Shown: positions 1 to 64,000 of the stretch, piece after piece
How the letters are laid out: each line of letters begins with the position of its first letter
How positions within the stretch are numbered: position 1 is the stretch's first letter
Program-made: the position numbers and the translations under genes
Source of the DNA: a virus
Reading direction: 5' to 3' (one strand)
Length of the DNA stretch: 64,000 nt
IMG/VR virus record: IMGVR_UViG_3300008267_000023
Span: 1 to 64,000 of that record
The notes under the pieces: model-generated
What the model saw: only the letters and a program-made list of their open reading frames with translations
Database searches by the model: none
What the model was told of the DNA's origin: nothing

Positions 1-3
1 TAA

Positions 4-943
4 ATGGTTTCATCTACACTTTCACAACCAATTTCACAAAGGGGATGGTTCGATGTACTCGACGACTGGCTTAAGAGAGACCGTTTCGTTTTTGTTGGCT
101 GGTCTGGACTTCTTCTTTTTCCCACTGCTTACCTTGCTCTTGGTGGTTGGCTTACTGGGACAACTTTCGTCACGAGTTGGTATACTCACGGGTTGGCAAG
201 TTCCTATCTTGAGGGTGCAAACTTTCTTACTGCGGCAGTTAGCACTCCAGCAGATTCTATGGGTCATTCTCTTCTTCTTCTCTGGGGTCCTGAGGCTCAA
301 GGGGATATCGTCAGGTGGTTCCAACTTGGGGGACTCTGGACTTTTGTGGCACTCCACGGGGCCTTTAGTCTGATTGGATTCATGCTTCGTCAGTTTGAGA
401 TTGCTCGTCTTGTAGGCATTCGTCCTTATAACGCAATCGCATTCTCTGGACCGATTGCAGTATTCGTATCTGTGTTCCTGATGTATCCACTGGGACAATC
501 CAGTTGGTTCTTCGCACCATCATTTGGTGTTGCTGCTATCTTCCGATTCCTGCTGTTCCTTCAGGGTTTCCACAACTGGACTCTCAACCCCTTCCATATG
601 ATGGGAGTTGCTGGTATACTAGGAGGTGCTCTACTATGTGCTATTCACGGGGCAACCGTAGAAAATACGCTTTATGAGGATGGAGATGCTTCAAATACGT
701 TCAAAGGTTTTGAACCTACTCAAGAAGAAGAGACCTACTCTATGGTTACTTGCCCTTAATCTTCGTGCTTATGATTTTGTGAGTCAGGAAGTAAGGGCAG
801 CAGAAGACCCAGAGTTTGAAACCTTCTACACTAAGAATATTCTTCTGAACGAAGGTCTTCGTGCTTGGATGGCACCTGTAGACCAACCTGGAGCAAACTT
901 TGTCTTTCCTGAGGAAGTCTTGCCCCGAGGTAATGCTCTGTGA
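4..943 (+). pseudogene. psbD: Photosystem II D2 protein, interrupted by an internal deletion/frameshift at 750/751 (real lesion or assembly error)
   Basis: 4..750 encodes the D2 N-terminus to ...[21 protein letters not shown]...LPRGNAL continues in another frame (752..943). The conserved ANRFWSQ...GIIGL segment is absent. Confidence 0.9.
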
Positions 944-949
944 TATACT

Positions 950-971
950 GGGAGGGAAACCTCCCCTTTTT
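950..971 (+). terminator. Intrinsic terminator after psbD
   Basis: GGGAGG-GAAA-CCTCCC hairpin followed by a T run. Confidence 0.8.
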
Positions 972-972
972 A

Positions 973-1101
973 ATGATTAGTTCAGAAACCCCCTATAAAT
1001 TGGCAGAGATTATCAGAGATACTTGGCCAAATCTGTACAGAAAAAATAAAGCATTAAATAATAAATCTAAAGAAAAAGAAAATGAAGAAGTACGGGAATG
1101 A
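973..1101 (+). CDS. Small hypothetical protein (42 aa, MISSETPYKLAEIIRDTWPNLY...)
   Basis: Read manually; below the ORF-track cutoff; resembles the small ORF I recall downstream of cyanophage psbD. Confidence 0.6.
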   Translation: MISSETPYKLAEIIRDTWPNLYRKNKALNNKSKEKENEEVRE

Positions 1102-1396
1102 AGATTATTTTTCTGTTATTGAAATAACCACTGGGAGAAAAATTTGTGATTGCTCTGATGAAATGGATGCTCTTATGATGGTTTCTTTCAGTCCAAAAAA
1201 CAGAACTATTACAAAAAATAAATTTATGATGGGTCAAGTTATAGATATTGAGATGCCAAAAGCATTACCTACCAATGAGATTGTAATTGATACTAGAAAA
1301 TATCAACAACATCAAGACGACTGGATTATTGAAAAGATTAATCAATTACCACAGATTAAACTGCCAGAAGGGGAAGGACTTCCAGTAATTGTATGA
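1082..1396 (+). CDS. Hypothetical protein
   Basis: 104-aa ORF, ATGA overlap with next gene. Confidence 0.65.
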   Translation: MKKYGNEDYFSVIEITTGRKICDCSDEMDALMMVSFSPKNRTITKNKFMMGQVIDIEMPKALPTNEIVIDTRKYQQHQDDWIIEKINQLPQIKLPEGEGLPVIV

Positions 1397-1614
1397 ATCA
1401 TCGTAAAAGAAGACAATCAGAGAATCAAAAGAAAAAGAGGATGTTTACTCCAGATGGATATATTAATGACCCTCAAGATGCTGTTTGTCCTCACTGCAAT
1501 AAGAAACAAAAACCTTGCTCTCATATCAATAGTTTAAGTCGTGCTTGGGCAAGAGATGCATGTTCTAAGAAAATTAAAACCAGTAAAAACAATGACAAAA
1601 CATCCTCTAATTGA
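1393..1614 (+). CDS. Small Cys-rich (CPHC) protein, paralogue A
   Basis: DGYINDP..CPHC..CS..NS..RAWARDAC motif. Confidence 0.65.
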   Translation: MNHRKRRQSENQKKKRMFTPDGYINDPQDAVCPHCNKKQKPCSHINSLSRAWARDACSKKIKTSKNNDKTSSN

Positions 1615-1756
1615 AGACGGATACGTTCAAGATCCACCAGGGGCAAAGTGTCCACATTGTGGTGAGACTGGTAAAATATGTTCTTATGTCAACAGTATAA
1701 ATCGTGCTTGGGGTAGAACTGTTTGCGAGAAAAAAATTAAAAGTATGAAAATGTAA
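1592..1756 (+). CDS. Small Cys-rich (CPHC) protein, paralogue B
   Basis: DGYVQDP..CPHC..CS..NS..RAWGRTVC motif; ATG at 1592 preferred. Confidence 0.65.
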   Translation: MTKHPLIEDGYVQDPPGAKCPHCGETGKICSYVNSINRAWGRTVCEKKIKSMKM

Positions 1757-1805
1757 TATATAATTATGTGTTAAATGTTTTTATGAATAGTAAAAACTTC
1801 CCATT

Positions 1806-1839
1806 AAATGCCCCTCACACTTTAGTGTTTGGGGCATTT
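1806..1839. other. Intergenic stem-loop (terminator-like) next to a TATAAT box
   Basis: AAATGCCCC..ACAC-TTTA-GTGT..GGGGCATTT inverted repeat; TATAAT at 1844. Confidence 0.55.
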
Positions 1840-1870
1840 GTTGTATAATAATGTAACTTGGTTTTTTAGT

Positions 1871-2479
1871 ATGGAAAAAAATTTTAAAATCTTTAAATCC
1901 GATATTAATGATTTCATTGGTGTATTTGATACTGATTTTGATTGTAGTGAATTTATTGAGTATTTTAAGTTTTTGAAGGATACAAATCAGACCATTAAGA
2001 GGGACTATGAATCAAGAAAAAATAATGTTTTAGATGAAGTCTTGTTTGTTGGAACGGAGACTTATAGAATCAATACCGATGTGAAGATATTAAAAAGATA
2101 TAATGATTTAATTAACTTTTGCTTGGTTGAATATGCTAAACAATACCAAGTTTTGTTCGATGTTAACTGCATTCAGTATACTGTTAATATACAAAGAACA
2201 GAAAAATCTCAGGGATTTCATAAGTTTCATTTTGAAAAGGCAAACAATGTTTTTTCTTATACTAGACATTTAACAACAATGGTGTACTTAAATGATGTGT
2301 TAGATGGGGGAGAAACTGAATTTTTATATCAGAGTAAAAGAATAAAACCAAGAGCAGGAAGAGTTGTTATCTTTCCTGTCCAATGGACACATACTCATCG
2401 AGGAAATCCTCCTTTATCTGGTGATAAGTATATTGCTACAAGTTGGTTACACTTAAACGATACTAATTTACCCGAGTAA
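1871..2479 (+). CDS. 2OG-Fe(II) oxygenase (prolyl-hydroxylase-like)
   Basis: HxE, MVYLNDV..GGETEF, FP..WTHTHRG, KYIATSW motifs. Confidence 0.85.
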   Translation: MEKNFKIFKSDINDFIGVFDTDFDCSEFIEYFKFLKDTNQTIKRDYESRKNNVLDEVLFVGTETYRINTDVKILKRYNDLINFCLVEYAKQYQVLFDVNCIQYTVNIQRTEKSQGFHKFHFEKANNVFSYTRHLTTMVYLNDVLDGGETEFLYQSKRIKPRAGRVVIFPVQWTHTHRGNPPLSGDKYIATSWLHLNDTNLPE

Positions 2480-2485
2480 GAGTTT

Positions 2486-2866
2486 ATGGAAATTTTAAAT
2501 TCACCACAAGACTTTTTGTTTAATTTGCATACGTGTTCACCGAATGAAGCAAAAAAAATGTGGAGGAATTCAATAAAAGAAAAATGGAACCATCAATGTG
2601 CTTATTGTGGAGTAAAAACAGAAGATTTATCAATTGATCATATTGTCCCACAATCACAAGGTGGTAACGACCATATAACAAATGTTCTTTGTTGCTGTGT
2701 AAAATGTAACAGATCTAAGGGACATGAGAAATGGGACCAGTGGTTCTCACGACAAAACTTCTTTACAGAGGAAAGATTTAATGCTATAATAAGTTGGCAA
2801 AGGCAACTATTAACTCAAAACTTAAATTTACACAAATATAAACCAAGAAGGAATAAAGTTTTATGA
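2486..2866 (+). CDS. HNH endonuclease family protein
   Basis: CAYCG..SIDHIVPQSQGG.D...N..CC..CN..K. Confidence 0.85.
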   Translation: MEILNSPQDFLFNLHTCSPNEAKKMWRNSIKEKWNHQCAYCGVKTEDLSIDHIVPQSQGGNDHITNVLCCCVKCNRSKGHEKWDQWFSRQNFFTEERFNAIISWQRQLLTQNLNLHKYKPRRNKVL

Positions 2867-3099
2867 ACATAATTGTTTATAGCAGAAGTGGATGTCCATA
2901 CTGCGATAAAATCAAATCTGTCTTTGAACAAAGAAGTATTGATTATACTTTGTATGAATTGGATACTGACTTTGTTCGTGATGAATTTTATGAAGAATTT
3001 GGTGTTGGTGCAACCTTCCCCCAAGTAGTTTTAGATGGGAATAAATTGGGTGGATGCACGGATACTGTTAAGTATATGGTAGAAAACAAGTTAATTTAA
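2863..3099 (+). CDS. grx: Glutaredoxin
   Basis: CPYC active site, TFPQV, GGC. Confidence 0.9.
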   Translation: MNIIVYSRSGCPYCDKIKSVFEQRSIDYTLYELDTDFVRDEFYEEFGVGATFPQVVLDGNKLGGCTDTVKYMVENKLI

Positions 3100-3285
3100 A
3101 TGTGCCCTATAAATAATTCAAATCATCCCGAAATTAATAGGGGTGTTGAGTTACTACTTCGAAAAAGGAGGGAAAAAGAAAGTCCAAAAACTAAACAAAA
3201 AAAGTTTAGTTTTTGCAAGACAATTTCTCTCCTTAAGAGAGAAATATTAATAGATTTAAATTTTTCTATAATTGAAAAACAATAA
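3100..3285 (+). CDS. Hypothetical protein
   Basis: 61-aa basic ORF in operon context. Confidence 0.55.
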   Translation: MCPINNSNHPEINRGVELLLRKRREKESPKTKQKKFSFCKTISLLKREILIDLNFSIIEKQ

Positions 3286-3305
3286 GTTCTCTCGGAGGAA
3301 TAACC

Positions 3306-3533
3306 ATGTTAGCAGCAGAACTCACAATTTTTTCTTTAGTTTCTATTTTATTTTTATTAGTGGGTGGGGTAATTGGTTGGCTAACAAAACAACATGTGTA
3401 TAGTACACAACAAATGCAGGTATATACACACCCAGAAATGTTTGATAATAATGGAAACATCATTCCAGATGAAATAATAGCAGTACGATTTGAAAATGAC
3501 CATGACTACGACGACGAAGAAGAAGACGACTGA
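3306..3533 (+). CDS. Small membrane protein with acidic C-terminus
   Basis: GGAGG RBS; N-terminal TM helix; HPEMFDNNGN motif. Confidence 0.75.
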   Translation: MLAAELTIFSLVSILFLLVGGVIGWLTKQHVYSTQQMQVYTHPEMFDNNGNIIPDEIIAVRFENDHDYDDEEEDD

Positions 3534-4068
3534 AACAAAATCAGTTAAATTGCCTCCAAAGCCATTTGCATTTGAGGTACTTTCTTTAGCATCAAAGCAG
3601 AGATCTAATGCAAAGAAAGTAGAAATTCTTAGAGAATATGAACATGATTCTTTGAAGGCAATTTTTATTTGGAATTTTGATGAAAGTGTGATTTCTGCTC
3701 TTCCTCCAGGGGAAGTACCATACTTTGGTGACAATGATTTCAAAACATCAACCATGTCTGAAAGGATTCAGCAAGCAGTTGATACTATGGGTGACTTGAA
3801 TTCAGAATCACTTGGAGCATCAGACCAAAAATATACAACAATTAGGACAGAATACACTAAGTTTTTTAACTTCATTAGAGGTGGAAATGATTCACTAAGT
3901 ACTCTACGAAGAGAGAATATTTTCATCAATCTTCTTGAAGGTTTGCACCCACTTGAAGCAGAAATACTTTGTTTATGCAAGGACAAAAAACTACAAGAAA
4001 AATACAAATTAACAAAAGAAATTATATCAGAGGCATTTCCAGACATTACTTGGGGTGGACGTAGCTAA
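3502..4068 (+). CDS. Conserved T4-like cyanophage hypothetical protein
   Basis: LPPGEVPY, RRENIFINLLEGLHPLEAE motifs; start uncertain (3496/3502). Confidence 0.75.
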   Translation: MTTTTKKKTTETKSVKLPPKPFAFEVLSLASKQRSNAKKVEILREYEHDSLKAIFIWNFDESVISALPPGEVPYFGDNDFKTSTMSERIQQAVDTMGDLNSESLGASDQKYTTIRTEYTKFFNFIRGGNDSLSTLRRENIFINLLEGLHPLEAEILCLCKDKKLQEKYKLTKEIISEAFPDITWGGRS

Positions 4069-4325
4069 TGAAAGTACTTCATCAAGACTGCGCTCCTGAA
4101 GTAGCAAGTGATAGAAGTCTACCTTATAATACTTACTTGGTTACATATCAAGATGAGGGAACAACAAAGTATGATGTTGTTCAATGTAATAAAAAAGTAG
4201 AAATTTTTGATTATTATTGGGATAGGTATAGAGAGGATTTTATTTCCTTTAAGCAGTCTGAAGGAAGAACCAACCCAAAACTCTGGAATATCCAACCAAA
4301 AAGTTCTGATAAAAAGAAAAAATGA
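4068..4325 (+). CDS. Hypothetical protein
   Basis: TAATG coupling; GRTNPKLW motif. Confidence 0.7.
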   Translation: MKVLHQDCAPEVASDRSLPYNTYLVTYQDEGTTKYDVVQCNKKVEIFDYYWDRYREDFISFKQSEGRTNPKLWNIQPKSSDKKKK

Positions 4326-4510
4326 AAGAAAAATTTGAAGACGTTCTTAGGAAAGAACTCAAAAAAGAATTTGAACATCAAATGAATGTTCAAGTAAATC
4401 AATCAGAATTAAAAAATATTATAAAAGAATATAAAAAAATTAAGAAGTTCCAGAAGACACCACTTTATGAAGTGATGCAAATGGATAAGAAAAGTAAAAA
4501 AGATTCTTAA
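4322..4510 (+). CDS. Hypothetical basic protein
   Basis: ATGA overlap with upstream gene. Confidence 0.6.
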   Translation: MKEKFEDVLRKELKKEFEHQMNVQVNQSELKNIIKEYKKIKKFQKTPLYEVMQMDKKSKKDS

Positions 4511-4513
4511 TTT

Positions 4514-4529
4514 TGTATCAGATTTTACA
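4514..4529. promoter_or_regulatory. NtcA-binding box
   Basis: TGTA-TCAGATTT-TACA is a perfect GTA-N8-TAC, intergenic, just upstream of the promoter. Confidence 0.7.
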
Positions 4530-4536
4530 AAAGTGC

Positions 4537-4566
4537 TTGACTATATAGAGTGAATAGGAGTAGAGT
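4537..4566 (+). promoter_or_regulatory. sigma70-like promoter
   Basis: TTGACT (4537) - 18 nt - TAGAGT (4561). Confidence 0.55.
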
Positions 4567-4576
4567 AATCTCCTAA

Positions 4577-4874
4577 CGTTCATCCTATGACTAAAGCACT
4601 TTTGCTTTTAGCATGGGTTCCACTTCTTTCTTTTACTACGCCACAACTCATAGCAACTGAACATCCAGTTACAATAAGTTGCGACGCAGCGTGGGAACTA
4701 ATGGACATCGTTAAAAACGACGATGTAGTTATTCAAAAAGTAGAAGACCGATTGCTACTAGAACTCCGAAAGGATGTTGTAAACAAGTGCTAAAAACTGA
4801 ATAGGACGGAAGTAAGCCGACTCGGAACGGATCGTTCATCGGGAAACCGACGCAAAAGCCGACTGAAGGAACGC
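4577..4874 (+). ncRNA. Glutamine riboswitch-like RNA (glnA / Downstream-peptide family), double aptamer with an ORF in the P2 loop
   Basis: Two CGTTCA and two GGAACG strands; CGGAAGTA and GAAGGAACGC E-loop signature; stems TCCTAT/ATAGGA and TCGG-GAAA-CCGA; upstream of a YRG peptide. Confidence 0.8.
4587..4793 (+). CDS. Small putatively exported two-Cys protein nested inside the riboswitch P2 loop
   Basis: 68 aa with signal-peptide-like N-terminus; ISC..A..L...V...LELxK..C pattern shared with 50700..50870. Confidence 0.7.
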   Translation: MTKALLLLAWVPLLSFTTPQLIATEHPVTISCDAAWELMDIVKNDDVVIQKVEDRLLLELRKDVVNKC

Positions 4875-4904
4875 TCTTTAGCCTCAAAATTAAGGAGAAC
4901 CCTA

Positions 4905-5063
4905 ATGTCTAAAGCCGTTTATAGAGGGTGTTCATACGACACCGATAATGCAAAAAAAGAGTATGAAACTTGGTATCTCAAAAGTCATGCTCCTGCTCAC
5001 CCACAAAATACATATCGTGGAGTAGCATATCGTCCATGCAAAAACATGGAGGTTCAAAAGTGA
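4905..5063 (+). CDS. YRG-motif peptide (DUF4278 / IF17 N-terminal-like), 52 aa
   Basis: AAGGAG RBS at 4892; MSKAVYRGCSYD...TYRGVAYRP; not in ORF track. Confidence 0.8.
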   Translation: MSKAVYRGCSYDTDNAKKEYETWYLKSHAPAHPQNTYRGVAYRPCKNMEVQK

Positions 5064-5158
5064 AAAAACTTAACTTCTTACAACTCATTAAAGATAAAAA
5101 ACAAAAAGAAGAACGTCGTCATCAAGCTCAATTGGCTCATCTAGTTGGAGCAAAGTGA
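5060..5158 (+). CDS. 32-aa basic peptide MKKLNFLQLIKDKKQKEERRHQAQLAHLVGAK
   Basis: GGAGG RBS at 5048; GTG start overlapping upstream TGA. Confidence 0.65.
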   Translation: MKKLNFLQLIKDKKQKEERRHQAQLAHLVGAK

Positions 5159-5247
5159 TGGTAGGACAAATTATCATAACTTCAACTGCTGCAATTGCTT
5201 TAACTACAATGTTATTGTCAGTATATATTCAGTGGATTTATAAATGA
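5158..5247 (+). CDS. 29-aa single-TM peptide
   Basis: TGATG coupling, GGAG RBS, hydrophobic core. Confidence 0.55.
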   Translation: MVGQIIITSTAAIALTTMLLSVYIQWIYK

Positions 5248-5253
5248 TTTTCT

Positions 5254-5281
5254 AAGGAGGGGTTGATCCCCTCCTTTTTTT
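5254..5281 (+). terminator. Intrinsic terminator closing the peptide operon
   Basis: AAGGAGGGG-TTGAT-CCCCTCCTT followed by a T run. Confidence 0.85.
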
Positions 5282-5312
5282 GTGGTAAAATCTTATTGGA
5301 GAAAATTATTTT

Positions 5313-5486
5313 ATGGATAAAGATAAACTTAAATTAATTATCCGTAACCTTGAACTATTAGTTGATTCTTTAAAGGCAGAAGTATATTCTGATACTCAAA
5401 GTTATTTGAATACGGACAAAATTAAACAAACACTTCAATACGATTACGACGAAATTTTTGAGGATGACGATGGTTATGCAGACTAA
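5313..5486 (+). CDS. Conserved hypothetical protein (57 aa, MDKDKLKLIIRNLELLVDSLKAEVYSD...)
   Basis: Read manually; GGAG upstream; acidic tail. Confidence 0.7.
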   Translation: MDKDKLKLIIRNLELLVDSLKAEVYSDTQSYLNTDKIKQTLQYDYDEIFEDDDGYAD

Positions 5487-6198
5487 ACCTATTGTTAAAT
5501 TGATTTCTGTTACACAAGGTGCAGGAGAACTAGCAGGTAAATCTGCACAGGAAGTGATTACTTATACTGCCCGTGTGAGTAATCCAAATAATCAACTTAA
5601 GTTTGATACTGCTGCAGGACTCCTTCGGTATTGTATTAAGCAGAATCACTGGTCTATCTTTGAACAAGCAGATATGACCCTTGAGATTAATACAACTAGA
5701 GGACTGGCAGCTCAAGTGCTTCGTCATAGGTCCTTCGTATTTCAAGAATTTTCACAACGGTATGCAGACACAAAACTTCTGACAGAACTTCCTGAAGTTC
5801 CTGAACTTCGTAAGCAAGATGAGAAGAATCGTCAGAACTCAACTAATGATCTGGATGAGCATACCCGAGAAAAGTTTGAGGGAATGATTGAACAACACTT
5901 TGAAGAGGCACAACGTCTCTATGACAAAATGCTTGAGAAGGGTGTGGCAAAGGAATGTGCAAGGTTTGTATTGCCTTTGGCAACACCGACAAGAATTTAC
6001 ATGAAGGGATCTGTAAGGTCGTGGATCCATTACATCGATTTACGTTCTGCACACGGCACCCAGAAAGAGCATATGGACATTGCAGAAGCAGCACGATGCG
6101 TCTTTATCTGCCAATTCCCTGACATTGCTCAGGCACTTGGATGGGAACCAGAGAATTGCCCAGAATGTTCTGATGCTCCCTCTGTCTGTATAGAATAA
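5476..6198 (+). CDS. thyX: Flavin-dependent thymidylate synthase
   Basis: HWSIFE, RHRSFVFQEFSQRY ThyX motif, AKECARFVLP. Confidence 0.95.
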   Translation: MQTKPIVKLISVTQGAGELAGKSAQEVITYTARVSNPNNQLKFDTAAGLLRYCIKQNHWSIFEQADMTLEINTTRGLAAQVLRHRSFVFQEFSQRYADTKLLTELPEVPELRKQDEKNRQNSTNDLDEHTREKFEGMIEQHFEEAQRLYDKMLEKGVAKECARFVLPLATPTRIYMKGSVRSWIHYIDLRSAHGTQKEHMDIAEAARCVFICQFPDIAQALGWEPENCPECSDAPSVCIE

Positions 6199-6224
6199 AT
6201 ACAAATATCGTGATTTCATAACTT

Positions 6225-6473
6225 ATGGCAACATACCCTGTTATTCATAAAGATACTGGTGAACAAAAAGAAGTGACCATGAGTGTTCACGAATGGGACC
6301 AGTGGAAAAAAGAAAACCCAGATTGGGATAGAGATTGGTCTGACCCATCAACTTGCCCTGGAAGTGGTGAAGTTGGTGAATGGAAAGACAAACTTGCAAA
6401 ATCAAAACCAGGATGGAACGAAGTTCTACAAAGAGCTTCTAAGATGCCTGGTGCTAGCGTAGGAAAGATTTAA
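6225..6473 (+). CDS. Conserved hypothetical protein upstream of phoH
   Basis: 82-aa ORF coupled (TAATG) to phoH. Confidence 0.75.
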   Translation: MATYPVIHKDTGEQKEVTMSVHEWDQWKKENPDWDRDWSDPSTCPGSGEVGEWKDKLAKSKPGWNEVLQRASKMPGASVGKI

Positions 6474-7234
6474 TGTCAAGAAAAAGAAGGAATTCTGACC
6501 AACCAATCGGAGTTGGTATGACTGCAAAGCAAATGAGAAGAAAGAGACCTCTTAATTCCGATTTGCTAATTGATATTGAACCATTAACAGATAATCAAAA
6601 AAAATTATTTGAATCATATTCAAAAGGAAGACATCTAGTTGCTTACGGTGCTGCTGGAACAGGTAAGACATTTATTACTCTATACAATGCTTTAAAGGAA
6701 GTTCTAAATGAGATTACTCCATACGAGCAAATTTATATTGTTCGTTCACTAGTTGCAACTCGTGAGATTGGATTCCTTCCAGGGGACCATGAAGATAAGT
6801 CTAGTCTTTATCAGATTCCATACAAGAATATGGTAAAGTACATGTTCCAACTTCCAACTGAAACAGATTTTGAAATGCTTTATGGAAACTTGAAGCAACA
6901 AGAAACTATTAAGTTCTGGAGTACATCATTTGTTCGTGGAACAACTTTAGATAATTCAATTATTATTGTTGATGAATTTCAAAATATGAATTTTCATGAG
7001 TTGGATTCTATCATTACTCGTGTTGGTGAAGATTCCAAGATTATGTTCTGCGGAGACGCATCCCAATCAGATTTAACGAAGTCAAATGAGAGAAATGGAA
7101 TCAGTGATTTTATGGATATCTTGAGGAAAATGCCATCTTTTGATATAATTGAGTTTGGTATTGATGATATTGTCCGTTCTGGACTTGTTAAAGAATACTT
7201 AATTGCAAAAATGGAATCTGGATTGAATGTTTGA
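6473..7234 (+). CDS. phoH: PhoH-family ATPase
   Basis: GAAGTGKT, IGFLPGD, RGTTLD, IIVDEFQN, GDASQSDL. Confidence 0.95.
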   Translation: MSRKRRNSDQPIGVGMTAKQMRRKRPLNSDLLIDIEPLTDNQKKLFESYSKGRHLVAYGAAGTGKTFITLYNALKEVLNEITPYEQIYIVRSLVATREIGFLPGDHEDKSSLYQIPYKNMVKYMFQLPTETDFEMLYGNLKQQETIKFWSTSFVRGTTLDNSIIIVDEFQNMNFHELDSIITRVGEDSKIMFCGDASQSDLTKSNERNGISDFMDILRKMPSFDIIEFGIDDIVRSGLVKEYLIAKMESGLNV

Positions 7235-7922
7235 TGAATTAAACCCCGAAGGAAGATTTAAACATATAGATTTGAATCTTCCTAAACTCGAAAGAGAAAC
7301 TATAGATGGAGTTCGTTATTATAAAATTCCAGATGAAAAAGAACTTTTAAGATTTGTTTCTATTACTTCTGTTACTACTCACAAAAACCGTCAATTTTTT
7401 GCTGACTGGAGAAAAAAAGTAGGAGAAGAGAAAGCAGATAAGATTACACGACAAGCAACAAGTCGTGGAACTGATATGCATAGTTTGGTTGAGAATTATC
7501 TTTATAACATTCCAGAACTTCCAGAAGTACAACCATTATCACAAATCTTATTTAAAATTGCAAAACCAGAGTTAAATAAGATAAATAATATTCATGCCTT
7601 AGAAAGTTCACTTTACAGTAAAGTGCTTGGTGTTGCTGGTACTGTAGATTGTATAGCAGAATATAATGGTGAATTGGCAGTTATAGACTTTAAGACTTCT
7701 AAAAAACCTAAACCAGTTGAATGGATTGAACACTATTTCGTACAAGCAGTTGCATATGCATGTATGCTTTATGAAATGACTGGCATTTCAGTCAAAAAAC
7801 TTGTAATTTTAATGGCATGTGAAAACGGAGAATGCGTTGTCTATGAAGAATACGATAAACAAAAATATATTAAGTTGCTCACCAAATACATTAGAGAGTT
7901 TGTTAACAGTAAACTTAATTAA
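7227..7922 (+). CDS. PD-(D/E)XK exonuclease
   Basis: RGTDMH, AGTVDCIAE, IDFKTS, Q..AY. Confidence 0.85.
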   Translation: MFDELNPEGRFKHIDLNLPKLERETIDGVRYYKIPDEKELLRFVSITSVTTHKNRQFFADWRKKVGEEKADKITRQATSRGTDMHSLVENYLYNIPELPEVQPLSQILFKIAKPELNKINNIHALESSLYSKVLGVAGTVDCIAEYNGELAVIDFKTSKKPKPVEWIEHYFVQAVAYACMLYEMTGISVKKLVILMACENGECVVYEEYDKQKYIKLLTKYIREFVNSKLN

Positions 7923-7923
7923 C

Positions 7924-8178
7924 ATGGAAAATAATATTAAAGATGTACTTAAAGATAAGTTTCTATGTCCACAAAAGTTTGCTCAAGATATTGAACATAT
8001 CGTAAAAATTTCTAAGATTAGTTACATTGATGCGATAGTAACTTATTGCGAAGAAAATTCAATTGAGATAGAAACAGTTCCAAAACTAATTCCCAAACCA
8101 CTTAAGGAAAAACTTAAGTGTGAAGCAACTAAATTAAATTTCCTCAAAAAGACTAGTAGGGCAACTTTGAATTTTTAA
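7924..8178 (+). CDS. 33: Late promoter transcription coactivator gp33
   Basis: YIDAIVTYCEENSIEIE..KPLKEKLKCEA..LNFL; synteny before gp59. Confidence 0.85.
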   Translation: MENNIKDVLKDKFLCPQKFAQDIEHIVKISKISYIDAIVTYCEENSIEIETVPKLIPKPLKEKLKCEATKLNFLKKTSRATLNF

Positions 8179-8181
8179 ATT

Positions 8182-8772
8182 GTGACACCCTTTGATGTAT
8201 ATAAAACTTATTTGTCAATAAAGAATCACTTCACAAAAGAAAAGTACGATTACTTTAAATATTGTGGAAGATCTAGAGCAAGTTTAGAGTCCTTTCATAA
8301 AAGAAAGGACAGATACTTTTTTGAAAAATTATCTCGTCAGAAAACAGATGAAGAAATAAAGGCATATTTTGTTGCCAGTTTTATTGAATGTACTGACCCC
8401 CAATCATTATGGATTGGGGAAATTATATCAAATGGGGAAAGAAATTATGTTGAATGGGCAAAAAGATATCAAAGTCTTAGTTATATGTTTAAAACTGAGA
8501 GTGAAATCTTTATAAACAAAGATAATTTGAATTCCCTATTTGAATGCAAACCAAATAAACACCCTGAGATATTGAAGAAATATTTCCAAAAAGCAATCAC
8601 TCTTGAAACGATGGTAATATTGGATTGTATCTTGGGATATGTTTCTAAGTTTGATAAAAAGGTTACTGACCCAGTGTGGGAAACAGTAAGTTTTAAAATA
8701 AAAAAATATAGACCATTCCTAAATATTGATGAGTCAAAATTCAAAAACATTTTAAAGGAGATAGTATTATGA
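8182..8772 (+). CDS. 59: Helicase loader gp59
   Basis: YLSIKNHFT..YDYFKY, KRKDRYFFEKL. Confidence 0.85.
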   Translation: MTPFDVYKTYLSIKNHFTKEKYDYFKYCGRSRASLESFHKRKDRYFFEKLSRQKTDEEIKAYFVASFIECTDPQSLWIGEIISNGERNYVEWAKRYQSLSYMFKTESEIFINKDNLNSLFECKPNKHPEILKKYFQKAITLETMVILDCILGYVSKFDKKVTDPVWETVSFKIKKYRPFLNIDESKFKNILKEIVL

Positions 8773-9101
8773 GTAGATTTTTTGATTCAGATATGGTCAG
8801 AAAATCTGTAGTGGAGTTGGAAGAAATTCAGCAAAAACTTTTTGAACAGATTTTGCAACTTTCTATCTATGATAATCAAGGTAAAAGAGAACATCTTGAT
8901 TTGATGAGAGAATTTCTAGAAAAACAAAAACTCTTTATTTTCAGACTATCTCTCTCAGATGACCCAGAAGCAATTGAACTGAAAAATAGAATTATTGATT
9001 CTGCCAAAATGTTTGGATTGGCAGAAGATGGTACTGTGGATGATTTCTTTAAAATTCTTGAGTCTACAATTGAGTCTCTTGAGAAAACCCTTGACGACTG
9101 A
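8769..9101 (+). CDS. DUF1825-like hypothetical protein
   Basis: FFDSDMV..KQKLFIFRLSLSDDPEA. Confidence 0.7.
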   Translation: MSRFFDSDMVRKSVVELEEIQQKLFEQILQLSIYDNQGKREHLDLMREFLEKQKLFIFRLSLSDDPEAIELKNRIIDSAKMFGLAEDGTVDDFFKILESTIESLEKTLDD

Positions 9102-9119
9102 CTCAAATCCTGGTATACT
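9091..9119 (+). promoter_or_regulatory. sigma70-like promoter for gene 32
   Basis: TTGACG-17-TATACT with extended TG. Confidence 0.75.
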
Positions 9120-9173
9120 TAATACGTACCAATACGGCACACACTTCTAATACTACTAATACGGAGAATACGA

Positions 9174-10109
9174 ATGTCTTTTGCTGATCTTAAAAAGCAA
9201 TCTAAAATGGGTTCTCTCACCGAGAAACTCATCAAACAAGTTGAGAAACTCAACGATTCTGGTTCCAAGGATGACGACCGTTTTTGGAAACCTGTTATGG
9301 ATAAGAGCGGTGTAGGTTCCGCAGTTATCCGTTTCCTCCCTGCCCCCGAAGGTTGTGAACTGCCTTGGGCACAAGTATGGTCTCACGCATTCCAAGGTAC
9401 TGGTGGTTGGTTGATTGACAATTGCCTCACTACTCTTGGTCAGCAATGTCCTGTTTGCGAGAAGAACCGTGTTCTCTGGAACTCTGGGTCTGACCGTGAT
9501 AAGGAAGAAGCACGTAAGCAAAAGCGTAAACTTTCCTACTACGCAAACATTTATGTTGTCCGTGACCCTGCCAATCCTGACAATGAAGGTAAAGTCTTCC
9601 TTTATAAGTTTGGTAAGAAAATCTATGACAAGATTCTTGCAGCAATGCAACCTGAATTTGAAGATGAAACTCCTATCAATCCATTTGATTTCTGGACTGG
9701 TGCTAACTTCAAACTGAAACTGGTCAAGAAGGATGGTTACTGGAACTATGACAAGTCTGAGTTTGCATCACCTTCCCCTCTTCTTGATGGTGATGACGAT
9801 GAACTTGAACGCATCTATAAGTCTCTGAGTAATCTGAATGACTTCACAGATCCTAAAGAATTCAAGTCATATGATGACCTGAAGAAGCGTCTTGAGTATA
9901 CTCTTGGTCTTCGTGGTACTCCTAAGAATCAAGACCCTGAAGTTGTTGCTGAAGAGGAAGATTGGGAACGTGAACGTCGTGGTGAATCTACTAGTTCGTC
10001 TTCATCTCGTTCTGCATCTTATGATGATGTCAGCAGTATTTCATCTTCGTCCTCCGATGATGAAGATGATGATGCTCTGAGTTATTTTCAGAAACTAGCA
10101 GAATCCTGA
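9174..10109 (+). CDS. 32: Single-stranded DNA-binding protein gp32
   Basis: DDRFWKP, IRFLPAP, CLTT..CPVC, NYDKSEF, acidic tail. Confidence 0.95.
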   Translation: MSFADLKKQSKMGSLTEKLIKQVEKLNDSGSKDDDRFWKPVMDKSGVGSAVIRFLPAPEGCELPWAQVWSHAFQGTGGWLIDNCLTTLGQQCPVCEKNRVLWNSGSDRDKEEARKQKRKLSYYANIYVVRDPANPDNEGKVFLYKFGKKIYDKILAAMQPEFEDETPINPFDFWTGANFKLKLVKKDGYWNYDKSEFASPSPLLDGDDDELERIYKSLSNLNDFTDPKEFKSYDDLKKRLEYTLGLRGTPKNQDPEVVAEEEDWERERRGESTSSSSSRSASYDDVSSISSSSSDDEDDDALSYFQKLAES

Positions 10110-10339
10110 TGAGGTGCTTGATTTTTCTTTTTGTAATTTGTATTGCATCTCCATCTTATTCCATAACTTGGAATGAGTTTTGGAGACCATTTAAAAATGG
10201 TGGATACTATACAAATTATTATCCAAGATATTATGGAAATTGCAGAAGAGAAGTCTTTCGTGAAGAGGTAGTTTCTGGTGATGGTAGGATTCAACCATAT
10301 GTTAGAACATTCAAAGAGGTTGAATACTACCCCTGTTGA
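10109..10339 (+). CDS. Small protein with signal peptide
   Basis: TGATG coupling; hydrophobic N-terminus. Confidence 0.6.
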   Translation: MRCLIFLFVICIASPSYSITWNEFWRPFKNGGYYTNYYPRYYGNCRREVFREEVVSGDGRIQPYVRTFKEVEYYPC

Positions 10340-10377
10340 AAAATGCCCTTTAAATTAAAAAAAGGGTCTAAAAAATT

Positions 10378-10418
10378 TCCCGCAAATTTTTCTTCGTGAA
10401 GGTTTGCGGGATTTTTTT
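10378..10418. terminator. Probable bidirectional terminator between convergent units
   Basis: TCCCGCAAAT...GTTTGCGGGA stem with A run upstream and T run downstream. Confidence 0.65.
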
Positions 10419-10707
10419 ATCTATTATTTCTTGGGTTATATGTTCTCTTAGTACTTGAATCTACGTATTGCGATGACCTATCATATTTCATCATGTTCTT
10501 CATATCATAAGTGACTGAACCAATATATTCTGGTCTTAGTACAAGTATTGTTCTTTTCTTTTCATTCTCTTTTACTTCAAATTCGTAATTTGTTACAGGA
10601 GTAACCACATTCTTGACAGTTTGTATTGCACCATTAGTGTCAAGATACTCTAGTATCTGACTATCAGATTCAATAAAAACTTTCATTCCAGGATAGGGGA
10701 ATTTCAT
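10417..10707 (-). CDS. 53: Baseplate wedge gp53, C-terminal part
   Basis: PVTNYEFEVKENEKKRTILVLRPEY..SSQYV is the typical gp53 C-terminus. Confidence 0.7.
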   Translation of the reverse strand: MKFPYPGMKVFIESDSQILEYLDTNGAIQTVKNVVTPVTNYEFEVKENEKKRTILVLRPEYIGSVTYDMKNMMKYDRSSQYVDSSTKRTYNPRNNR

Positions 10708-11552
10708 ACTGGTAATTCGTTAGTAAATTTGAAGGTTGGTTGTAGAACACCATTAATTAGAGTTCCAGTGATTTCATAAAGTCTCTCTGGTATTCTTATT
10801 TTTGTATCTGTTATGGCATCAGTTAATTTTACTTCAACTTCATTTCCATTTCTTTGTTTTATCTTTAAGATTCCACCCCAACTATAAGGCCAATCCGCCA
10901 AACTATTTAATATAGTTACATCACCAAATCCATTCGATGTTTTGGATTTTATTTTTAAAAAAGAAACGTTTGTCTGAATATCTGTGACTAGATATTCACT
11001 AGATCTAATATCTCTTCCATAAATCGTAAGTTTTTGGCAAAGATTAATAGTGATGACAGTATTGCTCTTTCCACTTGGAAATGAATTTAAGAGATATTCA
11101 TTTGAAGTTTCATTTGTTTGTATTACTTCAGATTTTGCAGGATCTATCTGCAATCCACCTTCAATAATAATTCTTCCATATTCGTCTTTATACTCTACAG
11201 TTTCATAATGATGGGTTTTCTGCAATTCTTCGTCAGATCCATACTTCTGGAGCATATATTTGTATAATGAGTCATTATCCAATGGCCACTCATTATTCAC
11301 ATTTTTAATATTATTTGTAAGTAACAAAATCCAGTCTAATTGTGGGTCATTATATAGTTTTTGTGCAATCTGTTCTGGTCTTTCGTTATCTTGTATTTGA
11401 TAATAAGTAAATGCAGTTGAAAACTCTGCAACGTCACCTCTTAGTTTTGCTCTCCTGAAAAAGTTTTTTGCAGTAGTATATTCATCAATGTAATTTCTTA
11501 CGTTGAATGGTGATGGATATTCTAAATTTGGAAGTTCTCTGAAATATGCCAT
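10704..11552 (-). CDS. 53: Baseplate wedge gp53, N-terminal part plus extra domain
   Basis: YFRELPNLEY, ERPEQIA..LY..LDWILLLTNNI, HHYET. Confidence 0.85.
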   Translation of the reverse strand: MAYFRELPNLEYPSPFNVRNYIDEYTTAKNFFRRAKLRGDVAEFSTAFTYYQIQDNERPEQIAQKLYNDPQLDWILLLTNNIKNVNNEWPLDNDSLYKYMLQKYGSDEELQKTHHYETVEYKDEYGRIIIEGGLQIDPAKSEVIQTNETSNEYLLNSFPSGKSNTVITINLCQKLTIYGRDIRSSEYLVTDIQTNVSFLKIKSKTSNGFGDVTILNSLADWPYSWGGILKIKQRNGNEVEVKLTDAITDTKIRIPERLYEITGTLINGVLQPTFKFTNELPV

Positions 11553-11553
11553 A

Positions 11554-13074
11554 TTAGTAACCTACGTCGTCTGCTTCGATTGGATCTAAATCTGGATAAC
11601 CTTTTAACTTTTCAAATATTTCTGTTTGATAATCTGATTCGAATATTGGTTCCAATTCAGTAAATCCCATACCCAAATTTACAGATACTGGTTGTCCTTT
11701 GTCATATGCAGACCATTGGCCATCTGGAGTATAATTTACAGCAAATCCAGTTAATGCACATAGTTTAAATCTGTTCATACCAGATATTGCTTTTCCATTA
11801 GCAGTTGTATAACGTAATTTGAATATATTTGGACTTCCTAGTAGTGAAGATGATGCGCCAGCACCAGATGTTGAATTTAATTTTCTGGCTGCCATACCCT
11901 GTTTAAATAATCTTATGATTCTTCTCACTGTTCTTGCTTCTCTTTCACTTCTTGGACTCATTCTCCAAGAAAATTCAAAACTTCTGAGTTTTGGTGAATT
12001 AAATAATAATTCCATATTGGAATTTGGGACAATACCAAATCCTCTAGCTAATATAGTTTCTGGTGGAACATCTACACCTGCTTGTTTGAGAGAAAGTGAA
12101 GCAGTTAATGCCTGTATTTGTTTCAATACTGATGGATCTTTTATATCTTTTGCAATTTCTTTTATTAAATTTAAATAATATACTGCTCCAGATCCACTTA
12201 CATTTGTGAATTTCGATTGAATGGCATCTATCACTGCTGCAGCACCTGCTGCTGGTAAATTACTTGATGCAGTTGCTAATATAGCAGCAGTAAGATTATT
12301 CATAGAATCTTCCTGCCAAGCAACTGCATTTGAATCCGAAGCATTGTTTGGTATTGGAAGTATAACTGTTCCTATAGGTTTTTCTTTTCCGAATTTAGCA
12401 CCAGACAATCTTTGCAGTCCTTTTGTTACAATGTCACCAATATTTCCATTAAATAAATCTTCTCCACTTGGAGAAGAATAGTTATACATTGTTATTCGAA
12501 GAGTATCTTGTTTACTTTCGAGAATGTCACGAGGGTAAACCAATAATTTTTCGGTAATTACTGACTGAGTTCCAAACAAATCTTTTTCATTTACACTAGG
12601 AAAATCTAGTGGTTCGTTGAATGCTGTTAAAGAACCTGGGGGAGCCGCAGCAAGTTGTCCTCCAGGAACAGCAGTGGCAATCCCAGGATTTGTCCCTGGA
12701 AAAAAGTTATTAATTCCTGCAGTTCCTTTTGGATCTAATGCGGTTTTATTGAGTTTTAGACCAGCATTTGAACCCCCTCCTTTTGCATATGCTGCAGCAG
12801 TTTTTCTTCTTATATCTTCACTTATTTGATTTGCTAGTGCTGTTGGTTTTCCGTCTTTAAATAACTGTGGATCTCTCAGTGCATCACCATACCAACTTCC
12901 ATTTTTATAAAAAACTGCCAATCCAATTCCAATATCATAACTTCCACCTAAACCTTTTTGCTTAAGTTCATAATCACCAGTATCTGGGTCATATCTTAAT
13001 CCGAATCCCAATGGAACTCCAAGAGGGGCAATTCCTGATACGTAATAGTTGTCCTTTAGTAACTTATATCCCAT
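11554..13074 (-). CDS. 48: Baseplate tail tube cap gp48 with N-terminal extension
   Basis: ILPIP, NMELLFNSPKLRSFEFSW, CALTGFAVNYTPDG, FTELEPI. Confidence 0.85.
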   Translation of the reverse strand: MGYKLLKDNYYVSGIAPLGVPLGFGLRYDPDTGDYELKQKGLGGSYDIGIGLAVFYKNGSWYGDALRDPQLFKDGKPTALANQISEDIRRKTAAAYAKGGGSNAGLKLNKTALDPKGTAGINNFFPGTNPGIATAVPGGQLAAAPPGSLTAFNEPLDFPSVNEKDLFGTQSVITEKLLVYPRDILESKQDTLRITMYNYSSPSGEDLFNGNIGDIVTKGLQRLSGAKFGKEKPIGTVILPIPNNASDSNAVAWQEDSMNNLTAAILATASSNLPAAGAAAVIDAIQSKFTNVSGSGAVYYLNLIKEIAKDIKDPSVLKQIQALTASLSLKQAGVDVPPETILARGFGIVPNSNMELLFNSPKLRSFEFSWRMSPRSEREARTVRRIIRLFKQGMAARKLNSTSGAGASSSLLGSPNIFKLRYTTANGKAISGMNRFKLCALTGFAVNYTPDGQWSAYDKGQPVSVNLGMGFTELEPIFESDYQTEIFEKLKGYPDLDPIEADDVGY

Positions 13075-13571
13075 TAAGGTGCGTCCCAGACTCGGTATTT
13101 TGGTACGGATTGTCCGTTTTTATCGACAAATTGTTCTGTTGGTAATAATGAAACACCAACCCAATCATTTTTTGGGACTTTAAATAATTCACTCATTACA
13201 CCAGAAAAAAGATATTTGTGAATAGTCTTTTTTGGTGCGTTAGAAATTCCTGTTTTATTTAGGAGTGATTTGGCAAATCCTCCTCTGTATTGTGGATTTA
13301 AGTAATGAAGATTAATTCCAACAAAACTTCCTTCTCTTGGATTTACATCCACAATAAATGAAAGTGGATGCCTATCCCACCAAGGATATTTTTGTGGATA
13401 TTTTGCAGAATATAAGAAAAAAACTAAATCACCAGGAACTATAAAGTTTGTATCAAATTCATGTATATTTTTTTTCTGATAATTTCTCAATTCGTTCATA
13501 GTAGCATTTGTCCACCAATTGCTACTTCTGAATTTTTTTCCCGCTTGTTGTTTTATGTCCTCTGATATCAT
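13074..13571 (-). CDS. 2: DNA end protector gp2-like
   Basis: YSAK..WWDRHPL, GINLHYL; synteny with gp4. Confidence 0.75.
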   Translation of the reverse strand: MISEDIKQQAGKKFRSSNWWTNATMNELRNYQKKNIHEFDTNFIVPGDLVFFLYSAKYPQKYPWWDRHPLSFIVDVNPREGSFVGINLHYLNPQYRGGFAKSLLNKTGISNAPKKTIHKYLFSGVMSELFKVPKNDWVGVSLLPTEQFVDKNGQSVPKYRVWDAP

Positions 13572-14035
13572 CGTACTGGTATCCCTAATTCTTTTTCTGT
13601 TAGAATTCTAAATTCGTACTTTCTATCTTCGCAAAATTCTCTTGCTGCTTTCCATTTTGCTTGATTGACTGCCCAAGTTTTAACTCTAAATGCCCAAGAT
13701 TTTGTTTTTCTTTTTGGATTTTGTTCAGGCATTTTCAAATCTTTTTCTGGTTTTATCTCAATAACTAAAGTGCGATTTTGTCCATTTTTATCTTTATATT
13801 TTACAAAAAAGTCTGGAAAATAACGATGAACTTTATTATCTATTGGAGAAATATATGGTATAAAAAATTCTTCTGACCTCCACTCATTCACACTTTCAGT
13901 AAGGTCACAATATTGCATAAACTTCAATTCATAAGAAGACCTATAAATTATTTTTGTTGGATCTCCCTTGTATTTTTCTGGTTTTTGTGGTCTAAACTTT
14001 CCTTGTCTATAACCAGAATCATCCTTATGTGGCAT
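13568..14035 (-). CDS. 4: Head completion nuclease gp4
   Basis: KYKGDP..YRSSYE, HRYFPDF, EIKP, NQAKWKAA. Confidence 0.92.
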   Translation of the reverse strand: MPHKDDSGYRQGKFRPQKPEKYKGDPTKIIYRSSYELKFMQYCDLTESVNEWRSEEFFIPYISPIDNKVHRYFPDFFVKYKDKNGQNRTLVIEIKPEKDLKMPEQNPKRKTKSWAFRVKTWAVNQAKWKAAREFCEDRKYEFRILTEKELGIPVR

Positions 14036-14058
14036 ACATAGTATAGGTATTTTTTAAG

Positions 14059-14066
14059 TATTTATA
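14059..14066 (-). promoter_or_regulatory. T4 late promoter TATAAATA for the gp4-gp2-gp48-gp53 unit
   Basis: TATTTATA on + strand, 23 nt before the gp4 start. Confidence 0.75.
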
Positions 14067-14067
14067 A

Positions 14068-14856
14068 ATGGCACAGGAGAACTCTGCAGGCAAGCCAGAG
14101 ATAGGACCATTTTATGTTAAGATGACTACCCCAAGGTCAGATTCAAACCTCGTTGGATTTGATGGTGCTAGAGATATTTTTGGTGCATTATCAATTACCA
14201 GTCAATTCAAAGTTGCTTTGCATTTGACTAATAGCACTTCTAATGATGATAAGTTGATGCAATGGTTGACAAAATCTAATGTCACTAAGGATCCAATAAA
14301 AAATGCTTATTATGACTTTTACTGTGCAGAGGCAGTTATTCCAGGAGCAACATTTGAGGTTACTGAAGAAGCAGGAAGTCGTCAGGGAGTCATTGAAAGA
14401 ATACCAACAAGAAGAGTTTACGCACCAGTAACGTTAACATTTTATGTCGATAAAGATTATAATTTAATCCGTCTTTTTGAAGAATGGATGAATTTTATCA
14501 ATCCAATTTATGGAATGGATGGAAATGAACCTGATGGAAGATTTGGTCCTAGTATAAATGGATTTGGTGATTCTAAAAATAGAAATGATTTTTTTAGAAT
14601 GAGATATCCAGAGGAATATAAAAGAATTATAAGTATTGTTAAATTTGAAAGAAATTTTCTTCTAAGTCCAAATACAGATGCAGGACAGTTAGGAGATGTT
14701 CCGACTATTACTTATAGATTGATAGATGCATTTCCAACAAATATTACAGCAATGCCAGTATCATATGAAGGTAGTACAATAACTAAGACGACAGTTGAAT
14801 TTAGTTATTCCAGATATGTCTATGAAAAAAACTATGGCAGAGGAAACCCTTTATAA
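14068..14856 (+). CDS. Tail tube-family protein (gp54/gp19-like)
   Basis: LTFYVD..FEEWMNFI, Y.L..AFPTNI..V.Y..V.FSY. Confidence 0.7.
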   Translation: MAQENSAGKPEIGPFYVKMTTPRSDSNLVGFDGARDIFGALSITSQFKVALHLTNSTSNDDKLMQWLTKSNVTKDPIKNAYYDFYCAEAVIPGATFEVTEEAGSRQGVIERIPTRRVYAPVTLTFYVDKDYNLIRLFEEWMNFINPIYGMDGNEPDGRFGPSINGFGDSKNRNDFFRMRYPEEYKRIISIVKFERNFLLSPNTDAGQLGDVPTITYRLIDAFPTNITAMPVSYEGSTITKTTVEFSYSRYVYEKNYGRGNPL

Positions 14857-14859
14857 ATA
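14852..14859 (+). promoter_or_regulatory. T4 late promoter TATAAATA
   Basis: Exact consensus 28 nt before gp26. Confidence 0.75.
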
Positions 14860-14887
14860 ATTTTACTGAGTTTTTTATTGGGATATT

Positions 14888-15619
14888 ATGCCTTTACCAA
14901 AGATTTCTACACCAACATATGAGTTGGAATTGCCTTCAAATGGAAAAACGATTAAATACAGACCATTTTTAGTAAAAGAAGAGAAAATTTTAATTATTGC
15001 ATTAGAATCCCAAGATACTAAGCAAATTACTACTGCAATAAAACAAGTACTAAAGGAATGCATTTTAACAAAAGGAGTTAAAGTAGAAGAATTACCTACT
15101 TTTGATATCGAATATGTATTTTTAAATGTAAGAGGAAGGTCAGTTGGTGAAAATATTGACCTTATAGTTACATGTTACGACGACGAAGAAAATACTCAAG
15201 TTCCAGTAACAATTTATGTTGATGAAATAAAAGTACAAAAAAATCCAGAGCATTCTGCAGATATCAAGTTAGATACTAACTTGATAATGAGAATGAAGTA
15301 TCCTTCATTGGAACAATTTATTAAAAATAATTTTGATTTCAGTGATGCACAAAGTGAAAGTAACATTGAAAAGTCTTTTGATATTATTGCATCTTGTATT
15401 GATATGGTTTATAGTGATGAAGAGTCTTGGGCAGCAGCAGATTGTACAAAGAAAGAGTTAATTGATTTTATTGAGCAAATGAATTCTCAACAATTCAAAA
15501 AAATCGAACAATTCTTTGACACAATGCCAAAACTTTCACATACACTAAAAGTTAAGAATCCAAAAACAGGAGTAGTAAATGAAGTAACGTTGGAGGGATT
15601 GACAAGTTTTTTCGGTTAA
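14888..15619 (+). CDS. 26: Baseplate hub subunit gp26
   Basis: MPLPKI.TPTYELELPS, YRPFLVKEEK, FFDTMPKL. Confidence 0.9.
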   Translation: MPLPKISTPTYELELPSNGKTIKYRPFLVKEEKILIIALESQDTKQITTAIKQVLKECILTKGVKVEELPTFDIEYVFLNVRGRSVGENIDLIVTCYDDEENTQVPVTIYVDEIKVQKNPEHSADIKLDTNLIMRMKYPSLEQFIKNNFDFSDAQSESNIEKSFDIIASCIDMVYSDEESWAAADCTKKELIDFIEQMNSQQFKKIEQFFDTMPKLSHTLKVKNPKTGVVNEVTLEGLTSFFG

Positions 15620-15621
15620 TT

Positions 15622-15801
15622 ATGTCTCATATGGATCTTGAGGCATACTTCAGAATTAACTTTGCCCTCATGCAGTTCCATAAATATTCTTTGACTGAGA
15701 TTGAAAATATGATGCCCTGGGAAAGGGATATTTACGTTGGATTATTGCAACAACATATAGAAGAAGAAAAATTGAAGCAAAAACAAGCAAATGGCAATTA
15801 A
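15622..15801 (+). CDS. 51: Baseplate hub assembly catalyst gp51
   Basis: NFALMQFHKYSLTEIENMMPWERDIY; read manually. Confidence 0.88.
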   Translation: MSHMDLEAYFRINFALMQFHKYSLTEIENMMPWERDIYVGLLQQHIEEEKLKQKQANGN

Positions 15802-17671
15802 GTCTGCCCTTAGACCAGAATCCATAGTCAGAACAAGACCAAAAAGTGTCCAATCTGCTCAGAATTTTATTTCTGGTGGGACACCACTTGGGTCTTCTGT
15901 TGTTTCTTCGGCAGCAAATAAAATCGTAGGGTTTCAACGTGCAGCAGTAAAACCAGTAACCCCAGATATTAATTCAATTGTTAGTACTATTTCTTCTAAT
16001 ATTTTAAATCAAGTTGATAATAGTATTAGAAATGCCACAAATATAACAAATAGGCAAGTAGACGGTAAACTAAAGCAAGTAGCAGCAAATATAACAAATC
16101 AAGTACAACAAGTAAAACAAGAACAAACAAATCAAGTAACTCAACTTCAAACTGTTGTTCAAAATATTCGTCAACAAACTAATAATTTTGTAAAGCAACT
16201 TTCTGAAAATTATAAAAAAAGAGTTCAAGATGTTGATACCGCAAAACCAATTGGTATATTAGATAAGTTTTTAAAAGCATATCAAAATGCAATTAGTTTT
16301 ATTCAATTCTTTGGAAATGCGAAGAATATTAAGCAGTTAAGAGAAGGTCTGCAAACACTTAAGACTTCTTTTACTGAAAGTTTTGAAATTGCAAAGTTAA
16401 TTAGACAGACAATTTTAAAAATTGTCACTCAATTATCAAATTTACCAAAAGCAACACCAGGTGGAAGTCCTGGATTAAATTTAGATATTGATGTTCCAGG
16501 TGGAGCACTAAAAAGAACTACTCCTCGAAATGCAAGATCTGTAGGTAGAAGAGGTGCAGGAATGCTCGGTTTAGGATTAGGTGCAGTTGCTGCAGGCACT
16601 GCAGTTAATGCTCTTTCGGATAGTGATAGACTCCAATCAATGCCTCAAGTAGTGGGTGGATTGACAGGAGGAATTATGGATTCATTTGCATTTATTGTGA
16701 ATAAATTTGCAAATGCTGTAGAAGAGATGATAAAGGGTGGCACAAAAAAAGAAACACCATCAACTCAACCTGCTCCTTCTTCTGGTGGAGCACCTTCTAA
16801 ACCTAAATCTGGTGGAGGTGGTGGAGGTTCCATGGGAGCAGGAGATGTTACTGCAGACACCCAAGAAGAAAAATCATGGTTACAAACTATTAGAACAGCA
16901 GAAGGAACTGCTGGGGCAGGAGGTTATGGAAAAGTCTTTGGTGGACAGGTAGTTAAAGAACTTGAACAAGGACAATTAACTATTGAAGAAGCTGCAAAGA
17001 TGTCTGAAACTGGAAAACTTCCAGATAGACTCGGAGGAAAACAAATATCGTATGGAAAATATGGTGGAAGGATAAGTGGGGCCACTGGTGCATACCAATT
17101 CATGCCCGATACATTAAGATCTGCAGCACGCAGAGCAGGAATAGATTTAAATACACCAATGACTCCTGAGATCCAGGACAAATTGGCGTTGGCACATTTA
17201 CAAGCAATTGGAATTGATCCAACAAAAAGAGCTACTGAAGCAACAATTAGAAAAGCAGGTGGAAGTGCTGGTTGGGCAGGAATTCATGGAGAAGCAACTG
17301 GTCAAACATCTAGAACTGTAGCAGATAGTTTAAGGATATATAACAAATATTATGGTTCCACACAAGCAAAACCAGATAAAGGAATGGGAATGCTTGAGGG
17401 TATTGACCCCTCAATGATTGATGCGGGACAAAGAAAGGCATTGGGAATCAATATCTCACAACCACCACCATCACAAGCAAAACCATCTATAGTTTCACTT
17501 CCACTTTCTGGTGGACAACAAACAAGTCAACCACAATCTGGAGGTGGTGGTGGGCAAATGGTAATCCCACCAGAGCAAAAAGGACCATCAGTTCCATTAC
17601 TACCATCTTCTGATGATAGCAATTTCTTAACAATGTATTCAAAGATAGTCTATAATATTATTGACGGATAA
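15791..17671 (+). CDS. Virion protein with lysozyme-like (muramidase) domain
   Basis: Helical N-terminus; LQTIRTAEGT..Y..FGG, ATGAYQFMPDT, QDKLA. Confidence 0.75.
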   Translation: MAIKSALRPESIVRTRPKSVQSAQNFISGGTPLGSSVVSSAANKIVGFQRAAVKPVTPDINSIVSTISSNILNQVDNSIRNATNITNRQVDGKLKQVAANITNQVQQVKQEQTNQVTQLQTVVQNIRQQTNNFVKQLSENYKKRVQDVDTAKPIGILDKFLKAYQNAISFIQFFGNAKNIKQLREGLQTLKTSFTESFEIAKLIRQTILKIVTQLSNLPKATPGGSPGLNLDIDVPGGALKRTTPRNARSVGRRGAGMLGLGLGAVAAGTAVNALSDSDRLQSMPQVVGGLTGGIMDSFAFIVNKFANAVEEMIKGGTKKETPSTQPAPSSGGAPSKPKSGGGGGGSMGAGDVTADTQEEKSWLQTIRTAEGTAGAGGYGKVFGGQVVKELEQGQLTIEEAAKMSETGKLPDRLGGKQISYGKYGGRISGATGAYQFMPDTLRSAARRAGIDLNTPMTPEIQDKLALAHLQAIGIDPTKRATEATIRKAGGSAGWAGIHGEATGQTSRTVADSLRIYNKYYGSTQAKPDKGMGMLEGIDPSMIDAGQRKALGINISQPPPSQAKPSIVSLPLSGGQQTSQPQSGGGGGQMVIPPEQKGPSVPLLPSSDDSNFLTMYSKIVYNIIDG

Positions 17672-19776
17672 TGGCAAAAACTATTTCTTCTCCACTAGTT
17701 TCATCTTTTAATAGCATTGCTTCTTTAGGTGGTAATACTAAACGTAATCTGACAAAAATGCAGTCAGAGTACAAGGCATTTTCCACACTTTTAGTAAAAG
17801 AAACTAAAGCACTTGAAGTTATCAAATTACCACCAAAAAGAAAGATAAAAGAACTTGCAAATTTAAATATTGCTAATAACTTTGGCAATATTGGTAATCT
17901 TTTACGTTCTTTAGTTGGTGGTGCTCTTGATGTTGGTGGTTTCCTTGGAAGTATGTTTCCAGGGAAAGGAAAATTAGGAGAACCCGATAAAGCAGTTGGA
18001 AAACCAGCAAAACCAATTCCAAGTGGAAAGGGATTGAGATTTGGTGGATTGAGATCTATTGGAATTGTTAATAGTATATTTGCTGGACTGGACTTTGCAA
18101 CTGGACTAGCAGAAGGAGAAAGTATAGGTAAATCTGCTGCTGGAACTGGTGGTGCTCTTGCTGGAAGTTTGCTTGGAGGTGCTATTGGGCAGTCCCTCAT
18201 ACCAATCCCTGGAGTTGGATTTGTGATTGGAAGCATGGCAGGCAATTTCCTTGGAGGATATGCCGCAGATAGAGCATATGAAGGTGTAACGGGAGAAAAG
18301 TCATTAGAACAAAAACAGCAAGAAAGACTTAAAGCACAGGAACAAAAACAAAAAGGTCTTGCTGAAGGTGGAGGAAGTTTAAAAGAGTCAATGAATAGAC
18401 TGGGAAGTGCTGTTAATAAATTTAGTGAGTTTGCTTCTGGTTTTTCTATGGATGCTGGGTCACCTATAGGTGAAGGAACTCAAACTGATATAACTTCTAC
18501 AGATCCCAACGACACTGGTGGTGGGGTAACAGATGGAGCAGCAGATGCAAATTATCCTGGTTTTGATAATGTTGAGAGAGTTGCTCCATTTGTTACTGGT
18601 CATGTGAGTACATATCCAGGAGCACAATTTGGTGCTGGAAGACCAAGTGGTAGAATTCATGGTGGACAAGATATTGCGGATCAAAGTTCTGGTGACCCAG
18701 TTTTATCTGCAATGGCAGGAACAGTAACTCAAGTTGGACGTGGATATCCATGGCAAAAAGGTGGTGGAAGTAGTCAAACTATTACCATTAAACATAAAGA
18801 TGGAAGCATGACAAGATATGTTCATGTTATGGCAAATGTATCTGCTGGACAAGAAGTTAAAACAGGTGAAAAAATAGGAACAGTTTCTCCTGCAGATAAA
18901 GCAAGTTCTGAGGGATTTCCTCATTTGCACTTTGAGTTATATAATTCAGCAGGAAAACTAATTGACCCAAGACCATTTTTAAGAACTTCCCCCAAGACAC
19001 CAAAAATATCCCCAATTAAAACTGGGACACCAGCAGTTGCACCAACATCAAATGGTCAAGCAGGAAAGTTTAGTGCAAATGATATTATGTCAGCACCAAT
19101 GTTGACAATTGGAGATAGCATTGCAAAAGGAGTAAAAGATCAAACTGGAGGTGCTGGATCTGCAACTGTTGGAGCAAATCCTAAAGATGTTCTTGGTATG
19201 ATGCAATCTCAAGACATGAAAGGAAAACTTGTTAGATTATCATCTGGAATATCTAATGAAACAGGTGATTTATCAACAGTACGACAGCAATTACAGTATG
19301 CCCAAAAGATGGGGGCAAAGGGAGTTCAATTAATGGGAACAAGTGTAGATAGGGGAGATTTATCTCCATTGAATGCAAAGTTACAAGCATTAGCAAATGA
19401 ATTTCCTGGATTTGTTCAATTTACTGGTGGGTTCAATGCTGCTGATAAAATTCATCCAGACTATAAAAAGTATAGTCAAAAATTACAGAATATGATGAAA
19501 GGTGGAATGGGAGGGGAAGGAGTGGACATGTCTAAATTTGCTCCAGGTGCTCTTTCTAAATTAGAAAATTACCCAGAATATAATGCTCCAGGTTCATCAA
19601 TTGTTTTAGTTCCTATTGGTGGACAATCTGCACCTTCGGGGTCTAATGCTCCAATGACTGTTACTAGTGCTGGAGGTGGTGGAACTCCTCCCCCAATGAT
19701 TATGGGAAAATCACAGGCACAGGTGGTAAATAGTTTAATGAAAACTCTTCTTCTCACAAATCTTTCACAAACATAA
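17671..19776 (+). CDS. Virion protein with M23 peptidase and SGNH-like domains
   Basis: HGGQD, RYVH, PHLHFE (M23); IGDSIA...DKIHP (SGNH-like). Confidence 0.78.
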   Translation: MAKTISSPLVSSFNSIASLGGNTKRNLTKMQSEYKAFSTLLVKETKALEVIKLPPKRKIKELANLNIANNFGNIGNLLRSLVGGALDVGGFLGSMFPGKGKLGEPDKAVGKPAKPIPSGKGLRFGGLRSIGIVNSIFAGLDFATGLAEGESIGKSAAGTGGALAGSLLGGAIGQSLIPIPGVGFVIGSMAGNFLGGYAADRAYEGVTGEKSLEQKQQERLKAQEQKQKGLAEGGGSLKESMNRLGSAVNKFSEFASGFSMDAGSPIGEGTQTDITSTDPNDTGGGVTDGAADANYPGFDNVERVAPFVTGHVSTYPGAQFGAGRPSGRIHGGQDIADQSSGDPVLSAMAGTVTQVGRGYPWQKGGGSSQTITIKHKDGSMTRYVHVMANVSAGQEVKTGEKIGTVSPADKASSEGFPHLHFELYNSAGKLIDPRPFLRTSPKTPKISPIKTGTPAVAPTSNGQAGKFSANDIMSAPMLTIGDSIAKGVKDQTGGAGSATVGANPKDVLGMMQSQDMKGKLVRLSSGISNETGDLSTVRQQLQYAQKMGAKGVQLMGTSVDRGDLSPLNAKLQALANEFPGFVQFTGGFNAADKIHPDYKKYSQKLQNMMKGGMGGEGVDMSKFAPGALSKLENYPEYNAPGSSIVLVPIGGQSAPSGSNAPMTVTSAGGGGTPPPMIMGKSQAQVVNSLMKTLLLTNLSQT

Positions 19777-21086
19777 TGTCAAATCCATTTATAACAGGTT
19801 TAACATATAATTTTGTTGTCATAGAGTCTCTTGACGGCAAGAAAAAAATTGACATTACAAATTCTGTTTTGTTTGCAGATTATTATGAAGATATACTTTC
19901 ACCTTGTGTCACCATGAGTATGATGATACAGAATTCGACTTCTCTTTTTAATTTTTTACCGATAAGAGGAGGAGAAAGAGTATCATTTAGTGTTCAGACT
20001 GGATCTGGTGAATTTACCTTAGATGAAAAATTTTCTATGTATGTTTTCAAGGTGAGTGATATTATTGCCGAAGACATGAAAGAAATGTTCACATTGCATT
20101 TGACTTCAAGAGAAGGAATCACAAATGAAACGACAAGATGCTTTAAAAAATATGAAGGAAATATCAAAACAACAGTAGAATCTATATTAAAGAATGATTT
20201 AAAAAGTGAGAAATATGAAACTAAGAATATTGAAAGTACATCAAATAGCTATAATTTTATTGGCAACACAAGAAAACCATTTACGGTATTAACTTGGTTG
20301 GGACCAAAAGCAATGCCAAATGCATCTGGTGGTGTTTCTGGAAAAGGAAACAGTGGAGAAGCAAAAGGAACTTCTGGTTATTTGTTCTATGAAAATAAAG
20401 AAGGATTCAATTTCAAAAGTATTGATAGTTTAGTTTCTAGTACTCAAATTGGATCTTCTTCGGCAGATTCTAAAACCATATCAAAGTATGTTTACACTGG
20501 AGTAGTCGAAGCAAGTAAAGTAGAAAATGCATTTATAATTTTAAACTATAATATAGAAAAAAATATTGATTTATTAAAGAGTCTAAGAGTCGGAATGTAT
20601 TCAAATAAAACATACTTTTATGATTTTTATACTGGTCATATGGACATTTACACTTATAAACTGAAAGACCAAATCAAAAATACATTAGGAACAGATGATA
20701 CGATAGCAGTTTCTAAAGAACTTGGTGATTCGTGGACAAGAATAATGGTCAGAACTTCTGATAGAGGTGTTTTAGATAAAGAAACTGTAGTAAAAGAATC
20801 AGGAAGAGATGTTGCGGATATGGCAAAATCTGCATCAAGATATAACATTTTATTTACTCAGTCACTAAATATGGTAGTACCATGTAACATTAAACTAAAA
20901 GCTGGTGACGTAATTCAAGCTGAATTTCCTGCAATCGAAGTAACCGATAAAAAACAAGCTGACAAACAACAAAGTGGAAATTATTTAATTAAAGAATTAA
21001 GACACCATTTTGAACTGAATCAAGTAGTGACAAGTTTAAAATTGATTCGTGATAGTTATGGATTATATGGGTCTTCTAACCGATAA
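19776..21086 (+). CDS. Baseplate hub/tail protein (gp27/GPD-like)
   Basis: YYEDILSP, YLFYEN.EGFNFKSID, SGNYLIKELRH; position before gp5. Confidence 0.65.
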   Translation: MSNPFITGLTYNFVVIESLDGKKKIDITNSVLFADYYEDILSPCVTMSMMIQNSTSLFNFLPIRGGERVSFSVQTGSGEFTLDEKFSMYVFKVSDIIAEDMKEMFTLHLTSREGITNETTRCFKKYEGNIKTTVESILKNDLKSEKYETKNIESTSNSYNFIGNTRKPFTVLTWLGPKAMPNASGGVSGKGNSGEAKGTSGYLFYENKEGFNFKSIDSLVSSTQIGSSSADSKTISKYVYTGVVEASKVENAFIILNYNIEKNIDLLKSLRVGMYSNKTYFYDFYTGHMDIYTYKLKDQIKNTLGTDDTIAVSKELGDSWTRIMVRTSDRGVLDKETVVKESGRDVADMAKSASRYNILFTQSLNMVVPCNIKLKAGDVIQAEFPAIEVTDKKQADKQQSGNYLIKELRHHFELNQVVTSLKLIRDSYGLYGSSNR

Positions 21087-21091
21087 AAACT

Positions 21092-21301
21092 ATGGAACTT
21101 CAACAGACCATCAATGATATTTGCGAGGAACTAGAAAGTCCTGCAATAAATAAACAAAGAAAAAGATATTTGGACAATTATCTTTTAGAACTTTTAGAAT
21201 ATCAAAAGCATAATCCAGACACTCTTGATTGTCCAACTCATCTAGAGTTGTACTGTGATTTAAACCCAGGCGCACCCGAATGCAGAATTTTCGATGATTG
21301 A
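21092..21301 (+). CDS. cp12: CP12 Calvin-cycle inhibitor
   Basis: C-terminal LELYCDLNPGAPECRIFDD. Confidence 0.85.
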   Translation: MELQQTINDICEELESPAINKQRKRYLDNYLLELLEYQKHNPDTLDCPTHLELYCDLNPGAPECRIFDD

Positions 21302-23864
21302 AGGATCTTTATTAAAATCAAACTATCTTGGAAAAGATGGATTTATTTGGTGGATAGGACAAGTTGCTCCAGCAAAAGTCTGGAGAGATGAGAAATCTTG
21401 GCCAGATGCTGGTAAAAATAAAAAAGGAGAAAAGAGTGGTAGTTGGGCATATCGTTGTAAGGTAAGAATTATTGGGTATCATCCATTTGATAGAAATGTC
21501 CTTCCAGACAACGATTTGCCTTGGGCACACGTATTAACCACTGGAGCAGAAGGAGCAATTCAAGGAGGTGTTGGACAAACACTGAGATTGACTGGTGGGG
21601 AAACTGCCTTTGGTTTCTTCTTGGATGGTGATGATGGACAACAACCAGTAGTTGTCGGTTGTTTGCATAGAAATGAAAGTGTTGAAAATTTCCCATCAGA
21701 ATCAATTGCCGATCAACTAAGACCCTTTACTGGTCATACTGGACCATTGAGGCAAGGAGCAACGCAGATAAGAAAGCAAAATGATGGTGTTCAAGGTGAA
21801 CCAAAAACATCAAACTCAATAACAGATATTGCTTTCTCTAAAGATATTGGTGATTTATCACAAACAACTAGAGAAGAAAATAAATCAGGAGCAGATCAAT
21901 TTATCCGAGAAGATTATGCATCTCAGCAATTTGCTGCAGAGGTTGGTGAAGTTTGTATTGTTAGAGAAAATGGATGTAATGATAATTTAATTGGGAAAAT
22001 ATCAAAAATATTACAAGAATTTATTCAATTTGTAGGAAGAATACAAGATTTTATTGGAACTTATATTGACCCAATATTAAACGAGTTTGTTGATATAGTT
22101 AATGAAATACGAGGATTTGCTAGAAGAATCGTTGGAGTTGTAAAATTCATAATCAATAATCTTCGTGGTTCAATCATTAAATTGGTAACAAACTTATTTC
22201 GTGATTTTATCGCAAAGGTTCTGCCACTACCACAACACCCACCAGTAGCAGAAGCAACGAAAAATATCATCAATATTATTTTCTGTTTATTTGAAAAATT
22301 AATTCCATTAATTATAGATTATATTGTTAATCTTTTGACCAATATGATTGGTAAAATAATCAATGCACCATTGTGTGCTGTTGAAGAATTTACTGCAGCA
22401 ATTCTTGGGAAGTTGATGGAATTTATTGAAGACCTTCTTGGTCCAGTCATGTCTGGATTGAATTGGTTAATTGGTGGAATTGGAAAGATAAGTAATGTCT
22501 TGGGACAAATCTCATCTATTGCACAACAGATTCTTAATTTTATTGGGTGCGATCAATTAAAATGCGAAACTGCCACTCAATGGTGTGCTGATGGTGGAGC
22601 ATCTAAAAAAGGAAAAGATAGTTGGTCTAGAACCCTTAAAAAGTTAAACTTTATGAAAGGAGTTAACCAAAGCATTGATGATGCTATTGGATCTACTTCA
22701 TTGTTTGGATATACTGGACCATCACCATTTAGAGACTGTTCACAAAGAGTAAATAATCCAACAAATCAAATAGACAAAACAAAACTTCCAACAGGAATGG
22801 TATACTCTTCATGTATACCTCCGACACTTGAAATATTTGGAACAGGAATTAACGCACAAGCAATTCCTATTGTTGGAAATGATGGTAAAATATTGACTGT
22901 TGAAATATTAAATTCAGGAAAGGGTTACACAAAACCACCATCAATTAATGTAATTGATAATACAAATAATGGTTCGGGTGCCCAACTTGAAGCTAAAATT
23001 AGAAATGGAAGAATCGAGTCCATATATGTGGTAAATCCTGGATCTGGTTATTGTTTGCCAGATTATGCAAATACTTTTGTCTCCCCCACTTATTTTGTAA
23101 CCGCAGATAAATACACAGTTTTTGAAGGTGAGACAATAAACTTTACAATAATAACTACAAATTTAGCAGATAATACTGAACTGAGTTACGATATTGGTGG
23201 AGATGTCACAATTGAAGATTTGGAGATTGCTTCATTATCTAATAAAATAAAGATAGTTAATAATACAGCAACGTTATCTGTTAAAGTAAGGCAAGATAGT
23301 CAAACAGAACCTGTTGAAACTTTGATGTTTAATCTTTATGACCCAGATGATGATTTTGTCGCAAAGACAACTATTATAATTGGAAATAGACTTTCTCCGA
23401 CACTTCCTCCAGCATTAAATCAACCAAATGAATCTCCACCAGGAACTCTAATTCCTGATGATTTAGGTGGAACTGCTGGTATTGGAACTACTTCATTACC
23501 AGGAAATCTAATTCCATTCCCTGGAATATCTACCTTTACTGGTATTGGAACCAATGTTGTTGGTGTGATTACAAACTTTGCTATTCCCAATCCAGGGTTT
23601 GGATATACCTCTGGTGATACTGTTAAATTTGAGAACTGTGTTTTTGGAGTAATTGTCACACCAACTGGAGCAATTGTTGGGTTGAATTCAATTAATTCGT
23701 GTAACAGCAACTTTACTACAAATCCAGGACCAGCAGAAATTATTACTACTACAGGTGAAGGTGCGACAATATATCCAATAATACAATTCAAACCAACGTT
23801 CAATAAGATTACTGTTGTTAATCAATTTGGTGTTATTAATGTTATTGATTGTATCACTAAATAA
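21294..23864 (+). CDS. 5: Baseplate hub gp5-like protein (N-terminal OB fold)
   Basis: GKDGFIWWIGQV, RCKVRIIGYHP, DLPWA, GFFLDGDDGQQPVV; GSGY repeats. Confidence 0.8.
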   Translation: MIEGSLLKSNYLGKDGFIWWIGQVAPAKVWRDEKSWPDAGKNKKGEKSGSWAYRCKVRIIGYHPFDRNVLPDNDLPWAHVLTTGAEGAIQGGVGQTLRLTGGETAFGFFLDGDDGQQPVVVGCLHRNESVENFPSESIADQLRPFTGHTGPLRQGATQIRKQNDGVQGEPKTSNSITDIAFSKDIGDLSQTTREENKSGADQFIREDYASQQFAAEVGEVCIVRENGCNDNLIGKISKILQEFIQFVGRIQDFIGTYIDPILNEFVDIVNEIRGFARRIVGVVKFIINNLRGSIIKLVTNLFRDFIAKVLPLPQHPPVAEATKNIINIIFCLFEKLIPLIIDYIVNLLTNMIGKIINAPLCAVEEFTAAILGKLMEFIEDLLGPVMSGLNWLIGGIGKISNVLGQISSIAQQILNFIGCDQLKCETATQWCADGGASKKGKDSWSRTLKKLNFMKGVNQSIDDAIGSTSLFGYTGPSPFRDCSQRVNNPTNQIDKTKLPTGMVYSSCIPPTLEIFGTGINAQAIPIVGNDGKILTVEILNSGKGYTKPPSINVIDNTNNGSGAQLEAKIRNGRIESIYVVNPGSGYCLPDYANTFVSPTYFVTADKYTVFEGETINFTIITTNLADNTELSYDIGGDVTIEDLEIASLSNKIKIVNNTATLSVKVRQDSQTEPVETLMFNLYDPDDDFVAKTTIIIGNRLSPTLPPALNQPNESPPGTLIPDDLGGTAGIGTTSLPGNLIPFPGISTFTGIGTNVVGVITNFAIPNPGFGYTSGDTVKFENCVFGVIVTPTGAIVGLNSINSCNSNFTTNPGPAEIITTTGEGATIYPIIQFKPTFNKITVVNQFGVINVIDCITK

Positions 23865-23884
23865 AAGAAATCTCTTCTTATAAA

Positions 23885-24436
23885 ATGACGGATCAACCAA
23901 AAGAGTGGTGGCAACAGGGATATGGATTTAAAGTTCAAGCAGGAACAAAAATAAATGGAAAGGAAGTTGGTTATGGTGTGATAACCGATGAGCATACTGG
24001 ATATGCTTATTATAAAAATGGTGACAAATGGGATTTGTCTTTGAAAACTTCATTGGAAGTTTGCGGAAAAAAGGTAAATGAAAAAGAACCAGCAAAAATT
24101 ATCTATGCAAAAAATGGTGATATCCATTTCGAGGCAGTGAATGGTCAAATTACCTTGAAAGCAAGAAGCATTCGTCTTGTTGCAGAAGACGGTGAGGGAG
24201 AAGTTACAATTCAAGCAGGAAAAGTTGTTGAAATTGATGGTCCAACAAGTAGAATAAAAGGAACAAATATTGATATTCCCGCACAAAACTCTGTTAATAT
24301 TATGGGTCAATATGTAGAAACCGCAGCAGGGGTACAAGAATCTAGCTCATCTTTAGTTGATATCTTCCAAGGATCTTTTATTGGACAGATTTTAAATTCA
24401 CTTGGAAATTTGAAGAAGTTCTTACAATTACTATAA
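23885..24436 (+). CDS. gp5 C-terminal/spike-like structural protein
   Basis: Beta-repeat composition (NGDIHFEAVNGQITLKARSI); follows gp5. Confidence 0.55.
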   Translation: MTDQPKEWWQQGYGFKVQAGTKINGKEVGYGVITDEHTGYAYYKNGDKWDLSLKTSLEVCGKKVNEKEPAKIIYAKNGDIHFEAVNGQITLKARSIRLVAEDGEGEVTIQAGKVVEIDGPTSRIKGTNIDIPAQNSVNIMGQYVETAAGVQESSSSLVDIFQGSFIGQILNSLGNLKKFLQLL

Positions 24437-24440
24437 TACT

Positions 24441-25379
24441 ATGCCAGCACTATCATCTATCTCAACTGTTGGGGATAAACTTATTGTAGGACAAATTGAC
24501 ACTTCATTTTTGACTGCATCAACTAGAGTAACACCAGGGACAGCAGTTTTAAATGGACCAGTTTATATTGGTGCCACACCACAGTTTGGTATTGCTCGTG
24601 CTACATGCATGATTGGTCCACCATTGGGCAGTCTTGCTGCACCAGCATCTTTAGAAGTTACTGGAATAACAAATATAATTGGTTCATTAAATGTATTTGC
24701 AGTGAGTCTATTTACTGGAGTTACCACAAAAAATGGACTTACAATTAAAAATGCTTTAAGTTTAAAGAATGGAGTTGACTTAAAAAATTCGTTAAACTTG
24801 GGAAATGCACTTACTTTAAATAATGCTCCTGGAATTTTTCATGGATCTTTGACAGTTAATGGTATAATTGAATGCTTTGATGTTTCTATCCCAGTAACTA
24901 CTTTATCAGCAACACATGCGATTGCAACAAAAGCACTTGCTCTAGCAGGAAAGGGATTTGATATCCCACACCCAACGAAAAAAGATCACAGGTTGAGATA
25001 TATTTGTCTGGAAGGTCCAGAAGTTGGGGCATACATTCGAGGAAAATTAGAAAATGGTAATATTATCGAATTGCCAGATTATTGGAGAAATCTTGTTCAT
25101 CCAGAAACAATTAGTGTTAACTTAACTCCCATTGGACAATATCAAGAACTATTTGTAGAATCAATTGAATGGGGAACAAGAATTAAAATTAAAAATAATT
25201 CTGGGGCATCAATTAAATGTTATTATACTGTATTTGCAGAAAGAGTTACGAATGATAAATTACAACCAGAATACAAGGGATTGACACCAGCAGACTATCC
25301 AGGAGATAATAGTGAATATGCTTTAGCAGGTTGGGATTATGCAGTCCACAAGGGAGAAAATAAAACACCAGGTTTATGA
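24441..25379 (+). CDS. Putative tail-associated structural protein
   Basis: FDIPHPTK..RLRYICLEGPE..RG..IELPDYW domain. Confidence 0.65.
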   Translation: MPALSSISTVGDKLIVGQIDTSFLTASTRVTPGTAVLNGPVYIGATPQFGIARATCMIGPPLGSLAAPASLEVTGITNIIGSLNVFAVSLFTGVTTKNGLTIKNALSLKNGVDLKNSLNLGNALTLNNAPGIFHGSLTVNGIIECFDVSIPVTTLSATHAIATKALALAGKGFDIPHPTKKDHRLRYICLEGPEVGAYIRGKLENGNIIELPDYWRNLVHPETISVNLTPIGQYQELFVESIEWGTRIKIKNNSGASIKCYYTVFAERVTNDKLQPEYKGLTPADYPGDNSEYALAGWDYAVHKGENKTPGL

Positions 25380-26058
25380 AATATTTCCAACGGTAATTTA
25401 TCGTGGTGAAATAACATGTCATGAAGAATTTAAGAAGCAATATATTACAGAACTATGTGATTACTGGCACTATTCTGAAGAACTTCCACGAGAAGAATTA
25501 GAATCACCAGAAAATTCTGGAAGATATTTTCTTCACCATAATGAAAAGTACAAAGATTTTTTTAAGTGCCTATCCAATAATGTTAGAGAATATCTAAATG
25601 TTCTAGATGTTGATGATTCACTAATTGATATTCATGTAACAAAGTCTTGGGTGAATATTCACAAAGAGGATCTCCCAAATATAAAGGTACATACTCATAA
25701 TTGTAGTGATATATCATTTTGCTATTATTTAAATTGCAACGAAACCTCAGATAAACTATGTTTTCATCAAACTAAAAATAACAATGAAGTATCTGAGTTT
25801 ATGTTTCAAACAACAAGAAGCGGAAAATATAATTTAATAGAAAAATTTAACAAATATAATTGTAATAGTTTTAATGTGACTCCAATAGAAGGAACTGTAG
25901 TTCTTTTCCCAAGTTCTCTAATGCATTCTACTATTCAACTTTTGGAGAGAGAAGGTCAAAGAATTTCAATCTGTGGTGATGTTACGTTAACTGTAAAAGA
26001 AAATTATGTAAAATGCGAGTACAGTAGACTTAATCCTTCTTTGTGGAGATCTTTCTAG
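25339..26058 (+). CDS. Putative 2OG-Fe(II) oxygenase (TIGR02466-like)
   Basis: SWVN, HTH..S..YY, EGTVVLFPSSLMH, RISI. Confidence 0.8.
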   Translation: MQSTREKIKHQVYEIFPTVIYRGEITCHEEFKKQYITELCDYWHYSEELPREELESPENSGRYFLHHNEKYKDFFKCLSNNVREYLNVLDVDDSLIDIHVTKSWVNIHKEDLPNIKVHTHNCSDISFCYYLNCNETSDKLCFHQTKNNNEVSEFMFQTTRSGKYNLIEKFNKYNCNSFNVTPIEGTVVLFPSSLMHSTIQLLEREGQRISICGDVTLTVKENYVKCEYSRLNPSLWRSF

Positions 26059-26097
26059 TAAAATAAATACTAAAAATGGTGTAAAAGTATCTTTACA

Positions 26098-27783
26098 ATG
26101 TCTGAATCAAGAGAAATAATTGCAGAATTAAAAGAAGAATTGCAACTCAAAATAAAACAAAGAGAAGGAATTCTTGACAGATTATCATTGGTCGATATTG
26201 AAATCGACAAAATGGATGATTTAATCATTGGAATTGATAGAGATGCAATCGGAGTAACCAATACTATAAATCAATCAGTAACTCCAGTTAAGACTGCGTA
26301 TGATGCCAGAATTACTTCTGGATGCAGAACTGATTTAATATGGGAGGAACTTAGATCCTATGAATCTTGGGTTACGAGTGGTGCAGGAGATGGAGCAGGA
26401 ATTACTAGAGTAACATTTACCGAATATCAAGTACAAAAAAATAGTGATGTATATGATTTTAAATCATATCATGGTTTAAAATATTACCAAAAACCATCAA
26501 ATAAAGATTATGGTTCTAATTTAATTACCGAATTTGATGGTTATATTGCCATGGGGTCAAGTGTTATTGGTGTCAATAATGCAACTATTCTTCCATCTGT
26601 AATTAAAATTGGAGATACCTTAAGTGACAATTTAGACAATCCACAAGCATTCACTACTGGGGACCTTCCAGAGGTTGTTGGGTTTGGAACAACCACTGTT
26701 GTTGGAATAGTAACAACTTTAGTTGGGGGAATATCTACTGGTTCTTACATTTTCTCTAATTTTGGTGCTGGTAGTCTGAGTGGACTAACAACAGGGATGA
26801 TTTTATTAGCACCAGAAGTTACAGGAATGACAACAAGTTATGTTGGTGTTTTAACTACAAATGGTTATACTTCAATCGTTGGTTTTGGTAGTACAACTCA
26901 AACTATTGAATATTATAATGAAGTCGGAATATTGAGTACGTCTACTCTTTTAGTTCCTTCTTTAATTTTAGATAAGCCTGCAACTAATTACTTAGAAGAG
27001 GGAACATTTAGAGTTGGTATACTAACTTCCCTCCCAGCATTTTTTATATCCACTAGTGCATTAGCATCATTTGCAAGTACAACAGTATATGCAATTAGGA
27101 ACACTCCAGATATTGATGCCGATTTTGACTATAAATCAAATCCAAATAGTCCAGAAAAAATCGGAATTATAGATGCATCAACTGTTGGATTTGGACATAG
27201 TGTTTTTTATAATGCCTCAGGGAATCCTGCGGAGACAAAATCATGGAAACCAGAAACTGCAATGGAAAGAATAAAAATTGAAGGTGCTCCTGACATTCCA
27301 GCAGTTAAAGAACCAAAAGTTGGAGCAGGAAGAGCAGATTATTATATTGGAACAAAACAATGGCCAATAATAACAACTTGCACTAGTAGTGGGGGAGAAA
27401 CCCCAATTATAACTTGCACATCTGCATATGCACAATTGGGAACAAAAGTTACTATTGGAGGAACTTCTAATTTAGTATCAATTGGGTATACGGGAATGGC
27501 AAATGGAGGACCAGATCCAAATGGCGGTGCCTGTGCAGCATATGATACGGCAATCACAAATGCAACAAATAATATGAACACTGTAATTTCAGCAAATAGA
27601 CCGACTGCAGAGAAATTGGTTTCTATGACAAAACGATTGAGAGAAAGACGTTCAGAAAAAGAATCATATGCTTGGTCTCTTCTTCAAGCAGCATCAAGAA
27701 CAAGAGAAGAAATTGAAAAATTAAAATCTCAAATTTCTGAAATGGAAAATTTTGACTTTTCTAAGTACGAAAAGAAAAAATAA
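26098..27783 (+). CDS. Structural (tail) protein
   Basis: Thr/Gly-rich core flanked by coiled coils; late-like TAAATA upstream. Confidence 0.65.
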   Translation: MSESREIIAELKEELQLKIKQREGILDRLSLVDIEIDKMDDLIIGIDRDAIGVTNTINQSVTPVKTAYDARITSGCRTDLIWEELRSYESWVTSGAGDGAGITRVTFTEYQVQKNSDVYDFKSYHGLKYYQKPSNKDYGSNLITEFDGYIAMGSSVIGVNNATILPSVIKIGDTLSDNLDNPQAFTTGDLPEVVGFGTTTVVGIVTTLVGGISTGSYIFSNFGAGSLSGLTTGMILLAPEVTGMTTSYVGVLTTNGYTSIVGFGSTTQTIEYYNEVGILSTSTLLVPSLILDKPATNYLEEGTFRVGILTSLPAFFISTSALASFASTTVYAIRNTPDIDADFDYKSNPNSPEKIGIIDASTVGFGHSVFYNASGNPAETKSWKPETAMERIKIEGAPDIPAVKEPKVGAGRADYYIGTKQWPIITTCTSSGGETPIITCTSAYAQLGTKVTIGGTSNLVSIGYTGMANGGPDPNGGACAAYDTAITNATNNMNTVISANRPTAEKLVSMTKRLRERRSEKESYAWSLLQAASRTREEIEKLKSQISEMENFDFSKYEKKK

Positions 27784-27829
27784 AAAGGGCAACTATATAT
27801 TATAAGAACAAAAAGTATACAAATAACTA

Positions 27830-30800
27830 ATGGCAGACAGATATCCTTTAATTGCCAATCCAACATCTAAACAAATAGAGGAATTGGCAGCTAATGACAA
27901 TTTAAGTTTGTTGGGAAATAGTATTGTAGGTGCTTCCACAATCACTGCCAATCAATTTATTGGAAATTTGGCTGGTTCTGCCACTACTTCTACATTCCTT
28001 TTTAGTGGTGCAAATATTTTATCTGGAATAATTAGTCCCGATAGATTGAATGGATTTTACCCAATCGGTGTTTCCACTGCTAATGTATTAAATAATGCAA
28101 CTAATATACTCAGTGGAACAGTTCCAAGGGCAAGGTTGGGTGGTGATTATGACATTAATATCACTGGTACTGCTTCTACCTCAACTTCTCTAACAAATGC
28201 TTCAAATATAACTGGAGGCATTGTTCCTGCAGCAAGATTGAGTGGTGTATATAACATTGATATTACAGGAACGGCATATCAGGCAGTTGGTGCTGCTGCA
28301 TCACTTACTATTTTTGAGCAAACTGATAACCAAGTACAATTTTTAACATATACGAAAGACTTCAATAAAGATACAAGTGCTTTCGTAAATCCTCTCGGTT
28401 TAGTCTATAATCCTGGTTTAAATTTTGTTGGTATTGGCACTTCTGTACCTACAGCAAATTTAGATGTTCTTGGTACATTGCGTACTGTAGGATTAACAAC
28501 ATCTAATAATTTATTCGCATTAGTTGCAAGAATCCCTACATTACAGGGAGTTACTTCTATTGATGAAACGACAAAAAATACAATAGAAGTATCCCTCGGT
28601 CTTGATGTATTAAATGATTTAACAGTTGTTGGATTAAGTACATTTGATGCATTAAGAGTAGTTGGAATAACCACTCTCAACAATGTGTCAGTTACTGGTG
28701 TAGCAACTCAAGTTACTGCTAATATAACTAATTTAAATGCCACAAGAGCAAATATATCTGGTGTAACTACAGTATTTTCGGTTAGTGTTGGGTCAACTCA
28801 AATTATTAGCAGTTCCAGACAACTTCAGAATTTATCTGGAATAGACTCAACTACTGCTGCTTCCTTTAGAGCAGACCTTGGACTAAACGCACTGACTAGC
28901 ATTAATGTAACTGGATTGAGTACTTTCCAGGATGTTAATGTTGCTGGAATAACTACATTGAATAATGTCAATGTATCTGGTGCAGCAACATTCCAGACAA
29001 TAAATGCCACCACTTTCCTTGGATCTGGTGCTGCACTTTCTGGTATTGTGACAGCAATCATTCCTGGAATTGGGGTTACCATCAATCCAGTAAATGGAAA
29101 AGGCAGTGTTAGAATTGATGCTTATAAACCAATTGGAAAAACAATCTTTGTTACTCAAAGTGGCAATGATGGAAATAGTGGATTAACAGAAAATGATTCT
29201 AAGGCAACCATAAAGGCAGCAGCAGCAATTGCAATGCCTGGAGATACCATTAAAGTTTTCCCTGGTTATTATGTAGAGAACAACCCAATAGTTCTTTCCA
29301 GAAATGTTGCGGTAGAAGGAACAGAATTAAGAAACTGTTTAGTAAGTCCACTAAATTCAGATAAAGACTTATTCCATGTTAATAATGCAGTTCATATTAC
29401 CGACTTGAGTTTTGTTGGTGCTGATTCAACAAATGGTGCTGCTGTTGTTGCATTCCAACCACTAGTCGGAGTATCAAGTAATAGATTCTTTGATGCTGCA
29501 AGAATGATTCGAATGAATCTTGATTTTATTGCAAATGAAGCAGTTGGTTATTTAACAAGTACCAGTTACAAATCTCCAGCATTCGTTGTTCCAACTGGAA
29601 ATTCAAAAGATTGCAGTGATGACATCAAGGATATTTTTAAAGCAATTTGCCATGATATAACTAGAGGTGGAAACTCTAAATGTGTAGGTGCAGGAAAGTC
29701 ATATTATAGTGAAAACACGTTACAGCACATTACTGGAACAGATACAAATGGTTATAGTGTAAAAGAAGCAACTATTGATGCAATTAAGTACGCAGTGGGA
29801 ATTGCATTTTCTTGTATTAATAATGTTTCTTGGAATGGAAACTATCAAAATACATTTACTCAAGTAAAAGATGAAGGCATTCTGCCAGATCCAGTAACAG
29901 GTTCAAATAAGAGTATTGCTTCTTGCTCCAATGTTCTTTCTGCAGTTAATACTTGTGCAGGTATTGTAACGACTATCATTGGAGCAGGTTCATCAATTCT
30001 TGGTGTGGGAATCAATACCACTTATCCTGGAAACGCAGGTGCTGGAACAACTATTCCAAATCATCCTTCATTCTCTCCTGGTGTTGGACCAATTCTTCAG
30101 GGTCCTTATATTAGAAACTGTACTAATTTCATACCTAAGAGCATTGGTATGAAGGTCGATGGATTTGCAGCAGAGCCAGGTGATAAAGATGATGTAGGTG
30201 TAACAGGTTCAATGTCTGTTGACTCATATACACAATACAATCAAGGTGGTATTGGAGTATCAATCACAAATGGTGCTTATGCTCAGTTAGTTTCAATCTT
30301 TACTATTTGTTGTGATACTGCAATCTATACAGAATCTGGTGGTCAATGTGATATTACAAACTCAAACTCATCATTTGGTAATTATGGTTTAGTTTCAATT
30401 GGAGTTGGCAATAATAACACTAAATCAATCTATACTTTAACTGGAACTGCTTCAACAACAACCACAACTGGTCAAAATGAAGTTACAATATCTGGTATTG
30501 GAAGTTATAGACCATATGACGGACAAGTTGTTTATTTTGATAAACTTTATTATTCGGTTCAAGAGATTCAAGTTACTGATGGTGGTTCTGGATACACTGC
30601 TGTTCCTAGAGTCACAATTGATGCACCAACTGGTCCAAATGGAATTACGGCACAAGCATCAGCAACTGTAGAAAATGGTAGAGTTACTACAATTACTGTT
30701 GTTACTGCAGGAAGTCAATATGATTCCCTGCCAAATGTGACAATTCAATCCCCAGATTCTGGAACTACTGCGACTGCACAGGCTTCAAGAATTGACCCAA

Positions 30801-31192
30801 TTTACTATAGAATTTTGGAATCGACTCTTCCATCTGCAGGAGTTTCAACAGTAACTCTTGCACAGAATCTAAATAATACAGTAAGTTTTGGAACAACTGC
30901 ATATTTCTCTAGAATAAGTTTACAACTTGCTTCTTCTCATGCATTTGAATTTATTGGTTCAGGTACAGAGATATTAAAAGCAAAACCAGCACTTGGTGGA
31001 GTAACAATTCAAGAAAATGAGGTTGTTAAACTGAATGGTGGTGATGTTGTTTATACAAGCACCGACCAAGCAGGAAACTTTAGAATTGGTGATGGAGTAA
31101 CAATCAATCAGGCAACTGGTGCTGTTTCTGGTAGAGATTTCACAAAAGCATTATTCACAACAATGACCCCATTCATTCTTGCACTCTCATAA
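27830..31192 (+). CDS. Tail fibre-like protein (1120 aa)
   Basis: GIxT beta repeats, TIFV..GND.N.G..TIKAA module, TDQAGNFRIG C-terminus. Confidence 0.8.
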   Translation: MADRYPLIANPTSKQIEELAANDNLSLLGNSIVGASTITANQFIGNLAGSATTSTFLFSGANILSGIISPDRLNGFYPIGVSTANVLNNATNILSGTVPRARLGGDYDINITGTASTSTSLTNASNITGGIVPAARLSGVYNIDITGTAYQAVGAAASLTIFEQTDNQVQFLTYTKDFNKDTSAFVNPLGLVYNPGLNFVGIGTSVPTANLDVLGTLRTVGLTTSNNLFALVARIPTLQGVTSIDETTKNTIEVSLGLDVLNDLTVVGLSTFDALRVVGITTLNNVSVTGVATQVTANITNLNATRANISGVTTVFSVSVGSTQIISSSRQLQNLSGIDSTTAASFRADLGLNALTSINVTGLSTFQDVNVAGITTLNNVNVSGAATFQTINATTFLGSGAALSGIVTAIIPGIGVTINPVNGKGSVRIDAYKPIGKTIFVTQSGNDGNSGLTENDSKATIKAAAAIAMPGDTIKVFPGYYVENNPIVLSRNVAVEGTELRNCLVSPLNSDKDLFHVNNAVHITDLSFVGADSTNGAAVVAFQPLVGVSSNRFFDAARMIRMNLDFIANEAVGYLTSTSYKSPAFVVPTGNSKDCSDDIKDIFKAICHDITRGGNSKCVGAGKSYYSENTLQHITGTDTNGYSVKEATIDAIKYAVGIAFSCINNVSWNGNYQNTFTQVKDEGILPDPVTGSNKSIASCSNVLSAVNTCAGIVTTIIGAGSSILGVGINTTYPGNAGAGTTIPNHPSFSPGVGPILQGPYIRNCTNFIPKSIGMKVDGFAAEPGDKDDVGVTGSMSVDSYTQYNQGGIGVSITNGAYAQLVSIFTICCDTAIYTESGGQCDITNSNSSFGNYGLVSIGVGNNNTKSIYTLTGTASTTTTTGQNEVTISGIGSYRPYDGQVVYFDKLYYSVQEIQVTDGGSGYTAVPRVTIDAPTGPNGITAQASATVENGRVTTITVVTAGSQYDSLPNVTIQSPDSGTTATAQASRIDPIYYRILESTLPSAGVSTVTLAQNLNNTVSFGTTAYFSRISLQLASSHAFEFIGSGTEILKAKPALGGVTIQENEVVKLNGGDVVYTSTDQAGNFRIGDGVTINQATGAVSGRDFTKALFTTMTPFILALS

Positions 31193-31210
31193 TTAGGAGG
31201 AAACTAAAAA

Positions 31211-31567
31211 ATGGCAGTAGCAGCCGCAGCAGTTAATAATTTTAGAACTGTAACAAAGGTAGTAGGAGTTTCTACAGAAGTAATTTATGAAGCACCAGTT
31301 GGATTTGTTGGTGTTATTCTTTTGGCACAATGTGCGAATATCAGTGGTTCTGAACAGACTTTAAGTTTATATCACAATAGAACAACTATCGGTTTCGGTA
31401 CAGTAACAACTGAATTACTAAAAGATTATCCTATTCCAGCAAATGATACTGCAAACCTCTTGTCTGGAAAATTAGTTATAGAAACTGGTGATACTCTTTC
31501 TATAAGTGGAAGTTCTGGAACAAATTTGAAATTCCTTTCCAGTATCCTTGAAACATTTAACCAATAA
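31211..31567 (+). CDS. Small fibre-associated structural protein
   Basis: AGGAGG RBS; GKLVIETGD..SILE. Confidence 0.7.
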   Translation: MAVAAAAVNNFRTVTKVVGVSTEVIYEAPVGFVGVILLAQCANISGSEQTLSLYHNRTTIGFGTVTTELLKDYPIPANDTANLLSGKLVIETGDTLSISGSSGTNLKFLSSILETFNQ

Positions 31568-31572
31568 TAAAA

Positions 31573-33939
31573 ATGGCTGAGTATTTAAGTAATAGAGTAA
31601 AGAAAAAGTTTGGTACTGGTGTATCTACAACAAGATACGATTATTTGTCATTAGATCAAGCAGAACCAGATTTAGGTAATCCTTTAGTTGGTCCATCGTC
31701 AATTGGTGCAAAACCATATCCAAATGGTGGTGCTTATATACTTGCATCTTTTGCACAGACGGACAAATCTGATAGATATTGGGTTCCCCCATCTGCATTG
31801 TCTGGTCTTGGTCTTGGTGTTATTCCTGGTGCATTTACAATTAGAGATGAGAACGTTTTAGTTGGTGCAGCAAGTAGTTTTACAACTCTGAATTTTATTG
31901 GTCCAGGAGTTTCTGTTGATTTTGTTAGTGGTGATCCATCAGAGCAAACTGGAGTTGCAACAGTAAGAATTACCTCTCCCGCAGCAGGCACTTTAAGAAA
32001 TATTCAATACCATGGAGCAGATGATCAATTAGCAGGATCTTCTAACTTTGTATTTGATTATTCAACAAATAGAGTTGGAATTGGTTCAACTCTTCCTGGT
32101 GTTGCATTAGATATTGGACAAGGTGCAATTAGAGGTACTGGAATCTCAACCTTAACAACTCTATTCTCAAACTCAGTAACTTCAAATACACTCTTAATTA
32201 ATAGTACAGCATCTTTTAATACAATATCGATTGGAAGCACCGAAGTAGTTAGTTCCTCCAGACAACTAAGAAATATTGCTTCTCTTGACGCAACTACAAC
32301 TGCAACTATTGAGGCAGCAATTGCAAATGCACCAAATGCATTTACCGATTTAACTGTTACTGGGGTATCGACGTTTAATGGTTTGGTAGTTGCAAATGGT
32401 GGACTTCAAATTGGTGGAGGATCGAGTTTAGCTAGTCTTTCTGTAAGTGGAATATCAACATTTGGATATATCCAGGCAACAGGGATTAATGTTAGTGGTG
32501 TCACAACAACAAGTTCCTTGTCTGCAACAAATGCAAATATTTCTGGAATTGCGACAATTGGAATTGCAACAGTAGGCACAATAAATGCTACTAACTCGCA
32601 AATTACTTCCATAAAAGGTGCAGATGCAGCTATTACTGGAATAACTACAACAAATGATTTAAAAGCAAAGTATGCTAATGTTTCTACTGCTGGCACAATA
32701 GCAAATTTCTTTGCAACAAATGCTACTGTATCTGGATTGACTTCCACTGGAAGTGTTTATACAAATACAGTAACAACAACTTCAAATGTTTCTATTGGTG
32801 GAAGTTTAACTGTAGACACTAACACTTTAATAGTAGATTCTGTAGCAAATGGAGTCGGATTAGGCACAACTCCAGGACATAGACTTCATGTTCAAGGTGA
32901 TTTTAGAGTTAGTGATTTAGTTTATGTAAGTAATGGGAGAGGAATTACTGGACAAGTTTTAATTTCACAAGGTCCAAATCCTCCAGTATGGGGAGCACCA
33001 GATGCAGTTACTGTCGGTGCTGCACAATCTATCTACTTAACAAACAATAATACAAATTCTACTCACTTTTTAACTTTTTCAGAATCAAGTTCCGAAGTTG
33101 GTTATTTGAATGTAGATACTAATGGATTGGTCTATAATCCATCTACAAATAGATTGGGAATTGGAAGTACATCTCCAGCATTTAATGTTGACGTTTTAGG
33201 AGATGTAAATTTTACAGGAACTTTATATCAAAATGGTGAATTATATGTTGCATCAAGATGGGCAATTAATGAATCAAATAGCAATATTTGGAGACTCAGT
33301 GGAAATGTAGGTGTTGGAACTAGTGCATTAAATCATAAATTTACTGTAAAAGGAAATACATTATTAGATGGAATTACTTTTATTAATGATGGTTATCTAA
33401 AAGTTGGTGTTATAACTGCTTCAAATATTCATGTTGGAAGTGCAGGAACAATTGTTTCTGTTTCGGAGACTACCAGAAGAGTTGGATTGGGTACAACAGA
33501 ACCACGTTCTACTCTTGAAATTGTCGGTGAAGGAAGAATTAATGGTGTAGCCCATTTTGAGGGATCTATAACTGAAAAAATTACCAATACATTCAATACC
33601 AACATCCCTTCAACAAATGGTGTGATGACCATTGATGCAAGTGCAGGAACAGTTGTTGTTGGCATTTTAACAGAAGCAGTTTCCACTTGGGCATTTACTG
33701 GTGTTAATACAGAAGCAGCAAAAGCAACAACAGTTACTTTAATTATTGATTCAAACTCACTTTTGGGTTATGGTGAAACATGTATAGTAAATGGAACAAA
33801 CATTTCAGGTGGGGTTAGATGGGGTGGTGGTATTGCACCACTACCAACTAACAATGAAGATATCCTAAGTTTCACTATTGCAACTGACTCTACTGGAACC
33901 ATTCGTGTCTATGGTTCTTCTGCACTCAACTTTAGTTAA
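31573..33939 (+). CDS. Tail fibre protein (788 aa)
   Basis: RVGIGST.P..LD repeats, GLVYNPS. Confidence 0.8.
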   Translation: MAEYLSNRVKKKFGTGVSTTRYDYLSLDQAEPDLGNPLVGPSSIGAKPYPNGGAYILASFAQTDKSDRYWVPPSALSGLGLGVIPGAFTIRDENVLVGAASSFTTLNFIGPGVSVDFVSGDPSEQTGVATVRITSPAAGTLRNIQYHGADDQLAGSSNFVFDYSTNRVGIGSTLPGVALDIGQGAIRGTGISTLTTLFSNSVTSNTLLINSTASFNTISIGSTEVVSSSRQLRNIASLDATTTATIEAAIANAPNAFTDLTVTGVSTFNGLVVANGGLQIGGGSSLASLSVSGISTFGYIQATGINVSGVTTTSSLSATNANISGIATIGIATVGTINATNSQITSIKGADAAITGITTTNDLKAKYANVSTAGTIANFFATNATVSGLTSTGSVYTNTVTTTSNVSIGGSLTVDTNTLIVDSVANGVGLGTTPGHRLHVQGDFRVSDLVYVSNGRGITGQVLISQGPNPPVWGAPDAVTVGAAQSIYLTNNNTNSTHFLTFSESSSEVGYLNVDTNGLVYNPSTNRLGIGSTSPAFNVDVLGDVNFTGTLYQNGELYVASRWAINESNSNIWRLSGNVGVGTSALNHKFTVKGNTLLDGITFINDGYLKVGVITASNIHVGSAGTIVSVSETTRRVGLGTTEPRSTLEIVGEGRINGVAHFEGSITEKITNTFNTNIPSTNGVMTIDASAGTVVVGILTEAVSTWAFTGVNTEAAKATTVTLIIDSNSLLGYGETCIVNGTNISGGVRWGGGIAPLPTNNEDILSFTIATDSTGTIRVYGSSALNFS

Positions 33940-33954
33940 TATTTTTTATAAATT

Positions 33955-34524
33955 ATGCCTAATTCATTTGGTGTTGCAAAAGCATTTCGTTCTGGTGAAT
34001 TTCGTGACCCAGGAGTTAAATATGGTAATTTTTTCGTTTTTAACTACTTGGTCACGACTGGTGCTGACTTAGATATTAGAGCATCACTCTTAGACCCATC
34101 TGGAACATCTGCAGTTCTTGGATGGGGTAGAGATAATGTAATAAGTAAAAATGGAATTACCTTTGCATACTGGGGAGGTGATAATACAGGGGTTGGTGTA
34201 GAAGCAATCTATATCGATAAAGCAAAGTTTTTACAAGCATTTCCCACAGCAACTTCTTTTACTTTAGATTTGAGATGTTTCTGGAACGCTATTATTGGAA
34301 ATGAAGTTATTGTTAGCATGGATGCATACCAGGGAGGAGCAATGGTATTGAATAACACAACACACACTTTCAGTAATCCAACTGCTACAAATACTTTCCC
34401 TTCATCTAAATCAATCAGAAGAACTATTGAGTTTCAATCATCAAACGTTGATACGGATGGACAAAGACACTCAAGGGTAATTGTTGATTTCACTGCAGAA
34501 ACCATTACATACTTTGCCAATTGA
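33955..34524 (+). CDS. Hypothetical structural protein
   Basis: GADLD, WGGDNTG.G.E motif; follows fibre gene. Confidence 0.65.
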   Translation: MPNSFGVAKAFRSGEFRDPGVKYGNFFVFNYLVTTGADLDIRASLLDPSGTSAVLGWGRDNVISKNGITFAYWGGDNTGVGVEAIYIDKAKFLQAFPTATSFTLDLRCFWNAIIGNEVIVSMDAYQGGAMVLNNTTHTFSNPTATNTFPSSKSIRRTIEFQSSNVDTDGQRHSRVIVDFTAETITYFAN

Positions 34525-34571
34525 TGAACTGTCCATGACCATTTGACAAACCAGTGTTTTAGTGCTATAAT
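34515..34571 (+). promoter_or_regulatory. Early promoter with upstream palindrome
   Basis: TGCCAAT-N6-ACTGTCC, then TTGACA(34543)-17-TATAAT(34566). Confidence 0.85.
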
Positions 34572-34597
34572 GTATATGGAATAAGACACTAAATTTA

Positions 34598-34777
34598 ATG
34601 ATTATCTCTAGAGATGTTTTGGATGACCTCAGGGGAATGCAAGAAGACATGGCAGAGCATTTTGCCGATGAAAATTTTCCAATTAGTGGGGAAACTTATT
34701 GGACTTGCGTTCAGTGTCTTGCTGAAGCAAAACTTGCTGAACTAAGAGGAGAACTCGTTTATGATAATGAAAATTGA
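34598..34777 (+). CDS. Hypothetical protein (59 aa)
   Basis: Read manually; ISGETYWTCVQCLAEAKLAEL. Confidence 0.7.
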   Translation: MIISRDVLDDLRGMQEDMAEHFADENFPISGETYWTCVQCLAEAKLAELRGELVYDNEN

Positions 34778-34967
34778 TTATCACCAATTAAAAGATATTA
34801 TTGTGAAAACAACTCCCGAAAACGTTAAAGAAGCAAACGAGGGATTATTCAATTGCACAATGACTTTACCTGCTGCTGCTAAGCATTGTGGAATGACTAA
34901 AAAAGAAATGAAACTGACGTTCTTTGAATACATAAAGTATCACCCACCAACCTACAGCAATTTTTAA
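34767..34967 (+). CDS. Hypothetical protein, HTH-like
   Basis: LPAAAKHCGMTKKEMKLTF. Confidence 0.7.
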   Translation: MKIDYHQLKDIIVKTTPENVKEANEGLFNCTMTLPAAAKHCGMTKKEMKLTFFEYIKYHPPTYSNF

Positions 34968-34993
34968 ATAAATACATTGTAGTGGGATGTATA

Positions 34994-35257
34994 ATGAAAT
35001 ACAAAATCTCGTCAAACTATTGCTACCATGATGGTATAATAGTTGATATGTATTTTATAAATGGAATCCCATTTACGTTTGATGACATTCCAACATTAAT
35101 GCAAGAAGATCCGTATATTCAAGTAGAAGCAGAAGGAAATCTTGATTATACTTCAGAAGATTTGTATATGTGGTCAAACTATCTAATTATGGAAGAATGT
35201 CATCCTCTCATGTTTGAATTGGATTTAGAAAATCCAGAGGAATTACCTTGTGATTGA
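34994..35257 (+). CDS. Conserved hypothetical protein
   Basis: MYFINGIPFTFDD, YL..EECHP. Confidence 0.7.
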   Translation: MKYKISSNYCYHDGIIVDMYFINGIPFTFDDIPTLMQEDPYIQVEAEGNLDYTSEDLYMWSNYLIMEECHPLMFELDLENPEELPCD

Positions 35258-35316
35258 TAATCATAGTGCATTTTTGATAGCTAAATAACTTAAGATTAAG
35301 TTACTGTAGTTATAAA

Positions 35317-38300
35317 ATGCCTCTTTCAAGGTTAGAGAATTTTCTCAAGAATGCTGAAGGTAATATCCTTTATGTAAATCCATCTGATTTTGATGCTACT
35401 GATAGTTTTGAGAATCAAGGTAACTCCTTGTCAAGACCATTCAAGACTATTCAAAGGGCATTAATAGAAGCAGCAAGATTTTCATATCAACAAGGAAAAA
35501 ATAACGATAGAATTGATAGAACAACAATTCTTGTTTATCCAGGAACCCACTATATTGATAATAGACCTGGATATTCAATTGAAGAAATCAATGGAAATGC
35601 CGTTTACAAGAAGAGAACTGGTCCATCTACTTGGGAAGAAACCACGTTAGACCAATTTGGTCTAACAACAAATTATGATATTTTGGATCCAGGTAATGAC
35701 CTTTATAAGTATAACTCAGTACTTGGTGGTGTAATTCTCCCTCGTGGTACTTCCATTATTGGATTAGACCTAAGAAAAACAAAAATTCGTCCTTTGTTCG
35801 TTCCAAATCCAAAGGATGATAATGTAGATAATACAAGTATTTTCAATGTTACTGGTACTTGCTACTTTACTGCATTCAGTATTTTTGATGCTGATCCAAC
35901 AAAAACAGTATTCTTAGATTATAGTCAAGCAAAAGTAGTTCCTAATTTTTCTCACCACAAATTAGTATCATTTGCTTATGCTGATGGTGTTAATAAGGTA
36001 AAACTAGGAAATTACCAGACTTATATCACCGACCTTGATATGTATTATTACAAGGTCGCAAAGGCATATGGGGATATAACAGGAAGAGGTTTAGTAGATT
36101 TCCCAGTAGGAAAAGATTTTGAACCTTCTGTTGATGAATTTAGAATCGTTGGTTCTTTAGATCCAAATCCACTTGGTATTTCTAGTATTCGTGCTGGAAA
36201 TGGTGATGGAACTGGAAATCTAAACGTAATCACAGTAACTACTTCGAATAAGCAATCGGGAGAAACAACACCACACAACTTATTTGTTGACAGTCCATTC
36301 TTGATTAATGGTGTTACAATTGACTCAGAATCTTATAATGGGTCATTTACTGTAAAAGAAGTTGTTGGAATCAATACCTTCACATTTACAACCAATTCTG
36401 CCCCAACAGAATATTTACCTAATTTAAATGATATTGATACTGCATCACTTACTATTGGATCAGATACGGTAAGTTCTGCATCACCATATATCTTTAACTG
36501 TTCATTGCGTTCTGTTTATGGAATGTGTGGACTTCATGCAGATGGAAACAGAGCAACAGGATTTAAATCAATTGTTGTTGCACAATATACTGGTGTAGCT
36601 CTACAAAAGGATAATAATGCATTCATCCTTTATGATAATGGTATTTTCTATGATGAAAATACTCTTCCAGCAAATAGTCTAGAAAAACCATTACATACAA
36701 ATTCCAGAGCAATCTTCAAACCATCTTATGAGAATTATCACATAAGAGCATCAAATAACGCATTCATTCAAGCAGTTTCTGTATTTGCTATTGGTTTCTC
36801 AAGGCATTTCTTAACAGAGTCTGGTGCTGACATGTCAATCACCAACTCCAACTCAAACTTTGGTAATACTTCATTAGAATCTATTGGATTTAAACCAGAA
36901 TCTTTTGATAGAGATGATACTGGTTATATTACTCACGTTATACCACCAAGAGAAGTAGTAGTAGAAGAAAATGAAGTTACCTGGTTATCTTTAGATGCAG
37001 TAAAGATAATCAATTCTGTAAGTTCTGATAGACTATACATCTATGGTGCAAATAACTCTGAAATAGTTCCAGCATTCCAAGTAGATGGTTATAGAATTGG
37101 AGCAAGAGATGATGATAAATTATATTTAACTATTACAATAGGAACTGCACAGACTACTTATAGTAGTCCAATATTAATGCCAGTTTCTGGTGGAACTGGA
37201 TTAACTTCCAAAAAAGAATATAAAGTAACTAGAGTTAATGGGCAGAACAATATTGTCAATAATATATTGTCATTTACCACTAATCACCAGTTAATTAATG
37301 GTGAAAAAATTAGAATCTTTAGTGACACTGGACAAACACCAGATGGAATTGAAAATGAGGGAATTTACTATGCAATTACAACGGGTGTTGGTGCAAACCA
37401 GATAAAACTGGCACAATCACTCAATGATGCCATTGCAAATGTCCCAATTCTTGGACTATCAAATACTGGTGGTGTCCTAAAAGTAGTCAGTAGAGTTTCA
37501 GATAAACTTCCAGGAGAAATTGCTCACCCAATTCAGTTTGATTCTACCGAAACTAACTGGTATGTTACTGGTTCAACATTAGTAGATCAAAATCAAATTT
37601 ATAATGCAATCGTTGGAATTGGAACTTCTGTTATTGGAACTGAGACATCATCTACTTTCATTAAGAGAAGACTAGATAATCGTTCCATTGACGACAAAAT
37701 CTATAAGCTTCGTTATGTAATTCCAAAAGAATACGAAAATGCAAAGCAACCAGAAGCAGGTTATGTAATTCAAGAGTCAAAAACTGTTGGTGTAAGTAGT
37801 CTTTCATACACTAATGATACTCTATTGAGTGCAAAAGATTTAAGAAACGAAAAGGTCATCTCAAATGCTTCTGCTGGTTCAATTATTAATAATAATCAAA
37901 TAATCACAATAACCTCTGAACTTCCACATGGTCTATCTGCTGGAGATTCAGTAAAAATTCAGAAAGTACGTAGTATTAATAATTCGGATGCAGCTGGAAT
38001 TGTTTCAACATACAATGGTGTTTACACGGTTGATTCTGTATTAAATTCTAAGCAATTCCAATACACAATCAGTGGTGTTTCCACTAATCCTGGAACATTC
38101 AGCAACGATATTAATTCAAGAAACACTAGACAACAAAGAGAAGCACTCCCAGTATTCTCAAGAGATTCTTACAAAAATACCTTCTTCATCTATCGTGTAT
38201 CTCAAGTAAAGAGACACATTCCTGGTGCAGATGGTCAGGATGGAATTTATCATTTAATTTGCCTAAGTTCAAATGTTGCACCATCAAGTAATGTAGGTTT

Positions 38301-41300
38301 CAATCTTGACAAAAAACAATTTAATCAAGATGTAAAAAATCTTTATCCACAATTAGATAGGGATAATTTTGACACAAACCCAAAAGCAACAGTAAGTTAT
38401 GCCGACCTAGAAGTATTAGGAAAAATTATTACTAGTGATAAGAGAAACTCAATTACACGAGAAGCAGTAAATTTCTTTGCTAAAAATGCTAAAATTGGTT
38501 ATGGGTTGACAGCAGTTACTTTAAGTGGAGTTGGAAATACTACCATAACAGTTAATACTGATGTTCAGCATAACTTAAATTCAATTAAGAGTTTTACTTT
38601 TACTCCTGGATCTGGTTATCCAGCATCTCAGACATTATATTCTAAGCAACTTTTCCCAATTATTTCAAGTGGAGAAGGTGCTACAGTCAAGGTAACCACT
38701 GATCCATCTGGAAACATTTCCAATGTTGAACTATTAGATGCTGGATCTGCTTACAGTGTAAATGATACTCTAAGTATCCCAGGAGGAGGAACAGCAAGCG
38801 TAGTAACGGTTACTGGAATCAACAACAATAATAATACTGTTATTGAATTGAATGGATTCTCATCCGAAGACCTCAATAATGTATTTAAGATACAAACAAT
38901 TTCAGATGCAAAATCTTTTGTACTTGCTGCCCCAACTGGTATCAGTACATATGAACCAAACACAAATGGAGAATTGCCTTATGCACTTGTCTCTGGTGAA
39001 GCATATGGAATCACATCATCAGTTGTAAGTGACATAAGAACAGGAATTGTAACCTATACAACTTCTTCTGCTCACGGATTACTACCTGGAAATAAGGTTA
39101 GAATTGTACAAACAGGTTCTTCTATACTGAATGGTGAATTTGTTGTTCGTGAATCTGTAGGAATTAATACATTTACTATAGTTGCTTATGGTTTAACACA
39201 AACGGCATATTCATCAACTGGTAGTGCATTAAAGAGAACATTATCACCAAATGCTAGAAATATTGGAAGAGGTGAAGAAAATCTCGGTTCTCGTGCTTCT
39301 ACAATATACGATAAAATTACAGTATACACTGACCAAATTTTTGATGGAAGCAGCAATACAATTAGTTTTGCTGACCCAACACCAGTAAAGAGAGGAGATT
39401 ACTACACAATTAATTCTGAAATAATCAGAATTGCAAGTGCCTCAAATCCATTTACTGTTCTTAGAGGACAATTTGGTACGTTTAAGAATACTTCCCCAGT
39501 TGGATCTGCTGCAAGAAAAATAAAACTAATCCCAGCAGAGGTTAGAAGACCGTCATTCATGAGAGCTTCTGGTCATACATTTGAATACCTAGGTTTCGGT
39601 CCTGGTAACTATTCAACTGGTATGCCACAAAGACAGAACAGAATTCTGTCTGAGGATGAAGTACTAACATCTCAAGCAAAAGAACAAAGAGGTGGTTCAG
39701 TAGTTTATACTGGAATGAACGACCTTGGTGAATTTTTCTCTGGAAGTAAGAAATTAAGTTCTGCAACTGGAGAGGAAAGTGTAATTGAAGCACCAATCTT
39801 AACTTATACTGGTGACGACTCTCAAGGTGAGTCTGCAACAGTATCAAGTGGAATTTTCGATGAACTTCTTGTTCGACAAAGACTTACTGTTGAGGGTGGT
39901 GAAAATAATAACCAAGCGTCACAATTCTACGGTCCAGTAAACTTCACTCAGAAGGTAACTAACTTATCTGATTTTGGTATTGAGACAAAGAATTTATTAC
40001 TCAAAGGAACAGCAGCACAATCTAAGTTGATTACAGTTGGAATCTCAACTCCAACATCATTAACGATATCCGCACCACGTTCTGGTGATATTTCACTTCT
40101 TTCTAATCCTTCTAGTTATATTGGTCATGTAAGAGTCAATAATGAATGGAGACCTTTTGGTTTAATTAGTAGACAACCAGATACTCTAGATATCAGAACT
40201 GATAGATTACATGTCAATACAGTAGGGAATAGTTCATTTGATTTTGAAGTTCGTGGTGAATCAAAAGTACAAAATCTAATAGTTGATGGTCAAGTTGTTT
40301 TTACCCAACCACAAAGTTTGGGTAATGTGACATTCCAGAATGCAACTATTCAAAGAACAGCAATATTCACTGGATTGGGATTAGATCCAATTACTGGACT
40401 AACCTCCTCATATACACAAGTCCACTTAGCAGGAATTTCACTTCTAAATGACTTAGAAGTTACTGGAATATCCACATTTGCTGGAAGAGTAGATTTTAAT
40501 TCTAATATTTTTGGTGTTGGTGCAAAGTTTGGAAATATTCGTATTGGTGTTCGTGATGATAATACCATTGATACTGTTATTGGTGATTTAACAATTGATA
40601 GTGATTCTGGTACAACTAAAATTATCGATAATTTAGTTGTTAATGGCACATCTATTGAATTAAATACTGGAAGTGAAGTATCAATTGGTGGTACTATAAC
40701 ATCAAGACTGAATAATTCAAGAACATTTGATATTGGTATTGGAAATACGGATGGTGTTACTTCTATTTCACTACATGGTGATGATAGACTGTATGCAAAT
40801 GGTGGTTTAATTGCTAGAAAAAATGCAGATCAAAGTTCTGAAATCATTCATAGAGGTGTATCTAAACTATCAATTAATGCATTAGATAGTGGTAGTGAAG
40901 TTTCTATTTTAACAGGAAATACAGAAAGAGTTCTTGTTGGCACCTCTGGAACAGTAACAATTTTCCAAAATAATTCTGGAACTGAACTAAAAGGAAATCA
41001 TCTTAAGTTGACTCAAGATGGTACTGGGGATGTTGCTTTATCTTGGGATATTACAAACAATAATGCAAACCGTCGTTGGTATGCTGGTATTGATGTAAGT
41101 GATAATTATTCTTGGAAACTTGCAAATCCTGAAGCAACTCTTGCATATGGTTCAGAGAGTTTTGATAATCCATCAGAAACCAAATTAAAGATTTCTGGAA
41201 ATGGTGATGCCATCATTGCAGGAACATTAACACTTGGAGGCAATTCACTTTCAACATTAAGTCAAACCTTTAGTTTGTTGAATAATAATGCAGTAATTGT

Positions 41301-43032
41301 AAATGCGTTCCAAGCAGCAACAACATTAAGTATGGGAAGCAATGCTTCAAATGCTACTGTAACTGTAAGAGGAACAACTCAATCTAATAGCACAGGAACT
41401 GGTGCTCTTGTTGTTGGTGGTGGTGTTGGTATTGCAGGAAATCTTTATGTTGGTGGTTACCACGGAAACACTACTATCCAAGGAACATTAAGTGCTACTG
41501 GTGACACAACTCTTGGTGGTAAATTATCATTAGCAAGTCATGCAACTTTTGGTGGAAACTTAAGAGTAGCAGGAATTGCAACAATCACTCAGAACTTATT
41601 AGTTGGTGGGGACTTTGATTTAACTGGTAATGCTGATTTGGATGGTGACATCTTTGCACGTTCATTTATTAAGAAAAATCCAGGAAGACCAACCAATTTC
41701 CTAAGAGCAAATGGAACTGATAGTATTTTAACTGGTCAAGATTTTATTGACTCTCTTGGATTTATCCCTGGTGCTCCAATTACAGTATCAACATATCCAG
41801 TAGGAAATTCAATCTTACTTGATGATATTTCTGGTGCTTTTGATGGAACAACTCTTGTATTTAATTTGACTAGGGATGGTGGTACACCATTTACTCCAGT
41901 TGGACCAATTAACTTGATTGTTTCTGTTGGTGGTGTAATTCAAAAAGGAAATACTGATTACTTAGTTCCAACAGATGGATCTGGTGCATTCTTACCACAA
42001 ATTAGATTTACTACTGCACCAACTGCAGGACTAAGTTGCTTCATTATTGCTTTGGGTGGACAAGGAGCATTACTTTCTGACCCAGCATGGGATAGAAAAG
42101 GACAAATTCCTGTTGGTGTTCGTGATAATGCTGCTGTTATGCAGGAAGTTGGTGCAGATGGAACAGTATTTACTGCTGATTCTTCATCGCAGACAGGAGT
42201 GGCATGGAAGTCAATTCCTCCAGGTGTTCCTACTGGTTCGGTGTTCTATTTTGCAACTGCATCTGCTCCATCTGGATATCTTGTTTGCGATGGTTCAATT
42301 GTTCCTAATGGAAATGGTACAGTACAAGGTATAACTGCAAACTTTGCTCCACTGTATGCAATGCTGGGAACAACATACGGTGGAGCAGGAAAAATTCCAG
42401 ATTTAAGAAATTATTTTGCTGCTGGATCTGGTAGTTCTTATCCAATTGGTTCCACTGGTGGTTCAAATACTGTCACATTAACAACTGCACAACTACCTGG
42501 TCACACTCACAGTGGAACGACTGCTGCTGATGGTGCTCACTCCCATAGTGGTTCAAGTAGCAGTGCAGGAGATCACTCCCATAGTGGTTCAAGTAGCAGT
42601 GCAGGAGATCACTCCCATAGTGGTTCAAGTAGTGCAGCAGGTGACCACTCTCACAGTGGTTCTACTAGTTCTGCAGGATCTCACAGCCACAACTATCGAA
42701 GAACAGAGACAAATAATACACCTAAACAACCAGGTGGAGGTCCGCAAGCAAACTCAGGTGCTAATGGTGATAGTACTGGTAATGCAGGTGAACACTCTCA
42801 TGGAATGTCATTGAATCCAGCAGGTAATCATTCCCATAGTATGTCTTTAAATCCAGGAGGAAGTCACTCTCACAATATGTCTTTAAATCCTGGTGGAACT
42901 CACTCCCACTCAATGAATATTGATAGTGCTCCAAGTCACACACACAGTTTTACTACAAGTTCTACTGGTGCTGATGGTGCTCATGAAAACAGACCTCCAT
43001 ATGTTGCTCTGCTACCTGTTATTAAATACTAA
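35317..43032 (+). CDS. Giant tail fibre/structural protein (2571 aa) with collar domain and HxH needle tip
   Basis: MPLSRLENFL start, PFKTIQRALIEA, collar (PSGYLVCDGS..PDLR), HSH repeats, ENRPPY end. Confidence 0.85.
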   Translation: MPLSRLENFLKNAEGNILYVNPSDFDATDSFENQGNSLSRPFKTIQRALIEAARFSYQQGKNNDRIDRTTILVYPGTHYIDNRPGYSIEEINGNAVYKKRTGPSTWEETTLDQFGLTTNYDILDPGNDLYKYNSVLGGVILPRGTSIIGLDLRKTKIRPLFVPNPKDDNVDNTSIFNVTGTCYFTAFSIFDADPTKTVFLDYSQAKVVPNFSHHKLVSFAYADGVNKVKLGNYQTYITDLDMYYYKVAKAYGDITGRGLVDFPVGKDFEPSVDEFRIVGSLDPNPLGISSIRAGNGDGTGNLNVITVTTSNKQSGETTPHNLFVDSPFLINGVTIDSESYNGSFTVKEVVGINTFTFTTNSAPTEYLPNLNDIDTASLTIGSDTVSSASPYIFNCSLRSVYGMCGLHADGNRATGFKSIVVAQYTGVALQKDNNAFILYDNGIFYDENTLPANSLEKPLHTNSRAIFKPSYENYHIRASNNAFIQAVSVFAIGFSRHFLTESGADMSITNSNSNFGNTSLESIGFKPESFDRDDTGYITHVIPPREVVVEENEVTWLSLDAVKIINSVSSDRLYIYGANNSEIVPAFQVDGYRIGARDDDKLYLTITIGTAQTTYSSPILMPVSGGTGLTSKKEYKVTRVNGQNNIVNNILSFTTNHQLINGEKIRIFSDTGQTPDGIENEGIYYAITTGVGANQIKLAQSLNDAIANVPILGLSNTGGVLKVVSRVSDKLPGEIAHPIQFDSTETNWYVTGSTLVDQNQIYNAIVGIGTSVIGTETSSTFIKRRLDNRSIDDKIYKLRYVIPKEYENAKQPEAGYVIQESKTVGVSSLSYTNDTLLSAKDLRNEKVISNASAGSIINNNQIITITSELPHGLSAGDSVKIQKVRSINNSDAAGIVSTYNGVYTVDSVLNSKQFQYTISGVSTNPGTFSNDINSRNTRQQREALPVFSRDSYKNTFFIYRVSQVKRHIPGADGQDGIYHLICLSSNVAPSSNVGFNLDKKQFNQDVKNLYPQLDRDNFDTNPKATVSYADLEVLGKIITSDKRNSITREAVNFFAKNAKIGYGLTAVTLSGVGNTTITVNTDVQHNLNSIKSFTFTPGSGYPASQTLYSKQLFPIISSGEGATVKVTTDPSGNISNVELLDAGSAYSVNDTLSIPGGGTASVVTVTGINNNNNTVIELNGFSSEDLNNVFKIQTISDAKSFVLAAPTGISTYEPNTNGELPYALVSGEAYGITSSVVSDIRTGIVTYTTSSAHGLLPGNKVRIVQTGSSILNGEFVVRESVGINTFTIVAYGLTQTAYSSTGSALKRTLSPNARNIGRGEENLGSRASTIYDKITVYTDQIFDGSSNTISFADPTPVKRGDYYTINSEIIRIASASNPFTVLRGQFGTFKNTSPVGSAARKIKLIPAEVRRPSFMRASGHTFEYLGFGPGNYSTGMPQRQNRILSEDEVLTSQAKEQRGGSVVYTGMNDLGEFFSGSKKLSSATGEESVIEAPILTYTGDDSQGESATVSSGIFDELLVRQRLTVEGGENNNQASQFYGPVNFTQKVTNLSDFGIETKNLLLKGTAAQSKLITVGISTPTSLTISAPRSGDISLLSNPSSYIGHVRVNNEWRPFGLISRQPDTLDIRTDRLHVNTVGNSSFDFEVRGESKVQNLIVDGQVVFTQPQSLGNVTFQNATIQRTAIFTGLGLDPITGLTSSYTQVHLAGISLLNDLEVTGISTFAGRVDFNSNIFGVGAKFGNIRIGVRDDNTIDTVIGDLTIDSDSGTTKIIDNLVVNGTSIELNTGSEVSIGGTITSRLNNSRTFDIGIGNTDGVTSISLHGDDRLYANGGLIARKNADQSSEIIHRGVSKLSINALDSGSEVSILTGNTERVLVGTSGTVTIFQNNSGTELKGNHLKLTQDGTGDVALSWDITNNNANRRWYAGIDVSDNYSWKLANPEATLAYGSESFDNPSETKLKISGNGDAIIAGTLTLGGNSLSTLSQTFSLLNNNAVIVNAFQAATTLSMGSNASNATVTVRGTTQSNSTGTGALVVGGGVGIAGNLYVGGYHGNTTIQGTLSATGDTTLGGKLSLASHATFGGNLRVAGIATITQNLLVGGDFDLTGNADLDGDIFARSFIKKNPGRPTNFLRANGTDSILTGQDFIDSLGFIPGAPITVSTYPVGNSILLDDISGAFDGTTLVFNLTRDGGTPFTPVGPINLIVSVGGVIQKGNTDYLVPTDGSGAFLPQIRFTTAPTAGLSCFIIALGGQGALLSDPAWDRKGQIPVGVRDNAAVMQEVGADGTVFTADSSSQTGVAWKSIPPGVPTGSVFYFATASAPSGYLVCDGSIVPNGNGTVQGITANFAPLYAMLGTTYGGAGKIPDLRNYFAAGSGSSYPIGSTGGSNTVTLTTAQLPGHTHSGTTAADGAHSHSGSSSSAGDHSHSGSSSSAGDHSHSGSSSAAGDHSHSGSTSSAGSHSHNYRRTETNNTPKQPGGGPQANSGANGDSTGNAGEHSHGMSLNPAGNHSHSMSLNPGGSHSHNMSLNPGGTHSHSMNIDSAPSHTHSFTTSSTGADGAHENRPPYVALLPVIKY
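42538..42632 (+). repeat. 36-nt coding tandem repeat (HSHSGSSSSAGD)
   Basis: CACTCCCATAGTGGTTCAAGTAGCAGTGCAGGAGAT: two exact copies plus a partial third. Confidence 0.9.
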
Positions 43033-43064
43033 ATTCAAAATAAATATTTAAAAAGGATTATAAA

Positions 43065-43865
43065 ATGGCAAGAACAGAAGTCGAAATTATTAGAGATGGA
43101 AAAATCGTTTCTCAAGATTTTTCTTCTGGTTGTATATTGACAGATGCGATTGGAAATCTTCAGGTAACTACTGCTAAACTTGCTGACCGTTCTGTAACAG
43201 CACAAAAATTAGATGCTTCAATCAATTTTTTCCCCAGTGGGGGAATTGTGATGTGGAATGGAACAACATTAAATATCCCTTCTGGATGGGCATTATGTGA
43301 TGGAACAAATGGAACTCCAGATTTAAGAGATAGATTTATTGTAGGTGCTGGAAGAAATTATAGTGTAAATGCTATTGGTGGAGCAGACTCTGTATCATTG
43401 ACAGAATCCCAAATGCCAACTCACAGTCACTCAATGAGTAGTGCTGGGGATCATGGACACTCTGGTTCAACAAGTGGTGATGGTTCACACTCACATAGTG
43501 GAAGTACTGGTGGACAAAGTGCAAATCACACCCATGGTGGAGTAACAGATGTTAATGGATTTCACCAACATGGTTATGTATTAACTTTACCACAAAGAGG
43601 AACTAGTGGAGGTGGTGCTAGAGATGGAGCAAACCCACAAGGTGGAGCAACAGATGGAAACGGAAATCATCAACATACGTTCAATACTTATGGTGTAAGT
43701 AATGACCACTCCCATTCATTCAGTGTTAGTGGTGGTGGACACTCTCATAGTGTGTCTATTAATGGTGTTGGTGGACATACACATTCAATAACTAGTGCTG
43801 GAAGTGGTGGATCTCATGAAAATAGACCACCATATTATGCTCTTTGCTTCATTATGAAAACCTGA
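43065..43865 (+). CDS. Short tail fibre with collar domain and HxH repeats
   Basis: IPSGWALCDGTNGTPDLRDRFIVGAG, HxH repeats, ENRPPYYALCFIMK. Confidence 0.85.
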   Translation: MARTEVEIIRDGKIVSQDFSSGCILTDAIGNLQVTTAKLADRSVTAQKLDASINFFPSGGIVMWNGTTLNIPSGWALCDGTNGTPDLRDRFIVGAGRNYSVNAIGGADSVSLTESQMPTHSHSMSSAGDHGHSGSTSGDGSHSHSGSTGGQSANHTHGGVTDVNGFHQHGYVLTLPQRGTSGGGARDGANPQGGATDGNGNHQHTFNTYGVSNDHSHSFSVSGGGHSHSVSINGVGGHTHSITSAGSGGSHENRPPYYALCFIMKT

Positions 43866-43901
43866 TAAATATTTTTGTAGTTATTTTAAATTAATAAACT
43901 C

Positions 43902-44078
43902 ATGGATGCGAAAACAATGAATGAGACTCTTCTTGCAAAAGCAGAAGAACTTAGAAATGAACTTATTCAACTAGAACAAGATTTTAATTCAAAGAAAGAG
44001 CAATATTTAAAAATTCAAGGAGCATTAGAAGCTCTTTATGAACTAGATAAAGATTCATCTTCAAACGCAACAGAGTGA
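43902..44078 (+). CDS. Small coiled-coil protein (58 aa)
   Basis: Read manually; KIQGALEAL. Confidence 0.65.
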   Translation: MDAKTMNETLLAKAEELRNELIQLEQDFNSKKEQYLKIQGALEALYELDKDSSSNATE

Positions 44079-44110
44079 TTTTAATCAAAAATCCACTAGT
44101 AAGTCAATAG

Positions 44111-44156
44111 TTGACAACCTCAAGATTCAGTGTTATGCTGTATAAGTCTTGAGGTT
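44111..44156 (+). promoter_or_regulatory. sigma70-like promoter overlapped by a stem-loop
   Basis: TTGACA-17-TATGCT; AACCTCAAGA/TCTTGAGGTT inverted repeat. Confidence 0.6.
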
Positions 44157-44196
44157 TCTTTGTAACTTTGAGAAAACAAGACCCGTCTATGGTGGT

Positions 44197-44253
44197 GGAC
44201 GGTTTACGCAGTGTCAAGGGGGGAGTGGTGTCCCCCCTTTTTTCTGCTATGAT
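44197..44253 (+). promoter_or_regulatory. Palindrome plus extended -10 promoter
   Basis: GGACGGT-N6-AGTGTCA, 31 nt, TATGAT preceded by TG. Confidence 0.6.
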
Positions 44254-44277
44254 GAATGGAGTTCAAAAGCACACCAG

Positions 44278-46461
44278 ATGTCCGTCAACCTAGAAGTTAA
44301 AGGTTCTCTTGCCAAATGTCTGGCAACTGAGAATCTAATTATTGAACACAAAAAAGTTCCGACTGCAATGTTTGACGTAGACCGTCGTGTGCTGACTCTT
44401 CCCACTTGGGATAAAGCATCTGCGACTGTCTATGACCTTCTGGTGGGTCACGAAGTCGGACACGCACTGTTTACCGATAATATTGACTGGACGAAAGATT
44501 ATCCAGAAGTTCCTAGGGATTTTGTAAACGTTCTTGAGGATGTTCGTGTGGAACGTCTGATGAAGAAAAAGTATCCTGGTCTTTCTCGTACTTTCTATAA
44601 TGGTTATAATGAACTGAACTCTGATGACTTCTTCTCAACTAAAGAAGAGAACCTGGATGAACTGACTTTCATTGACCGAATCAATCTTTACTTCAAGATT
44701 GGTGCTTTTCATAACATTTGTTTCAATGATGCTGAGGATGAGTTTCTGACTCGTGCTTCTCGGACTGAAACTTTTGATGAAGTGCTGAAACTTGCTCGTG
44801 AAATCGTTGAGTTTGTGAAGTATAAAAAGCAAGAGGTTCAGGCAATGCCTACTCCTGGTGAAGGTGATTCTTCTCAGGGTGCTGGTGAGTCGGTGGATTC
44901 TCCTGCCAATTCTTCTCAAGGAGGAGAAGGTGAAAACGGTCAGAACAAATCTGAACTAGAGCAAGATTCTCAGGGTCAGTCTCAAACTGAAGGTGAATCC
45001 TTCGGTGATGATATGAATAAGTCTATGGAAGCACCTAATGGTGGTGGTTTCGGTCAGGAAGCAAGTAATCAGCACGGTGAAACCAATAAAGATGAACTGA
45101 CTTCCAAGACTTCCCGTTCTTTTGATGAAAAGTCTCAAGACCTTGTGGATAAGTATGCTCAAGAAACTCATTATGTGGAACTTCCCAAAATGAATCTTGA
45201 TACGATGATTATTCCGAATGAGTTTATTCATCGTAAGGCAACTGAGTTTTATACCACTCGTGGTTCTTATTACAAAGAGACTTTTGATTTCACTTGTAAG
45301 GAATATAATACCTACAAGAAGTCTGCTGAAAAGGAAGTTTCTTATCTGGTAAAAGAGTTTGAGTGTAAGAAGTCTGCAGACCAATATGCTCGGTCTAGCA
45401 CTGCCCGCACGGGTGTTCTTGACACTTCTAAACTCCACACCTATAAGTTCAACGAAGACCTGTTTAAGAAGGTCTCTGTGGTTCCTGACGGTAAGAATCA
45501 CGGTCTCATCTTCATTCTTGACTGGTCTGGTTCGATGAGTGAATTCATCCTGGATGCTTATAAGCAACTGTTGAATCTCATTTGGTTCTGCCGTAAGGTG
45601 AATATTCCTTTCGAGGTGTATGCTTTCACTCTGGATTGTCATTCTTATATGGAACTGCAACCAAATCATCCTCCTGTGTATGAAAAGGTTGCTGGTGTTC
45701 TTGCCCCTGAAAACTCTTTCCGTCTGATGAATTTCTTCACCAGTAAAGTGAACAACCGAGTTCTTGATGAACAACTCAAGAATATCTGGTCTGTTTGCTA
45801 TGCATATCAGAAACGTGCTGGTGTTGTTCCTCCTCACCTGGACCTTTCTGGTTCTCCTATTGGTGAAAGTATTATGGCACTTCACTCTGTGATTCCTGAT
45901 TTTCAAGCAAAGAATAAACTTCAGAAGGTGAATGTTATCTTCCTGACTGATGGTGAGGGTTATCAGAATTCTGTGACGATTGCTCGTAAGGGTCGTTATC
46001 CCGATTCTCCCGAATATATTGGCAATACAAAGCATTCTCGCACTGCTATTCGTGATAGGAAGACTGGTCGGGTGTATCCTGCTCTGGATTATGATAACTT
46101 CCCTCGTTATGCCAAAATTCTTTTGCAGACTGTGAAAGATAGGTTCCCAACTGTGAATCTGATTAACTTCCGTATCACTCCTGGTCGTGATTTTTCAACT
46201 TGCTATCGTTGGTATGGAAGTGGGCAAGAGAACTACGAGAAAGTAAAGTCTGATTATCGCAAGAATAGTTGTGTTCAATTCCAAGACACTGGTTTTGATC
46301 AATTTAATGTGATTGCTTCATCTTCCCTTTCCCAAGATGAAGACTTTGTTGTTCCCGAGAATGCAACGAAAGCACAAATTAAAACTGCTTTCACTAAAGT
46401 TCTGGGCAAGAAAAAGACTAACAAGAAAATTCTTGGTTCTTTTATCAGTCTTGTTGCCTGA
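44278..46461 (+). CDS. Metallopeptidase-motif + vWA domain protein (CobT-like partner of MoxR ATPase)
   Basis: HEVGH, LEDVRVE, DWSGSM MIDAS, LTDGE. Confidence 0.88.
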   Translation: MSVNLEVKGSLAKCLATENLIIEHKKVPTAMFDVDRRVLTLPTWDKASATVYDLLVGHEVGHALFTDNIDWTKDYPEVPRDFVNVLEDVRVERLMKKKYPGLSRTFYNGYNELNSDDFFSTKEENLDELTFIDRINLYFKIGAFHNICFNDAEDEFLTRASRTETFDEVLKLAREIVEFVKYKKQEVQAMPTPGEGDSSQGAGESVDSPANSSQGGEGENGQNKSELEQDSQGQSQTEGESFGDDMNKSMEAPNGGGFGQEASNQHGETNKDELTSKTSRSFDEKSQDLVDKYAQETHYVELPKMNLDTMIIPNEFIHRKATEFYTTRGSYYKETFDFTCKEYNTYKKSAEKEVSYLVKEFECKKSADQYARSSTARTGVLDTSKLHTYKFNEDLFKKVSVVPDGKNHGLIFILDWSGSMSEFILDAYKQLLNLIWFCRKVNIPFEVYAFTLDCHSYMELQPNHPPVYEKVAGVLAPENSFRLMNFFTSKVNNRVLDEQLKNIWSVCYAYQKRAGVVPPHLDLSGSPIGESIMALHSVIPDFQAKNKLQKVNVIFLTDGEGYQNSVTIARKGRYPDSPEYIGNTKHSRTAIRDRKTGRVYPALDYDNFPRYAKILLQTVKDRFPTVNLINFRITPGRDFSTCYRWYGSGQENYEKVKSDYRKNSCVQFQDTGFDQFNVIASSSLSQDEDFVVPENATKAQIKTAFTKVLGKKKTNKKILGSFISLVA

Positions 46462-46509
46462 CCACCTGGGGGACTGTCCATTGGGCACCCCCCTATACCT
46501 TTTATTTCT

Positions 46510-47619
46510 ATGAATTATTATACTTATGCTTACTTGAGAGAAAATGGAACCCCTTACTATATTGGTAAGGGGAGTGGTGATAGGTGTTTTATTAAGGGAA
46601 AGAATGAAAGAATTAATCCCCCAAAAGATAAGTCCAGAATAATATTACTTAAACAAAATTTAACTGAAGATGAAGCATTTAAACACGAAATTTATATGAT
46701 TTCTATTCTTGGTAGAAAGGATTTGGGAACTGGTATTCTTCGCAATCTTACTAATGGTGGTGATGGTGTAAGTGGGTATGTTCCTAGTGAAAGTGTTAGG
46801 AAAGCAAGAAGAAGACACGGAAAAGTAATTGGAAACCAGAACGCACAATTGAAAAGGGGAGTTTGTTCTCTTACGAAAGAACAAAGAGTAAAAAATGGAA
46901 ATTATGTAAAAGAAAACGGACTTGGAATATTTTCACAAACCCCAGAACAAAAAAGAGAAAATGGTAAAAAAGCAGGACAAAAAGCAAAAGAACTTGGACT
47001 TGGGGTATGTGGATTTGGATTTGAGGAAAGAAGTGCTGCTGGAAAAATAGGTGGTGCTAAAAATAGAGATAATAAAACTGGGATTTGTGGATTATCTTAT
47101 GAAGAAAGGAGTGCTTGGGGGGATAAATGCAAAGAAGAAGGTATTGGAATATTCTCACCAGAATACTTAAAAGTTCGCAGTCAAATTTTAAGTGAAAGAA
47201 ATTCTGGTGAAAATAATCCTATGTATGGTAAAAAACATTCACCAGAAACAATTGAAAAAATTAGAAAAAAAGCACTAGAGAGAAAACCTAAAAAAATATA
47301 CAAATTGAAAAATCCAAAGGGAGAAATAATTACTTTTGAAAATTTTGCAGAATTTTGCCATAAAAATAATTTAAATTCTGGGGGAGTTGCTAATGTTTTG
47401 CGGGGAAAATATATACAACACAAGGGATGGACTTTACCAGAAACAATTTTAGAGAAAAAAATTTACACGATTAAAAGTCCAGAGGGAGTAATTTATACTT
47501 TTGATAATATAAAAGAATTTTCAAAAGAGCATAATATTAAATGTGGTCTTGATGCAGTTTTGCGTGGTGTAAGAAAATCTTGTTATGGGTGGACAAAACC
47601 ACCAGACGGGATATTATAA
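46510..47619 (+). mobile_element. Free-standing GIY-YIG homing endonuclease with NUMOD3-like motif
   Basis: YTYAY..YYIGKG..R, NLTNGGDG, NPMYGKKHSPETIEKI. Confidence 0.88.
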
Positions 47620-47621
47620 AA

Positions 47622-47656
47622 ACAGACGTTATCATATAAATAGTGATAACGTCTGT
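47622..47656 (+). promoter_or_regulatory. Late promoter TATAAATA in the loop of a perfect 13-bp hairpin
   Basis: ACAGACGTTATCA-TATAAATAG-TGATAACGTCTGT. Confidence 0.8.
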
Positions 47657-47665
47657 AATACTAAA

Positions 47666-48112
47666 ATGGAAAAGGAAGAAAAGAACTTTAAAGAAAGGGA
47701 AAGGTATAGAAATAAAATAAAAGATGAGATATTTAAAGAAAACAAAAGAAAAAAAGATTTAGATTATTATCATAAAAATAAAGAAACAAGGGTTGCTAAA
47801 CAAATAGAAAGGAGAAAGGAACTTTTATCTGAAGCAAAATCATTTTTAGGTGGGAAGTGTGTTTGGTGCGGAACAACCGAAAATCTTGAATTTGACCATA
47901 TTGATGACTCCAAAAAAGAACATAATGTGGGAAATGCAGTAAGAAATACCAGAGAAGTGTTTTGGAATGAAGTAGGTAAGTGTCAGTTATTGTGTGTAAA
48001 TTGCCACAATAAAAGAACGACTGCACAAAAAAGAGCAAAACAAAAATTATGGTTATCATTACCACTTGAAGAACGAGAAAGATTATTGTCCAATGAACTC
48101 CAGGACACCTGA
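47666..48112 (+). mobile_element. HNH homing endonuclease
   Basis: CVWCG..LEFDHID, KCQLLCVNCHNKRT. Confidence 0.85.
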
Positions 48113-48159
48113 AGGACTGTCCCATAGGGGCAGACGGGGGACCAAAAATGCCCTATAAT
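48103..48159 (+). promoter_or_regulatory. Palindrome plus TATAAT promoter
   Basis: GGACACC-N6-ACTGTCC, 31 nt, TATAAT (48154). Confidence 0.65.
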
Positions 48160-48192
48160 GTAAGGGTAGTCAAGACAGACCAACAAATCATT

Positions 48193-49296
48193 ATGGAAAC
48201 CGCAATTGAACTGCTGAAATCTAAATACGGAACAGAGTTCGGAGTAGAGGCAGTTCGTGCTGTTGCTGATGAACTCGGAACCAGTTATGCAACTCTTTCC
48301 AAGAAACTTTCTAACTTTAAGGTTTCCCGAGGGAAGTGGAATCTTGAAATCACTCAAGACAAAATTGATGAACTTGAAGAAACTTACAATGCACCTTCTG
48401 TGAATCCTATCTCTACTGTTGAAAGTGTAAAACAAAACCTTATTCCTGATAAAGATGATACCTTCGTCAGCTTTGGCAACTTTACTGATGTTAAGAAAGT
48501 TGTTCAGTCTGGGATTTTTTATCCTGTATTCATCACTGGTCTCTCTGGTAATGGTAAAACTTTTAGCATTGAGCAATCTTGTGCTCAACTGAAAAGGGAA
48601 CTCATTCGTGTTAATATTACGATTGAGACTGACTCTGATGATTTGCTTGGTGGTTTCCGACTCGTGAACGGGGAAACTGTGTGGCACAATGGTCCCGTTG
48701 TTGAAGCAATGGAACGTGGTTCTATTCTTCTTCTGGATGAGATTGACCTGGCATCTAACAAGATTATGTGTCTGCAATCTGTTCTTGAGGGTAAAGGTGT
48801 ATTCCTCAAGAAAATTGGTAAGCACGTTGTGCCCAAAGCAGGTTTCAATGTGATTGCGACTGCTAACACTAAAGGTAAGGGTAGTGATGACGGTCGTTTT
48901 ATTGGCACCAATGTGCTCAATGAAGCATTCCTGGAACGATTCCCCATCACCTTCGAGCAAGAGTATCCTACTATCTCTGTTGAGACTAAAATCTTGACTA
49001 AAGTTGCAGAATCTCTTAACATTCCTATGGTTGGTGAGCACACCGATTTTATCAAGCACCTCTGCACCTGGTCTGAGATTATTCGCAAGACCTTCAACGA
49101 TGGTGGTATTGATGAAGTTATCAGCACTCGTCGTCTGGTCCATATCATCAAGGCATATTCTATCTTCGGTAAGAAGGACAAAGCAATCAAGGTTTGTCTG
49201 AATCGTTTTGATGATGAAACCAAGTCAACTTTTGTTGAGTTGTATGACAAGATTGATGCTGAATTTAAGCAAACCGAAACGCAGGAGGTGGGGTAA
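48193..49296 (+). CDS. cobS: MoxR/CobS-like AAA+ ATPase
   Basis: GLSGNGKT, LLLDEID, ATANTKG, NEAFLERF, ISTRRL. Confidence 0.9.
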   Translation: METAIELLKSKYGTEFGVEAVRAVADELGTSYATLSKKLSNFKVSRGKWNLEITQDKIDELEETYNAPSVNPISTVESVKQNLIPDKDDTFVSFGNFTDVKKVVQSGIFYPVFITGLSGNGKTFSIEQSCAQLKRELIRVNITIETDSDDLLGGFRLVNGETVWHNGPVVEAMERGSILLLDEIDLASNKIMCLQSVLEGKGVFLKKIGKHVVPKAGFNVIATANTKGKGSDDGRFIGTNVLNEAFLERFPITFEQEYPTISVETKILTKVAESLNIPMVGEHTDFIKHLCTWSEIIRKTFNDGGIDEVISTRRLVHIIKAYSIFGKKDKAIKVCLNRFDDETKSTFVELYDKIDAEFKQTETQEVG

Positions 49297-49345
49297 ACCC
49301 CCTTCCTGACTATATAAAAACGACCCTTCTACCCTTTTTCTTCCT

Positions 49346-49492
49346 ATGAGTTCCCTTTTCTTCGAGAAAGACGCAGATTCAATTTATGAGGAGTACCAGG
49401 TTACTTCTGAGAGTTCTAATGACCAGCAGCAAGACGAAGAAGAATATAGAGAAGATAAAATGGAACAGATGATTTCCCGACATGGTTACTGA
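49346..49492 (+). CDS. Small acidic protein (48 aa)
   Basis: Read manually. Confidence 0.5.
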   Translation: MSSLFFEKDADSIYEEYQVTSESSNDQQQDEEEYREDKMEQMISRHGY

Positions 49493-49502
49493 TGGAGGTT
49501 TT

Positions 49503-49643
49503 ATGTTTCAGGAAGTAGAAAAAAAGGTTAAAAAAGAGCAAATTGAAGAACTTAAGCAGTTTGCCGAATATCTTGGTGTTGACTTTGAAGATTATCTAGA
49601 GTATCTTCATCCAGATGTTGATTTTGATGACTATTCACGGTAA
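49503..49643 (+). CDS. Small acidic protein (46 aa)
   Basis: GGAGG RBS; FAEYLGVDFEDY. Confidence 0.65.
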   Translation: MFQEVEKKVKKEQIEELKQFAEYLGVDFEDYLEYLHPDVDFDDYSR

Positions 49644-49648
49644 TTTTT

Positions 49649-50245
49649 GTGCAAAAAATTATTGAGCATACAAAATTTATTCATGAATATCAAGATATCG
49701 CATCTGAGAAAGAATGCGATGAGATTAGGAATTTAATTTCATCTTCAAAGATTATTGATGAGTGTCTAAGTAATAGTACACCAAGGACAAAGGTGAGAAA
49801 TAATTCGTGTGTGAGTGTAACTATGTTGGCACCACAAGATTCTGCCTTAAAAAAAGCAGATGACATGATTCATAGTATTTTTTCAAAGGCTCATCATCAC
49901 TATGTAACTAATAATAAAAATTATTTTTCGATTGAAACTGCAGAGCATCTTCATCAATTATCGTGTTCTTATACATATAGAACATATGATGAGAGTGATT
50001 ACTATGACTGGCACATTGACAGTTCTCATATGTGCCAATTTGTTTTTTCTTATATTCTTTATTTGAATGATGATTTTTGTGGGGGAGACACTTTGTTTCT
50101 TTTTCAGAAATTAAAAGTAAAACCAAAAACTGGTAGTATGCTTTGTTTTCCTTGTGATTTTCAAACAGTTCATAAGTCAACTCCAATCAAAAAAGGAAAA
50201 AAAGATATTATCTGGACATGCATGGAATTTTATCCTAGGAATTGA
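49649..50245 (+). CDS. 2OG-Fe(II) oxygenase
   Basis: WHID, LYLNDDF.GGDT.F, FP..H. Confidence 0.85.
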   Translation: MQKIIEHTKFIHEYQDIASEKECDEIRNLISSSKIIDECLSNSTPRTKVRNNSCVSVTMLAPQDSALKKADDMIHSIFSKAHHHYVTNNKNYFSIETAEHLHQLSCSYTYRTYDESDYYDWHIDSSHMCQFVFSYILYLNDDFCGGDTLFLFQKLKVKPKTGSMLCFPCDFQTVHKSTPIKKGKKDIIWTCMEFYPRN

Positions 50246-50251
50246 TACATT

Positions 50252-50416
50252 ATGGAAGAGCAGATGGATGGTTACATTAGTTCGAATGGTCTTTGGGCTG
50301 CTGTACCTTGGGGGAAAAAATATATCTCCATTTATAACGGAGAACAAATTTGTGTTCATCATACACTAGAAACTGCCAAAAAATTTATCCAAAAACAAAA
50401 CAGAAACAAAAAATGA
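50252..50416 (+). CDS. Hypothetical protein (54 aa)
   Basis: Read manually; GLWAAVPW; ATGA overlap with next gene. Confidence 0.6.
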   Translation: MEEQMDGYISSNGLWAAVPWGKKYISIYNGEQICVHHTLETAKKFIQKQNRNKK

Positions 50417-50658
50417 TTACCTTACTTTACAATATACATCAAGAAGATGATAGAGTAACTGTAACCGCAATTGTTGAAGATGCTAGAGTGATTTTTCCTG
50501 CAACTAGGTTTGAACCAGAAGAATATGGCCCTGCATTATGTGAAGCATCTTTTTACCTAGATGAAGAAGAAGTTCTACCAACAGAGGATGAAGAATTGAT
50601 TAATTATTTGGAAAATTTGAACTTGGATTGGGAAGTAATTTCTATGGATGATTATTAA
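50413..50658 (+). CDS. Hypothetical protein
   Basis: PEEYGPALC motif. Confidence 0.7.
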   Translation: MITLLYNIHQEDDRVTVTAIVEDARVIFPATRFEPEEYGPALCEASFYLDEEEVLPTEDEELINYLENLNLDWEVISMDDY

Positions 50659-50699
50659 CAAATATTAAGTTTAAATATTATTAGAGCTGAGGTAAAGAA

Positions 50700-50870
50700 A
50701 TGGTTGTATTACTTTCCACAACCATCATAAGTTGTACACAGGCACTTAATTTAATTAATCGAGTTTCTTCTGTTGTAGGATTGACAGATTTACAAAGAAA
50801 GGAAATAGTGTTAGAGTTGAAAAAGGTAATTCCGTCTTGCCCAGTAAAAATAAACAATAAGGAGAAATAG
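50700..50870 (+). CDS. Small two-Cys protein, similar to 4587..4793
   Basis: GAGG RBS; ISCTQALNL...LELKKVIPSC. Confidence 0.65.
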   Translation: MVVLLSTTIISCTQALNLINRVSSVVGLTDLQRKEIVLELKKVIPSCPVKINNKEK

Positions 50871-50871
50871 T

Positions 50872-51069
50872 ATGGAAAAACCATATTTTATATACGATGC
50901 CGAGTCAAAAAAAGATAAATGGAATCGTGGTTTAGATTTGTTTATTGAGAGTGTTCATAAACCAGATAATGAACTGAGGCAAGCAGCACATGATCAAAAA
51001 TGTTTTCATGAATTGATGGATGTGAGAGAAAACGTTTTAGAGTATCTTAAAACTATTAGATGGGACTGA
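50872..51069 (+). CDS. Hypothetical protein
   Basis: AGGAG RBS; WNRGLDLFIESV. Confidence 0.7.
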   Translation: MEKPYFIYDAESKKDKWNRGLDLFIESVHKPDNELRQAAHDQKCFHELMDVRENVLEYLKTIRWD

Positions 51070-51641
51070 TGGAAGATTATAACCCTTCATTTGAGATTCT
51101 TCATTTTTCTTATCGTCATTGGAAATCGTATCACGAAGAGGGATGCTATAATGTAAACCTTGTCTTTCGTGCATCTGATACTGATGACGAGTATTATAGT
51201 TCAAAGCAAAGGTTTATGCATGAGACTGAAGAATGGCATAAATCTGAAATTGTTCAAGACCTTGAACTGGAACAAAAATATATACACGGTCTTGCGGCAA
51301 AGATTAAAAAAACAGGTAAAGATTTATTTGATGGTTGGAGAGAAGAAAAGGAAAGTGAAGACTTTGATCCAAATGAGTTAGTTGAAATTGATATTGTAAA
51401 TGAAGAAGGAATAGATAGGGAAGATGTTTATATTAAAGGATATCAAAGAAACGAATCAATGATGCTTCAATACATTGAAAAATTCAATGTATTTCGTTTT
51501 TATGAATTTTTTGAAATCAATCCAGCAACAAAAGGAATTATTGGGTATATTGAAGAATTGAGAAAACTAAACAATCCCGATCAGTATCATTCTGGTCAAT
51601 TCCTAAGAGCAATTAAATCTTTAGAAAATTGGTGGGACTAA
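51069..51641 (+). CDS. Hypothetical protein
   Basis: TGATG coupling. Confidence 0.7.
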   Translation: MEDYNPSFEILHFSYRHWKSYHEEGCYNVNLVFRASDTDDEYYSSKQRFMHETEEWHKSEIVQDLELEQKYIHGLAAKIKKTGKDLFDGWREEKESEDFDPNELVEIDIVNEEGIDREDVYIKGYQRNESMMLQYIEKFNVFRFYEFFEINPATKGIIGYIEELRKLNNPDQYHSGQFLRAIKSLENWWD

Positions 51642-51881
51642 ATGGAAATCTACTACTTTTGGTTTTTTCTTTTTGCTATAACGGCATATTTTGTTGTAAC
51701 TGATGAAAGTGTTGCTAAACTTGTAGATTATGCAACTAAGTTGTTACGATTTCAATATGAAAAAACTAAATGGTGGATACTTCATAATCCAAAAACTCCC
51801 TGGGCAAAATATTCAATACATCGTCGTTCGATGAGACTTGCAGAAGAATTACTAAAAGACTTAGAATCAAAATCTAAATAA
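51642..51881 (+). CDS. Hypothetical membrane protein
   Basis: N-terminal hydrophobic stretch. Confidence 0.65.
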   Translation: MEIYYFWFFLFAITAYFVVTDESVAKLVDYATKLLRFQYEKTKWWILHNPKTPWAKYSIHRRSMRLAEELLKDLESKSK

Positions 51882-51906
51882 AAAAAATATAACAATTTGA
51901 TTAATT

Positions 51907-52590
51907 ATGGAAATTACTAGACAATTTCAATACGATCTTCCCGACGATTATCTATCATATGAAACTACTTTGGGATTAAAAGCTGATTGGACTTATACTG
52001 GACCAGATAAAGTTTGGGTTTTTATAGACAAAAAAACAAATAAATTAATAAGACAGGAGGGTTTTATAGAATACTGTGATGATTTGGACTATGAATTCCA
52101 AAAGGTTGCAATGGATAGACGTGCTGGAATAAGTTCTTATGCAGTATTACTTGAATTTGAAAATGATCCATTACTCACTTCTGCAGTTGTAGTTCCTCCA
52201 CCAGAAATGAAGGATATGGACGTAAAAAATTATTATCATCATGAAACTGGTGAATGGATTTATGCGAGACCAAATCCAACTACACCTTGCCATACGATTG
52301 AAATTGGGGATTGTGAATATGATTTAGAAAAAAATCAATTCAAAAAACCATATCCTTGGAAGAAACCACATCTGAATAGAGAAGACTATATAATTGGTTA
52401 TAAAAATCAATTAGAGTTTCTACAAAAATTAGATACATCAAATTTTACTGAAAAGCAAAAAGAATTATGGGAAAAATTCATGCCAGAGTATGAAAATCTT
52501 TTAGTGAAATATGAAAGATATTTGGATACTCCTTGGATGATTAGAGGACCAGAGATTCCCATTTACAGTAAAGATTGGGATACTTTGTAA
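51907..52590 (+). CDS. Hypothetical protein
   Basis: 227-aa ORF, TAAATA upstream. Confidence 0.7.
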   Translation: MEITRQFQYDLPDDYLSYETTLGLKADWTYTGPDKVWVFIDKKTNKLIRQEGFIEYCDDLDYEFQKVAMDRRAGISSYAVLLEFENDPLLTSAVVVPPPEMKDMDVKNYYHHETGEWIYARPNPTTPCHTIEIGDCEYDLEKNQFKKPYPWKKPHLNREDYIIGYKNQLEFLQKLDTSNFTEKQKELWEKFMPEYENLLVKYERYLDTPWMIRGPEIPIYSKDWDTL

Positions 52591-52620
52591 AAAATAAATA
52601 ACCATGTTAGAGGATAAAAC

Positions 52621-52935
52621 ATGCTTTCTACACAATACCGTCTTCGTCTTGAATCAATCTGTGAGAAAATTGCTCTACATGAGGAAGTAAGTCTTGATGA
52701 TATGATTTGGGCAGAAAAACTTGCTAAAGCAAATAGAACTGCTGGAACTATTCTACGTCAAGCAAGACGTAAGGCAGAAAATCCAGAGATGAATGAAATG
52801 GATGATTTTTTAAATCAACTTGATATTGGTGGATTTGGAAATGAAAGACACGGAAAAAGGGGATTTGATAGTATAGATGATATGATAGATTGGTGGACAG
52901 AGGATAAACCAGATGATTGGAGGCAGAGAGATTAA
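52621..52935 (+). CDS. Conserved cyanophage hypothetical protein
   Basis: MLSTQYRLRLE..DWRQRD. Confidence 0.75.
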   Translation: MLSTQYRLRLESICEKIALHEEVSLDDMIWAEKLAKANRTAGTILRQARRKAENPEMNEMDDFLNQLDIGGFGNERHGKRGFDSIDDMIDWWTEDKPDDWRQRD

Positions 52936-53168
52936 TGCAAGCAGTTCTTTATACAGATGGAAGTCAAGAGTGCGAACGCATTCGTATGCTTCTTAAAAGT
53001 TTGGGTGGAGAATATTTAGAGTATCAACTTGGTGTTGATTTTAGTGATAGGCAATTTAGAGCAGAATTTGGAAAAGATGCTGTATATCCTCAGATCACGG
53101 TTAATCATGAACATATTGGTAGTCTAAAAGAAACATTGCAATATTTTAAGGAGAGAAACTTGATTTGA
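52935..53168 (+). CDS. Glutaredoxin-like protein (single Cys)
   Basis: SQECER, EFG..A.YPQI, HIG. Confidence 0.7.
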   Translation: MQAVLYTDGSQECERIRMLLKSLGGEYLEYQLGVDFSDRQFRAEFGKDAVYPQITVNHEHIGSLKETLQYFKERNLI

Positions 53169-53176
53169 AGTTTCTC

Positions 53177-53205
53177 TTGACAAATAAAAACCATAGATGT
53201 ACAGT
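53177..53205 (+). promoter_or_regulatory. sigma70-like promoter
   Basis: TTGACA-17-TACAGT. Confidence 0.55.
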
Positions 53206-53226
53206 AAATGTATATATTTTTTTATC

Positions 53227-53433
53227 ATGAACTATAAACCTTATACTTTAGAGTGGTCAAGAAAAAGATACTTAAATGAAGCAATTCAAAAGTATTTTGA
53301 ATCTGGAGTTGATGCCGAAATTATTGTGGATGATATTATTGATTGTTTAAGTGAAACACTTGCACACCATAATACACAATCAGAAAAGATTCAAATTGTT
53401 ATGGATTCAATTAATAAATTTCGCAATGACTGA
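53227..53433 (+). CDS. Hypothetical protein
   Basis: MNYKPYTLEWSRKRYL. Confidence 0.65.
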   Translation: MNYKPYTLEWSRKRYLNEAIQKYFESGVDAEIIVDDIIDCLSETLAHHNTQSEKIQIVMDSINKFRND

Positions 53434-53653
53434 AGATACTTTTGTGCCACCATTTGTTATTGGTGAAAACGTAAAATTTATTGGATGCTCAAAGGAGCAA
53501 ATCCGTTGGGGAAATAATGATGATCCTAATGGTGTTTTGATGGTCGAAAAAATTTATAAAGTGGTTGAAGTGGATATTCATTCTCAACACACAAAAATTT
53601 CAGTTCAGGGAGTAATTGGAAGATTCAATAGTGTATGCTTTGCCAGTGTTTGA
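53426..53653 (+). CDS. Hypothetical protein
   Basis: WGNNDDP..HSQHTK..FNSVCF. Confidence 0.7.
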   Translation: MTEDTFVPPFVIGENVKFIGCSKEQIRWGNNDDPNGVLMVEKIYKVVEVDIHSQHTKISVQGVIGRFNSVCFASV

Positions 53654-53697
53654 ACTGGCACAGAACCTGTCCCATTGACCTTAACCCGTGCTATAAT
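53641..53697 (+). promoter_or_regulatory. Perfect palindrome plus extended -10 promoter
   Basis: TGCCAGT-N6-ACTGGCA, 31 nt, TATAAT (53692) preceded by TG. Confidence 0.7.
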
Positions 53698-53727
53698 AAA
53701 GAGGAAGAAAAGCAACGTTCCTTCTTG

Positions 53728-54042
53728 ATGGTTGAGACTCTAATTGCTGGATTGACTTGTGGAATTGCAACTTTTTACGGACTAGGAGACGGATTTCATG
53801 GACAAACTACGGCAAATGGTGAGCGGTTTGATGCTTATCGTTGGACTGCAGCTCATCCTTATCTACCTATGGGCACACGCATACGGGTGACCAATCAGGA
53901 TAATCTAAAACAAGTAGTTGTTCGCATCAATGACCGTGGACCTTATTCACACGCAGACTTAGATTTGAGTTATGCTGCTTTTAGCCATATTGCTTCTCCT
54001 CGTAGGGGGAATGCTGTTGTATGTTTCCGTATTATTGGATAG
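53728..54042 (+). CDS. rlpA: RlpA-like lytic transglycosylase (DPBB)
   Basis: GFHGQTTANGERFD..TAAH..LP.GT..VRINDRGPY..DLS. Confidence 0.9.
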   Translation: MVETLIAGLTCGIATFYGLGDGFHGQTTANGERFDAYRWTAAHPYLPMGTRIRVTNQDNLKQVVVRINDRGPYSHADLDLSYAAFSHIASPRRGNAVVCFRIIG

Positions 54043-54047
54043 AAAAA

Positions 54048-54323
54048 ATGACTGAGAAAAAACCTACTTCTAAGAAAACTACTCCTAAAAAAGCAGCAAC
54101 ACCAAAGAAAAAGCAAACACCACAATTAAAAATTACGGAGTCCGATAAGCAGTCATTTCCTTATAATCAGTTCCCTGTAAAGATTATACATAAAGATGGC
54201 AAGGATTTATGCGAAACAAAAACTTGCTATTTTCAAAGTGAACATTACGCACAAAAGTATATCACTCGATGCAATTTCAAGAAAACAGATTATCAAATCT
54301 TCATGAAACCGAAAACCAAGTGA
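54048..54323 (+). CDS. Hypothetical basic protein
   Basis: KTCYFQSEHYA.KYI.R. Confidence 0.65.
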   Translation: MTEKKPTSKKTTPKKAATPKKKQTPQLKITESDKQSFPYNQFPVKIIHKDGKDLCETKTCYFQSEHYAQKYITRCNFKKTDYQIFMKPKTK

Positions 54324-54550
54324 AAAAAGAAAAAACTCCTTGGAGGTGGTGGGCAAAGGCATTGGGTGAAAAAGCATCCAAATGCGATAAAGAATCTGAT
54401 AAAATTGCAATGATTAGAACAATAATTTTTGCTACTTATCTAATTACTAACTGTTTTATTGTTGCTGGTGTAATTCGGCATTGGAATGATGAAACACAAA
54501 TTATAATTCAAGTTGAAGGAGTTGACTATGGAACCCAAGTTGTACGATGA
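54320..54550 (+). CDS. Hypothetical membrane protein
   Basis: WRWWAKALGEKA..TNCFIVAGVIRHW. Confidence 0.7.
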   Translation: MKKEKTPWRWWAKALGEKASKCDKESDKIAMIRTIIFATYLITNCFIVAGVIRHWNDETQIIIQVEGVDYGTQVVR

Positions 54551-54734
54551 TTGCTTTTATGTCCAACAAAAAAAGTATGGTCTTTGGTATTCCACTGACA
54601 AAGATGGGAACGGACTTATCACATCTCTCTCTGAAGAGCAATGTGTATCAGCAACCCGTTTTTACCTTAAAGGACGGCAGGAAGGTTTCATTGAATCCAA
54701 AGTTTATGAAGGTGAAGTAGGAGGAAAACTTTAA
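54528..54734 (+). CDS. Hypothetical protein
   Basis: AAGGAG RBS; YEGEVGGKL end. Confidence 0.7.
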   Translation: MEPKLYDDCFYVQQKKYGLWYSTDKDGNGLITSLSEEQCVSATRFYLKGRQEGFIESKVYEGEVGGKL

Positions 54735-54740
54735 ATTAAA

Positions 54741-55844
54741 ATGAATCTAGAATTAAAAGAAAAAAAGTATAAAATTATAAAAAATTTTATAGACAAACAA
54801 CGTGCTATTGATTTAGCAGAGGAGTTCGAAACTTATTGTGAAAAAAATGATGTAGAAGTAGATACTCAAGTAAATAATGCATTATCACATTATAACTATC
54901 CGTCATTTTTAGAGTTATTGGTGGAAAAAGTAAGTGATGTTTCTTCGTTAGTTGATGAAAATGTTCTTCCGACATATTCTTATTCTAGATTTTATAAAAA
55001 TAAAAGTGTTTTAGAACCACATGTAGATAGAGGTTCTTGTGAAATATCATTGACCGTGCATCTTCATGGTGACAAACCTTGGGAATTTTATATTGTAGAC
55101 GGTGATAAAAAAGAGTATATTTTGCTTGAACCAGGTGACGCAATCTTATACTTGGGAATGGAGATTGTTCATGGTAGAGAACAATATGAAGGAGAAAAAT
55201 ATTTTCAAGTTTTCTTGCATTATGTAAAATCTAAAGGTCAATATTCAAATCTATACTTTGATAATAAAAAATTTCAAAAATCAAAATTGAGTGAAAGTGA
55301 TTATATTAAAGTTTACGATAATATGATTGATAGTGACTTATGCGATAAATTAATTGAAGAGTTTTCTGATGATGAGTGGGTTCATTCTGGTCTAGGACAT
55401 GAAGATAATATTGATTTAAGTATAAGAAATTGCAAATCTGTGCAATTATCATTAAATGAATTTATAGATAGAAATAAAAAAACAAGAAAACTCTTAGATG
55501 AAATGATGTTTGAATGTGCATCTAATGCCATCAAAAAGTACATGGAAGAATTTTCAGATTTAGAAATCAAATCTGATACTGGATACACCATGTTAAAATA
55601 TGAAGAAGGTGGATTTTATATTCAACATACCGATTCATTTAAAGAACAACCAAGAACAATATCTTGTTCATTTATAATAAATGATGATTATGATGGAGGA
55701 GAATTTGCATTCTTTGATAGGAAATTAAAGTACAAATTAAAAAAGGGTTCTGTTTTGATGTTCCCTTCTAATTTTATGTTTCCTCATGAAATTATGCCAG
55801 TAAAAAGTGGCACAAGGTATTCCGTTATTACTTGGTTTATATAA
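54741..55844 (+). CDS. Tandem two-domain 2OG-Fe(II) oxygenase
   Basis: HVDR..CEIS..HGRE..QVFLHYV and HTD..NDDYDGGEF..FPHE..GTRYS. Confidence 0.85.
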   Translation: MNLELKEKKYKIIKNFIDKQRAIDLAEEFETYCEKNDVEVDTQVNNALSHYNYPSFLELLVEKVSDVSSLVDENVLPTYSYSRFYKNKSVLEPHVDRGSCEISLTVHLHGDKPWEFYIVDGDKKEYILLEPGDAILYLGMEIVHGREQYEGEKYFQVFLHYVKSKGQYSNLYFDNKKFQKSKLSESDYIKVYDNMIDSDLCDKLIEEFSDDEWVHSGLGHEDNIDLSIRNCKSVQLSLNEFIDRNKKTRKLLDEMMFECASNAIKKYMEEFSDLEIKSDTGYTMLKYEEGGFYIQHTDSFKEQPRTISCSFIINDDYDGGEFAFFDRKLKYKLKKGSVLMFPSNFMFPHEIMPVKSGTRYSVITWFI

Positions 55845-55979
55845 ATGCAAAAAGAATATCATACTCAAATTGTTATTCTTCTTACAATTTTAATTTTGAT
55901 TGACATCTCAATCATAGGTGGTATACTTTGGAAGGGACACGCAAATTTTATTGAAGTTTACAAGCATTTAAAAACATGA
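55845..55979 (+). CDS. Small membrane protein (44 aa)
   Basis: Read manually; TM helix. Confidence 0.55.
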   Translation: MQKEYHTQIVILLTILILIDISIIGGILWKGHANFIEVYKHLKT

Positions 55980-56107
55980 CACAACGTACTTACACTCAAA
56001 AAGATGGAACTATCTGGGAATGGACTGAAACTCCAGAAGTCGCAAAAGAAATTCAAAATTATTGGAAAGTAGTAAAGCAAAATGAATCCCAAACCCCTAA
56101 CACCTGA
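55976..56107 (+). CDS. Small hypothetical protein (43 aa)
   Basis: ATGA overlap; KDGTIWEWTETPE. Confidence 0.55.
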   Translation: MTQRTYTQKDGTIWEWTETPEVAKEIQNYWKVVKQNESQTPNT

Positions 56108-56303
56108 AGAAGTTCAAAAGGCAGCAGAACAATTCTTTCCATTGTTTGATATTGTTAATCAACGTATGCCATCAGGTTCTAAAACAGAAGACACTCTTAA
56201 AGTAATGGAAACAGTTTGTACGTTAGCACAAAAACTCCGATTAGAAGAAGAGAAAACACAATTTGGTTTTAATAAAAAAACACAAGATTCTGATTCTGAA
56301 TAA
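56082..56303 (+). CDS. Hypothetical protein
   Basis: 73-aa ORF. Confidence 0.65.
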   Translation: MNPKPLTPEEVQKAAEQFFPLFDIVNQRMPSGSKTEDTLKVMETVCTLAQKLRLEEEKTQFGFNKKTQDSDSE

Positions 56304-56317
56304 CCAAAATTTTTATT

Positions 56318-56830
56318 ATGAATATCTTTGCAACTTCTCCTTTTCCTGCTGAGAGTGCCATCTGCCTACCAGATAAACACGTTGTTAAGATGCCCCTTGA
56401 GTGCTGTCAAATGCTCTCCATCGTAGCATCAGATAAATGGGGTCATGGATATGGTCCTCTGTATAAGACTGATAATACTCCATACAAGACGGAAAAAGGT
56501 GCATTCCGAAATCATCCCTGCACTAAATGGGCAACGGAAAATATTCATAATGCATATTGGTTGATTAAGCATGGACTGAACTTGTGCGATGAGTACTGTC
56601 TTCGTTATGATAAGACCCATGCTTGTTACAAAACTTTAGTTGATGCCTATTATTTGTTCCCAAAAGGTAAAATAACTAGTATAACTCCATTTGCGAGGGC
56701 AATGCCTGATGAGTATAAACTTGACACAAGCATTGATACTTTTACTGCTTACAAGATGTATATCGCATCCAAACCTTGGGTTGCATCTAATTATCTTCGT
56801 ATGCCAGAACGAAAACCTGATTGGGTATAA
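56318..56830 (+). CDS. Pyrimidine-dimer glycosylase/endonuclease V-like family protein
   Basis: MNIF..DKHVVKMPLECCQML, NHPCTKW, AMPD. Confidence 0.7.
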   Translation: MNIFATSPFPAESAICLPDKHVVKMPLECCQMLSIVASDKWGHGYGPLYKTDNTPYKTEKGAFRNHPCTKWATENIHNAYWLIKHGLNLCDEYCLRYDKTHACYKTLVDAYYLFPKGKITSITPFARAMPDEYKLDTSIDTFTAYKMYIASKPWVASNYLRMPERKPDWV

Positions 56831-56833
56831 AAA

Positions 56834-57163
56834 ATGAAAGAATGGATTAAAAGTCTTTTCGACTATAAATTTACAAATCACGATGAAGAGTCAACAAAGT
56901 ATTTCATCGATAAGGTTACAGGAAGTGAATATAACATTGCTGATTTGATAATTTTACTATCAAATCAGTTGGACGAACTTCAAGAAAAATATAAAGGTCT
57001 TCTCAATGATGTCAAGAGACTAGAAGAAGAGAATGTTGAATTAACAAATTCTTTGTATGAGATTGAAAACAAATTAGAATCTAGGATTGACAAGATTCAT
57101 CCTGTTGTTTACAATTTTAATGAAAATAAAAGTCTAGATAAATTTACCCTTGGAGATGCATGA
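56834..57163 (+). CDS. Hypothetical coiled-coil protein
   Basis: LEEENVELTNSLYE. Confidence 0.65.
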   Translation: MKEWIKSLFDYKFTNHDEESTKYFIDKVTGSEYNIADLIILLSNQLDELQEKYKGLLNDVKRLEEENVELTNSLYEIENKLESRIDKIHPVVYNFNENKSLDKFTLGDA

Positions 57164-57816
57164 AAATCTTTTTAGATACTGCTGAAGTTGATATGATTCG
57201 TCCAGCATACGAAACTGGACTGATTGATGGTGTAACTACAAATCCTACTTTGATTATGCGAAGTGGAAGAGACCCAGTGGAAGTAATTAAAGAAATTTCT
57301 ACTACTTTTACTTCTCTTCAATCTATTTCTGCTGAAGTAGTTGCTGATACTGCTGAAGAGATGTTGGAGCAAGCACAAGCATTTAATGGACTGTGGAACG
57401 TTACAATTAAAGTTCCTTGTACTGTAGAGGGTCTCAAAGCATGTAGACAACTTGCAAGTCAAGGGACACACGTTAATGTCACTTTGATTTTCTCAGTTGC
57501 ACAAGCAATTCTTGCAGAAAAAGCAGGTGCAAAATATGTTTCCCCATTTGTGGGAAGGTGGTTGGATAATTCTGTTGATGGTATTGAATTAATTAAGAAT
57601 ATTAGGCAAGCATATAGTGGTCAAGGTCAACTTTGTCTTACAAATATTCTAGCTGCTTCTCTACGTGATGTGAGGCAGGTCGAAAAATGTGCTATGATGG
57701 GAGCAGATGTTGTAACTATTCCTCCAACTGTATTCTGGGGAATGTATAAAAATATCATGACTGATAAAGGATTAGAATTATTTCAAAAAGATTGGGAGAA
57801 AGTAAATGGTCTATGA
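57160..57816 (+). CDS. talC: Transaldolase (TalC)
   Basis: IFLDTA, GVTTNPTLI, TIKVP, NVTLIFS, YVSPFVGR. Confidence 0.95.
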   Translation: MKIFLDTAEVDMIRPAYETGLIDGVTTNPTLIMRSGRDPVEVIKEISTTFTSLQSISAEVVADTAEEMLEQAQAFNGLWNVTIKVPCTVEGLKACRQLASQGTHVNVTLIFSVAQAILAEKAGAKYVSPFVGRWLDNSVDGIELIKNIRQAYSGQGQLCLTNILAASLRDVRQVEKCAMMGADVVTIPPTVFWGMYKNIMTDKGLELFQKDWEKVNGL

Positions 57817-58006
57817 ATCTTTGACAGAGTTTGAAAGGGCACTTGCTCGATTTGGAGACAAGGTTCAACTAATTGTTGGACTAGAAATCTCCGATAAAAT
57901 GAGTCCAGAAACAGCATATCAAGAAATTAAAGATATGTTAAAAGAACTCAAAAAACTTCGAAAAAAAGAAAAAGAAACTTGGGAGAATGAAAATAGGGCA
58001 GAGTAA
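57806..58006 (+). CDS. Hypothetical protein
   Basis: LTEFERALARFGDKV. Confidence 0.7.
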   Translation: MVYESLTEFERALARFGDKVQLIVGLEISDKMSPETAYQEIKDMLKELKKLRKKEKETWENENRAE

Positions 58007-58907
58007 TAATTTTACTATGAATAATCTTAGAATCGCTGGGGCACAAATTCCAGTAAGCACTGATGTTCAATTCAATAAAAAAGAAATCTTAAAATCTATT
58101 GATTGGGCTAAAGAAAATGAAGTTAATCATTTGCTGACACCCGAAGGTTCTTTATCTGGTTATACTCAAGATTGGATGGACAGATTTGATGAAATTGTGG
58201 ATGCTGAAAATGAAATTCAGGTCCACTTATCTGAGTCGGGAGTGTTTTTACATTTGGGCACTTTCTTCAAGCAAGAAGAATTTCTTGGGAATATAAAAAG
58301 AAATCAAATTCGTCATTATGCTCCTTGGGGTCAGTTTATGGGGGCAACAAATAAAACATATGCTGTTCCAGATATTGAAAGGGTTCTTCCAAGATCAAGA
58401 CAAGATAATTTGCAATTTGTTCCTTTATCGGAAGAAAATTTAAATCTTCTTGCAGTTGGGTTAATTTGTAATGATATGTGGGGTGCTTCAGAAGCAGGTG
58501 GAGAACCACTAACAACACAGATAAAAAAAACAGGACAAGTTAGTTTAATACTACATGCGACTAACGGTAAAAAGTATAGAGATGATGATTATCATTACGA
58601 TGCTTACAATGCATGGCATGATGGTCATTTAAGAATGGCAGCATTTAATACAGTCATTCCTATTTTGACTGTAGATTCTTGTGTTCCTTGGGACTGGAAC
58701 CCAGAAAGTGATATTCCTATTGATTTTTATCCAACATCAAGTGAAAGTGGAGTCGTTGATTTTCTTGGATGGAAAACTGATGTGCCAAGAAAAGGTCGTC
58801 AATATTTTTATTATGATTTAGATGTTTCTTTACCACCATTTGCAAGAATTTACAAACACTTAGATGAGTGTAAAATGAAAGGTAAATATGTGCCAACTTT
58901 AGAATAA
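57987..58907 (+). CDS. Carbon-nitrogen hydrolase (nitrilase superfamily)
   Basis: RIAGAQ, TPEGSLSGY (Glu), NKTY (Lys), LICNDMW (Cys); start may be 58017. Confidence 0.8.
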   Translation: MKIGQSNNFTMNNLRIAGAQIPVSTDVQFNKKEILKSIDWAKENEVNHLLTPEGSLSGYTQDWMDRFDEIVDAENEIQVHLSESGVFLHLGTFFKQEEFLGNIKRNQIRHYAPWGQFMGATNKTYAVPDIERVLPRSRQDNLQFVPLSEENLNLLAVGLICNDMWGASEAGGEPLTTQIKKTGQVSLILHATNGKKYRDDDYHYDAYNAWHDGHLRMAAFNTVIPILTVDSCVPWDWNPESDIPIDFYPTSSESGVVDFLGWKTDVPRKGRQYFYYDLDVSLPPFARIYKHLDECKMKGKYVPTLE

Positions 58908-58912
58908 TTATT

Positions 58913-59065
58913 ATGGATTCATTAAAAATAATTCAGAATGAAGATGGTTCATTTTCAATGGAGTGGAATAAAGAAGACCCAAATTGGAAGTGGTTGAATG
59001 GGTTGACTTCAAAGGAGATTCAAGTTATCATGGAGCAAGCAATCAAAGATTATGGACATGAGTGA
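58913..59065 (+). CDS. Hypothetical protein (50 aa)
   Basis: Read manually; NEDGSFSMEW..DP.W. Confidence 0.65.
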   Translation: MDSLKIIQNEDGSFSMEWNKEDPNWKWLNGLTSKEIQVIMEQAIKDYGHE

Positions 59066-59792
59066 ATATAAAAAGTATTCTCTTGAGAATCTTGAGAACT
59101 GGATGCATGATGCAATGTCTTGTGCAGAGGCATCACCACAAGAAATCTATGATGTGATTAAAGGTGTTGTTGAGGAAAACTATTATGTCTACAAGAATCA
59201 AACATCTCAAGCATATGAACTTCTTGCTCTTCTGAATGGTAATGGTAAGGGTCATTTAACTTGTGATAAAGACGATTCATCTGAAGAATGTAAGAAATCT
59301 TGGACTTCTTTTTGGGAAGAGAACGATTGCCCAGAAGAATATAGGGAACCAAAGGTAGAGGATATTATGCCACCTTGGGGTCATAGTGATATGGAAGCAC
59401 TTCGTTACACTGAAGAAGAACTGAATGGGATGTGCGATAAGGCAGCATCTGATGAAGAAAAATATAAGAGTAATCTAAAGGAAGAAATTTCTAGGAATGA
59501 TCCAAATCGTATTGATTATAAAGATGGACTGATTTATGAGTCACCAGATGATGGAAAAACTGTCTATGCAAGGAAACCTGGAGAAACCGAAAGAACTTTA
59601 ATTGAACAAGAAAAATCAAAAAAGTGGATTTTACCAATTGAAAAATATGATGATGATAATTATTATGTTTCTTTTCCTGACGAACTGCTGAAAGCAGCAA
59701 ATATTAAAGAGGGTGACATCGTAGAATGGGTTGATAATGGAAATAGTACATTTTCATTGAAGAAGGCATCTATAATGCACCATTCTGTATAG
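59052..59792 (+). CDS. Hypothetical protein with C-terminal AbrB/MazE-like domain
   Basis: YVSFPDELLKAANIKEGDIVEWVDNG. Confidence 0.65.
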   Translation: MDMSEYKKYSLENLENWMHDAMSCAEASPQEIYDVIKGVVEENYYVYKNQTSQAYELLALLNGNGKGHLTCDKDDSSEECKKSWTSFWEENDCPEEYREPKVEDIMPPWGHSDMEALRYTEEELNGMCDKAASDEEKYKSNLKEEISRNDPNRIDYKDGLIYESPDDGKTVYARKPGETERTLIEQEKSKKWILPIEKYDDDNYYVSFPDELLKAANIKEGDIVEWVDNGNSTFSLKKASIMHHSV

Positions 59793-59852
59793 TTAGTTGA
59801 CTTTTGACAACTAAATTTGTTAAAATATTTAAATTTAAAGGAGAATATTAAA

Positions 59853-60107
59853 ATGCTTGATAATTTTGTTGATGATACCCACGCACAAGAATGGTTATCT
59901 GAATTTTATGGAAAAACAGATGAATATGTTCATTGCTTTAATACTGTTAGAGATAAACTCTTTGCTGAGTTTGATTCAAATACACAAGTAAATGCACATG
60001 TAATTCCTGTTATCCGTGATATTACTAATTTGTTAATTGCTACCACAAATAACAAAATCACTAAAAAATACGAGGGACTTTATCCAGATAATTATGGCAC
60101 TATCTAA
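59853..60107 (+). CDS. Hypothetical protein
   Basis: AAGGAG RBS; TTGACT-18-TAAAAT upstream. Confidence 0.6.
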   Translation: MLDNFVDDTHAQEWLSEFYGKTDEYVHCFNTVRDKLFAEFDSNTQVNAHVIPVIRDITNLLIATTNNKITKKYEGLYPDNYGTI

Positions 60108-60324
60108 ATCCGTTGAAGATTCACTTAAAGAAGCAGAAGCAAGTTTGCGTAATGCACTTGCTTATGCTGCACGTCAAGAACGTCCAATGGTTTGTAGTGT
60201 GATTGCAGACCTGATTAGTCGAATAGAATCACTCCAAAGCACTGATGCTATTCTTGATAAATTGGAAAATCGTAAACCAGGAGATTCTGGTTTTTTTGGA
60301 ACTATGTTTGGGAAAAATGACTGA
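60094..60324 (+). CDS. Conserved hypothetical protein
   Basis: MALSKSV..LRNALAYAARQERP. Confidence 0.7.
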   Translation: MALSKSVEDSLKEAEASLRNALAYAARQERPMVCSVIADLISRIESLQSTDAILDKLENRKPGDSGFFGTMFGKND

Positions 60325-60691
60325 AAAAGAACCAAATGAGTTTGGAAAAGCAATGCAAGAGTGGTGGGACTCCGATGCTTGCAAACAAATGCAGAAAGCA
60401 AATGAAGAAGCACGTCAACGTGCAATTGGAAAGTATCATATGTTATCTGAAGAAGACAAGATTGATATGGTTGAAGCAATCACCTATATAATGTGCAATA
60501 CAGAGAAGGAAGGAACATCACATCGTGGATTGCAATCAGCACTTGGGATTTATCCTGGAGGCTTTTGGGTAAATTATCTTATGGATGTTCACAATGCTCT
60601 CTGGTCATATTATCATGATGAAAGACAACAAAAAGAAGTTGAAGAGGACATTGAGCAACTAAAAGAATTTCTAAAAGAAGAGAATGATTAA
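60317..60691 (+). CDS. Hypothetical protein
   Basis: GTSHR..MDVHNAL. Confidence 0.65.
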   Translation: MTEKEPNEFGKAMQEWWDSDACKQMQKANEEARQRAIGKYHMLSEEDKIDMVEAITYIMCNTEKEGTSHRGLQSALGIYPGGFWVNYLMDVHNALWSYYHDERQQKEVEEDIEQLKEFLKEEND

Positions 60692-61349
60692 CTACGATGA
60701 AATCTGGAATGATTATCAAAAAATTATCTTAGATGAATTAAATTTGGATTTAACTTCATCTGATGAATATGAAATCAATAATAATAAAATATTTTCTAAT
60801 TTATATGGTGGAGAATATTTTATTAAATCCAGAGAGACTGTTATCAATACAGGAAGTTCATCAATTTATAATAATATTATCTACCCCAAAACAGGGAAAA
60901 ACCTCCCTTCTTTCGGGGTAGATTTAATGGCATTTATGGAAAAGAAAGTTATCATCGTATTTGACTTTCAGCATCCTACAGAGAATTATGATTTCGACCA
61001 TGAATTAGTTAAAGAATTAATGGGAGAGTATAAGTATAATACTAAAGAGATTAGGTTCTTTGAACCAGGAAATCATTTTTCAAATTATATTTTTGTGCGA
61101 AAGTGTACTGTACATGAAGTTGGAAATTATTTAAATGATTTTAGGAAATATATTTCAACTTATAGAAAAATGGTAGAAGATGCAAAACCAAGTGAAACTG
61201 AAGAAACACTTTATGCTGATTTCGATACTTATATGCATAAACTAGATCCAGTTAGTGGATTTATGGAATCTAGATTTGGAAAGGAATTTGCTAAGAATTA
61301 CGTTGATAATTTTCTTTTTCCATACGCAAAGTTACAAACCTTTACTTAA
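60684..61349 (+). CDS. pebS: Phycoerythrobilin synthase (ferredoxin-dependent bilin reductase)
   Basis: IYNNIIYPKTG.NLP.FGVDLM, KKVIIVFDFQHP, RFFEPGNHFS, DFDTYMHKLDPV: PebS-type motifs with both catalytic Asp. Confidence 0.88.
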   Translation: MINYDEIWNDYQKIILDELNLDLTSSDEYEINNNKIFSNLYGGEYFIKSRETVINTGSSSIYNNIIYPKTGKNLPSFGVDLMAFMEKKVIIVFDFQHPTENYDFDHELVKELMGEYKYNTKEIRFFEPGNHFSNYIFVRKCTVHEVGNYLNDFRKYISTYRKMVEDAKPSETEETLYADFDTYMHKLDPVSGFMESRFGKEFAKNYVDNFLFPYAKLQTFT

Positions 61350-61423
61350 ATCTAAAGACAACATTAAGAAAACGGTGATATGCTAGATACTATGTTAGGA
61401 TATGCTCATCAATTGAGACCACT

Positions 61424-61600
61424 ATGACCTATTCAGAAAATTTTAATTCAGAACTTTCTAATGATGAGTGGAGTGAGTTGGTTGCACTTAAAGATGTAAT
61501 TAACCAAAATCCAGCAGCAGTGCATCCAGAAAAAATGGAACTTTTTACTGCACTTTTTGTTAAGTCTCTTGAGGGAAAAGGTAATACGACTCCATTATGA
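61424..61600 (+). CDS. Small protein (58 aa, ...NPAAVHPEKMELFTALFVKSL)
   Basis: Read manually. Confidence 0.65.
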   Translation: MTYSENFNSELSNDEWSELVALKDVINQNPAAVHPEKMELFTALFVKSLEGKGNTTPL

Positions 61601-61743
61601 CTACTGAAAAAACATCAGAACAAATTCTAAGGGAATTAGAAGAACTTAGAATACGAGTTGCAATTCTAGAAGAAGATACTAAAGTCCTTCAGTTACAACT
61701 TGATTTAACTCAGCAATCAATAGACGCAGTGTTTGACCTCTGA
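61597..61743 (+). CDS. Small coiled-coil protein (48 aa)
   Basis: ATGA overlap; read manually. Confidence 0.55.
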   Translation: MTTEKTSEQILRELEELRIRVAILEEDTKVLQLQLDLTQQSIDAVFDL

Positions 61744-61764
61744 TAAATACTCAGAGGTCTTTTT
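61735..61764 (+). terminator. Terminator hairpin with late-promoter-like ATAAATA at the loop
   Basis: GACCTCTGA-TAAATAC-TCAGAGGTC followed by TTTTT. Confidence 0.7.
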
Positions 61765-61772
61765 GTGTTTAT

Positions 61773-62603
61773 ATGCTTTCTGAAGGTAGAAAAAGAGATG
61801 CTGCAGCAAATGCAGTTTTAGCACTTTCATTTGCTGCAAATGCAGCACAATCTCCTCAATCATTAGTAAGATCTGGACACGATGCTGCTCCAAGTCTTCC
61901 TTTAATGGGAGAACTGATGAGAAAGAGGAAGGAAGCAAATAGAAATTTGGATAGTCCAAGAGTATCAGAACCAGCACGTAATCGTAAGAGAAAAACATTT
62001 AAAGAGTTTGTAGAAGAAGCAGTAATAATTACTGAAGGAGCACACTTCTCAACTAGAGATGAGTTGATAAAACATCATGGAGGAAAACTACCAGATGGAA
62101 CCTTTATTAAAAATAGAGGAACAAAAGAGAATCCTAGGTATGGAATTGCTTCATCTCAAGCTAGAGAAAAGCATAAACAAGACCGTGAAGAAAGAACTAA
62201 AAAAGCAACAGGGCAACTAACCCCAAGGGAAAAGGCAAAAGTTGAACGTAAACGTAAATTAGCAAGAGAACGTGGAGCAGAACTTCATCACGCAACTGAA
62301 ATAGAAACTTCTGGTAAAGAAATGAAGGATATGTCTCCTGGTGATGTGTTGAGATATAAGAAAAAGCAAGCACAAGAGAAGAAGTATCACGGCAATGACC
62401 CTAAAAATCTAGTTGTTGCTGATAAAAGTCCAGTATCAAAGTTTAAACCCCAAAAACCAGGATTTCACCATGGTAAGTTCCATGCATTTGAAAGAGGTAA
62501 TCGTAGAAAACTAGAAGATATTGGTAATGCTATTACTCCTATGAGAGCTTTCACTACTCTTGTGAATAAAGCAAGAAGAAAGACTAGAAGAGGTGAAGAT
62601 TAA
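61773..62603 (+). CDS. Basic late protein with internal KTFKEFVEEA motif and HNH-like C-terminus
   Basis: ELHH..HGNDPKNL..HHGKFH. Confidence 0.65.
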   Translation: MLSEGRKRDAAANAVLALSFAANAAQSPQSLVRSGHDAAPSLPLMGELMRKRKEANRNLDSPRVSEPARNRKRKTFKEFVEEAVIITEGAHFSTRDELIKHHGGKLPDGTFIKNRGTKENPRYGIASSQAREKHKQDREERTKKATGQLTPREKAKVERKRKLARERGAELHHATEIETSGKEMKDMSPGDVLRYKKKQAQEKKYHGNDPKNLVVADKSPVSKFKPQKPGFHHGKFHAFERGNRRKLEDIGNAITPMRAFTTLVNKARRKTRRGED

Positions 62604-62630
62604 ATAAATAAAAGAAAAGTCATAAAAAAG

Positions 62631-63089
62631 ATGAAGACCTTTAGAGAGTTCCTAGAAGAAGCATACATCTACGAGATGCGTAAAGAGGATGAAGTAAAGG
62701 GAGAAAAGAGAACTCCTCTTTATGTAAGTAAAACTTCTGGAAGAGTTGTGAAGAACCCTGAGACTGGTCGTTCAGAAGTTAAAAAATCAACAAGAACTTC
62801 ACTATCACCTAGAGCAGCAATCGGTAGATTGAAGCAGGGTATGAAAGACCCTCTCAACACCTATAGTCAACCAGAAACTTATGGTGCTACTAGACACGCA
62901 CACGGTGGTGGTGGAAGTGGAGCAAAGGCACCTGGAAGAAAGAGAGGTGTTGGTAAGTTAGAGCAACAAAAGATTGATAAGGCACAAAGAGAAAGAGGTG
63001 AGAGACCATTGGGTTCGGGTCCATCTCCAGAATATAAAGTTGCATTGAAGAAAGCAAAAAGAGCACGTTCAATGGGTGGTGGGCAATGA
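62631..63089 (+). CDS. Putative internal head protein
   Basis: MKTFREFLEEA capsid-targeting-like N-terminus; K/R/G-rich. Confidence 0.7.
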   Translation: MKTFREFLEEAYIYEMRKEDEVKGEKRTPLYVSKTSGRVVKNPETGRSEVKKSTRTSLSPRAAIGRLKQGMKDPLNTYSQPETYGATRHAHGGGGSGAKAPGRKRGVGKLEQQKIDKAQRERGERPLGSGPSPEYKVALKKAKRARSMGGGQ

Positions 63090-63934
63090 AGACTTTTCGG
63101 GAATTTATTTCTGAAGCAAAGAAGTGTTGGCCTGGATATAAGAAAAAAGGCACACAAAAACTCTTCGGAAAGACTTATAATCGTTGTGTGAAAGAGGATA
63201 CCGAAGAACTTGAAGAAAGTTCAACAGGTGAAAGAAGTGGTAGAAGAACACGAGGCAAGGTAACTCTTGCTCGTGGTCGTGGTGCTGATATGAAAAGGCA
63301 GGAGAGAACTACTGCTGCGATTGCAAAGAAAGCAGGTCTCAAAGGAACTGGTAAGTATTCCACCAATGATTTGAGAACTAGACCATATGATTATACAACT
63401 TATGATAGTGAAGATACTTATGATGATTATGGTAGCACCGAGCAGGACCATTATATCCGCACTCACGCATCAGCAAGATCAGCAGCAAAGGGAGAGAGTT
63501 TAATTAAGAAATATAAAGAGAGAAGAAAAGACCCACAAGGAAACACTAGAGTTAAAACTGCACCTTCAAGTGAGAGTGTGAGAAGAGTGAGAGATTTTAG
63601 AAAGCAAATGACTAAAACAGGTGCTAATAAGAGAGGTCCAGTTCATACTGTAGATATTATGCATCGTGATAGTGAAGTTGGAAAAGGTGATAAGGACCAA
63701 CAAATGGAAAGAGGTAGAAACTTTATCCAAGCACTAAAAGATACTCCAAAGCATCTAAAAGCGGCAGGAGCAAAGAAAGGTGAGGCTGTAATTGGTAAAC
63801 CAACAGCAGTTATGTCTGGTGAAGACCAGAAGACTGGAGTAGCAAAGAGAGCAAAACTTTATAAGAAAGTATTTGGTAAGAGAAGCACTAAAAAGTCTGA
63901 AAAGACTGGTCTTATGACAGGAAAGGTAGACTAA
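63086..63934 (+). CDS. Putative internal head protein
   Basis: MKTFREFISEA; CWPGY..NRCVKE module; very basic. Confidence 0.7.
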   Translation: MKTFREFISEAKKCWPGYKKKGTQKLFGKTYNRCVKEDTEELEESSTGERSGRRTRGKVTLARGRGADMKRQERTTAAIAKKAGLKGTGKYSTNDLRTRPYDYTTYDSEDTYDDYGSTEQDHYIRTHASARSAAKGESLIKKYKERRKDPQGNTRVKTAPSSESVRRVRDFRKQMTKTGANKRGPVHTVDIMHRDSEVGKGDKDQQMERGRNFIQALKDTPKHLKAAGAKKGEAVIGKPTAVMSGEDQKTGVAKRAKLYKKVFGKRSTKKSEKTGLMTGKVD

Positions 63935-64000
63935 TGAAATCATTCACTCAATTTCTAGAAGAAGCATATTTCATTCTGGAAAAGAAAAGACAATATGATG
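63934..64000 (+). CDS. Putative internal head protein (runs off window)
   Basis: MKSFTQFLEEAY; TAATG coupling. Confidence 0.6.
   Translation, partial: MKSFTQFLEEAYFILEKKRQYD

Follow-up and report, generated by a model that had tools for sequence, protein, structure and literature searches.

Organisation of the locus

The DNA analysed here (the window, 64,000 nucleotides in all) comes from a freshwater T4-like cyanophage, which carries a compact operon of small genes at positions 4514–5281. An earlier note, made from the sequence alone, had described at this locus an NtcA box, a promoter, aptamers, three open reading frames (ORFs) and a terminator, and reading the letters directly confirmed all of these parts. 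Conservation of the whole set extends over more than 110 cyanophage contigs related to this one. The homologue set comprised at least 120 viral contigs with the same aptamer junction, with box and pairing counts taken from 112 loci; carriers of the cassette are lake phages together with P-SSM2, P-SSM4 and S-PM2. Of the interpretation attached to these parts, the two regulatory inputs (the NtcA box and the glutamine RNA, both real and conserved features), the analogy to gifB and the link to DUF4278 stood, while the role in nitrogen assimilation, the picture of simple aptamers and the gene count lacked support or proved incomplete. Every feature described below lies on the plus strand, apart from the strandless box. 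Contigs from lake metatranscriptome RNA libraries span 4300–5167, although their starts, ends and strand are not readable and DNA is possibly included; since they run across the promoter from upstream, read-through transcription or DNA carry-over is possible. As a sign of expression they are weak evidence, and their lack of coverage at 5170–5320 carries no weight.

Four micro-protein genes

Three ORFs of 52, 32 and 29 aa are read at 4905–5247 with overlapping stop and start codons, coupled as the note had claimed. An intrinsic terminator follows at 5254–5281, comprising a hairpin (5254–5276) with a 9-bp stem containing six GC pairs, then a T-run, and a terminator of the same type is also found in S-SRM01. 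The gene set reported earlier was incomplete, omitting a 68-codon ORF at 4587–4793 that lies on the same transcript between the promoter and the aptamers, and which we refer to as the nested ORF. All four ORFs have dN/dS values of 0.11–0.33, indicating purifying selection.

ORF1 (4905–5063, 52 aa) carries YRG motifs at residues 6–8 and 37–39. Against Pfam PF14105 it scored 22.9 bits (E = 1.1e-4), just under the gathering score of 25.3, and 32 of 34 ORF1 relatives matched this model at E < 0.01, with a best E of 7.8e-5. Aligning the ORF1 family with bona fide cyanobacterial DUF4278 sequences using hhalign gave a probability of 95.6% (E = 1.1e-8, 50 columns). Within the family Y6-R7-G8 is invariant and Y37-R38-G39 is at least 90% conserved. 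ORF1 is a DUF4278 homologue, which bears out the proposed link to this family. It corresponds to phrog_5049; 1328 protein clusters were found for it, and its dN/dS is 0.15. A sequence search of the PDB with the ORF1 profile returned a chance match only (E = 0.05).

ORF2 (5060–5158, 32 aa) overlaps ORF1 through GTGA, has a Shine–Dalgarno (SD) sequence GGAGG at 5048–5052 and encodes a basic amphipathic helix (VKKLNFLQLIKDKKQKEERRHQAQLAHLVGAK), with a dN/dS of 0.11. Its relatives make up one family, divided into four subtypes, in which natural fusions with the YRG N-terminus also occur. ORF3 (5158–5247, 29 aa) overlaps ORF2 through TGATG, has an SD sequence GGAG at 5147–5150 and encodes a single hydrophobic, transmembrane-like helix ending in YIQWIYK; it is kept after the KKLN-type ORF2 in 17 unique sequences (dN/dS 0.26).

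The nested ORF (MTKALLLLAWVPLLS...SCDAAWELMD...EDRLLLELRKDVVNKC) sits inside the P1a hairpin of the leader RNA and encodes a two-cysteine protein. It is present in 26 loci at lengths of 66–69 aa, with 29 invariant residues and a dN/dS of 0.33; its 255 protein clusters are all unnamed, and the P-SSM4 counterpart is annotated PSSM4_169.2. Searches of Pfam, NCBIfam and PHROGs gave nothing informative for ORF2, ORF3 or the nested ORF, and with hhalign included no similarity to proteins of known function was found. AlphaFold2 models of ORF1 (pLDDT 67) and the nested ORF (pLDDT 60), with a pTM of ∼0.3, were too weak for a fold search. In the ESM Atlas, the nested ORF found no named family, its nearest neighbour (score 0.85) being one exclusively viral cluster of ‘hypothetical protein’ entries that is probably its own.

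The leader RNA, a putative glutamine sensor of interlocked copies

At gathering thresholds, Rfam gave no match anywhere in the window. Below them, RF01739 matched 4831–4877 with 34.6 bits (E = 1.6e-5), where the gathering score is 35. A second aptamer copy is split, with its 5′ strand CGUUCAUCCU at 4577–4586 and its 3′ part AUAGGACGGAAGUAAGCCGACUCGGAACG at 4801–4829. Both copies fall just under the gathering score and reach 31–34 bits overall in relatives (for L008, the contiguous copy 1 scores 31.3 bits; copy 2 scores 33–34 bits). Loci with inserts in both hairpins are missed altogether; the cassette shows that such sensors escape standard Rfam scans when a gene sits in a hairpin. RF01704 (Glutamine-II, Downstream-peptide) gave no match at E values up to 10 across the whole 83-kb contig.

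The 5′ strands of the outer aptamer occupy 4577–4588 and comprise P1 (CGUUC, 4577–4581) and P1a (UCCUAU, 4583–4588), separated by A4582, and the P1a strand takes in the A and U of the nested start codon. The rest of the sensor, supported by the RF01739 match and by covariation, occupies 4801–4873. It opens with the P1a 3′ strand AUAGGA (4801–4806) and CGGAAGUA (4807–4814), followed by x1 (4815), the first GCCGAC (4816–4821) and y1 (U4822). Next come an inner hairpin GAACG-GAU-CGUUC (4825–4837), a hairpin UCGG-GAAA-CCGA (4839–4850) and CGCAAA (4851–4856). The sensor closes with x2 (A4857), the second GCCGAC (4858–4863), y2 (4864), GAAG (4865–4868) and the P1 3′ strand GAACG (4869–4873).

Covariation shows that the two copies are interlocked and not side by side. 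The 5′-most CGUUC pairs with the 3′-most GAACG, one GCCGAC strand pairs with the other, and a permuted inner domain makes up the middle part. The inter-copy pair y1/x2 is U-A in 71 loci, G-C in 40 and U-G in one, with zero mismatches, while the side-by-side tandem model, with P2 pairing within each aptamer, is mismatched at 40 of the 112 loci and was rejected. In the nested model 99.2% of cells are paired, compared with 72% for the P2 pairs of the tandem model, and RNAalifold chooses the outer P1. All three P1a pairs examined for covariation change on both sides (3/3), and the P2-extension pair is GC in 20 sequences and UA in 16. Both canonical motifs, ACGGAAGUA and GAAGGAACG, show no variation, and only the nested (outer) fold brings them together. 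Covariation in P1a and in the P2 extension, along with the invariant junction strands, supports placing the RNA in the glnA family; the aptamers reported earlier are present and of glnA type, though not as a simple pair. Each copy has one non-consensus junction strand (CG for GAAG in one, CGCAAA for CGGAAGUA in the other), and inserts of ∼155 and ∼220 nt are tolerated in either hairpin. In all 26 long-insert loci CGTTCATCCT is followed by ATG, and the boundaries of the nested ORF are locked to the stems throughout this group, which points to selection on the RNA fold.

Downstream of the sensor, the minimum free energy (MFE) fold contains an expression platform at 4874–4897, in which an anti-SD strand CUCUUUAG (4874–4881) pairs with UUAAGGAG (4890–4897), the SD sequence of ORF1. 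This helix is 97% paired across 36 relatives, where changes are one-sided and pair-preserving only. Directly 5′ of the aptamer lies another hairpin, UAGGAG-UAGAGUAAU-CUCCUA (4555–4575), with the −10 hexamer in its loop. Hairpins of at least 4 bp occupy this position in 59 of 59 unique long leaders, with 35 distinct 5′ arms and a mean MFE of −6.6 kcal/mol, compared with −1.8 kcal/mol for shuffled sequences. The arm CUCCU (4570–4574) complements the SD sequence in the window and was considered as an anti-SD; it reads GACC, CCUCU or CCCCU in relatives, and because the sequence differs between them the arm is not the conserved platform.

The NtcA box and promoter geometry

The perfect TGTA-N8-TACA claimed earlier is read at 4514–4529 (TGTA 4514–4517, TACA 4526–4529), with the core GTA-N8-TAC at 4515–4528 centred on 4521.5. 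The window contains five copies of TGTA-N8-TACA against 1.43 expected. Three of these (22949, 33345 and 39156) lie within long ORFs and look like chance, and only the copy at 4514–4529 stands in a clean intergenic promoter context. A single such site per 64 kb is not significant alone. The evidence for the box is its conservation: 108 of 112 related loci carry GTA-N8-TAC at fixed offsets, and the N8 between the half-sites takes 47 different sequences.

The promoter claimed earlier is read as a sigma-70-type candidate at 4537–4566, with a −35 hexamer TTGACT (4537–4542), an 18-nt spacer and a −10 hexamer TAGAGT (4561–4566). An alternative candidate at 4524–4551 combines TTTACA (4524–4529) with TAGAGT (4546–4551) across 16 nt. 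Transcription is predicted to start at ∼4573–4576, at the first aptamer bases. The equivalent promoter matches 9–11 of 12 consensus positions in 64 of 68 unique long-leader relatives; its −10 is TATAAT in 52 of the 68, and its −35 starts 7–9 nt past TAC in 56. Short-leader loci have weak promoters (6–8 of 12 matches) without a −35 consensus.

In the window, TAC stands 8 nt before the consensus −35 TTGACT or, with the alternative −10, 17 nt before TAGAGT. More broadly, the spacing from TAC to the hexamer is 11–13 nt in the short class, compared with 7–9 nt to the consensus −35 in the long class. The geometry of class II activators (centre ∼−41.5, TAC-22 nt-TAN3T, no −35) was found neither in the window nor in any class of relatives. 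With the A of ACGUUCA as the predicted start, short-leader loci place the centre of the box at ∼−31.5, the window's class at ∼−50 to −54, and the 12 loci with box offsets of −69 to −71 near −62. Across loci, the centres (∼−31, −50, −54 and −62) are non-integral helical turns apart. The positions in short-leader loci and in the window's class resemble the NtcA-repressed promoters of gifA, with a site at −30.5 (PMC6316151), and pirA, with sites at −33.5 and −48.5 (PMC8092223). The earlier note had left the direction of NtcA control open, and the geometry argues against classical activation. In the host MED4, the NtcA site of an IF17-like gene lies over the start (PMC6212724).

Similarity to glutamine synthetase regulators

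The gifB analogy drawn earlier is correct: control of gifB combines NtcA with a glutamine riboswitch of the ON type, and glutamine aptamers precede DUF4278 genes (PMC6212724, PMC6316151). In IF17, the DUF4278 part is dispensable for glutamine synthetase inactivation (PMC6316151). We found no match to the NCBIfam model NF052599 (GS_inact_IF7A) for ORF1–3, the nested ORF or 35 ORF2 relatives, whereas a true IF17-like protein, P0261, scores 92 bits, and none of the phage peptides has the IF7-like domain, which is marked by conserved arginines (R8, R21 and R28 of the alignment). A ‘split IF17’, with ORF2 as the IF7-like half, was rejected, hhalign giving a probability of 0.07% for the ORF2 family against 29 IF7A sequences. 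The PirA model NF050139 likewise matched none of ORF1–3, the nested ORF or the 35 ORF2 relatives; hhalign to PirA aligns only the YRG part of fused members, and ORF2 was rejected as PirA-like.

The earlier suggestion that the peptides modulate nitrogen assimilation is thus unsupported, and is still a guess, because DUF4278 is dispensable in IF17 and the phage peptides have no IF7-like effector domain. A role at glutamine synthetase is similarly unsupported, since ORF2 has no detectable similarity to IF7 or PirA. In cyanobacteria, DUF4278-IF7A and DUF4278-PirA fusions exist, and as DUF4278 is the N-terminal module of the IF17 and PirA fusions, the basic helix of ORF2 is a candidate effector.

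Proposed mechanism and alternatives

We favour, with somewhat more belief than doubt, the reading of a mosaic cassette of small genes, conserved among T4-like cyanophages, in which two sensors derived from the host make four micro-proteins dependent on its nitrogen status. Host RNA polymerase would start at the near-consensus sigma-70 promoter, either at the sensor RNA or ∼20 nt before it. Host NtcA, active at high 2-oxoglutarate (nitrogen limitation), would bind GTA-N8-TAC beside or over the −35 and, judging by geometry and precedent, would most likely lower transcription, as at gifA, gifB and pirA. When glutamine is absent, CUCUUUAG after the sensor is predicted to pair with the ORF1 SD sequence; when it is present, ORF1 would be translated, by analogy with the glutamine riboswitch of gifB, an ON switch (PMC6212724), and ORF2 and ORF3 would follow through their overlapping stop and start codons. 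The nested start lies inside the P1a stem, so the nested ORF should be translatable only with the sensor open; its translation may itself hold the sensor open, making its output reciprocal to ORF1–3 or delaying them. The products would be a DUF4278 peptide, a basic helix (fused to the DUF4278 N-terminus in some phages), a membrane peptide and a two-cysteine protein, with the basic helix a possible effector on a host nitrogen-metabolism protein.

A bolder version, which we put forward tentatively and hold to be doubtful, is a reciprocal toggle. Glutamine would close the outer P1/P1a, bury the nested start and open ORF1–3, while at low glutamine ribosomes on the nested gene would keep the sensor open and ORF1–3 shut, so that the phage would switch micro-protein sets by host nitrogen; the basic helix would be a phage-specific effector delivered by DUF4278 to glutamine synthetase, PII or PipX.

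The direction of NtcA control could be the reverse, with NtcA activating the cassette when infection or nitrogen stress raises 2-oxoglutarate and the riboswitch holding translation back until glutamine rises. ORF1–3 would then be made only in a pulse, brought about by a nitrogen upshift or by an infection that breaks the link between glutamine and 2-oxoglutarate, and the nested ORF would be made during starvation. Activator-dependent promoters normally lack a −35 consensus, as the weak short-leader promoters do, and the box centre near −62 in 12 loci would suit class-I-type activation. The many NtcA sites of cyanophage genomes have been read as activating promoters (Sullivan et al. 2010; PMC3037559), and an upstream site at −77.5 in Anabaena gifA is thought to activate (PMC6316151). 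Set against this, long-leader promoters do have near-consensus −35 and −10 hexamers, no class has the canonical spacing (TAC, 22 nt, TAN3T, centre −41.5), at steady state the two inputs would work against one another, and the host homologues of the design (gifB, the MED4 IF17-like gene and pirA) are all NtcA-repressed; we judge activation unlikely.

It is less probable still that the palindrome is not NtcA's at all, being a promoter-upstream element, another regulator's site or a recombination scar, with the riboswitch alone regulating a constitutive early operon. The near-consensus promoter of the window requires no factor, a single TGTA-N8-TACA in 64 kb is no more than chance would give, and the P-SSM2 cassette has no canonical NtcA box. 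Yet retention of GTA and TAC in 108 of 112 loci, around 47 versions of the spacer, is what an NtcA dimer site should show, and within each class the offsets relative to the promoter do not vary. We consider it very improbable that the RNA is a degenerate relic without glutamine sensing, its stems serving as a scaffold, stability element or recombination hotspot and the four ORFs being constitutive. The scores below the gathering threshold, the non-consensus junction strand in each copy and the tolerance of large inserts in either hairpin would fit such a relic; the invariance of ACGGAAGUA and GAAGGAACG and their joining in one outer aptamer, the covariation of P1a and the inter-copy pair, and the tying of the nested ORF boundaries to the stems in all loci that carry it speak for a functional RNA.

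Both cyanophages and picocyanobacteria, a large share of which the phages kill, are often limited by nitrogen. As a nitrogen-gated cassette, the locus would read both host nitrogen signals directly, 2-oxoglutarate through NtcA and glutamine through the RNA. It offers an entry point to the role of short DUF4278 peptides in picocyanobacteria (which, to our knowledge, have neither IF7 nor IF17), to whether phages adjust nitrogen assimilation in the host or use nitrogen status to set the timing of their own programme, and to how a riboswitch can contain a translated gene and perhaps counter-regulate it.

Comparison with known systems

In our literature search, neither the phage operon nor the placing of an ORF within a glutamine aptamer turned up in any paper, an absence that is not proof of their being undescribed; the individual parts (cyanophage glnA RNAs, cyanophage NtcA sites and the gifB control logic) are already known. 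Synechocystis gifB shares with the phage locus a GTA-N8-TAC at the promoter, an RF01739-type leader aptamer and a DUF4278 YRG domain encoded first (PMC6212724), and its promoter is NtcA-repressed (Garcia-Dominguez et al. 2000, cited in Klahn et al. 2018; PMC6212724). Unlike gifB, the phage product has no IF7-like C-terminal domain, the part that inactivates glutamine synthetase. In the phage leader the two aptamer copies are interlocked and a hairpin holds a translated ORF; two more micro-protein genes are coupled downstream, and the box is situated over the −35 or upstream of it, whereas that of gifB is at −7.5.

Picocyanobacterial RF01704 leaders, such as Yfr6 of Prochlorococcus MED4, also place a glutamine aptamer before a short DUF4278-only peptide (PMC6212724, PMC2864571), have an NtcA site predicted at the promoter and occur in the phage's host group. 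The phage motif is glnA (type 1) and not RF01704, and the described host loci have neither a nested ORF nor coupled basic or transmembrane peptides. Synechocystis pirA (Bolay et al. 2021; PMC8092223) encodes a small nitrogen-regulatory protein, the PII-interacting regulator, and is repressed by NtcA; its box positions of −33.5 and −48.5 are close to the two inferred for the phages, and PirA also occurs fused behind DUF4278; in contrast, the phage peptides have no sequence similarity to PirA, and pirA has no riboswitch.

Among phages, in the available text of the respective papers, glnA RNA is annotated in cyanophage S-CREM1 (PMC9964418) and glutamine riboswitches in the marine myophage Melnitz (PMC9004378). 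That text treats the RNA as a plain cis-regulatory match, with no mention found in it of an NtcA box, a DUF4278 link, an interlocked fold, nested ORFs or coupled peptides. These RNAs of T4-like phages belong to the same family as the one in the window. The locus in S-CREM1 (L002) is directly related to the one described here and has short hairpins and a fused YRG and basic-helix peptide. Several cyanophage glnA RNA loci adjoin a thymidylate synthase gene.

The NtcA box and its conservation

The cassette lies on an 83-kb IMG/VR viral contig from a T4-like cyanomyovirus (thyX, 5458–6198; phoH, 6473–7234) with the Synechococcus phages S-SRM01 and DSL-LC03 as its nearest isolates, and near-identical DNA is present in lake and freshwater metagenomes of more than 10 studies. 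Relatives were collected with a pattern bridging the two aptamer copies at their junction, giving at least 120 viral contigs.

The perfect TGTA-N8-TACA palindrome claimed in the earlier note, an NtcA-type box, is present at 4514–4529. The window holds five such palindromes (1.43 expected), three of them within long ORFs, and a single one per 64 kb is not significant; the palindrome is meaningful because it is conserved among relatives. GTA-N8-TAC occurs at most 110 nt upstream in 108 of the 112 loci with a whole leader, at fixed offsets from the aptamer CGUUCA (−38 to −45, −58 to −63 and −69 to −71), with 47 different N8 spacers in 93 unique upstream regions. NtcA sites have already been described in cyanomyoviruses (PMC3037559); gifB is known to combine NtcA control with a glutamine riboswitch, and DUF4278 genes are known to follow glutamine aptamers (PMC6212724). 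In the searchable literature we found no description of a conserved phage operon combining NtcA box, glnA RNA and DUF4278 gene, of its coupled micro-proteins, of an interlocked aptamer fold, or of genes nested in aptamer hairpins. The window's only other TGTA-N8-TACA outside a long gene (34988–35003) sits in a short intergenic stretch directly before an 87-aa ORF and a 2571-aa ORF.

Interlocked glutamine aptamers

The claimed aptamers were recovered as an RF01739 match at 4831–4877 (34.6 bits; gathering score, 35) and a second copy, with the two copies interlocked and not in tandem. U4822, which follows GCCGAC in copy 1, covaries with A4857, which precedes GCCGAC in copy 2 (U/A in 71 loci, G/C in 40, U/G in one, no mismatches); P2 pairing within each copy gives mismatches in the 40 G/C loci. 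Across 36 sequences with short inserts in both hairpins, the nested model leaves 99.2% of cells paired (the counterpart of U4822/A4857 is GC in 20 and UA in 16), against only 72% of P2 pairs in the side-by-side model. RNAalifold independently joins the 5′-most CGUUC to the 3′-most GAACG, with GAACG-GAU-CGUUC forming a hairpin inside. The interlocked pairing therefore means that the outer aptamer joins consensus strands ACGGAAGUA (copy 1) and GAAGGAACG (copy 2); the inner domain is a permuted copy whose junctions are degenerate. Rfam scans detected the uninterrupted copy alone, and gave no match in loci with two long inserts. Directly 3′ of the sensor, CUCUUUAG (4874–4881) pairs with UUAAGGAG (4890–4897) in a helix that is 97% paired in relatives, and the Shine-Dalgarno of ORF1, AAGGAG, is present. 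PMC9964418 and Rfam already record glnA RNAs in cyanophages.

Genes nested in the hairpins

The distance from the 5′ CGUUCA to CGGAAGUA is bimodal (10–28 or 215–225 nt), as is the second hairpin (25–57 or 154–163 nt, in steps of three). Short (S) and long (L) inserts occur in every combination (SS 53, SL 33, LL 15, LS 11), the window being LS, and the long inserts are conserved ORFs. In the window this adds a fourth gene, absent from the earlier note's list: a 68-codon ORF (4587–4793) whose ATG completes the 5′ strand of the first hairpin, P1a (UCCUAU, 4583–4588), and whose stop lies 7 nt 5′ of the 3′ strand (AUAGGA, 4801–4806). Both nested ORFs occur in P-SSM4, where their annotation is hypothetical protein, and P-SSM2 has one, without GenBank annotation. 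The two hairpin positions may house paralogues of a single family.

The marine nested ORFs are divergent, reading MLEVALLSS...EDRNCKPYIIS and MIPILIATSITCADIN...NCKDAKAD in P-SSM4 (locus L206, 704–1117) and MDILLATILTCEEAKG...GCLWDAEVD in P-SSM2 (L205, 932–1090); like the nested ORF of the window, they have a hydrophobic N-terminus and two cysteines. Three database proteins of 124–143 aa (P0249, P0256 and P0255) appear to be gene-calling read-throughs, in which a nested ORF (with the end ...DAKAD or ...DAQVD), a translated riboswitch core and a DUF4278 peptide seem to be linked in one frame.

Promoters and the direction of NtcA control

The promoter noted earlier resolves into two overlapping sigma-70-like candidates (4524–4566): TTGACT (4537–4542) and TAGAGT (4561–4566) separated by 18 nt, and TTTACA (4524–4529) and TAGAGT (4546–4551) separated by 16 nt. 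Near-consensus promoters (9–11 of 12 matches) occur in 64 of 68 long-leader loci, the window's class, where the −10 ends 6–9 nt upstream of the A in ACGUUCA and the box lies 7–9 nt before the −35; this spacing therefore places the box centre near −50 to −54 from the predicted start. Short-leader loci have the order GTA-N8-TAC, 11–13 nt, a −10 or late-promoter-like hexamer, 4–7 nt and ACGUUCA, with the box centre near −31.5.

That NtcA activates the cassette would agree with Sullivan et al. 2010, who took cyanophage NtcA sites as activating (PMC3037559). The activating spacing (22 nt, centre −41.5) was seen in no long- or short-leader loci, activation would work against the riboswitch, and we consider it less likely. 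Repressive sites are known at −30.5 in gifA and −7.5 in gifB (PMC6316151) and at −33.5 and −48.5 in pirA (PMC8092223), and the MED4 IF17-like gene, with an NtcA site over its start, is a further repressive precedent (PMC6212724). Repression by NtcA is the more likely, if unproven, reading; combined with a glutamine ON switch (PMC6212724), it would give a coherent ‘nitrogen-replete’ output.

Immediately upstream of the aptamer, a hairpin (4555–4575) carries the −10 hexamer in its loop (TATAAT, or TAGAGT in the window). All 59 unique long leaders have it at the equivalent place (L005–L124), with 35 different 5′ arms, and thus the stem covaries around a loop that keeps its promoter-like sequence. 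Two overlapping promoters are suggested by this arrangement, with transcripts from the upstream one bearing a 5′ stem-loop. In many short-leader relatives (such as L082, L084, L095, L100, L111 and L114) the hexamer 11–13 nt past the box is TAAATA or TATAAATA, resembling T4-type late promoters; phages may therefore differ in whether they express the cassette early or late.

In four lake metatranscriptome libraries from two studies, contigs cover 4300–5167 without differences, one piece spanning 4350–4839 and another 4851–5167; they attest presence in RNA libraries only and say nothing about starts, strand or DNA carry-over.

Downstream micro-proteins

The three coupled ORFs and terminator described earlier are all in place (4905–5281): ORF1, the two-YRG peptide (4905–5063); ORF2, the basic-helix micro-protein (5060–5158, GTGA overlap); ORF3, the transmembrane-like peptide (5158–5247, TGATG overlap), the latter two each with its own Shine-Dalgarno; and the terminator (5254–5281). 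Every ORF class has a dN/dS of 0.11–0.33 (Nei-Gojobori), and all are therefore real genes. Among relatives these genes form a mosaic: the two-YRG peptide comes in several subtypes and the single basic-helix family in four, with the transmembrane-like peptide usually 3′ of the window's basic-helix subtype; in some phages (S-CREM1, L063, L076) the basic helix is fused to a YRG N-terminus.

The DUF4278 assignment of ORF1 narrowly missed the Pfam cut-off and held at profile level, with 95.6% probability to bona fide members. In longer cyanobacterial proteins, DUF4278 repeats precede one of two C-terminal domains, either IF7A (P0261, IF17-like; NF052599, 92 bits) or PirA (P0251 and P0257; NF050139, 54–56 bits). 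DUF4278 appears to serve small nitrogen regulators as a common N-terminal module. [quoted passage not shown] Since glutamine synthetase inactivation by IF17 does not need the DUF4278 part (PMC6316151), we examined the coupled or fused basic helix as the effector half, a role that the architecture suggests. Structure predictions were of low confidence. The basic helix was ruled out as an IF7A-like half (no similarity, probability 0.07%) and as PirA-like (no similarity found).

Absent from the window, an extra 50–56-aa ORF with a YRG motif and four cysteines (e.g. MDYHYHWDDMDRDNR.PACYQLTYRGCKYWSCYRIHLREWFE...) follows the transmembrane peptide in L031, L047, L066, L068, L074, L092 and L106. Two genes lie just 3′ of the cassette in the window (5313–6198), S-SRM01 (L001), P-SSM2 (L205) and S-PM2 (L207): a small ORF with an acidic tail (phrog_878) and a gene for thymidylate synthase (thyX or td). 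In P-SSM2 a phytanoyl-CoA dioxygenase (2-oxoglutarate-dependent family) adjoins the cassette upstream. A glutamine riboswitch is also found near thyX in the OM43 phage Melnitz (PMC9004378).

Follow-up and report, generated by a model that had tools for sequence, protein, structure and literature searches.

A probable composite glutamine sensor built from two nested, strand-exchanging aptamer units in cyanophage leader RNA

A locus in IMG/VR virus record IMGVR_UViG_3300008267_000023 carries the strands of a glutamine-aptamer pocket helix twice, and raises the question of which strand pairs with which. The window, meaning the whole stretch of 64,000 nucleotides analysed here, covers positions 1 to 64,000 of this record, which is 83 kb long and about 40% complete. 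Freshwater and lake metagenomes contain the same DNA, and lake metatranscriptome contigs (4 runs, 2 studies) span approximately positions 4350-5167. These contigs do no more than document presence in RNA libraries; they are interrupted at the conserved cores, and no transcript start, end or strand can be read from them.

In the window sequence, CGTTCA is found at 4577-4582 and 4833-4838, and GAACG at 4825-4829 and 4869-4873. Since the four P1 strands do not differ between the two units, both topologies can form: two aptamers side by side (P1 4577-4581/4825-4829 and 4833-4837/4869-4873), or an outer P1 enclosing an inner P1 hairpin. An earlier note on this DNA, made from the sequence alone, had argued for the nested topology, and every motif that it listed was recovered base for base when the window was read again. 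The comparative sequence analysis reported here makes it very probable that the locus encodes one composite glutamine sensor, in which two aptamer units with exchanged strands are nested; two sites are probably bound, and the readout would be of the ON type.

The element and its relatives

The features of the element and of its surroundings are collected in Table 1. RNA starting at about 4573 would fold as a single composite of two strand-exchanging glutamine-aptamer units. The outer core would be a glutamine-I three-way junction comprising P1 (4577-4581/4869-4873), P2a, CGG, the E-loop AGUA/GAA and a linchpin pair, G4809-C4874, that caps P1. Its P3 would be a long-range helix of 8 positions (4815-4822/4857-4864) in place of a hairpin, and would open into the inner core. 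The latter is predicted to be a circular permutation with the P1 hairpin GAACG-GAU-CGUUC, P2b, the junction CGC and the linchpin C4853-G4830; its P1 loop would be 3-5 nt long with the linchpin G as first base, and no E-loop would lie beside its own junction. The description of a circularly permuted inner copy in the earlier note thus has the topology right relative to glutamine-I, with P1 closed by the 3-5 nt loop and P3 opened to the outer core. The P3 given there, AGCCG/CGACT with one mismatch, stands as far as it goes (4815-4819/4860-4864, one C.A), and is here extended to a helix of 8 positions with two C.A mismatches.

Table 1. Coordinates of the candidate element, its upstream signals and the downstream gene in the window
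Feature	Position	Strand	Basis or remark
NtcA-box-like candidate site, GTA-N8-TAC	4515-4528	+	sequence; upstream of the promoter
Sigma-70-like promoter, TTGACT, 18 nt, TAGAGT	4537-4566	+	consensus scan; putative start at about 4573, a few bases before P1
Outer P1, 5′ strand CGUUC	4577-4581	+	probable partner 4869-4873, from linchpin covariation and inner-hairpin flips; RNAalifold and nearest-neighbour energies agree
A after the outer P1 5′ strand	A4582	+	sequence
P2a, TCCTAT/ATAGGA	4583-4588 / 4801-4806	+	six Watson-Crick pairs; closes a 212-nt loop
68-codon ORF in the P2a loop	4587-4793	+	ORF list; ATG overlaps the P2a 5′ strand
Outer junction CGGA	4807-4810	+	G4809 is the linchpin base, partner C4874
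E-loop half AGUA	4811-4814	+	partner GAA 4865-4867
P3, 5′ strand AGCCGACU	4815-4822	+	antiparallel with 4857-4864; covariation
Inner P1 hairpin: G, GAACG (4825-4829), loop GAU, CGUUC (4833-4837)	4824-4837	+	G4830 is the inner linchpin base
P2b, UCGG-GAAA-CCGA	4839-4850	+	sequence; pairs covary in relatives
Inner junction CGCAAA	4851-4856	+	C4853 pairs with G4830
P3, 3′ strand AGCCGACU	4857-4864	+	covariation with 4815-4822
E-loop half GAA and conserved G preceding GAACG	4865-4868	+	matches GAAG in the RF01739 consensus
Outer P1, 3′ strand GAACG, and linchpin C4874	4869-4874	+	sequence, covariation, energies
Candidate expression platform: CUCUUUAG (4874-4881) with UUAAGGAG (4890-4897, Shine-Dalgarno)	4874-4897	+	8-pair hairpin in the minimum-free-energy fold
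Candidate regulated gene, 52-aa YRG-repeat protein, DUF4278/IF17-like	4905-5063	+	ATG at 4905; Pfam, PHROG

The element recurs far beyond chance: the 40-mer at 4801-4840 is found again at 92-97% identity in Prochlorococcus and Synechococcus myophages, a motif-pattern scan of IMG/VR returned at least 120 loci, and the Rfam Glutamine model matched the window with E = 8e-6. The relatives of the window are T4-like cyanophages of Prochlorococcus and Synechococcus. The matches listed in IMG/VR, three annotated phages and the window together gave 118 parsed elements, and 117 were tallied after one symmetric variant, L070, had been set aside. As the search patterns held AAGUA, GGAACG and CGUUCA fixed, the sample is biased towards canonical elements. 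In a motif scan of genome contigs, 2 of the 120 matches listed were real composites, both on small MAG contigs, and the rest were due to chance. Both units are also present in phages S-CREM1 and S-PM2, where the P2 loops are short, and in P-SSM4, where each P2 loop contains a gene. The three phages share a 3-nt linker.

No Rfam family matched the whole window at gathering thresholds. The earlier note had proposed a search with the glnA and Downstream-peptide models. RF01739 reached 34.6 bits against a threshold of 35 at 4831-4877, that is on unit 2 alone (E = 8e-6 in a 501-nt search), whereas RF01704 gave no match up to E = 10 in 4450-4950. The short-loop relatives S-CREM1 and S-PM2 scored similarly with RF01739 (33.5 and 33.3 bits, respectively), and RF01704 scored 24.6 bits on unit 1 of S-PM2, under its threshold of 33. 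A published survey reported only two glutamine aptamers in cyanophages (PMC5473149), and the description of S-CREM1 contains a 99-nt glnA match of 44 bits that spans both units and is given without comment (PMC9964418).

Covariation between the two units

In both solved glutamine classes the pocket helix ends with a pair between the third base of CG-N, in the junction, and the base after GAACG, and the junction strand occupies the groove of the very helix to which its own CGUUC strand belongs (PMC6698751). Covariation of this linchpin identifies the P1 partner, because the P2 hairpin links the junction strand covalently to the CGUUC of the same helix. The earlier note had pointed out that the nested model gives Watson-Crick linchpins in the window and the tandem model a G.G and a C.C. 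Both statements hold, as G4809/C4874 and C4853/G4830 are complementary and G4809/G4830 and C4853/C4874 are not. Among the relatives, the outer linchpin (junction base of unit 1 with the base after the second GAACG) was Watson-Crick in 117 of 117 elements, as G-C in 35 and C-G in 82, and the inner linchpin (junction base of unit 2 with the base after the first GAACG) was C-G in 115 of 117, plus one G.U. Each of the tandem-type combinations was Watson-Crick in 81 of 117. On a tree made from the downstream 200 nt, the two bases of the outer linchpin changed 8 times each, always together; of these 8 contrasts just 3 fall on well-supported branches.

The two units are also joined by P3. In the window, the 8 nt that follow AGUA and those that precede GAA are the same quasi-palindrome, AGCCGACU, and across the relatives the two pair antiparallel between the units in 35 distinct combinations with compensatory changes at several positions. 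The inner terminal pair of P3 is U-A, G-C or A-U and the outer one A-U or G-C, interior positions co-vary too, and two positions are conserved as C.A or A.C mismatches. Shorter versions are GGACGG/CCGCCC and AGUCG/CGACU. In a MAFFT alignment of 39 distinct short-loop elements, in which P2a likewise covaries (U-A, A-U, C-G and others), the pairs found only in the nested fold were 82% paired, showed 41 double-change cells and scored 0.280 for covariation. Shuffles scored 0.094, and 0 of 500 attained the observed value; support collapsed when the P3 register was slid. The pairs found only in the tandem fold, namely local mini-hairpins and tandem linchpins, were 66.7% paired without any double change, and 331 of 500 shuffles reached their score. 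The closing pairs of a local P3 hairpin failed in 27 of 39 and 19 of 31 elements with no compensatory change. Tree-aware contrasts for P3 on supported branches numbered 6 + 6 + 5 independent ones with zero discordant.

P3 is flanked by the E-loop, of which each unit has one half. The earlier note had observed that a tandem model splits these halves, and this proved general: AGUA is confined to unit 1 and GAA to unit 2 in all but one of the 118 parsed elements, S-CREM1, S-PM2 and P-SSM4 included.

The P1 strands are almost invariant, and a flipped fifth pair was therefore searched for. Eleven composites, with at least 4 different P3 backgrounds, have CAACG as the first 3′ strand together with CGUUG as the second 5′ strand, and the first 5′ strand CGUUC and the last 3′ strand GAACG are unchanged in all of them. 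With unchanged outer strands, the side-by-side fold has a C.C and a G.G mismatch, one in each P1, whereas the nested fold keeps both helices. Uncompensated fifth-pair combinations yielded 0 composites among 48 and 53 matches, all of them chance, and a search for outer P1 helices with the fifth pair flipped gave two chance matches only. RNAalifold on the 39-sequence alignment selected the nested P1s and left P3 uncalled. Nearest-neighbour energies favoured the nested P1s, at -83.1 against -80.2 kcal/mol in the window and with a mean difference of -3.1 kcal/mol among the relatives, where 39 of 39 agreed. These energies are supporting evidence only, because the gap is approximately 3 kcal/mol and the E-loop, the C.A pairs of the mismatched P3, the linchpins and tertiary contacts are not scored.

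The fold is thus supported by covariation, and the nested arrangement put forward in the earlier note is favoured by three independent comparative tests: covariation of the linchpins, covariation of P3 between the units and the compensatory flip in the inner P1. The covariation check across cyanophage relatives that the note had called for came out in its favour.

A plain side-by-side tandem, with independent binding and tiny local P3 hairpins, is what the literature would lead one to expect. Tandem glnA RNAs were noted in 2010 (PMC2864571), tandems have been described as two or three aptamers a few nt apart whose benefit is not known (PMC5066625), and 157 doublets and 4 triplets of glutamine aptamers have been listed among 'pseudo-cooperative' systems (PMC9481103). 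Weinberg's raw alignment places such elements by unit 2 and leaves unit 1 in the flank, and Rfam 15 aligns unit 2 alone at 33-35 bits. A covariance model is blind to cross-unit pairs, however, and alignment of unit 2 is therefore no evidence for the fold. Given the mismatched tandem linchpins, the failing local P3 pairs, the lack of GAA in unit 1 and of AGUA in unit 2, and the CAACG/CGUUG variants, the plain tandem is very unlikely.

A device with two states is somewhat less implausible, and is still improbable. The tandem pairing of unit 1 would here arise early in transcription and later give way to the nested fold, and the exchange, with glutamine or ribosomes on the embedded ORF as its gate, would itself belong to the switch. 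Exchange between identical P1 strands costs no mismatch, transcription finishes unit 1 about 45 nt ahead of the outer 3′ strand, and the computed energy gap is small. In addition, the ORFs found in P2 loops begin within the 5′ strand of P2, and many of them run on into the conserved core before they stop, which means that their translation must unfold the sensor. Yet the absence of covariation in the tandem-only pairs leaves no visible selection for a tandem state, tandem unit 1 lacks a linchpin in 35 of 117 elements including the window, and both loops lack an ORF in 43 of 118 elements, so that ribosome gating cannot be general. That the structure is no sensor at all, and instead binds a protein or the ribosome or is a degenerate aptamer relic kept for another reason, would fit the Rfam score just below the gathering threshold; we regard it as extremely unlikely. 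The pocket nucleotides CGUUC, A, CG-N and GGAACG-N are invariant in both cores in more than 100 elements, the linchpins covary as in validated aptamers, the downstream DUF4278 class is a target of validated glutamine riboswitches (PMC6212724), and an NtcA-like box lies upstream.

The downstream gene and the proposed readout

The invariant pocket nucleotides include all the glutamine-contacting and pocket nucleotides of 5DDP and 6QN3 (PMC6698751). As each core of the nested composite keeps all of them, two glutamines probably bind. Ligand binding, the ON logic and a coupling of the two sites are put forward as inferences.

Of 110 distinct relatives, 65 have the NtcA-like box at the same distance from CGUUC (-63 to -56), where shuffles lead one to expect 0.3, and relatives have TTGAC(T)/TATAAT at an equal distance from CGUUC. 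The frame of the ORF embedded in the P2a loop is open in 8 relatives (66-68 codons, 72-85% amino-acid identity), and its 68-codon product had no Pfam or PHROG family match. In 62 of the 118 elements the P2b loop holds an ORF. Downstream of the element, nearly all relatives have the same kind of gene as the window. The 52-aa protein encoded there has two YRG motifs and resembles the short picocyanobacterial IF17-like proteins (PMC6212724). It matched phrog_5049 at 6.6e-9 and PF14105 over residues 3-50 with E = 1e-4; at 22.9 bits versus a cut-off of 25.3, the Pfam score is below threshold and membership is not established.

C4874 takes part in both the outer linchpin and the anti-Shine-Dalgarno hairpin, and has therefore two partners, G4897 or G4809. 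Without ligand, C4874 and the following UCUUUAG would pair with the Shine-Dalgarno region at 4890-4897. Glutamine would fix the outer P1 and capture C4874 in the linchpin, whereby the ribosome site would become free and the DUF4278 (IF17-like) gene would be turned on. This suggests a glutamine ON switch for the downstream gene. The model for this readout is the Synechocystis gifB leader, an ON switch whose ribosome site is masked by the base that follows P1 together with its neighbours (PMC6212724). The element in the window resembles it both in the DUF4278 gene downstream and in the ability of the first nucleotide beyond P1 to pair with the ribosome site, as has been proposed for gifB. The sequences GAACGCUCUUUA...UAAGGAG are kept in most relatives of the Y2 = C class, which is the subclass of the window; some subclasses do not conserve the anti-Shine-Dalgarno hairpin, namely the Y2 = G class and the types L011, L044 and L066.

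Because the distal end of P3 is held by the inner core, the latter should tune the outer core. The earlier note had thought of a possibly cooperative sensor; according to a secondary source citing Ames & Breaker 2011, tandem glutamine aptamers are non-cooperative in vitro (PMC5066625). A stronger version of the composite, which we put forward tentatively and consider rather doubtful, is an obligate two-ligand sensor: binding in the inner core would lock P3, the outer linchpin would then close and the ribosome site would be freed. The response might be steeper or thresholded, with translation of P2-loop genes, in the many relatives that have them, and the NtcA-type promoter as further inputs. 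If this obligate reading is true, a single phage mRNA would carry a multi-input computer of nitrogen state, and the composite would be the first natural riboswitch with two aptamers that share secondary structure via strand exchange.

Relation to known glutamine aptamers

Glutamine-I (RF01739; 5DDP; the Synechocystis gifB leader) corresponds to the outer core, with P1 CGUUC/GAACG, A, a P2 hairpin, CGG-A, the E-loop AGUA/GAA, a G before GAACG and a long-range G-C that caps P1. There, P3 is a short hairpin and AGUA and GAA flank it within one aptamer. In the composite, P3 is an inter-unit helix that encloses a complete second core, and the E-loop halves meet only in the nested fold and in neither unit alone. 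The window differs further in its P2 loop of 212 nt with an ORF, and in that the model scores 34.6 bits on unit 2 only.

Glutamine-II (Downstream-peptide, RF01704; 6QN3) corresponds to the inner core in having CGUUC-A-hairpin-CGCA, GGAACGG, a long-range C:G pair (C19:G41 in 6QN3) and no adjacent E-loop. Its pocket helix is a pseudoknot and P2 flanks GGAACGG, whereas in the composite the pocket helix is a hairpin with a 3-nt loop and there is no 3′ strand of P2. The hairpin follows from GAACGG being succeeded by AU-CGUUC. The earlier note had read the element as a mixture of glnA-type and Downstream-peptide-type junctions. This is true of the window's subclass (35 of 117), but 82 of 117 relatives have CGC...GAACGG at both junctions, and the inner core has neither the P2 pseudoknot helix of glutamine-II nor a match to RF01704.

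The closest likeness is found in the homodimer of the glutamine-II crystals, where each pocket helix consists of the CGUUC of one unit and the GAACG of the other (PMC6698751, PMC7357161). A strand-swapped dimer with such a hybrid pocket helix shows the exchange to be sterically possible. The dimer consists of two separate molecules, however, and was regarded as an artefact of crystallisation, one that 'presumably does not occur in vivo' (PMC6698751), whereas the units described here are covalently joined and their exchange is under selection. Published tandem glutamine aptamers are pictured as adjacent and separately folded, and the composite differs from this picture in the exchange of P1 strands and in a P3 to which both units contribute. 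In the tandem glycine riboswitch the domains dock by tertiary contacts, whereas here the secondary structure itself is shared.

The interlocked fold is a new variation on a known riboswitch class. A literature search, with Ames & Breaker 2011 and Ren 2015 outside its scope, found no description of the nested fold, and such absence is not proof. For 15 years, tandem glutamine aptamers have been catalogued as adjacent, independent and without known benefit. If true, the nested fold would explain the seeming defects of each unit (half an E-loop, mismatched linchpins) and why family scans have missed hundreds of phage copies, and it would mean that nature makes use of a strand-swapped arrangement that had been written off as an artefact of the crystal. 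It would then offer a compact (about 95 nt) natural two-site RNA for work on structure and cooperativity. It would also bear on how cyanophages read the nitrogen state of the host and time an IF17-like factor that may act on glutamine synthetase.

Two elements vary in the distribution of the E-loop halves. L070 has AGUA and GAA in both units, and as a true side-by-side tandem it was rejected, since its two 8-mers still pair with one another. In L270, GAA also precedes the first 3′ strand. L070 and L270 look like symmetric versions of the composite, in which each end of P3 has an E-loop.

Variant arrangements of the units

In the composite, one unit carries AGUA and the other GAA, and the 8-mers of the two units form the shared P3 helix. 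A symmetric variant, with AGUA and GAA in each of the two units, was found in the related locus L070 (about 636-1090). Pairing between its 8-mers, AGGCGACA and UGCCACCU, involves 6 of 8 positions and places an E-loop at each end of the shared P3. L270 (about 4560-4620) is likewise symmetric, GAA being present also 5′ of the first 3′ strand. A triplet was identified in L103 (about 6500-6960), in which units 1 and 2 are of the AGUA type and unit 3 of the GAA type. Here, UGACU of unit 3 has two mutually exclusive partners: AGUCA of unit 2, with which it forms a perfect match, and AGCCG of unit 1, which is also able to pair with it.

A quasi-palindromic 8-mer similar to those of the composites, CGCCGACU, also occurs between AGUA and GAA in the single-unit glnA RNA of JCVI_SCAF_1096627355794 (PMC2864571 supplementary file 80, first row). 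Because this 8-mer is unable to make a stable hairpin, single glnA units harbouring such sequences might pair in trans.

Open reading frames within the P2 loops

In the 118 related elements parsed among the matches listed, ORFs were present in the loop of P2a, the P2 stem of the outer core, in 25, in that of P2b, its inner counterpart, in 62, and in both loops in 12. Many of these ORFs run past the P2 3′ strand, and their stop codon is then the UAA within conserved AAGUAAG in unit 1 or the UGA within CUGAAGG in unit 2. The ORF products have a common layout, with a hydrophobic N-terminus, a Cys, approximately 35-45 residues and a second Cys close to the end, and had no family match in Pfam or PHROG.

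Features within and flanking the composite in the window
Feature	Position	Context
GTA-N8-TAC, NtcA-box-like	4515-4528	immediately 5′ of the −35 element
Inverted repeat TAGGAG...CTCCTA	4556-4576	flanks the −10 hexamer, immediately 5′ of P1
68-codon ORF in P2a loop	4587-4793	ATG overlaps the P2a 5′ strand
32-codon ORF, GTG start, VKKLNFLQLIKDKKQKEERRHQAQLAHLVGAK	5060-5158	overlaps the DUF4278 gene stop codon
30-codon hydrophobic ORF	5155-5247	follows the GTG-started ORF
Terminator-like hairpin	5254-5276	follows the 30-codon ORF

Sequences flanking the composite

An NtcA-like box at −63 to −56 from CGUUC, the 5′ strand of the outer P1, was detected in 65 of 110 distinct relatives among the matches listed, compared to 0.3 expected from shuffles. 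The arms of the inverted repeat flanking the −10 hexamer differ between relatives (GGTC..GACC, GTGTTA..TAACAC, TAGAGG..CCTCTA), yet remain complementary and keep their position. The repeat may represent an operator-like DNA site; alternatively, given a transcription start further upstream, it could form a 5′ hairpin.

Downstream, a LQLIKEKKQKE...QA.LA peptide similar to the product of the GTG-started ORF occurs in relatives (L001, L037, L059, L096 and L118), either after the YRG peptide or as a fusion with it. In Prochlorococcus phage P-SSM4 (L002), a manA RNA (RF01745, 184 bits) occupies 719-904, and the glutamine composite lies approximately 90 nt downstream of it.

Follow-up and report, generated by a model that had tools for sequence, protein, structure and literature searches.

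A conserved small gene in the P2 loop of a predicted glnA-type glutamine aptamer of cyanophages

In a phage DNA stretch of 64,000 nucleotides (positions 1-64,000 of IMGVR_UViG_3300008267_000023, hereafter the window), positions 4577-4829 very probably constitute a genuine type 1 (glnA-type, RF01739) glutamine aptamer, as judged by sequence, with a real gene embedded in it. This aptamer (aptamer 1, or unit 1) precedes a second one (aptamer 2, or unit 2), and the predicted tandem pair opens a small operon of the phage that encodes an IF17-like peptide.

Layout of the locus

The features of the locus and the evidence for each are given below.

4537-4566, plus strand: predicted sigma-70-type promoter, TTGACT-18-TAGAGT; the same TTGACT...-10 arrangement is found directly 5' of CGTTCA in most related loci
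4577-4581, plus strand: P1 5' strand of aptamer 1, CGTTC, from sequence and both folds; pairs with 4825-4829
4583-4588, plus strand: P2 5' strand of aptamer 1, TCCTAT, including the first two bases of the ATG (4587-4589) of the embedded open reading frame (ORF)
4587-4793, plus strand: embedded gene of 68 codons with stop TAA at 4791-4793, from dN/dS, family size and kept frame
4595-4601, plus strand: 5' strand of a P2 extension, AGCACTT, codons 3-5; pairs with 4785-4791 (RNAalifold, 19 sequences)
4705-4726, plus strand: conserved inner hairpin within the ORF, from fold and alignment, with one compensatory change from C-G to U-A (L120)
4785-4791, plus strand: 3' strand of the P2 extension, AAGTGCT, last two codons and first base of the stop (RNAalifold)
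4801-4806, plus strand: P2 3' strand of aptamer 1, ATAGGA, invariant in 40 loci found by protein
4807-4829, plus strand: core of aptamer 1, CGGAAGTAAGCC..., and P1 3' strand GAACG (4825-4829), from core conservation and short-loop orthologs
4831-4877, plus strand: aptamer 2, aligned to RF01739 over the full model (1-53) with E = 1.1e-5 and 34.6 bits, against a cut-off of 35
4892-4897, plus strand: Shine-Dalgarno sequence AAGGAG of the downstream gene, read directly; GGAG is kept there in relatives
4905-5063, plus strand: downstream 'YRG' gene, 52 aa, IF17-like (DUF4278), from PF14105 and phrog_5049
5254-5276, plus strand: predicted intrinsic terminator closing the small operon

The predicted (unmapped) transcript start falls at about 4572-4576, just 5' of aptamer 1, which opens with CGTTCA (4577-4582) and in which A4582 is unpaired. 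Seven bases (4794-4800) separate the stop codon of the ORF from the P2 3' strand. ATAGGA is followed by CGGAAGTAAGCCGACTCGG and then by GAACG, and the glnA core element GGACGGAAGTAAG is located at 4804-4816, between P2 and the P1 3' strand. The sequence-only reading from which this work started had delineated the two 6-mers, the ORF at 4587..4793, the overlap of its ATG with P2 and a stop 7 nt before the 3' strand, all of which are exact to the base. The P2 hairpin of aptamer 2 comprises 12 nt (4839-4850). The product of the downstream gene contains two YRG motifs and matches PF14105 with 22.9 bits, below the cut-off of 25.3 bits (E = 1.1e-4), and phrog_5049 with E = 6.6e-9. DUF4278 is the domain of IF17, an inactivating factor of glutamine synthetase, and glnA aptamers are usually associated with the IF17 gene (PMC6212724). 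Neither a promoter nor a terminator is predicted inside the embedded ORF, and the unit is bounded by the promoter at 4537-4566 and the terminator at 5254-5276, an arrangement that points to a single transcript.

Some further elements lie at the borders of the unit. An inverted repeat, AGGAG...CTCCT (4556-4574), spans the predicted -10 box just 5' of aptamer 1, and a palindrome is retained at this site in related loci with differing sequences (AGGGG/CCCCT, TGTGTTA/TAACACA, GGTATG/CATACC), so that by its sequence the repeat looks like a covarying hairpin or an operator. At the other end, a basic micro-ORF of 32 aa (5061-5158) begins with a GTG that overlaps the stop of the YRG gene, and a hydrophobic micro-ORF of 30 aa (5155-5247) is situated between the YRG gene and the terminator.

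A probable glutamine aptamer interrupted by 212 nucleotides

The minimum-free-energy fold of 4572-4835 consists of exactly P1 and P2 (z = -2.6), and RNAalifold predicted P1, P2 and the P2 extension from 19 relatives without prior input. In the alignment fold P1 is formed by 19 of 19 sequences with invariant pairs, while the P2 extension shows changes from A-U to G-U and from U-A to U-G. Since P1 is invariant everywhere, its pairing partner cannot be proved by covariation. Within the window's own class neither P1 nor P2 ever varies in the 19-sequence alignment, and covariation comes from other classes.

When aptamer 1 was compared with the RF01739 covariance model, no match was obtained up to E = 10, and Rfam finds aptamer 2 only. 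Short-loop orthologs of unit 1 that have the window's core reach 40.1 bits (L088), 38.1 bits (L095) and 35.4 bits (L053) against a cut-off of 35 bits. L095 combines the window's TCCTAT/ATAGGA stem and core with a loop of 9 nt, and the short-loop core aligns to the whole model. The failure of aptamer 1 in the covariance search is thus due to the 212-nt insert, as the same stem and core pass in L095. In the Rfam scan the long-loop loci of P-SSM4 and AG-345-L05 likewise gave zero glutamine riboswitch matches. The suggestion that the long loop hides the aptamer from covariance searches is borne out by this pattern, and with L095 scoring 38.1 bits and the folds in agreement, the two 6-mers can be taken, as had been proposed, to form the P2 stem of a genuine aptamer of the glnA type. 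Set against the descriptors of RF01739, the window has the P1, the core and the leader position before a DUF4278/IF17-type gene, and its score lies below the gathering score of 35 bits; the P2 stem is present directly after CGTTCA and closes a loop of 212 nt compared with a few nt in described members.

Long-loop forms from different lineages have different P2 stems, among them TCCTAT/ATAGGA, TCTTATGG/CCATAAGA, TCCGA/TCGGA and TCCAAT/ATTGGA. The mean P2 helix run of the long-loop forms is 5.30 for aptamer 1 and 6.22 for aptamer 2, compared with 4.07 and 3.99 for shuffled partners, and none of 1000 shuffles reached the observed value. Some long-loop P2 stems even extend to 11-20 bp that are formed from the first and last codons of the ORF. 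Absence of covariation between the flanking 6-mers had been named in advance as a ground for giving up the idea; P2 pairing is in fact kept through sequence changes across the long-loop lineages. Loci collected by the protein alone, and thus as a sample independent of the RNA pattern, lead to the same picture, with 73 of 81 flanked by both aptamer halves and a P2 of 5-7 bp.

It is conceivable that the insertion inactivated aptamer 1, that its halves are now a leader and a spacer for the ORF and that only aptamer 2 senses glutamine. The missing Rfam match for aptamer 1 would fit such a relic, as would the cost of closing a 6-bp stem over 212 nt and a real decay of the halves in some loci. In L143, L147, L156 and L199 (about 680-950), which represent one lineage only, a deletion has removed the 3' half together with unit 2 and the YRG gene. 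The ORF of these loci is undamaged and followed by a terminator, and the 5' remnant of the aptamer is kept with CAGTTCA in place of the original P1 5' strand. L190 (690-1090) has lost both cores and carries two former loop ORFs side by side, the second without its DAKAD end, and L162 has a shortened aptamer core. This decay, however, occurs after deletion of the partner half, an argument that selection maintains each half as long as its partner exists. Furthermore, ATAGGA is invariant, and divergence of the 3' core amounts to 0.069 versus 0.256 at fourfold sites of the ORF (40 protein-found loci parsed by a stricter script), which makes the core about four times more conserved. As the ends of the ORF pair and lengthen P2, and P2 pairing persists across lineages with different stems, we regard a relic aptamer as very improbable.

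The embedded ORF as a protein-coding gene

The product of the embedded ORF begins with MTKALLLLAWVPLLS. Its N-terminus is hydrophobic and signal-peptide-like, and a helical hairpin is predicted between Cys32 and Cys68, the two cysteines that had been noticed in the sequence-only reading and that are invariant in the window's class. Purifying selection, the absence of which would have spoken against a gene, is evident from a dN/dS of 0.32 in this class (171 pairs, 99% below 1), and a value of 0.25 was obtained for a second class of embedded proteins, the 'HW' class. The third codon position is the most variable in embedded ORFs. In the 19-sequence alignment indels are multiples of three inside the ORF and not after its stop, and the ORF is retained where the riboswitch is lost. 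Together with the dN/dS of the window's class, this upholds the earlier proposal of a real gene.

The insert might alternatively be a structured RNA domain with a meaningless open frame. It does fold into a rod, and synonymous changes are nearly absent from a block of about 40 nt, which contains a hairpin with one compensatory change. A non-coding expansion is nevertheless disfavoured and has next to no probability, in view of frames that are open in 99 of 99 diverged copies among the matches listed, dN/dS values of 0.25-0.32 with most variation at third positions, indels in threes, two invariant cysteines, the confident fold of the HW class (pLDDT 82.8) and a free-standing cellular homolog.

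The block just mentioned covers 4689-4727 (about 13 codons, WELMDIVKNDDVV) and has almost no synonymous variation in the 19 sequences, in contrast to the remainder of the ORF. The inner hairpin at 4705-4726, which comprises 8 bp, resides in it. The block is still conserved in loci without the aptamer 3' half, and the constraint is thus not tied to the aptamer.

Proteins of the window's class consist of about 66-73 aa with a hydrophobic N-terminus and the invariant Cys32...Cys68 pair around ELMDIVKN and LLLELR motifs. The family is represented by at least 254 metagenome protein clusters, all of them hypothetical, and it is narrow: a set of 1.84 billion proteins contains only 9 clusters of it at 50% identity. 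The window protein has no match in Pfam, PHROG or NCBIfam, a Protein Atlas search returned only its own viral cluster, and the class was not found in the 401 Cyanobiaceae genomes searched as hosts. The AlphaFold model of the window protein is weak (pLDDT 62) and features an N-terminal hydrophobic helix followed by helices 32-44 and 50-67 with a cysteine at both ends. The same helical hairpin is found in the HW-class model, where Cys23 and Cys59 are brought together; a comparison of this model with the PDB gave nothing significant, the best rows being generic helical hairpins with E above 2. The proteins may be disulfide-stapled or metal-bridged hairpins, possibly exported in the case of the window's class.

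The HW class corresponds to phrog_6471 and the ORFs of aptamer 2 to phrog_504. These two look related by sequence, as hhalign aligns them with a probability of 78% (E = 2e-5), cysteine to cysteine. The window's class reaches only E = 0.009 and 8e-4 against the HW and aptamer-2 classes, with probabilities of 5-24%; it has the architecture in common with them, and a kinship is weakly indicated at most.

Genes in P2 loops are widespread among related phages

When viral contigs were scanned with the 3' half of unit 1, at least 120 loci were obtained, and 103 complete related phage loci are among the matches listed. In 76 of these 103 an ORF is present in one or both P2 loops. It resides in unit 2 only in 34 cases, in both units in 26 and, as in the window, in unit 1 only in 15, and 26 loci have an ORF in neither. 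The P2 span is bimodal among the matches listed. In unit 1 it measures either 10-32 or 190-225 nt, while the corresponding values for unit 2 are 11-43 and 138-188 nt, and each long form of unit 1 among them shows CGTTCA followed by the complementary strand that contains the ATG. All 99 P2-loop ORFs extracted from the matches listed are open and have their ATG at +3 to +6 after CGTTCA, inside the P2 5' strand.

There is no spacer at the start of the embedded ORFs, and their ends fall at, within or shortly beyond the P2 3' strand. In the window's class the stop lies 6-14 nt before the end of P2. HW-class ORFs in unit 1 terminate either with a TAG that is part of the P2 3' strand or with the TAA of the core, giving ...GRK, and the unit-2 ORFs all read through the aptamer core, stop at its conserved TGA and have DAKAD as the C-terminus. 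With their ends in or near the P2 3' strand and the core, the ORFs occupy the entire loop and have nucleotides in common with the sensor.

A survey of homologous loci for variable ORF cargo in either P2 loop had been recommended, and all four combinations of long and short loops occur. Backbones close to that of the window differ only in the P2 module, and L119 and L095 have identical cores with unrelated modules. P-SSM4 contains ORFs in both P2 loops that are annotated merely as hypothetical proteins PSSM4_169.2 and 169.3. One locus (L057) has three tandem aptamer units (short, long, short) with an HW-class ORF in the middle one. Other structured RNAs occur in two cases. A manA RNA (184 bits; L001, 19-204) is located just upstream of the riboswitch locus of P-SSM4, and an abiF RNA (53.8 bits) adjoins three tRNA genes in L053 (4668-5042).

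Genome contigs were scanned with the aptamer-2 core only, a search to which ORF-bearing aptamers with other cores in cells are invisible, and each of its three matches is probably a phage contig contained in a MAG or SAG. L215, filed as a Cyanobiaceae genome, contains a short unit 1, a unit 2 with ORF and a YRG gene in an AT-rich stretch (about 1300-1760, minus strand), which could represent either a prophage-like island or a phage contig that was assigned to this genome by binning.

Homologs of the embedded proteins also exist outside riboswitches. A diverged, free-standing homolog (about 50% identity) is encoded immediately upstream of the riboswitch promoter in L129 (701-910) and L130, and its sequence and position hint at a possible route of the gene into, or out of, the P2 loop. 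A GC-rich Cyanobiaceae chromosome (L212, 1477-1776, with a second copy in L214) encodes free-standing HW-class homologs of 99 aa with no riboswitch around, which have the motif PYGWHMSCERF in common with the embedded HW-class protein. As embedded ORFs persist without the riboswitch, the coupling is not needed for the function of the protein.

These findings raise the question whether the gene is simply a passenger. The P2 loop could be a harmless insertion site in a strongly transcribed early unit, with recombination in the conserved cores exchanging modules among phages; the gene would be translated constitutively, the aptamer would refold behind the ribosomes and regulate only the IF17-like gene. 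The occurrence of all four loop combinations in the 103 complete loci among the matches listed (short-long 34, long-long 26, short-short 26, long-short 15) agrees with this, as do near-window backbones that differ only in the P2 module (L119 and L095), ORFs that behave as ordinary genes once the riboswitch is gone or outside of it (L129), and the free-standing cellular homolog. A parked gene, however, would be expected to have its own ribosome-binding site and to be placed at any position in the loop, whereas all 99 ORFs start inside the P2 5' strand, and some use nucleotides of the core as codons and stop (DAKAD and the core TGA in aptamer-2 ORFs). We therefore consider a pure passenger rather unlikely. 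As translation must unfold the aptamer, some interference would be unavoidable even for a passenger gene.

A possible competition between translation and glutamine sensing

Taken as a whole, we slightly favour the statement that aptamer 1 is a real aptamer, that its P2 loop has been enlarged to carry a translated two-cysteine gene and that folding and translation compete under the influence of glutamine. The AUG of the ORF lies in the P2 5' strand, adjoins P1 and is only about 11-14 nt away from the predicted 5' end of the transcript; a Shine-Dalgarno sequence is absent before the embedded ORF. From this anatomy, with the AUG within the P2 stem, we infer that a folded aptamer and a bound or translating ribosome are mutually exclusive. 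A ribosome that initiates on the embedded ORF or translates it would hold P1 and P2 open, and conversely the folded aptamer, stabilised by glutamine, would bury the embedded AUG. The 5' strands of P1 and P2 are transcribed about 220 nt ahead of their partners, so that the first ribosomes can load before the aptamer forms; thereafter aptamer folding would compete with re-initiation. As glutamine stabilises the fold, high glutamine should lower the level of the embedded protein. At the same time it would raise that of the IF17-like peptide, as in gifB leaders, where glnA aptamers turn translation on with glutamine (PMC6212724).

Glutamine-dependent reciprocal control of the embedded ORF and the YRG gene is proposed on the basis of this anatomy, tentatively and with somewhat less than even confidence. 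A two-output riboswitch in which the embedded gene is switched off as the ribosome-binding site of the IF17-like gene is released, in which each ribosome resets the sensor and which represents the common state of cyanophage glutamine riboswitches is possible and on balance doubtful. P1 and P2 of glnA aptamers may form with or without the ligand, so the effect of glutamine on translation of the ORF may be weak, and the invariable position of the ATG in P2 could be inherited from one ancestor instead of being selected.

Two metatranscriptome studies, of lake and aquatic samples, provide contigs that match at 99-100% within 4350-5160, and one of these contigs spans 4350-4839 and joins both halves of unit 1. 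These contigs stem from RNA libraries, which can contain DNA, and report presence only; the joining contig starts upstream of the predicted promoter, and the stretch of about 5161-5321 is without cover.

A further complication arises from the tandem arrangement. The four P1 strands (4577-4581, 4825-4829, 4833-4837 and 4869-4873) make up two identical pairs, making other pairings between aptamers 1 and 2 possible, and their complementarity can be read directly from the sequence. At the junction of both aptamers, GAACG-GAT-CGTTC (4825-4837) forms a perfect 5-bp hairpin. The outer P1 strands might thus pair with each other in a strand-swapped or nested double aptamer, and the RNA might switch between a side-by-side and a nested state with the ORF loop in the other domain. 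The invariance of P1 leaves covariation blind to which pairing is formed, while a single unit suffices in each case to match the Rfam model over its full length (1 to 53), unit 1 by way of its short-loop orthologs. We consider such a fold improbable; it can coexist with the competition between folding and translation that we prefer.

Implications and relation to known systems

A survey from 2017 listed just two glutamine aptamers for the genomes of cyanophages (PMC5473149). The literature searched, which included PMC2864571, PMC6212724, PMC5473149, PMC9964418 and PMC12379486, yielded no description of an ORF within a riboswitch aptamer; Ames and Breaker (2011) lay outside this search. Our observations point to an undercount of phage riboswitches, with search models that assume short loops and aptamers that are treated as compact non-coding domains. 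Most cyanophage loci in a large sample, the matches listed, have a conserved protein gene inside an aptamer helix, and hundreds of cyanophage 'hypothetical proteins' prove to be riboswitch-embedded genes. If the proposed competition is true, one RNA yields two opposite outputs and translation directly competes with ligand sensing. The small two-cysteine proteins, encoded beside a likely inhibitor of host glutamine synthetase, are candidate players in the takeover of host nitrogen metabolism.

The closest described relative is the gifB (IF17) leader of Synechocystis, an RF01739 member with the same P1 (CGUUC/GAACG), an adjacent P2 hairpin and the ACGGAAGUA core (PMC6212724). RF01739 members in general occupy the same 5' leader position before a DUF4278/IF17-like gene and also occur in tandem (PMC2864571). 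Their described loops, however, comprise a few nt, whereas the 212-nt loop in the window is a gene, with its AUG in the P2 stem. The same locus with two cores and a downstream YRG gene is present in the cyanophages S-PM2 and S-CREM1 (OP535465, annotated 'riboswitch glnA'), in which both P2 loops are short, in contrast to the gene in loop 1 of the window and the genes in both loops of P-SSM4.

Protein genes looped out of a helix of a conserved structured RNA, which has to fold around them nonetheless, are otherwise familiar from the ORFs in peripheral loops of group I and group II introns and from the nuclease ORF enclosed in HEARO/omega-RNA. Those ORFs serve the RNA element itself, through homing, as maturase or as guide-dependent nuclease. 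In the case described here, by contrast, the RNA is a predicted metabolite sensor to which no link of the protein is known, and the start codon resides in the stem of the sensor. Leader-peptide attenuators and riboswitches coupled to upstream ORFs, for example the translated uORFs of riboswitch leaders in M. tuberculosis, likewise set translation of a short upstream frame against folding of a regulatory RNA. Those frames are placed in the expression platform and the peptides are mostly by-products, whereas the cyanophage frame is located within the aptamer itself and its product is a conserved protein.
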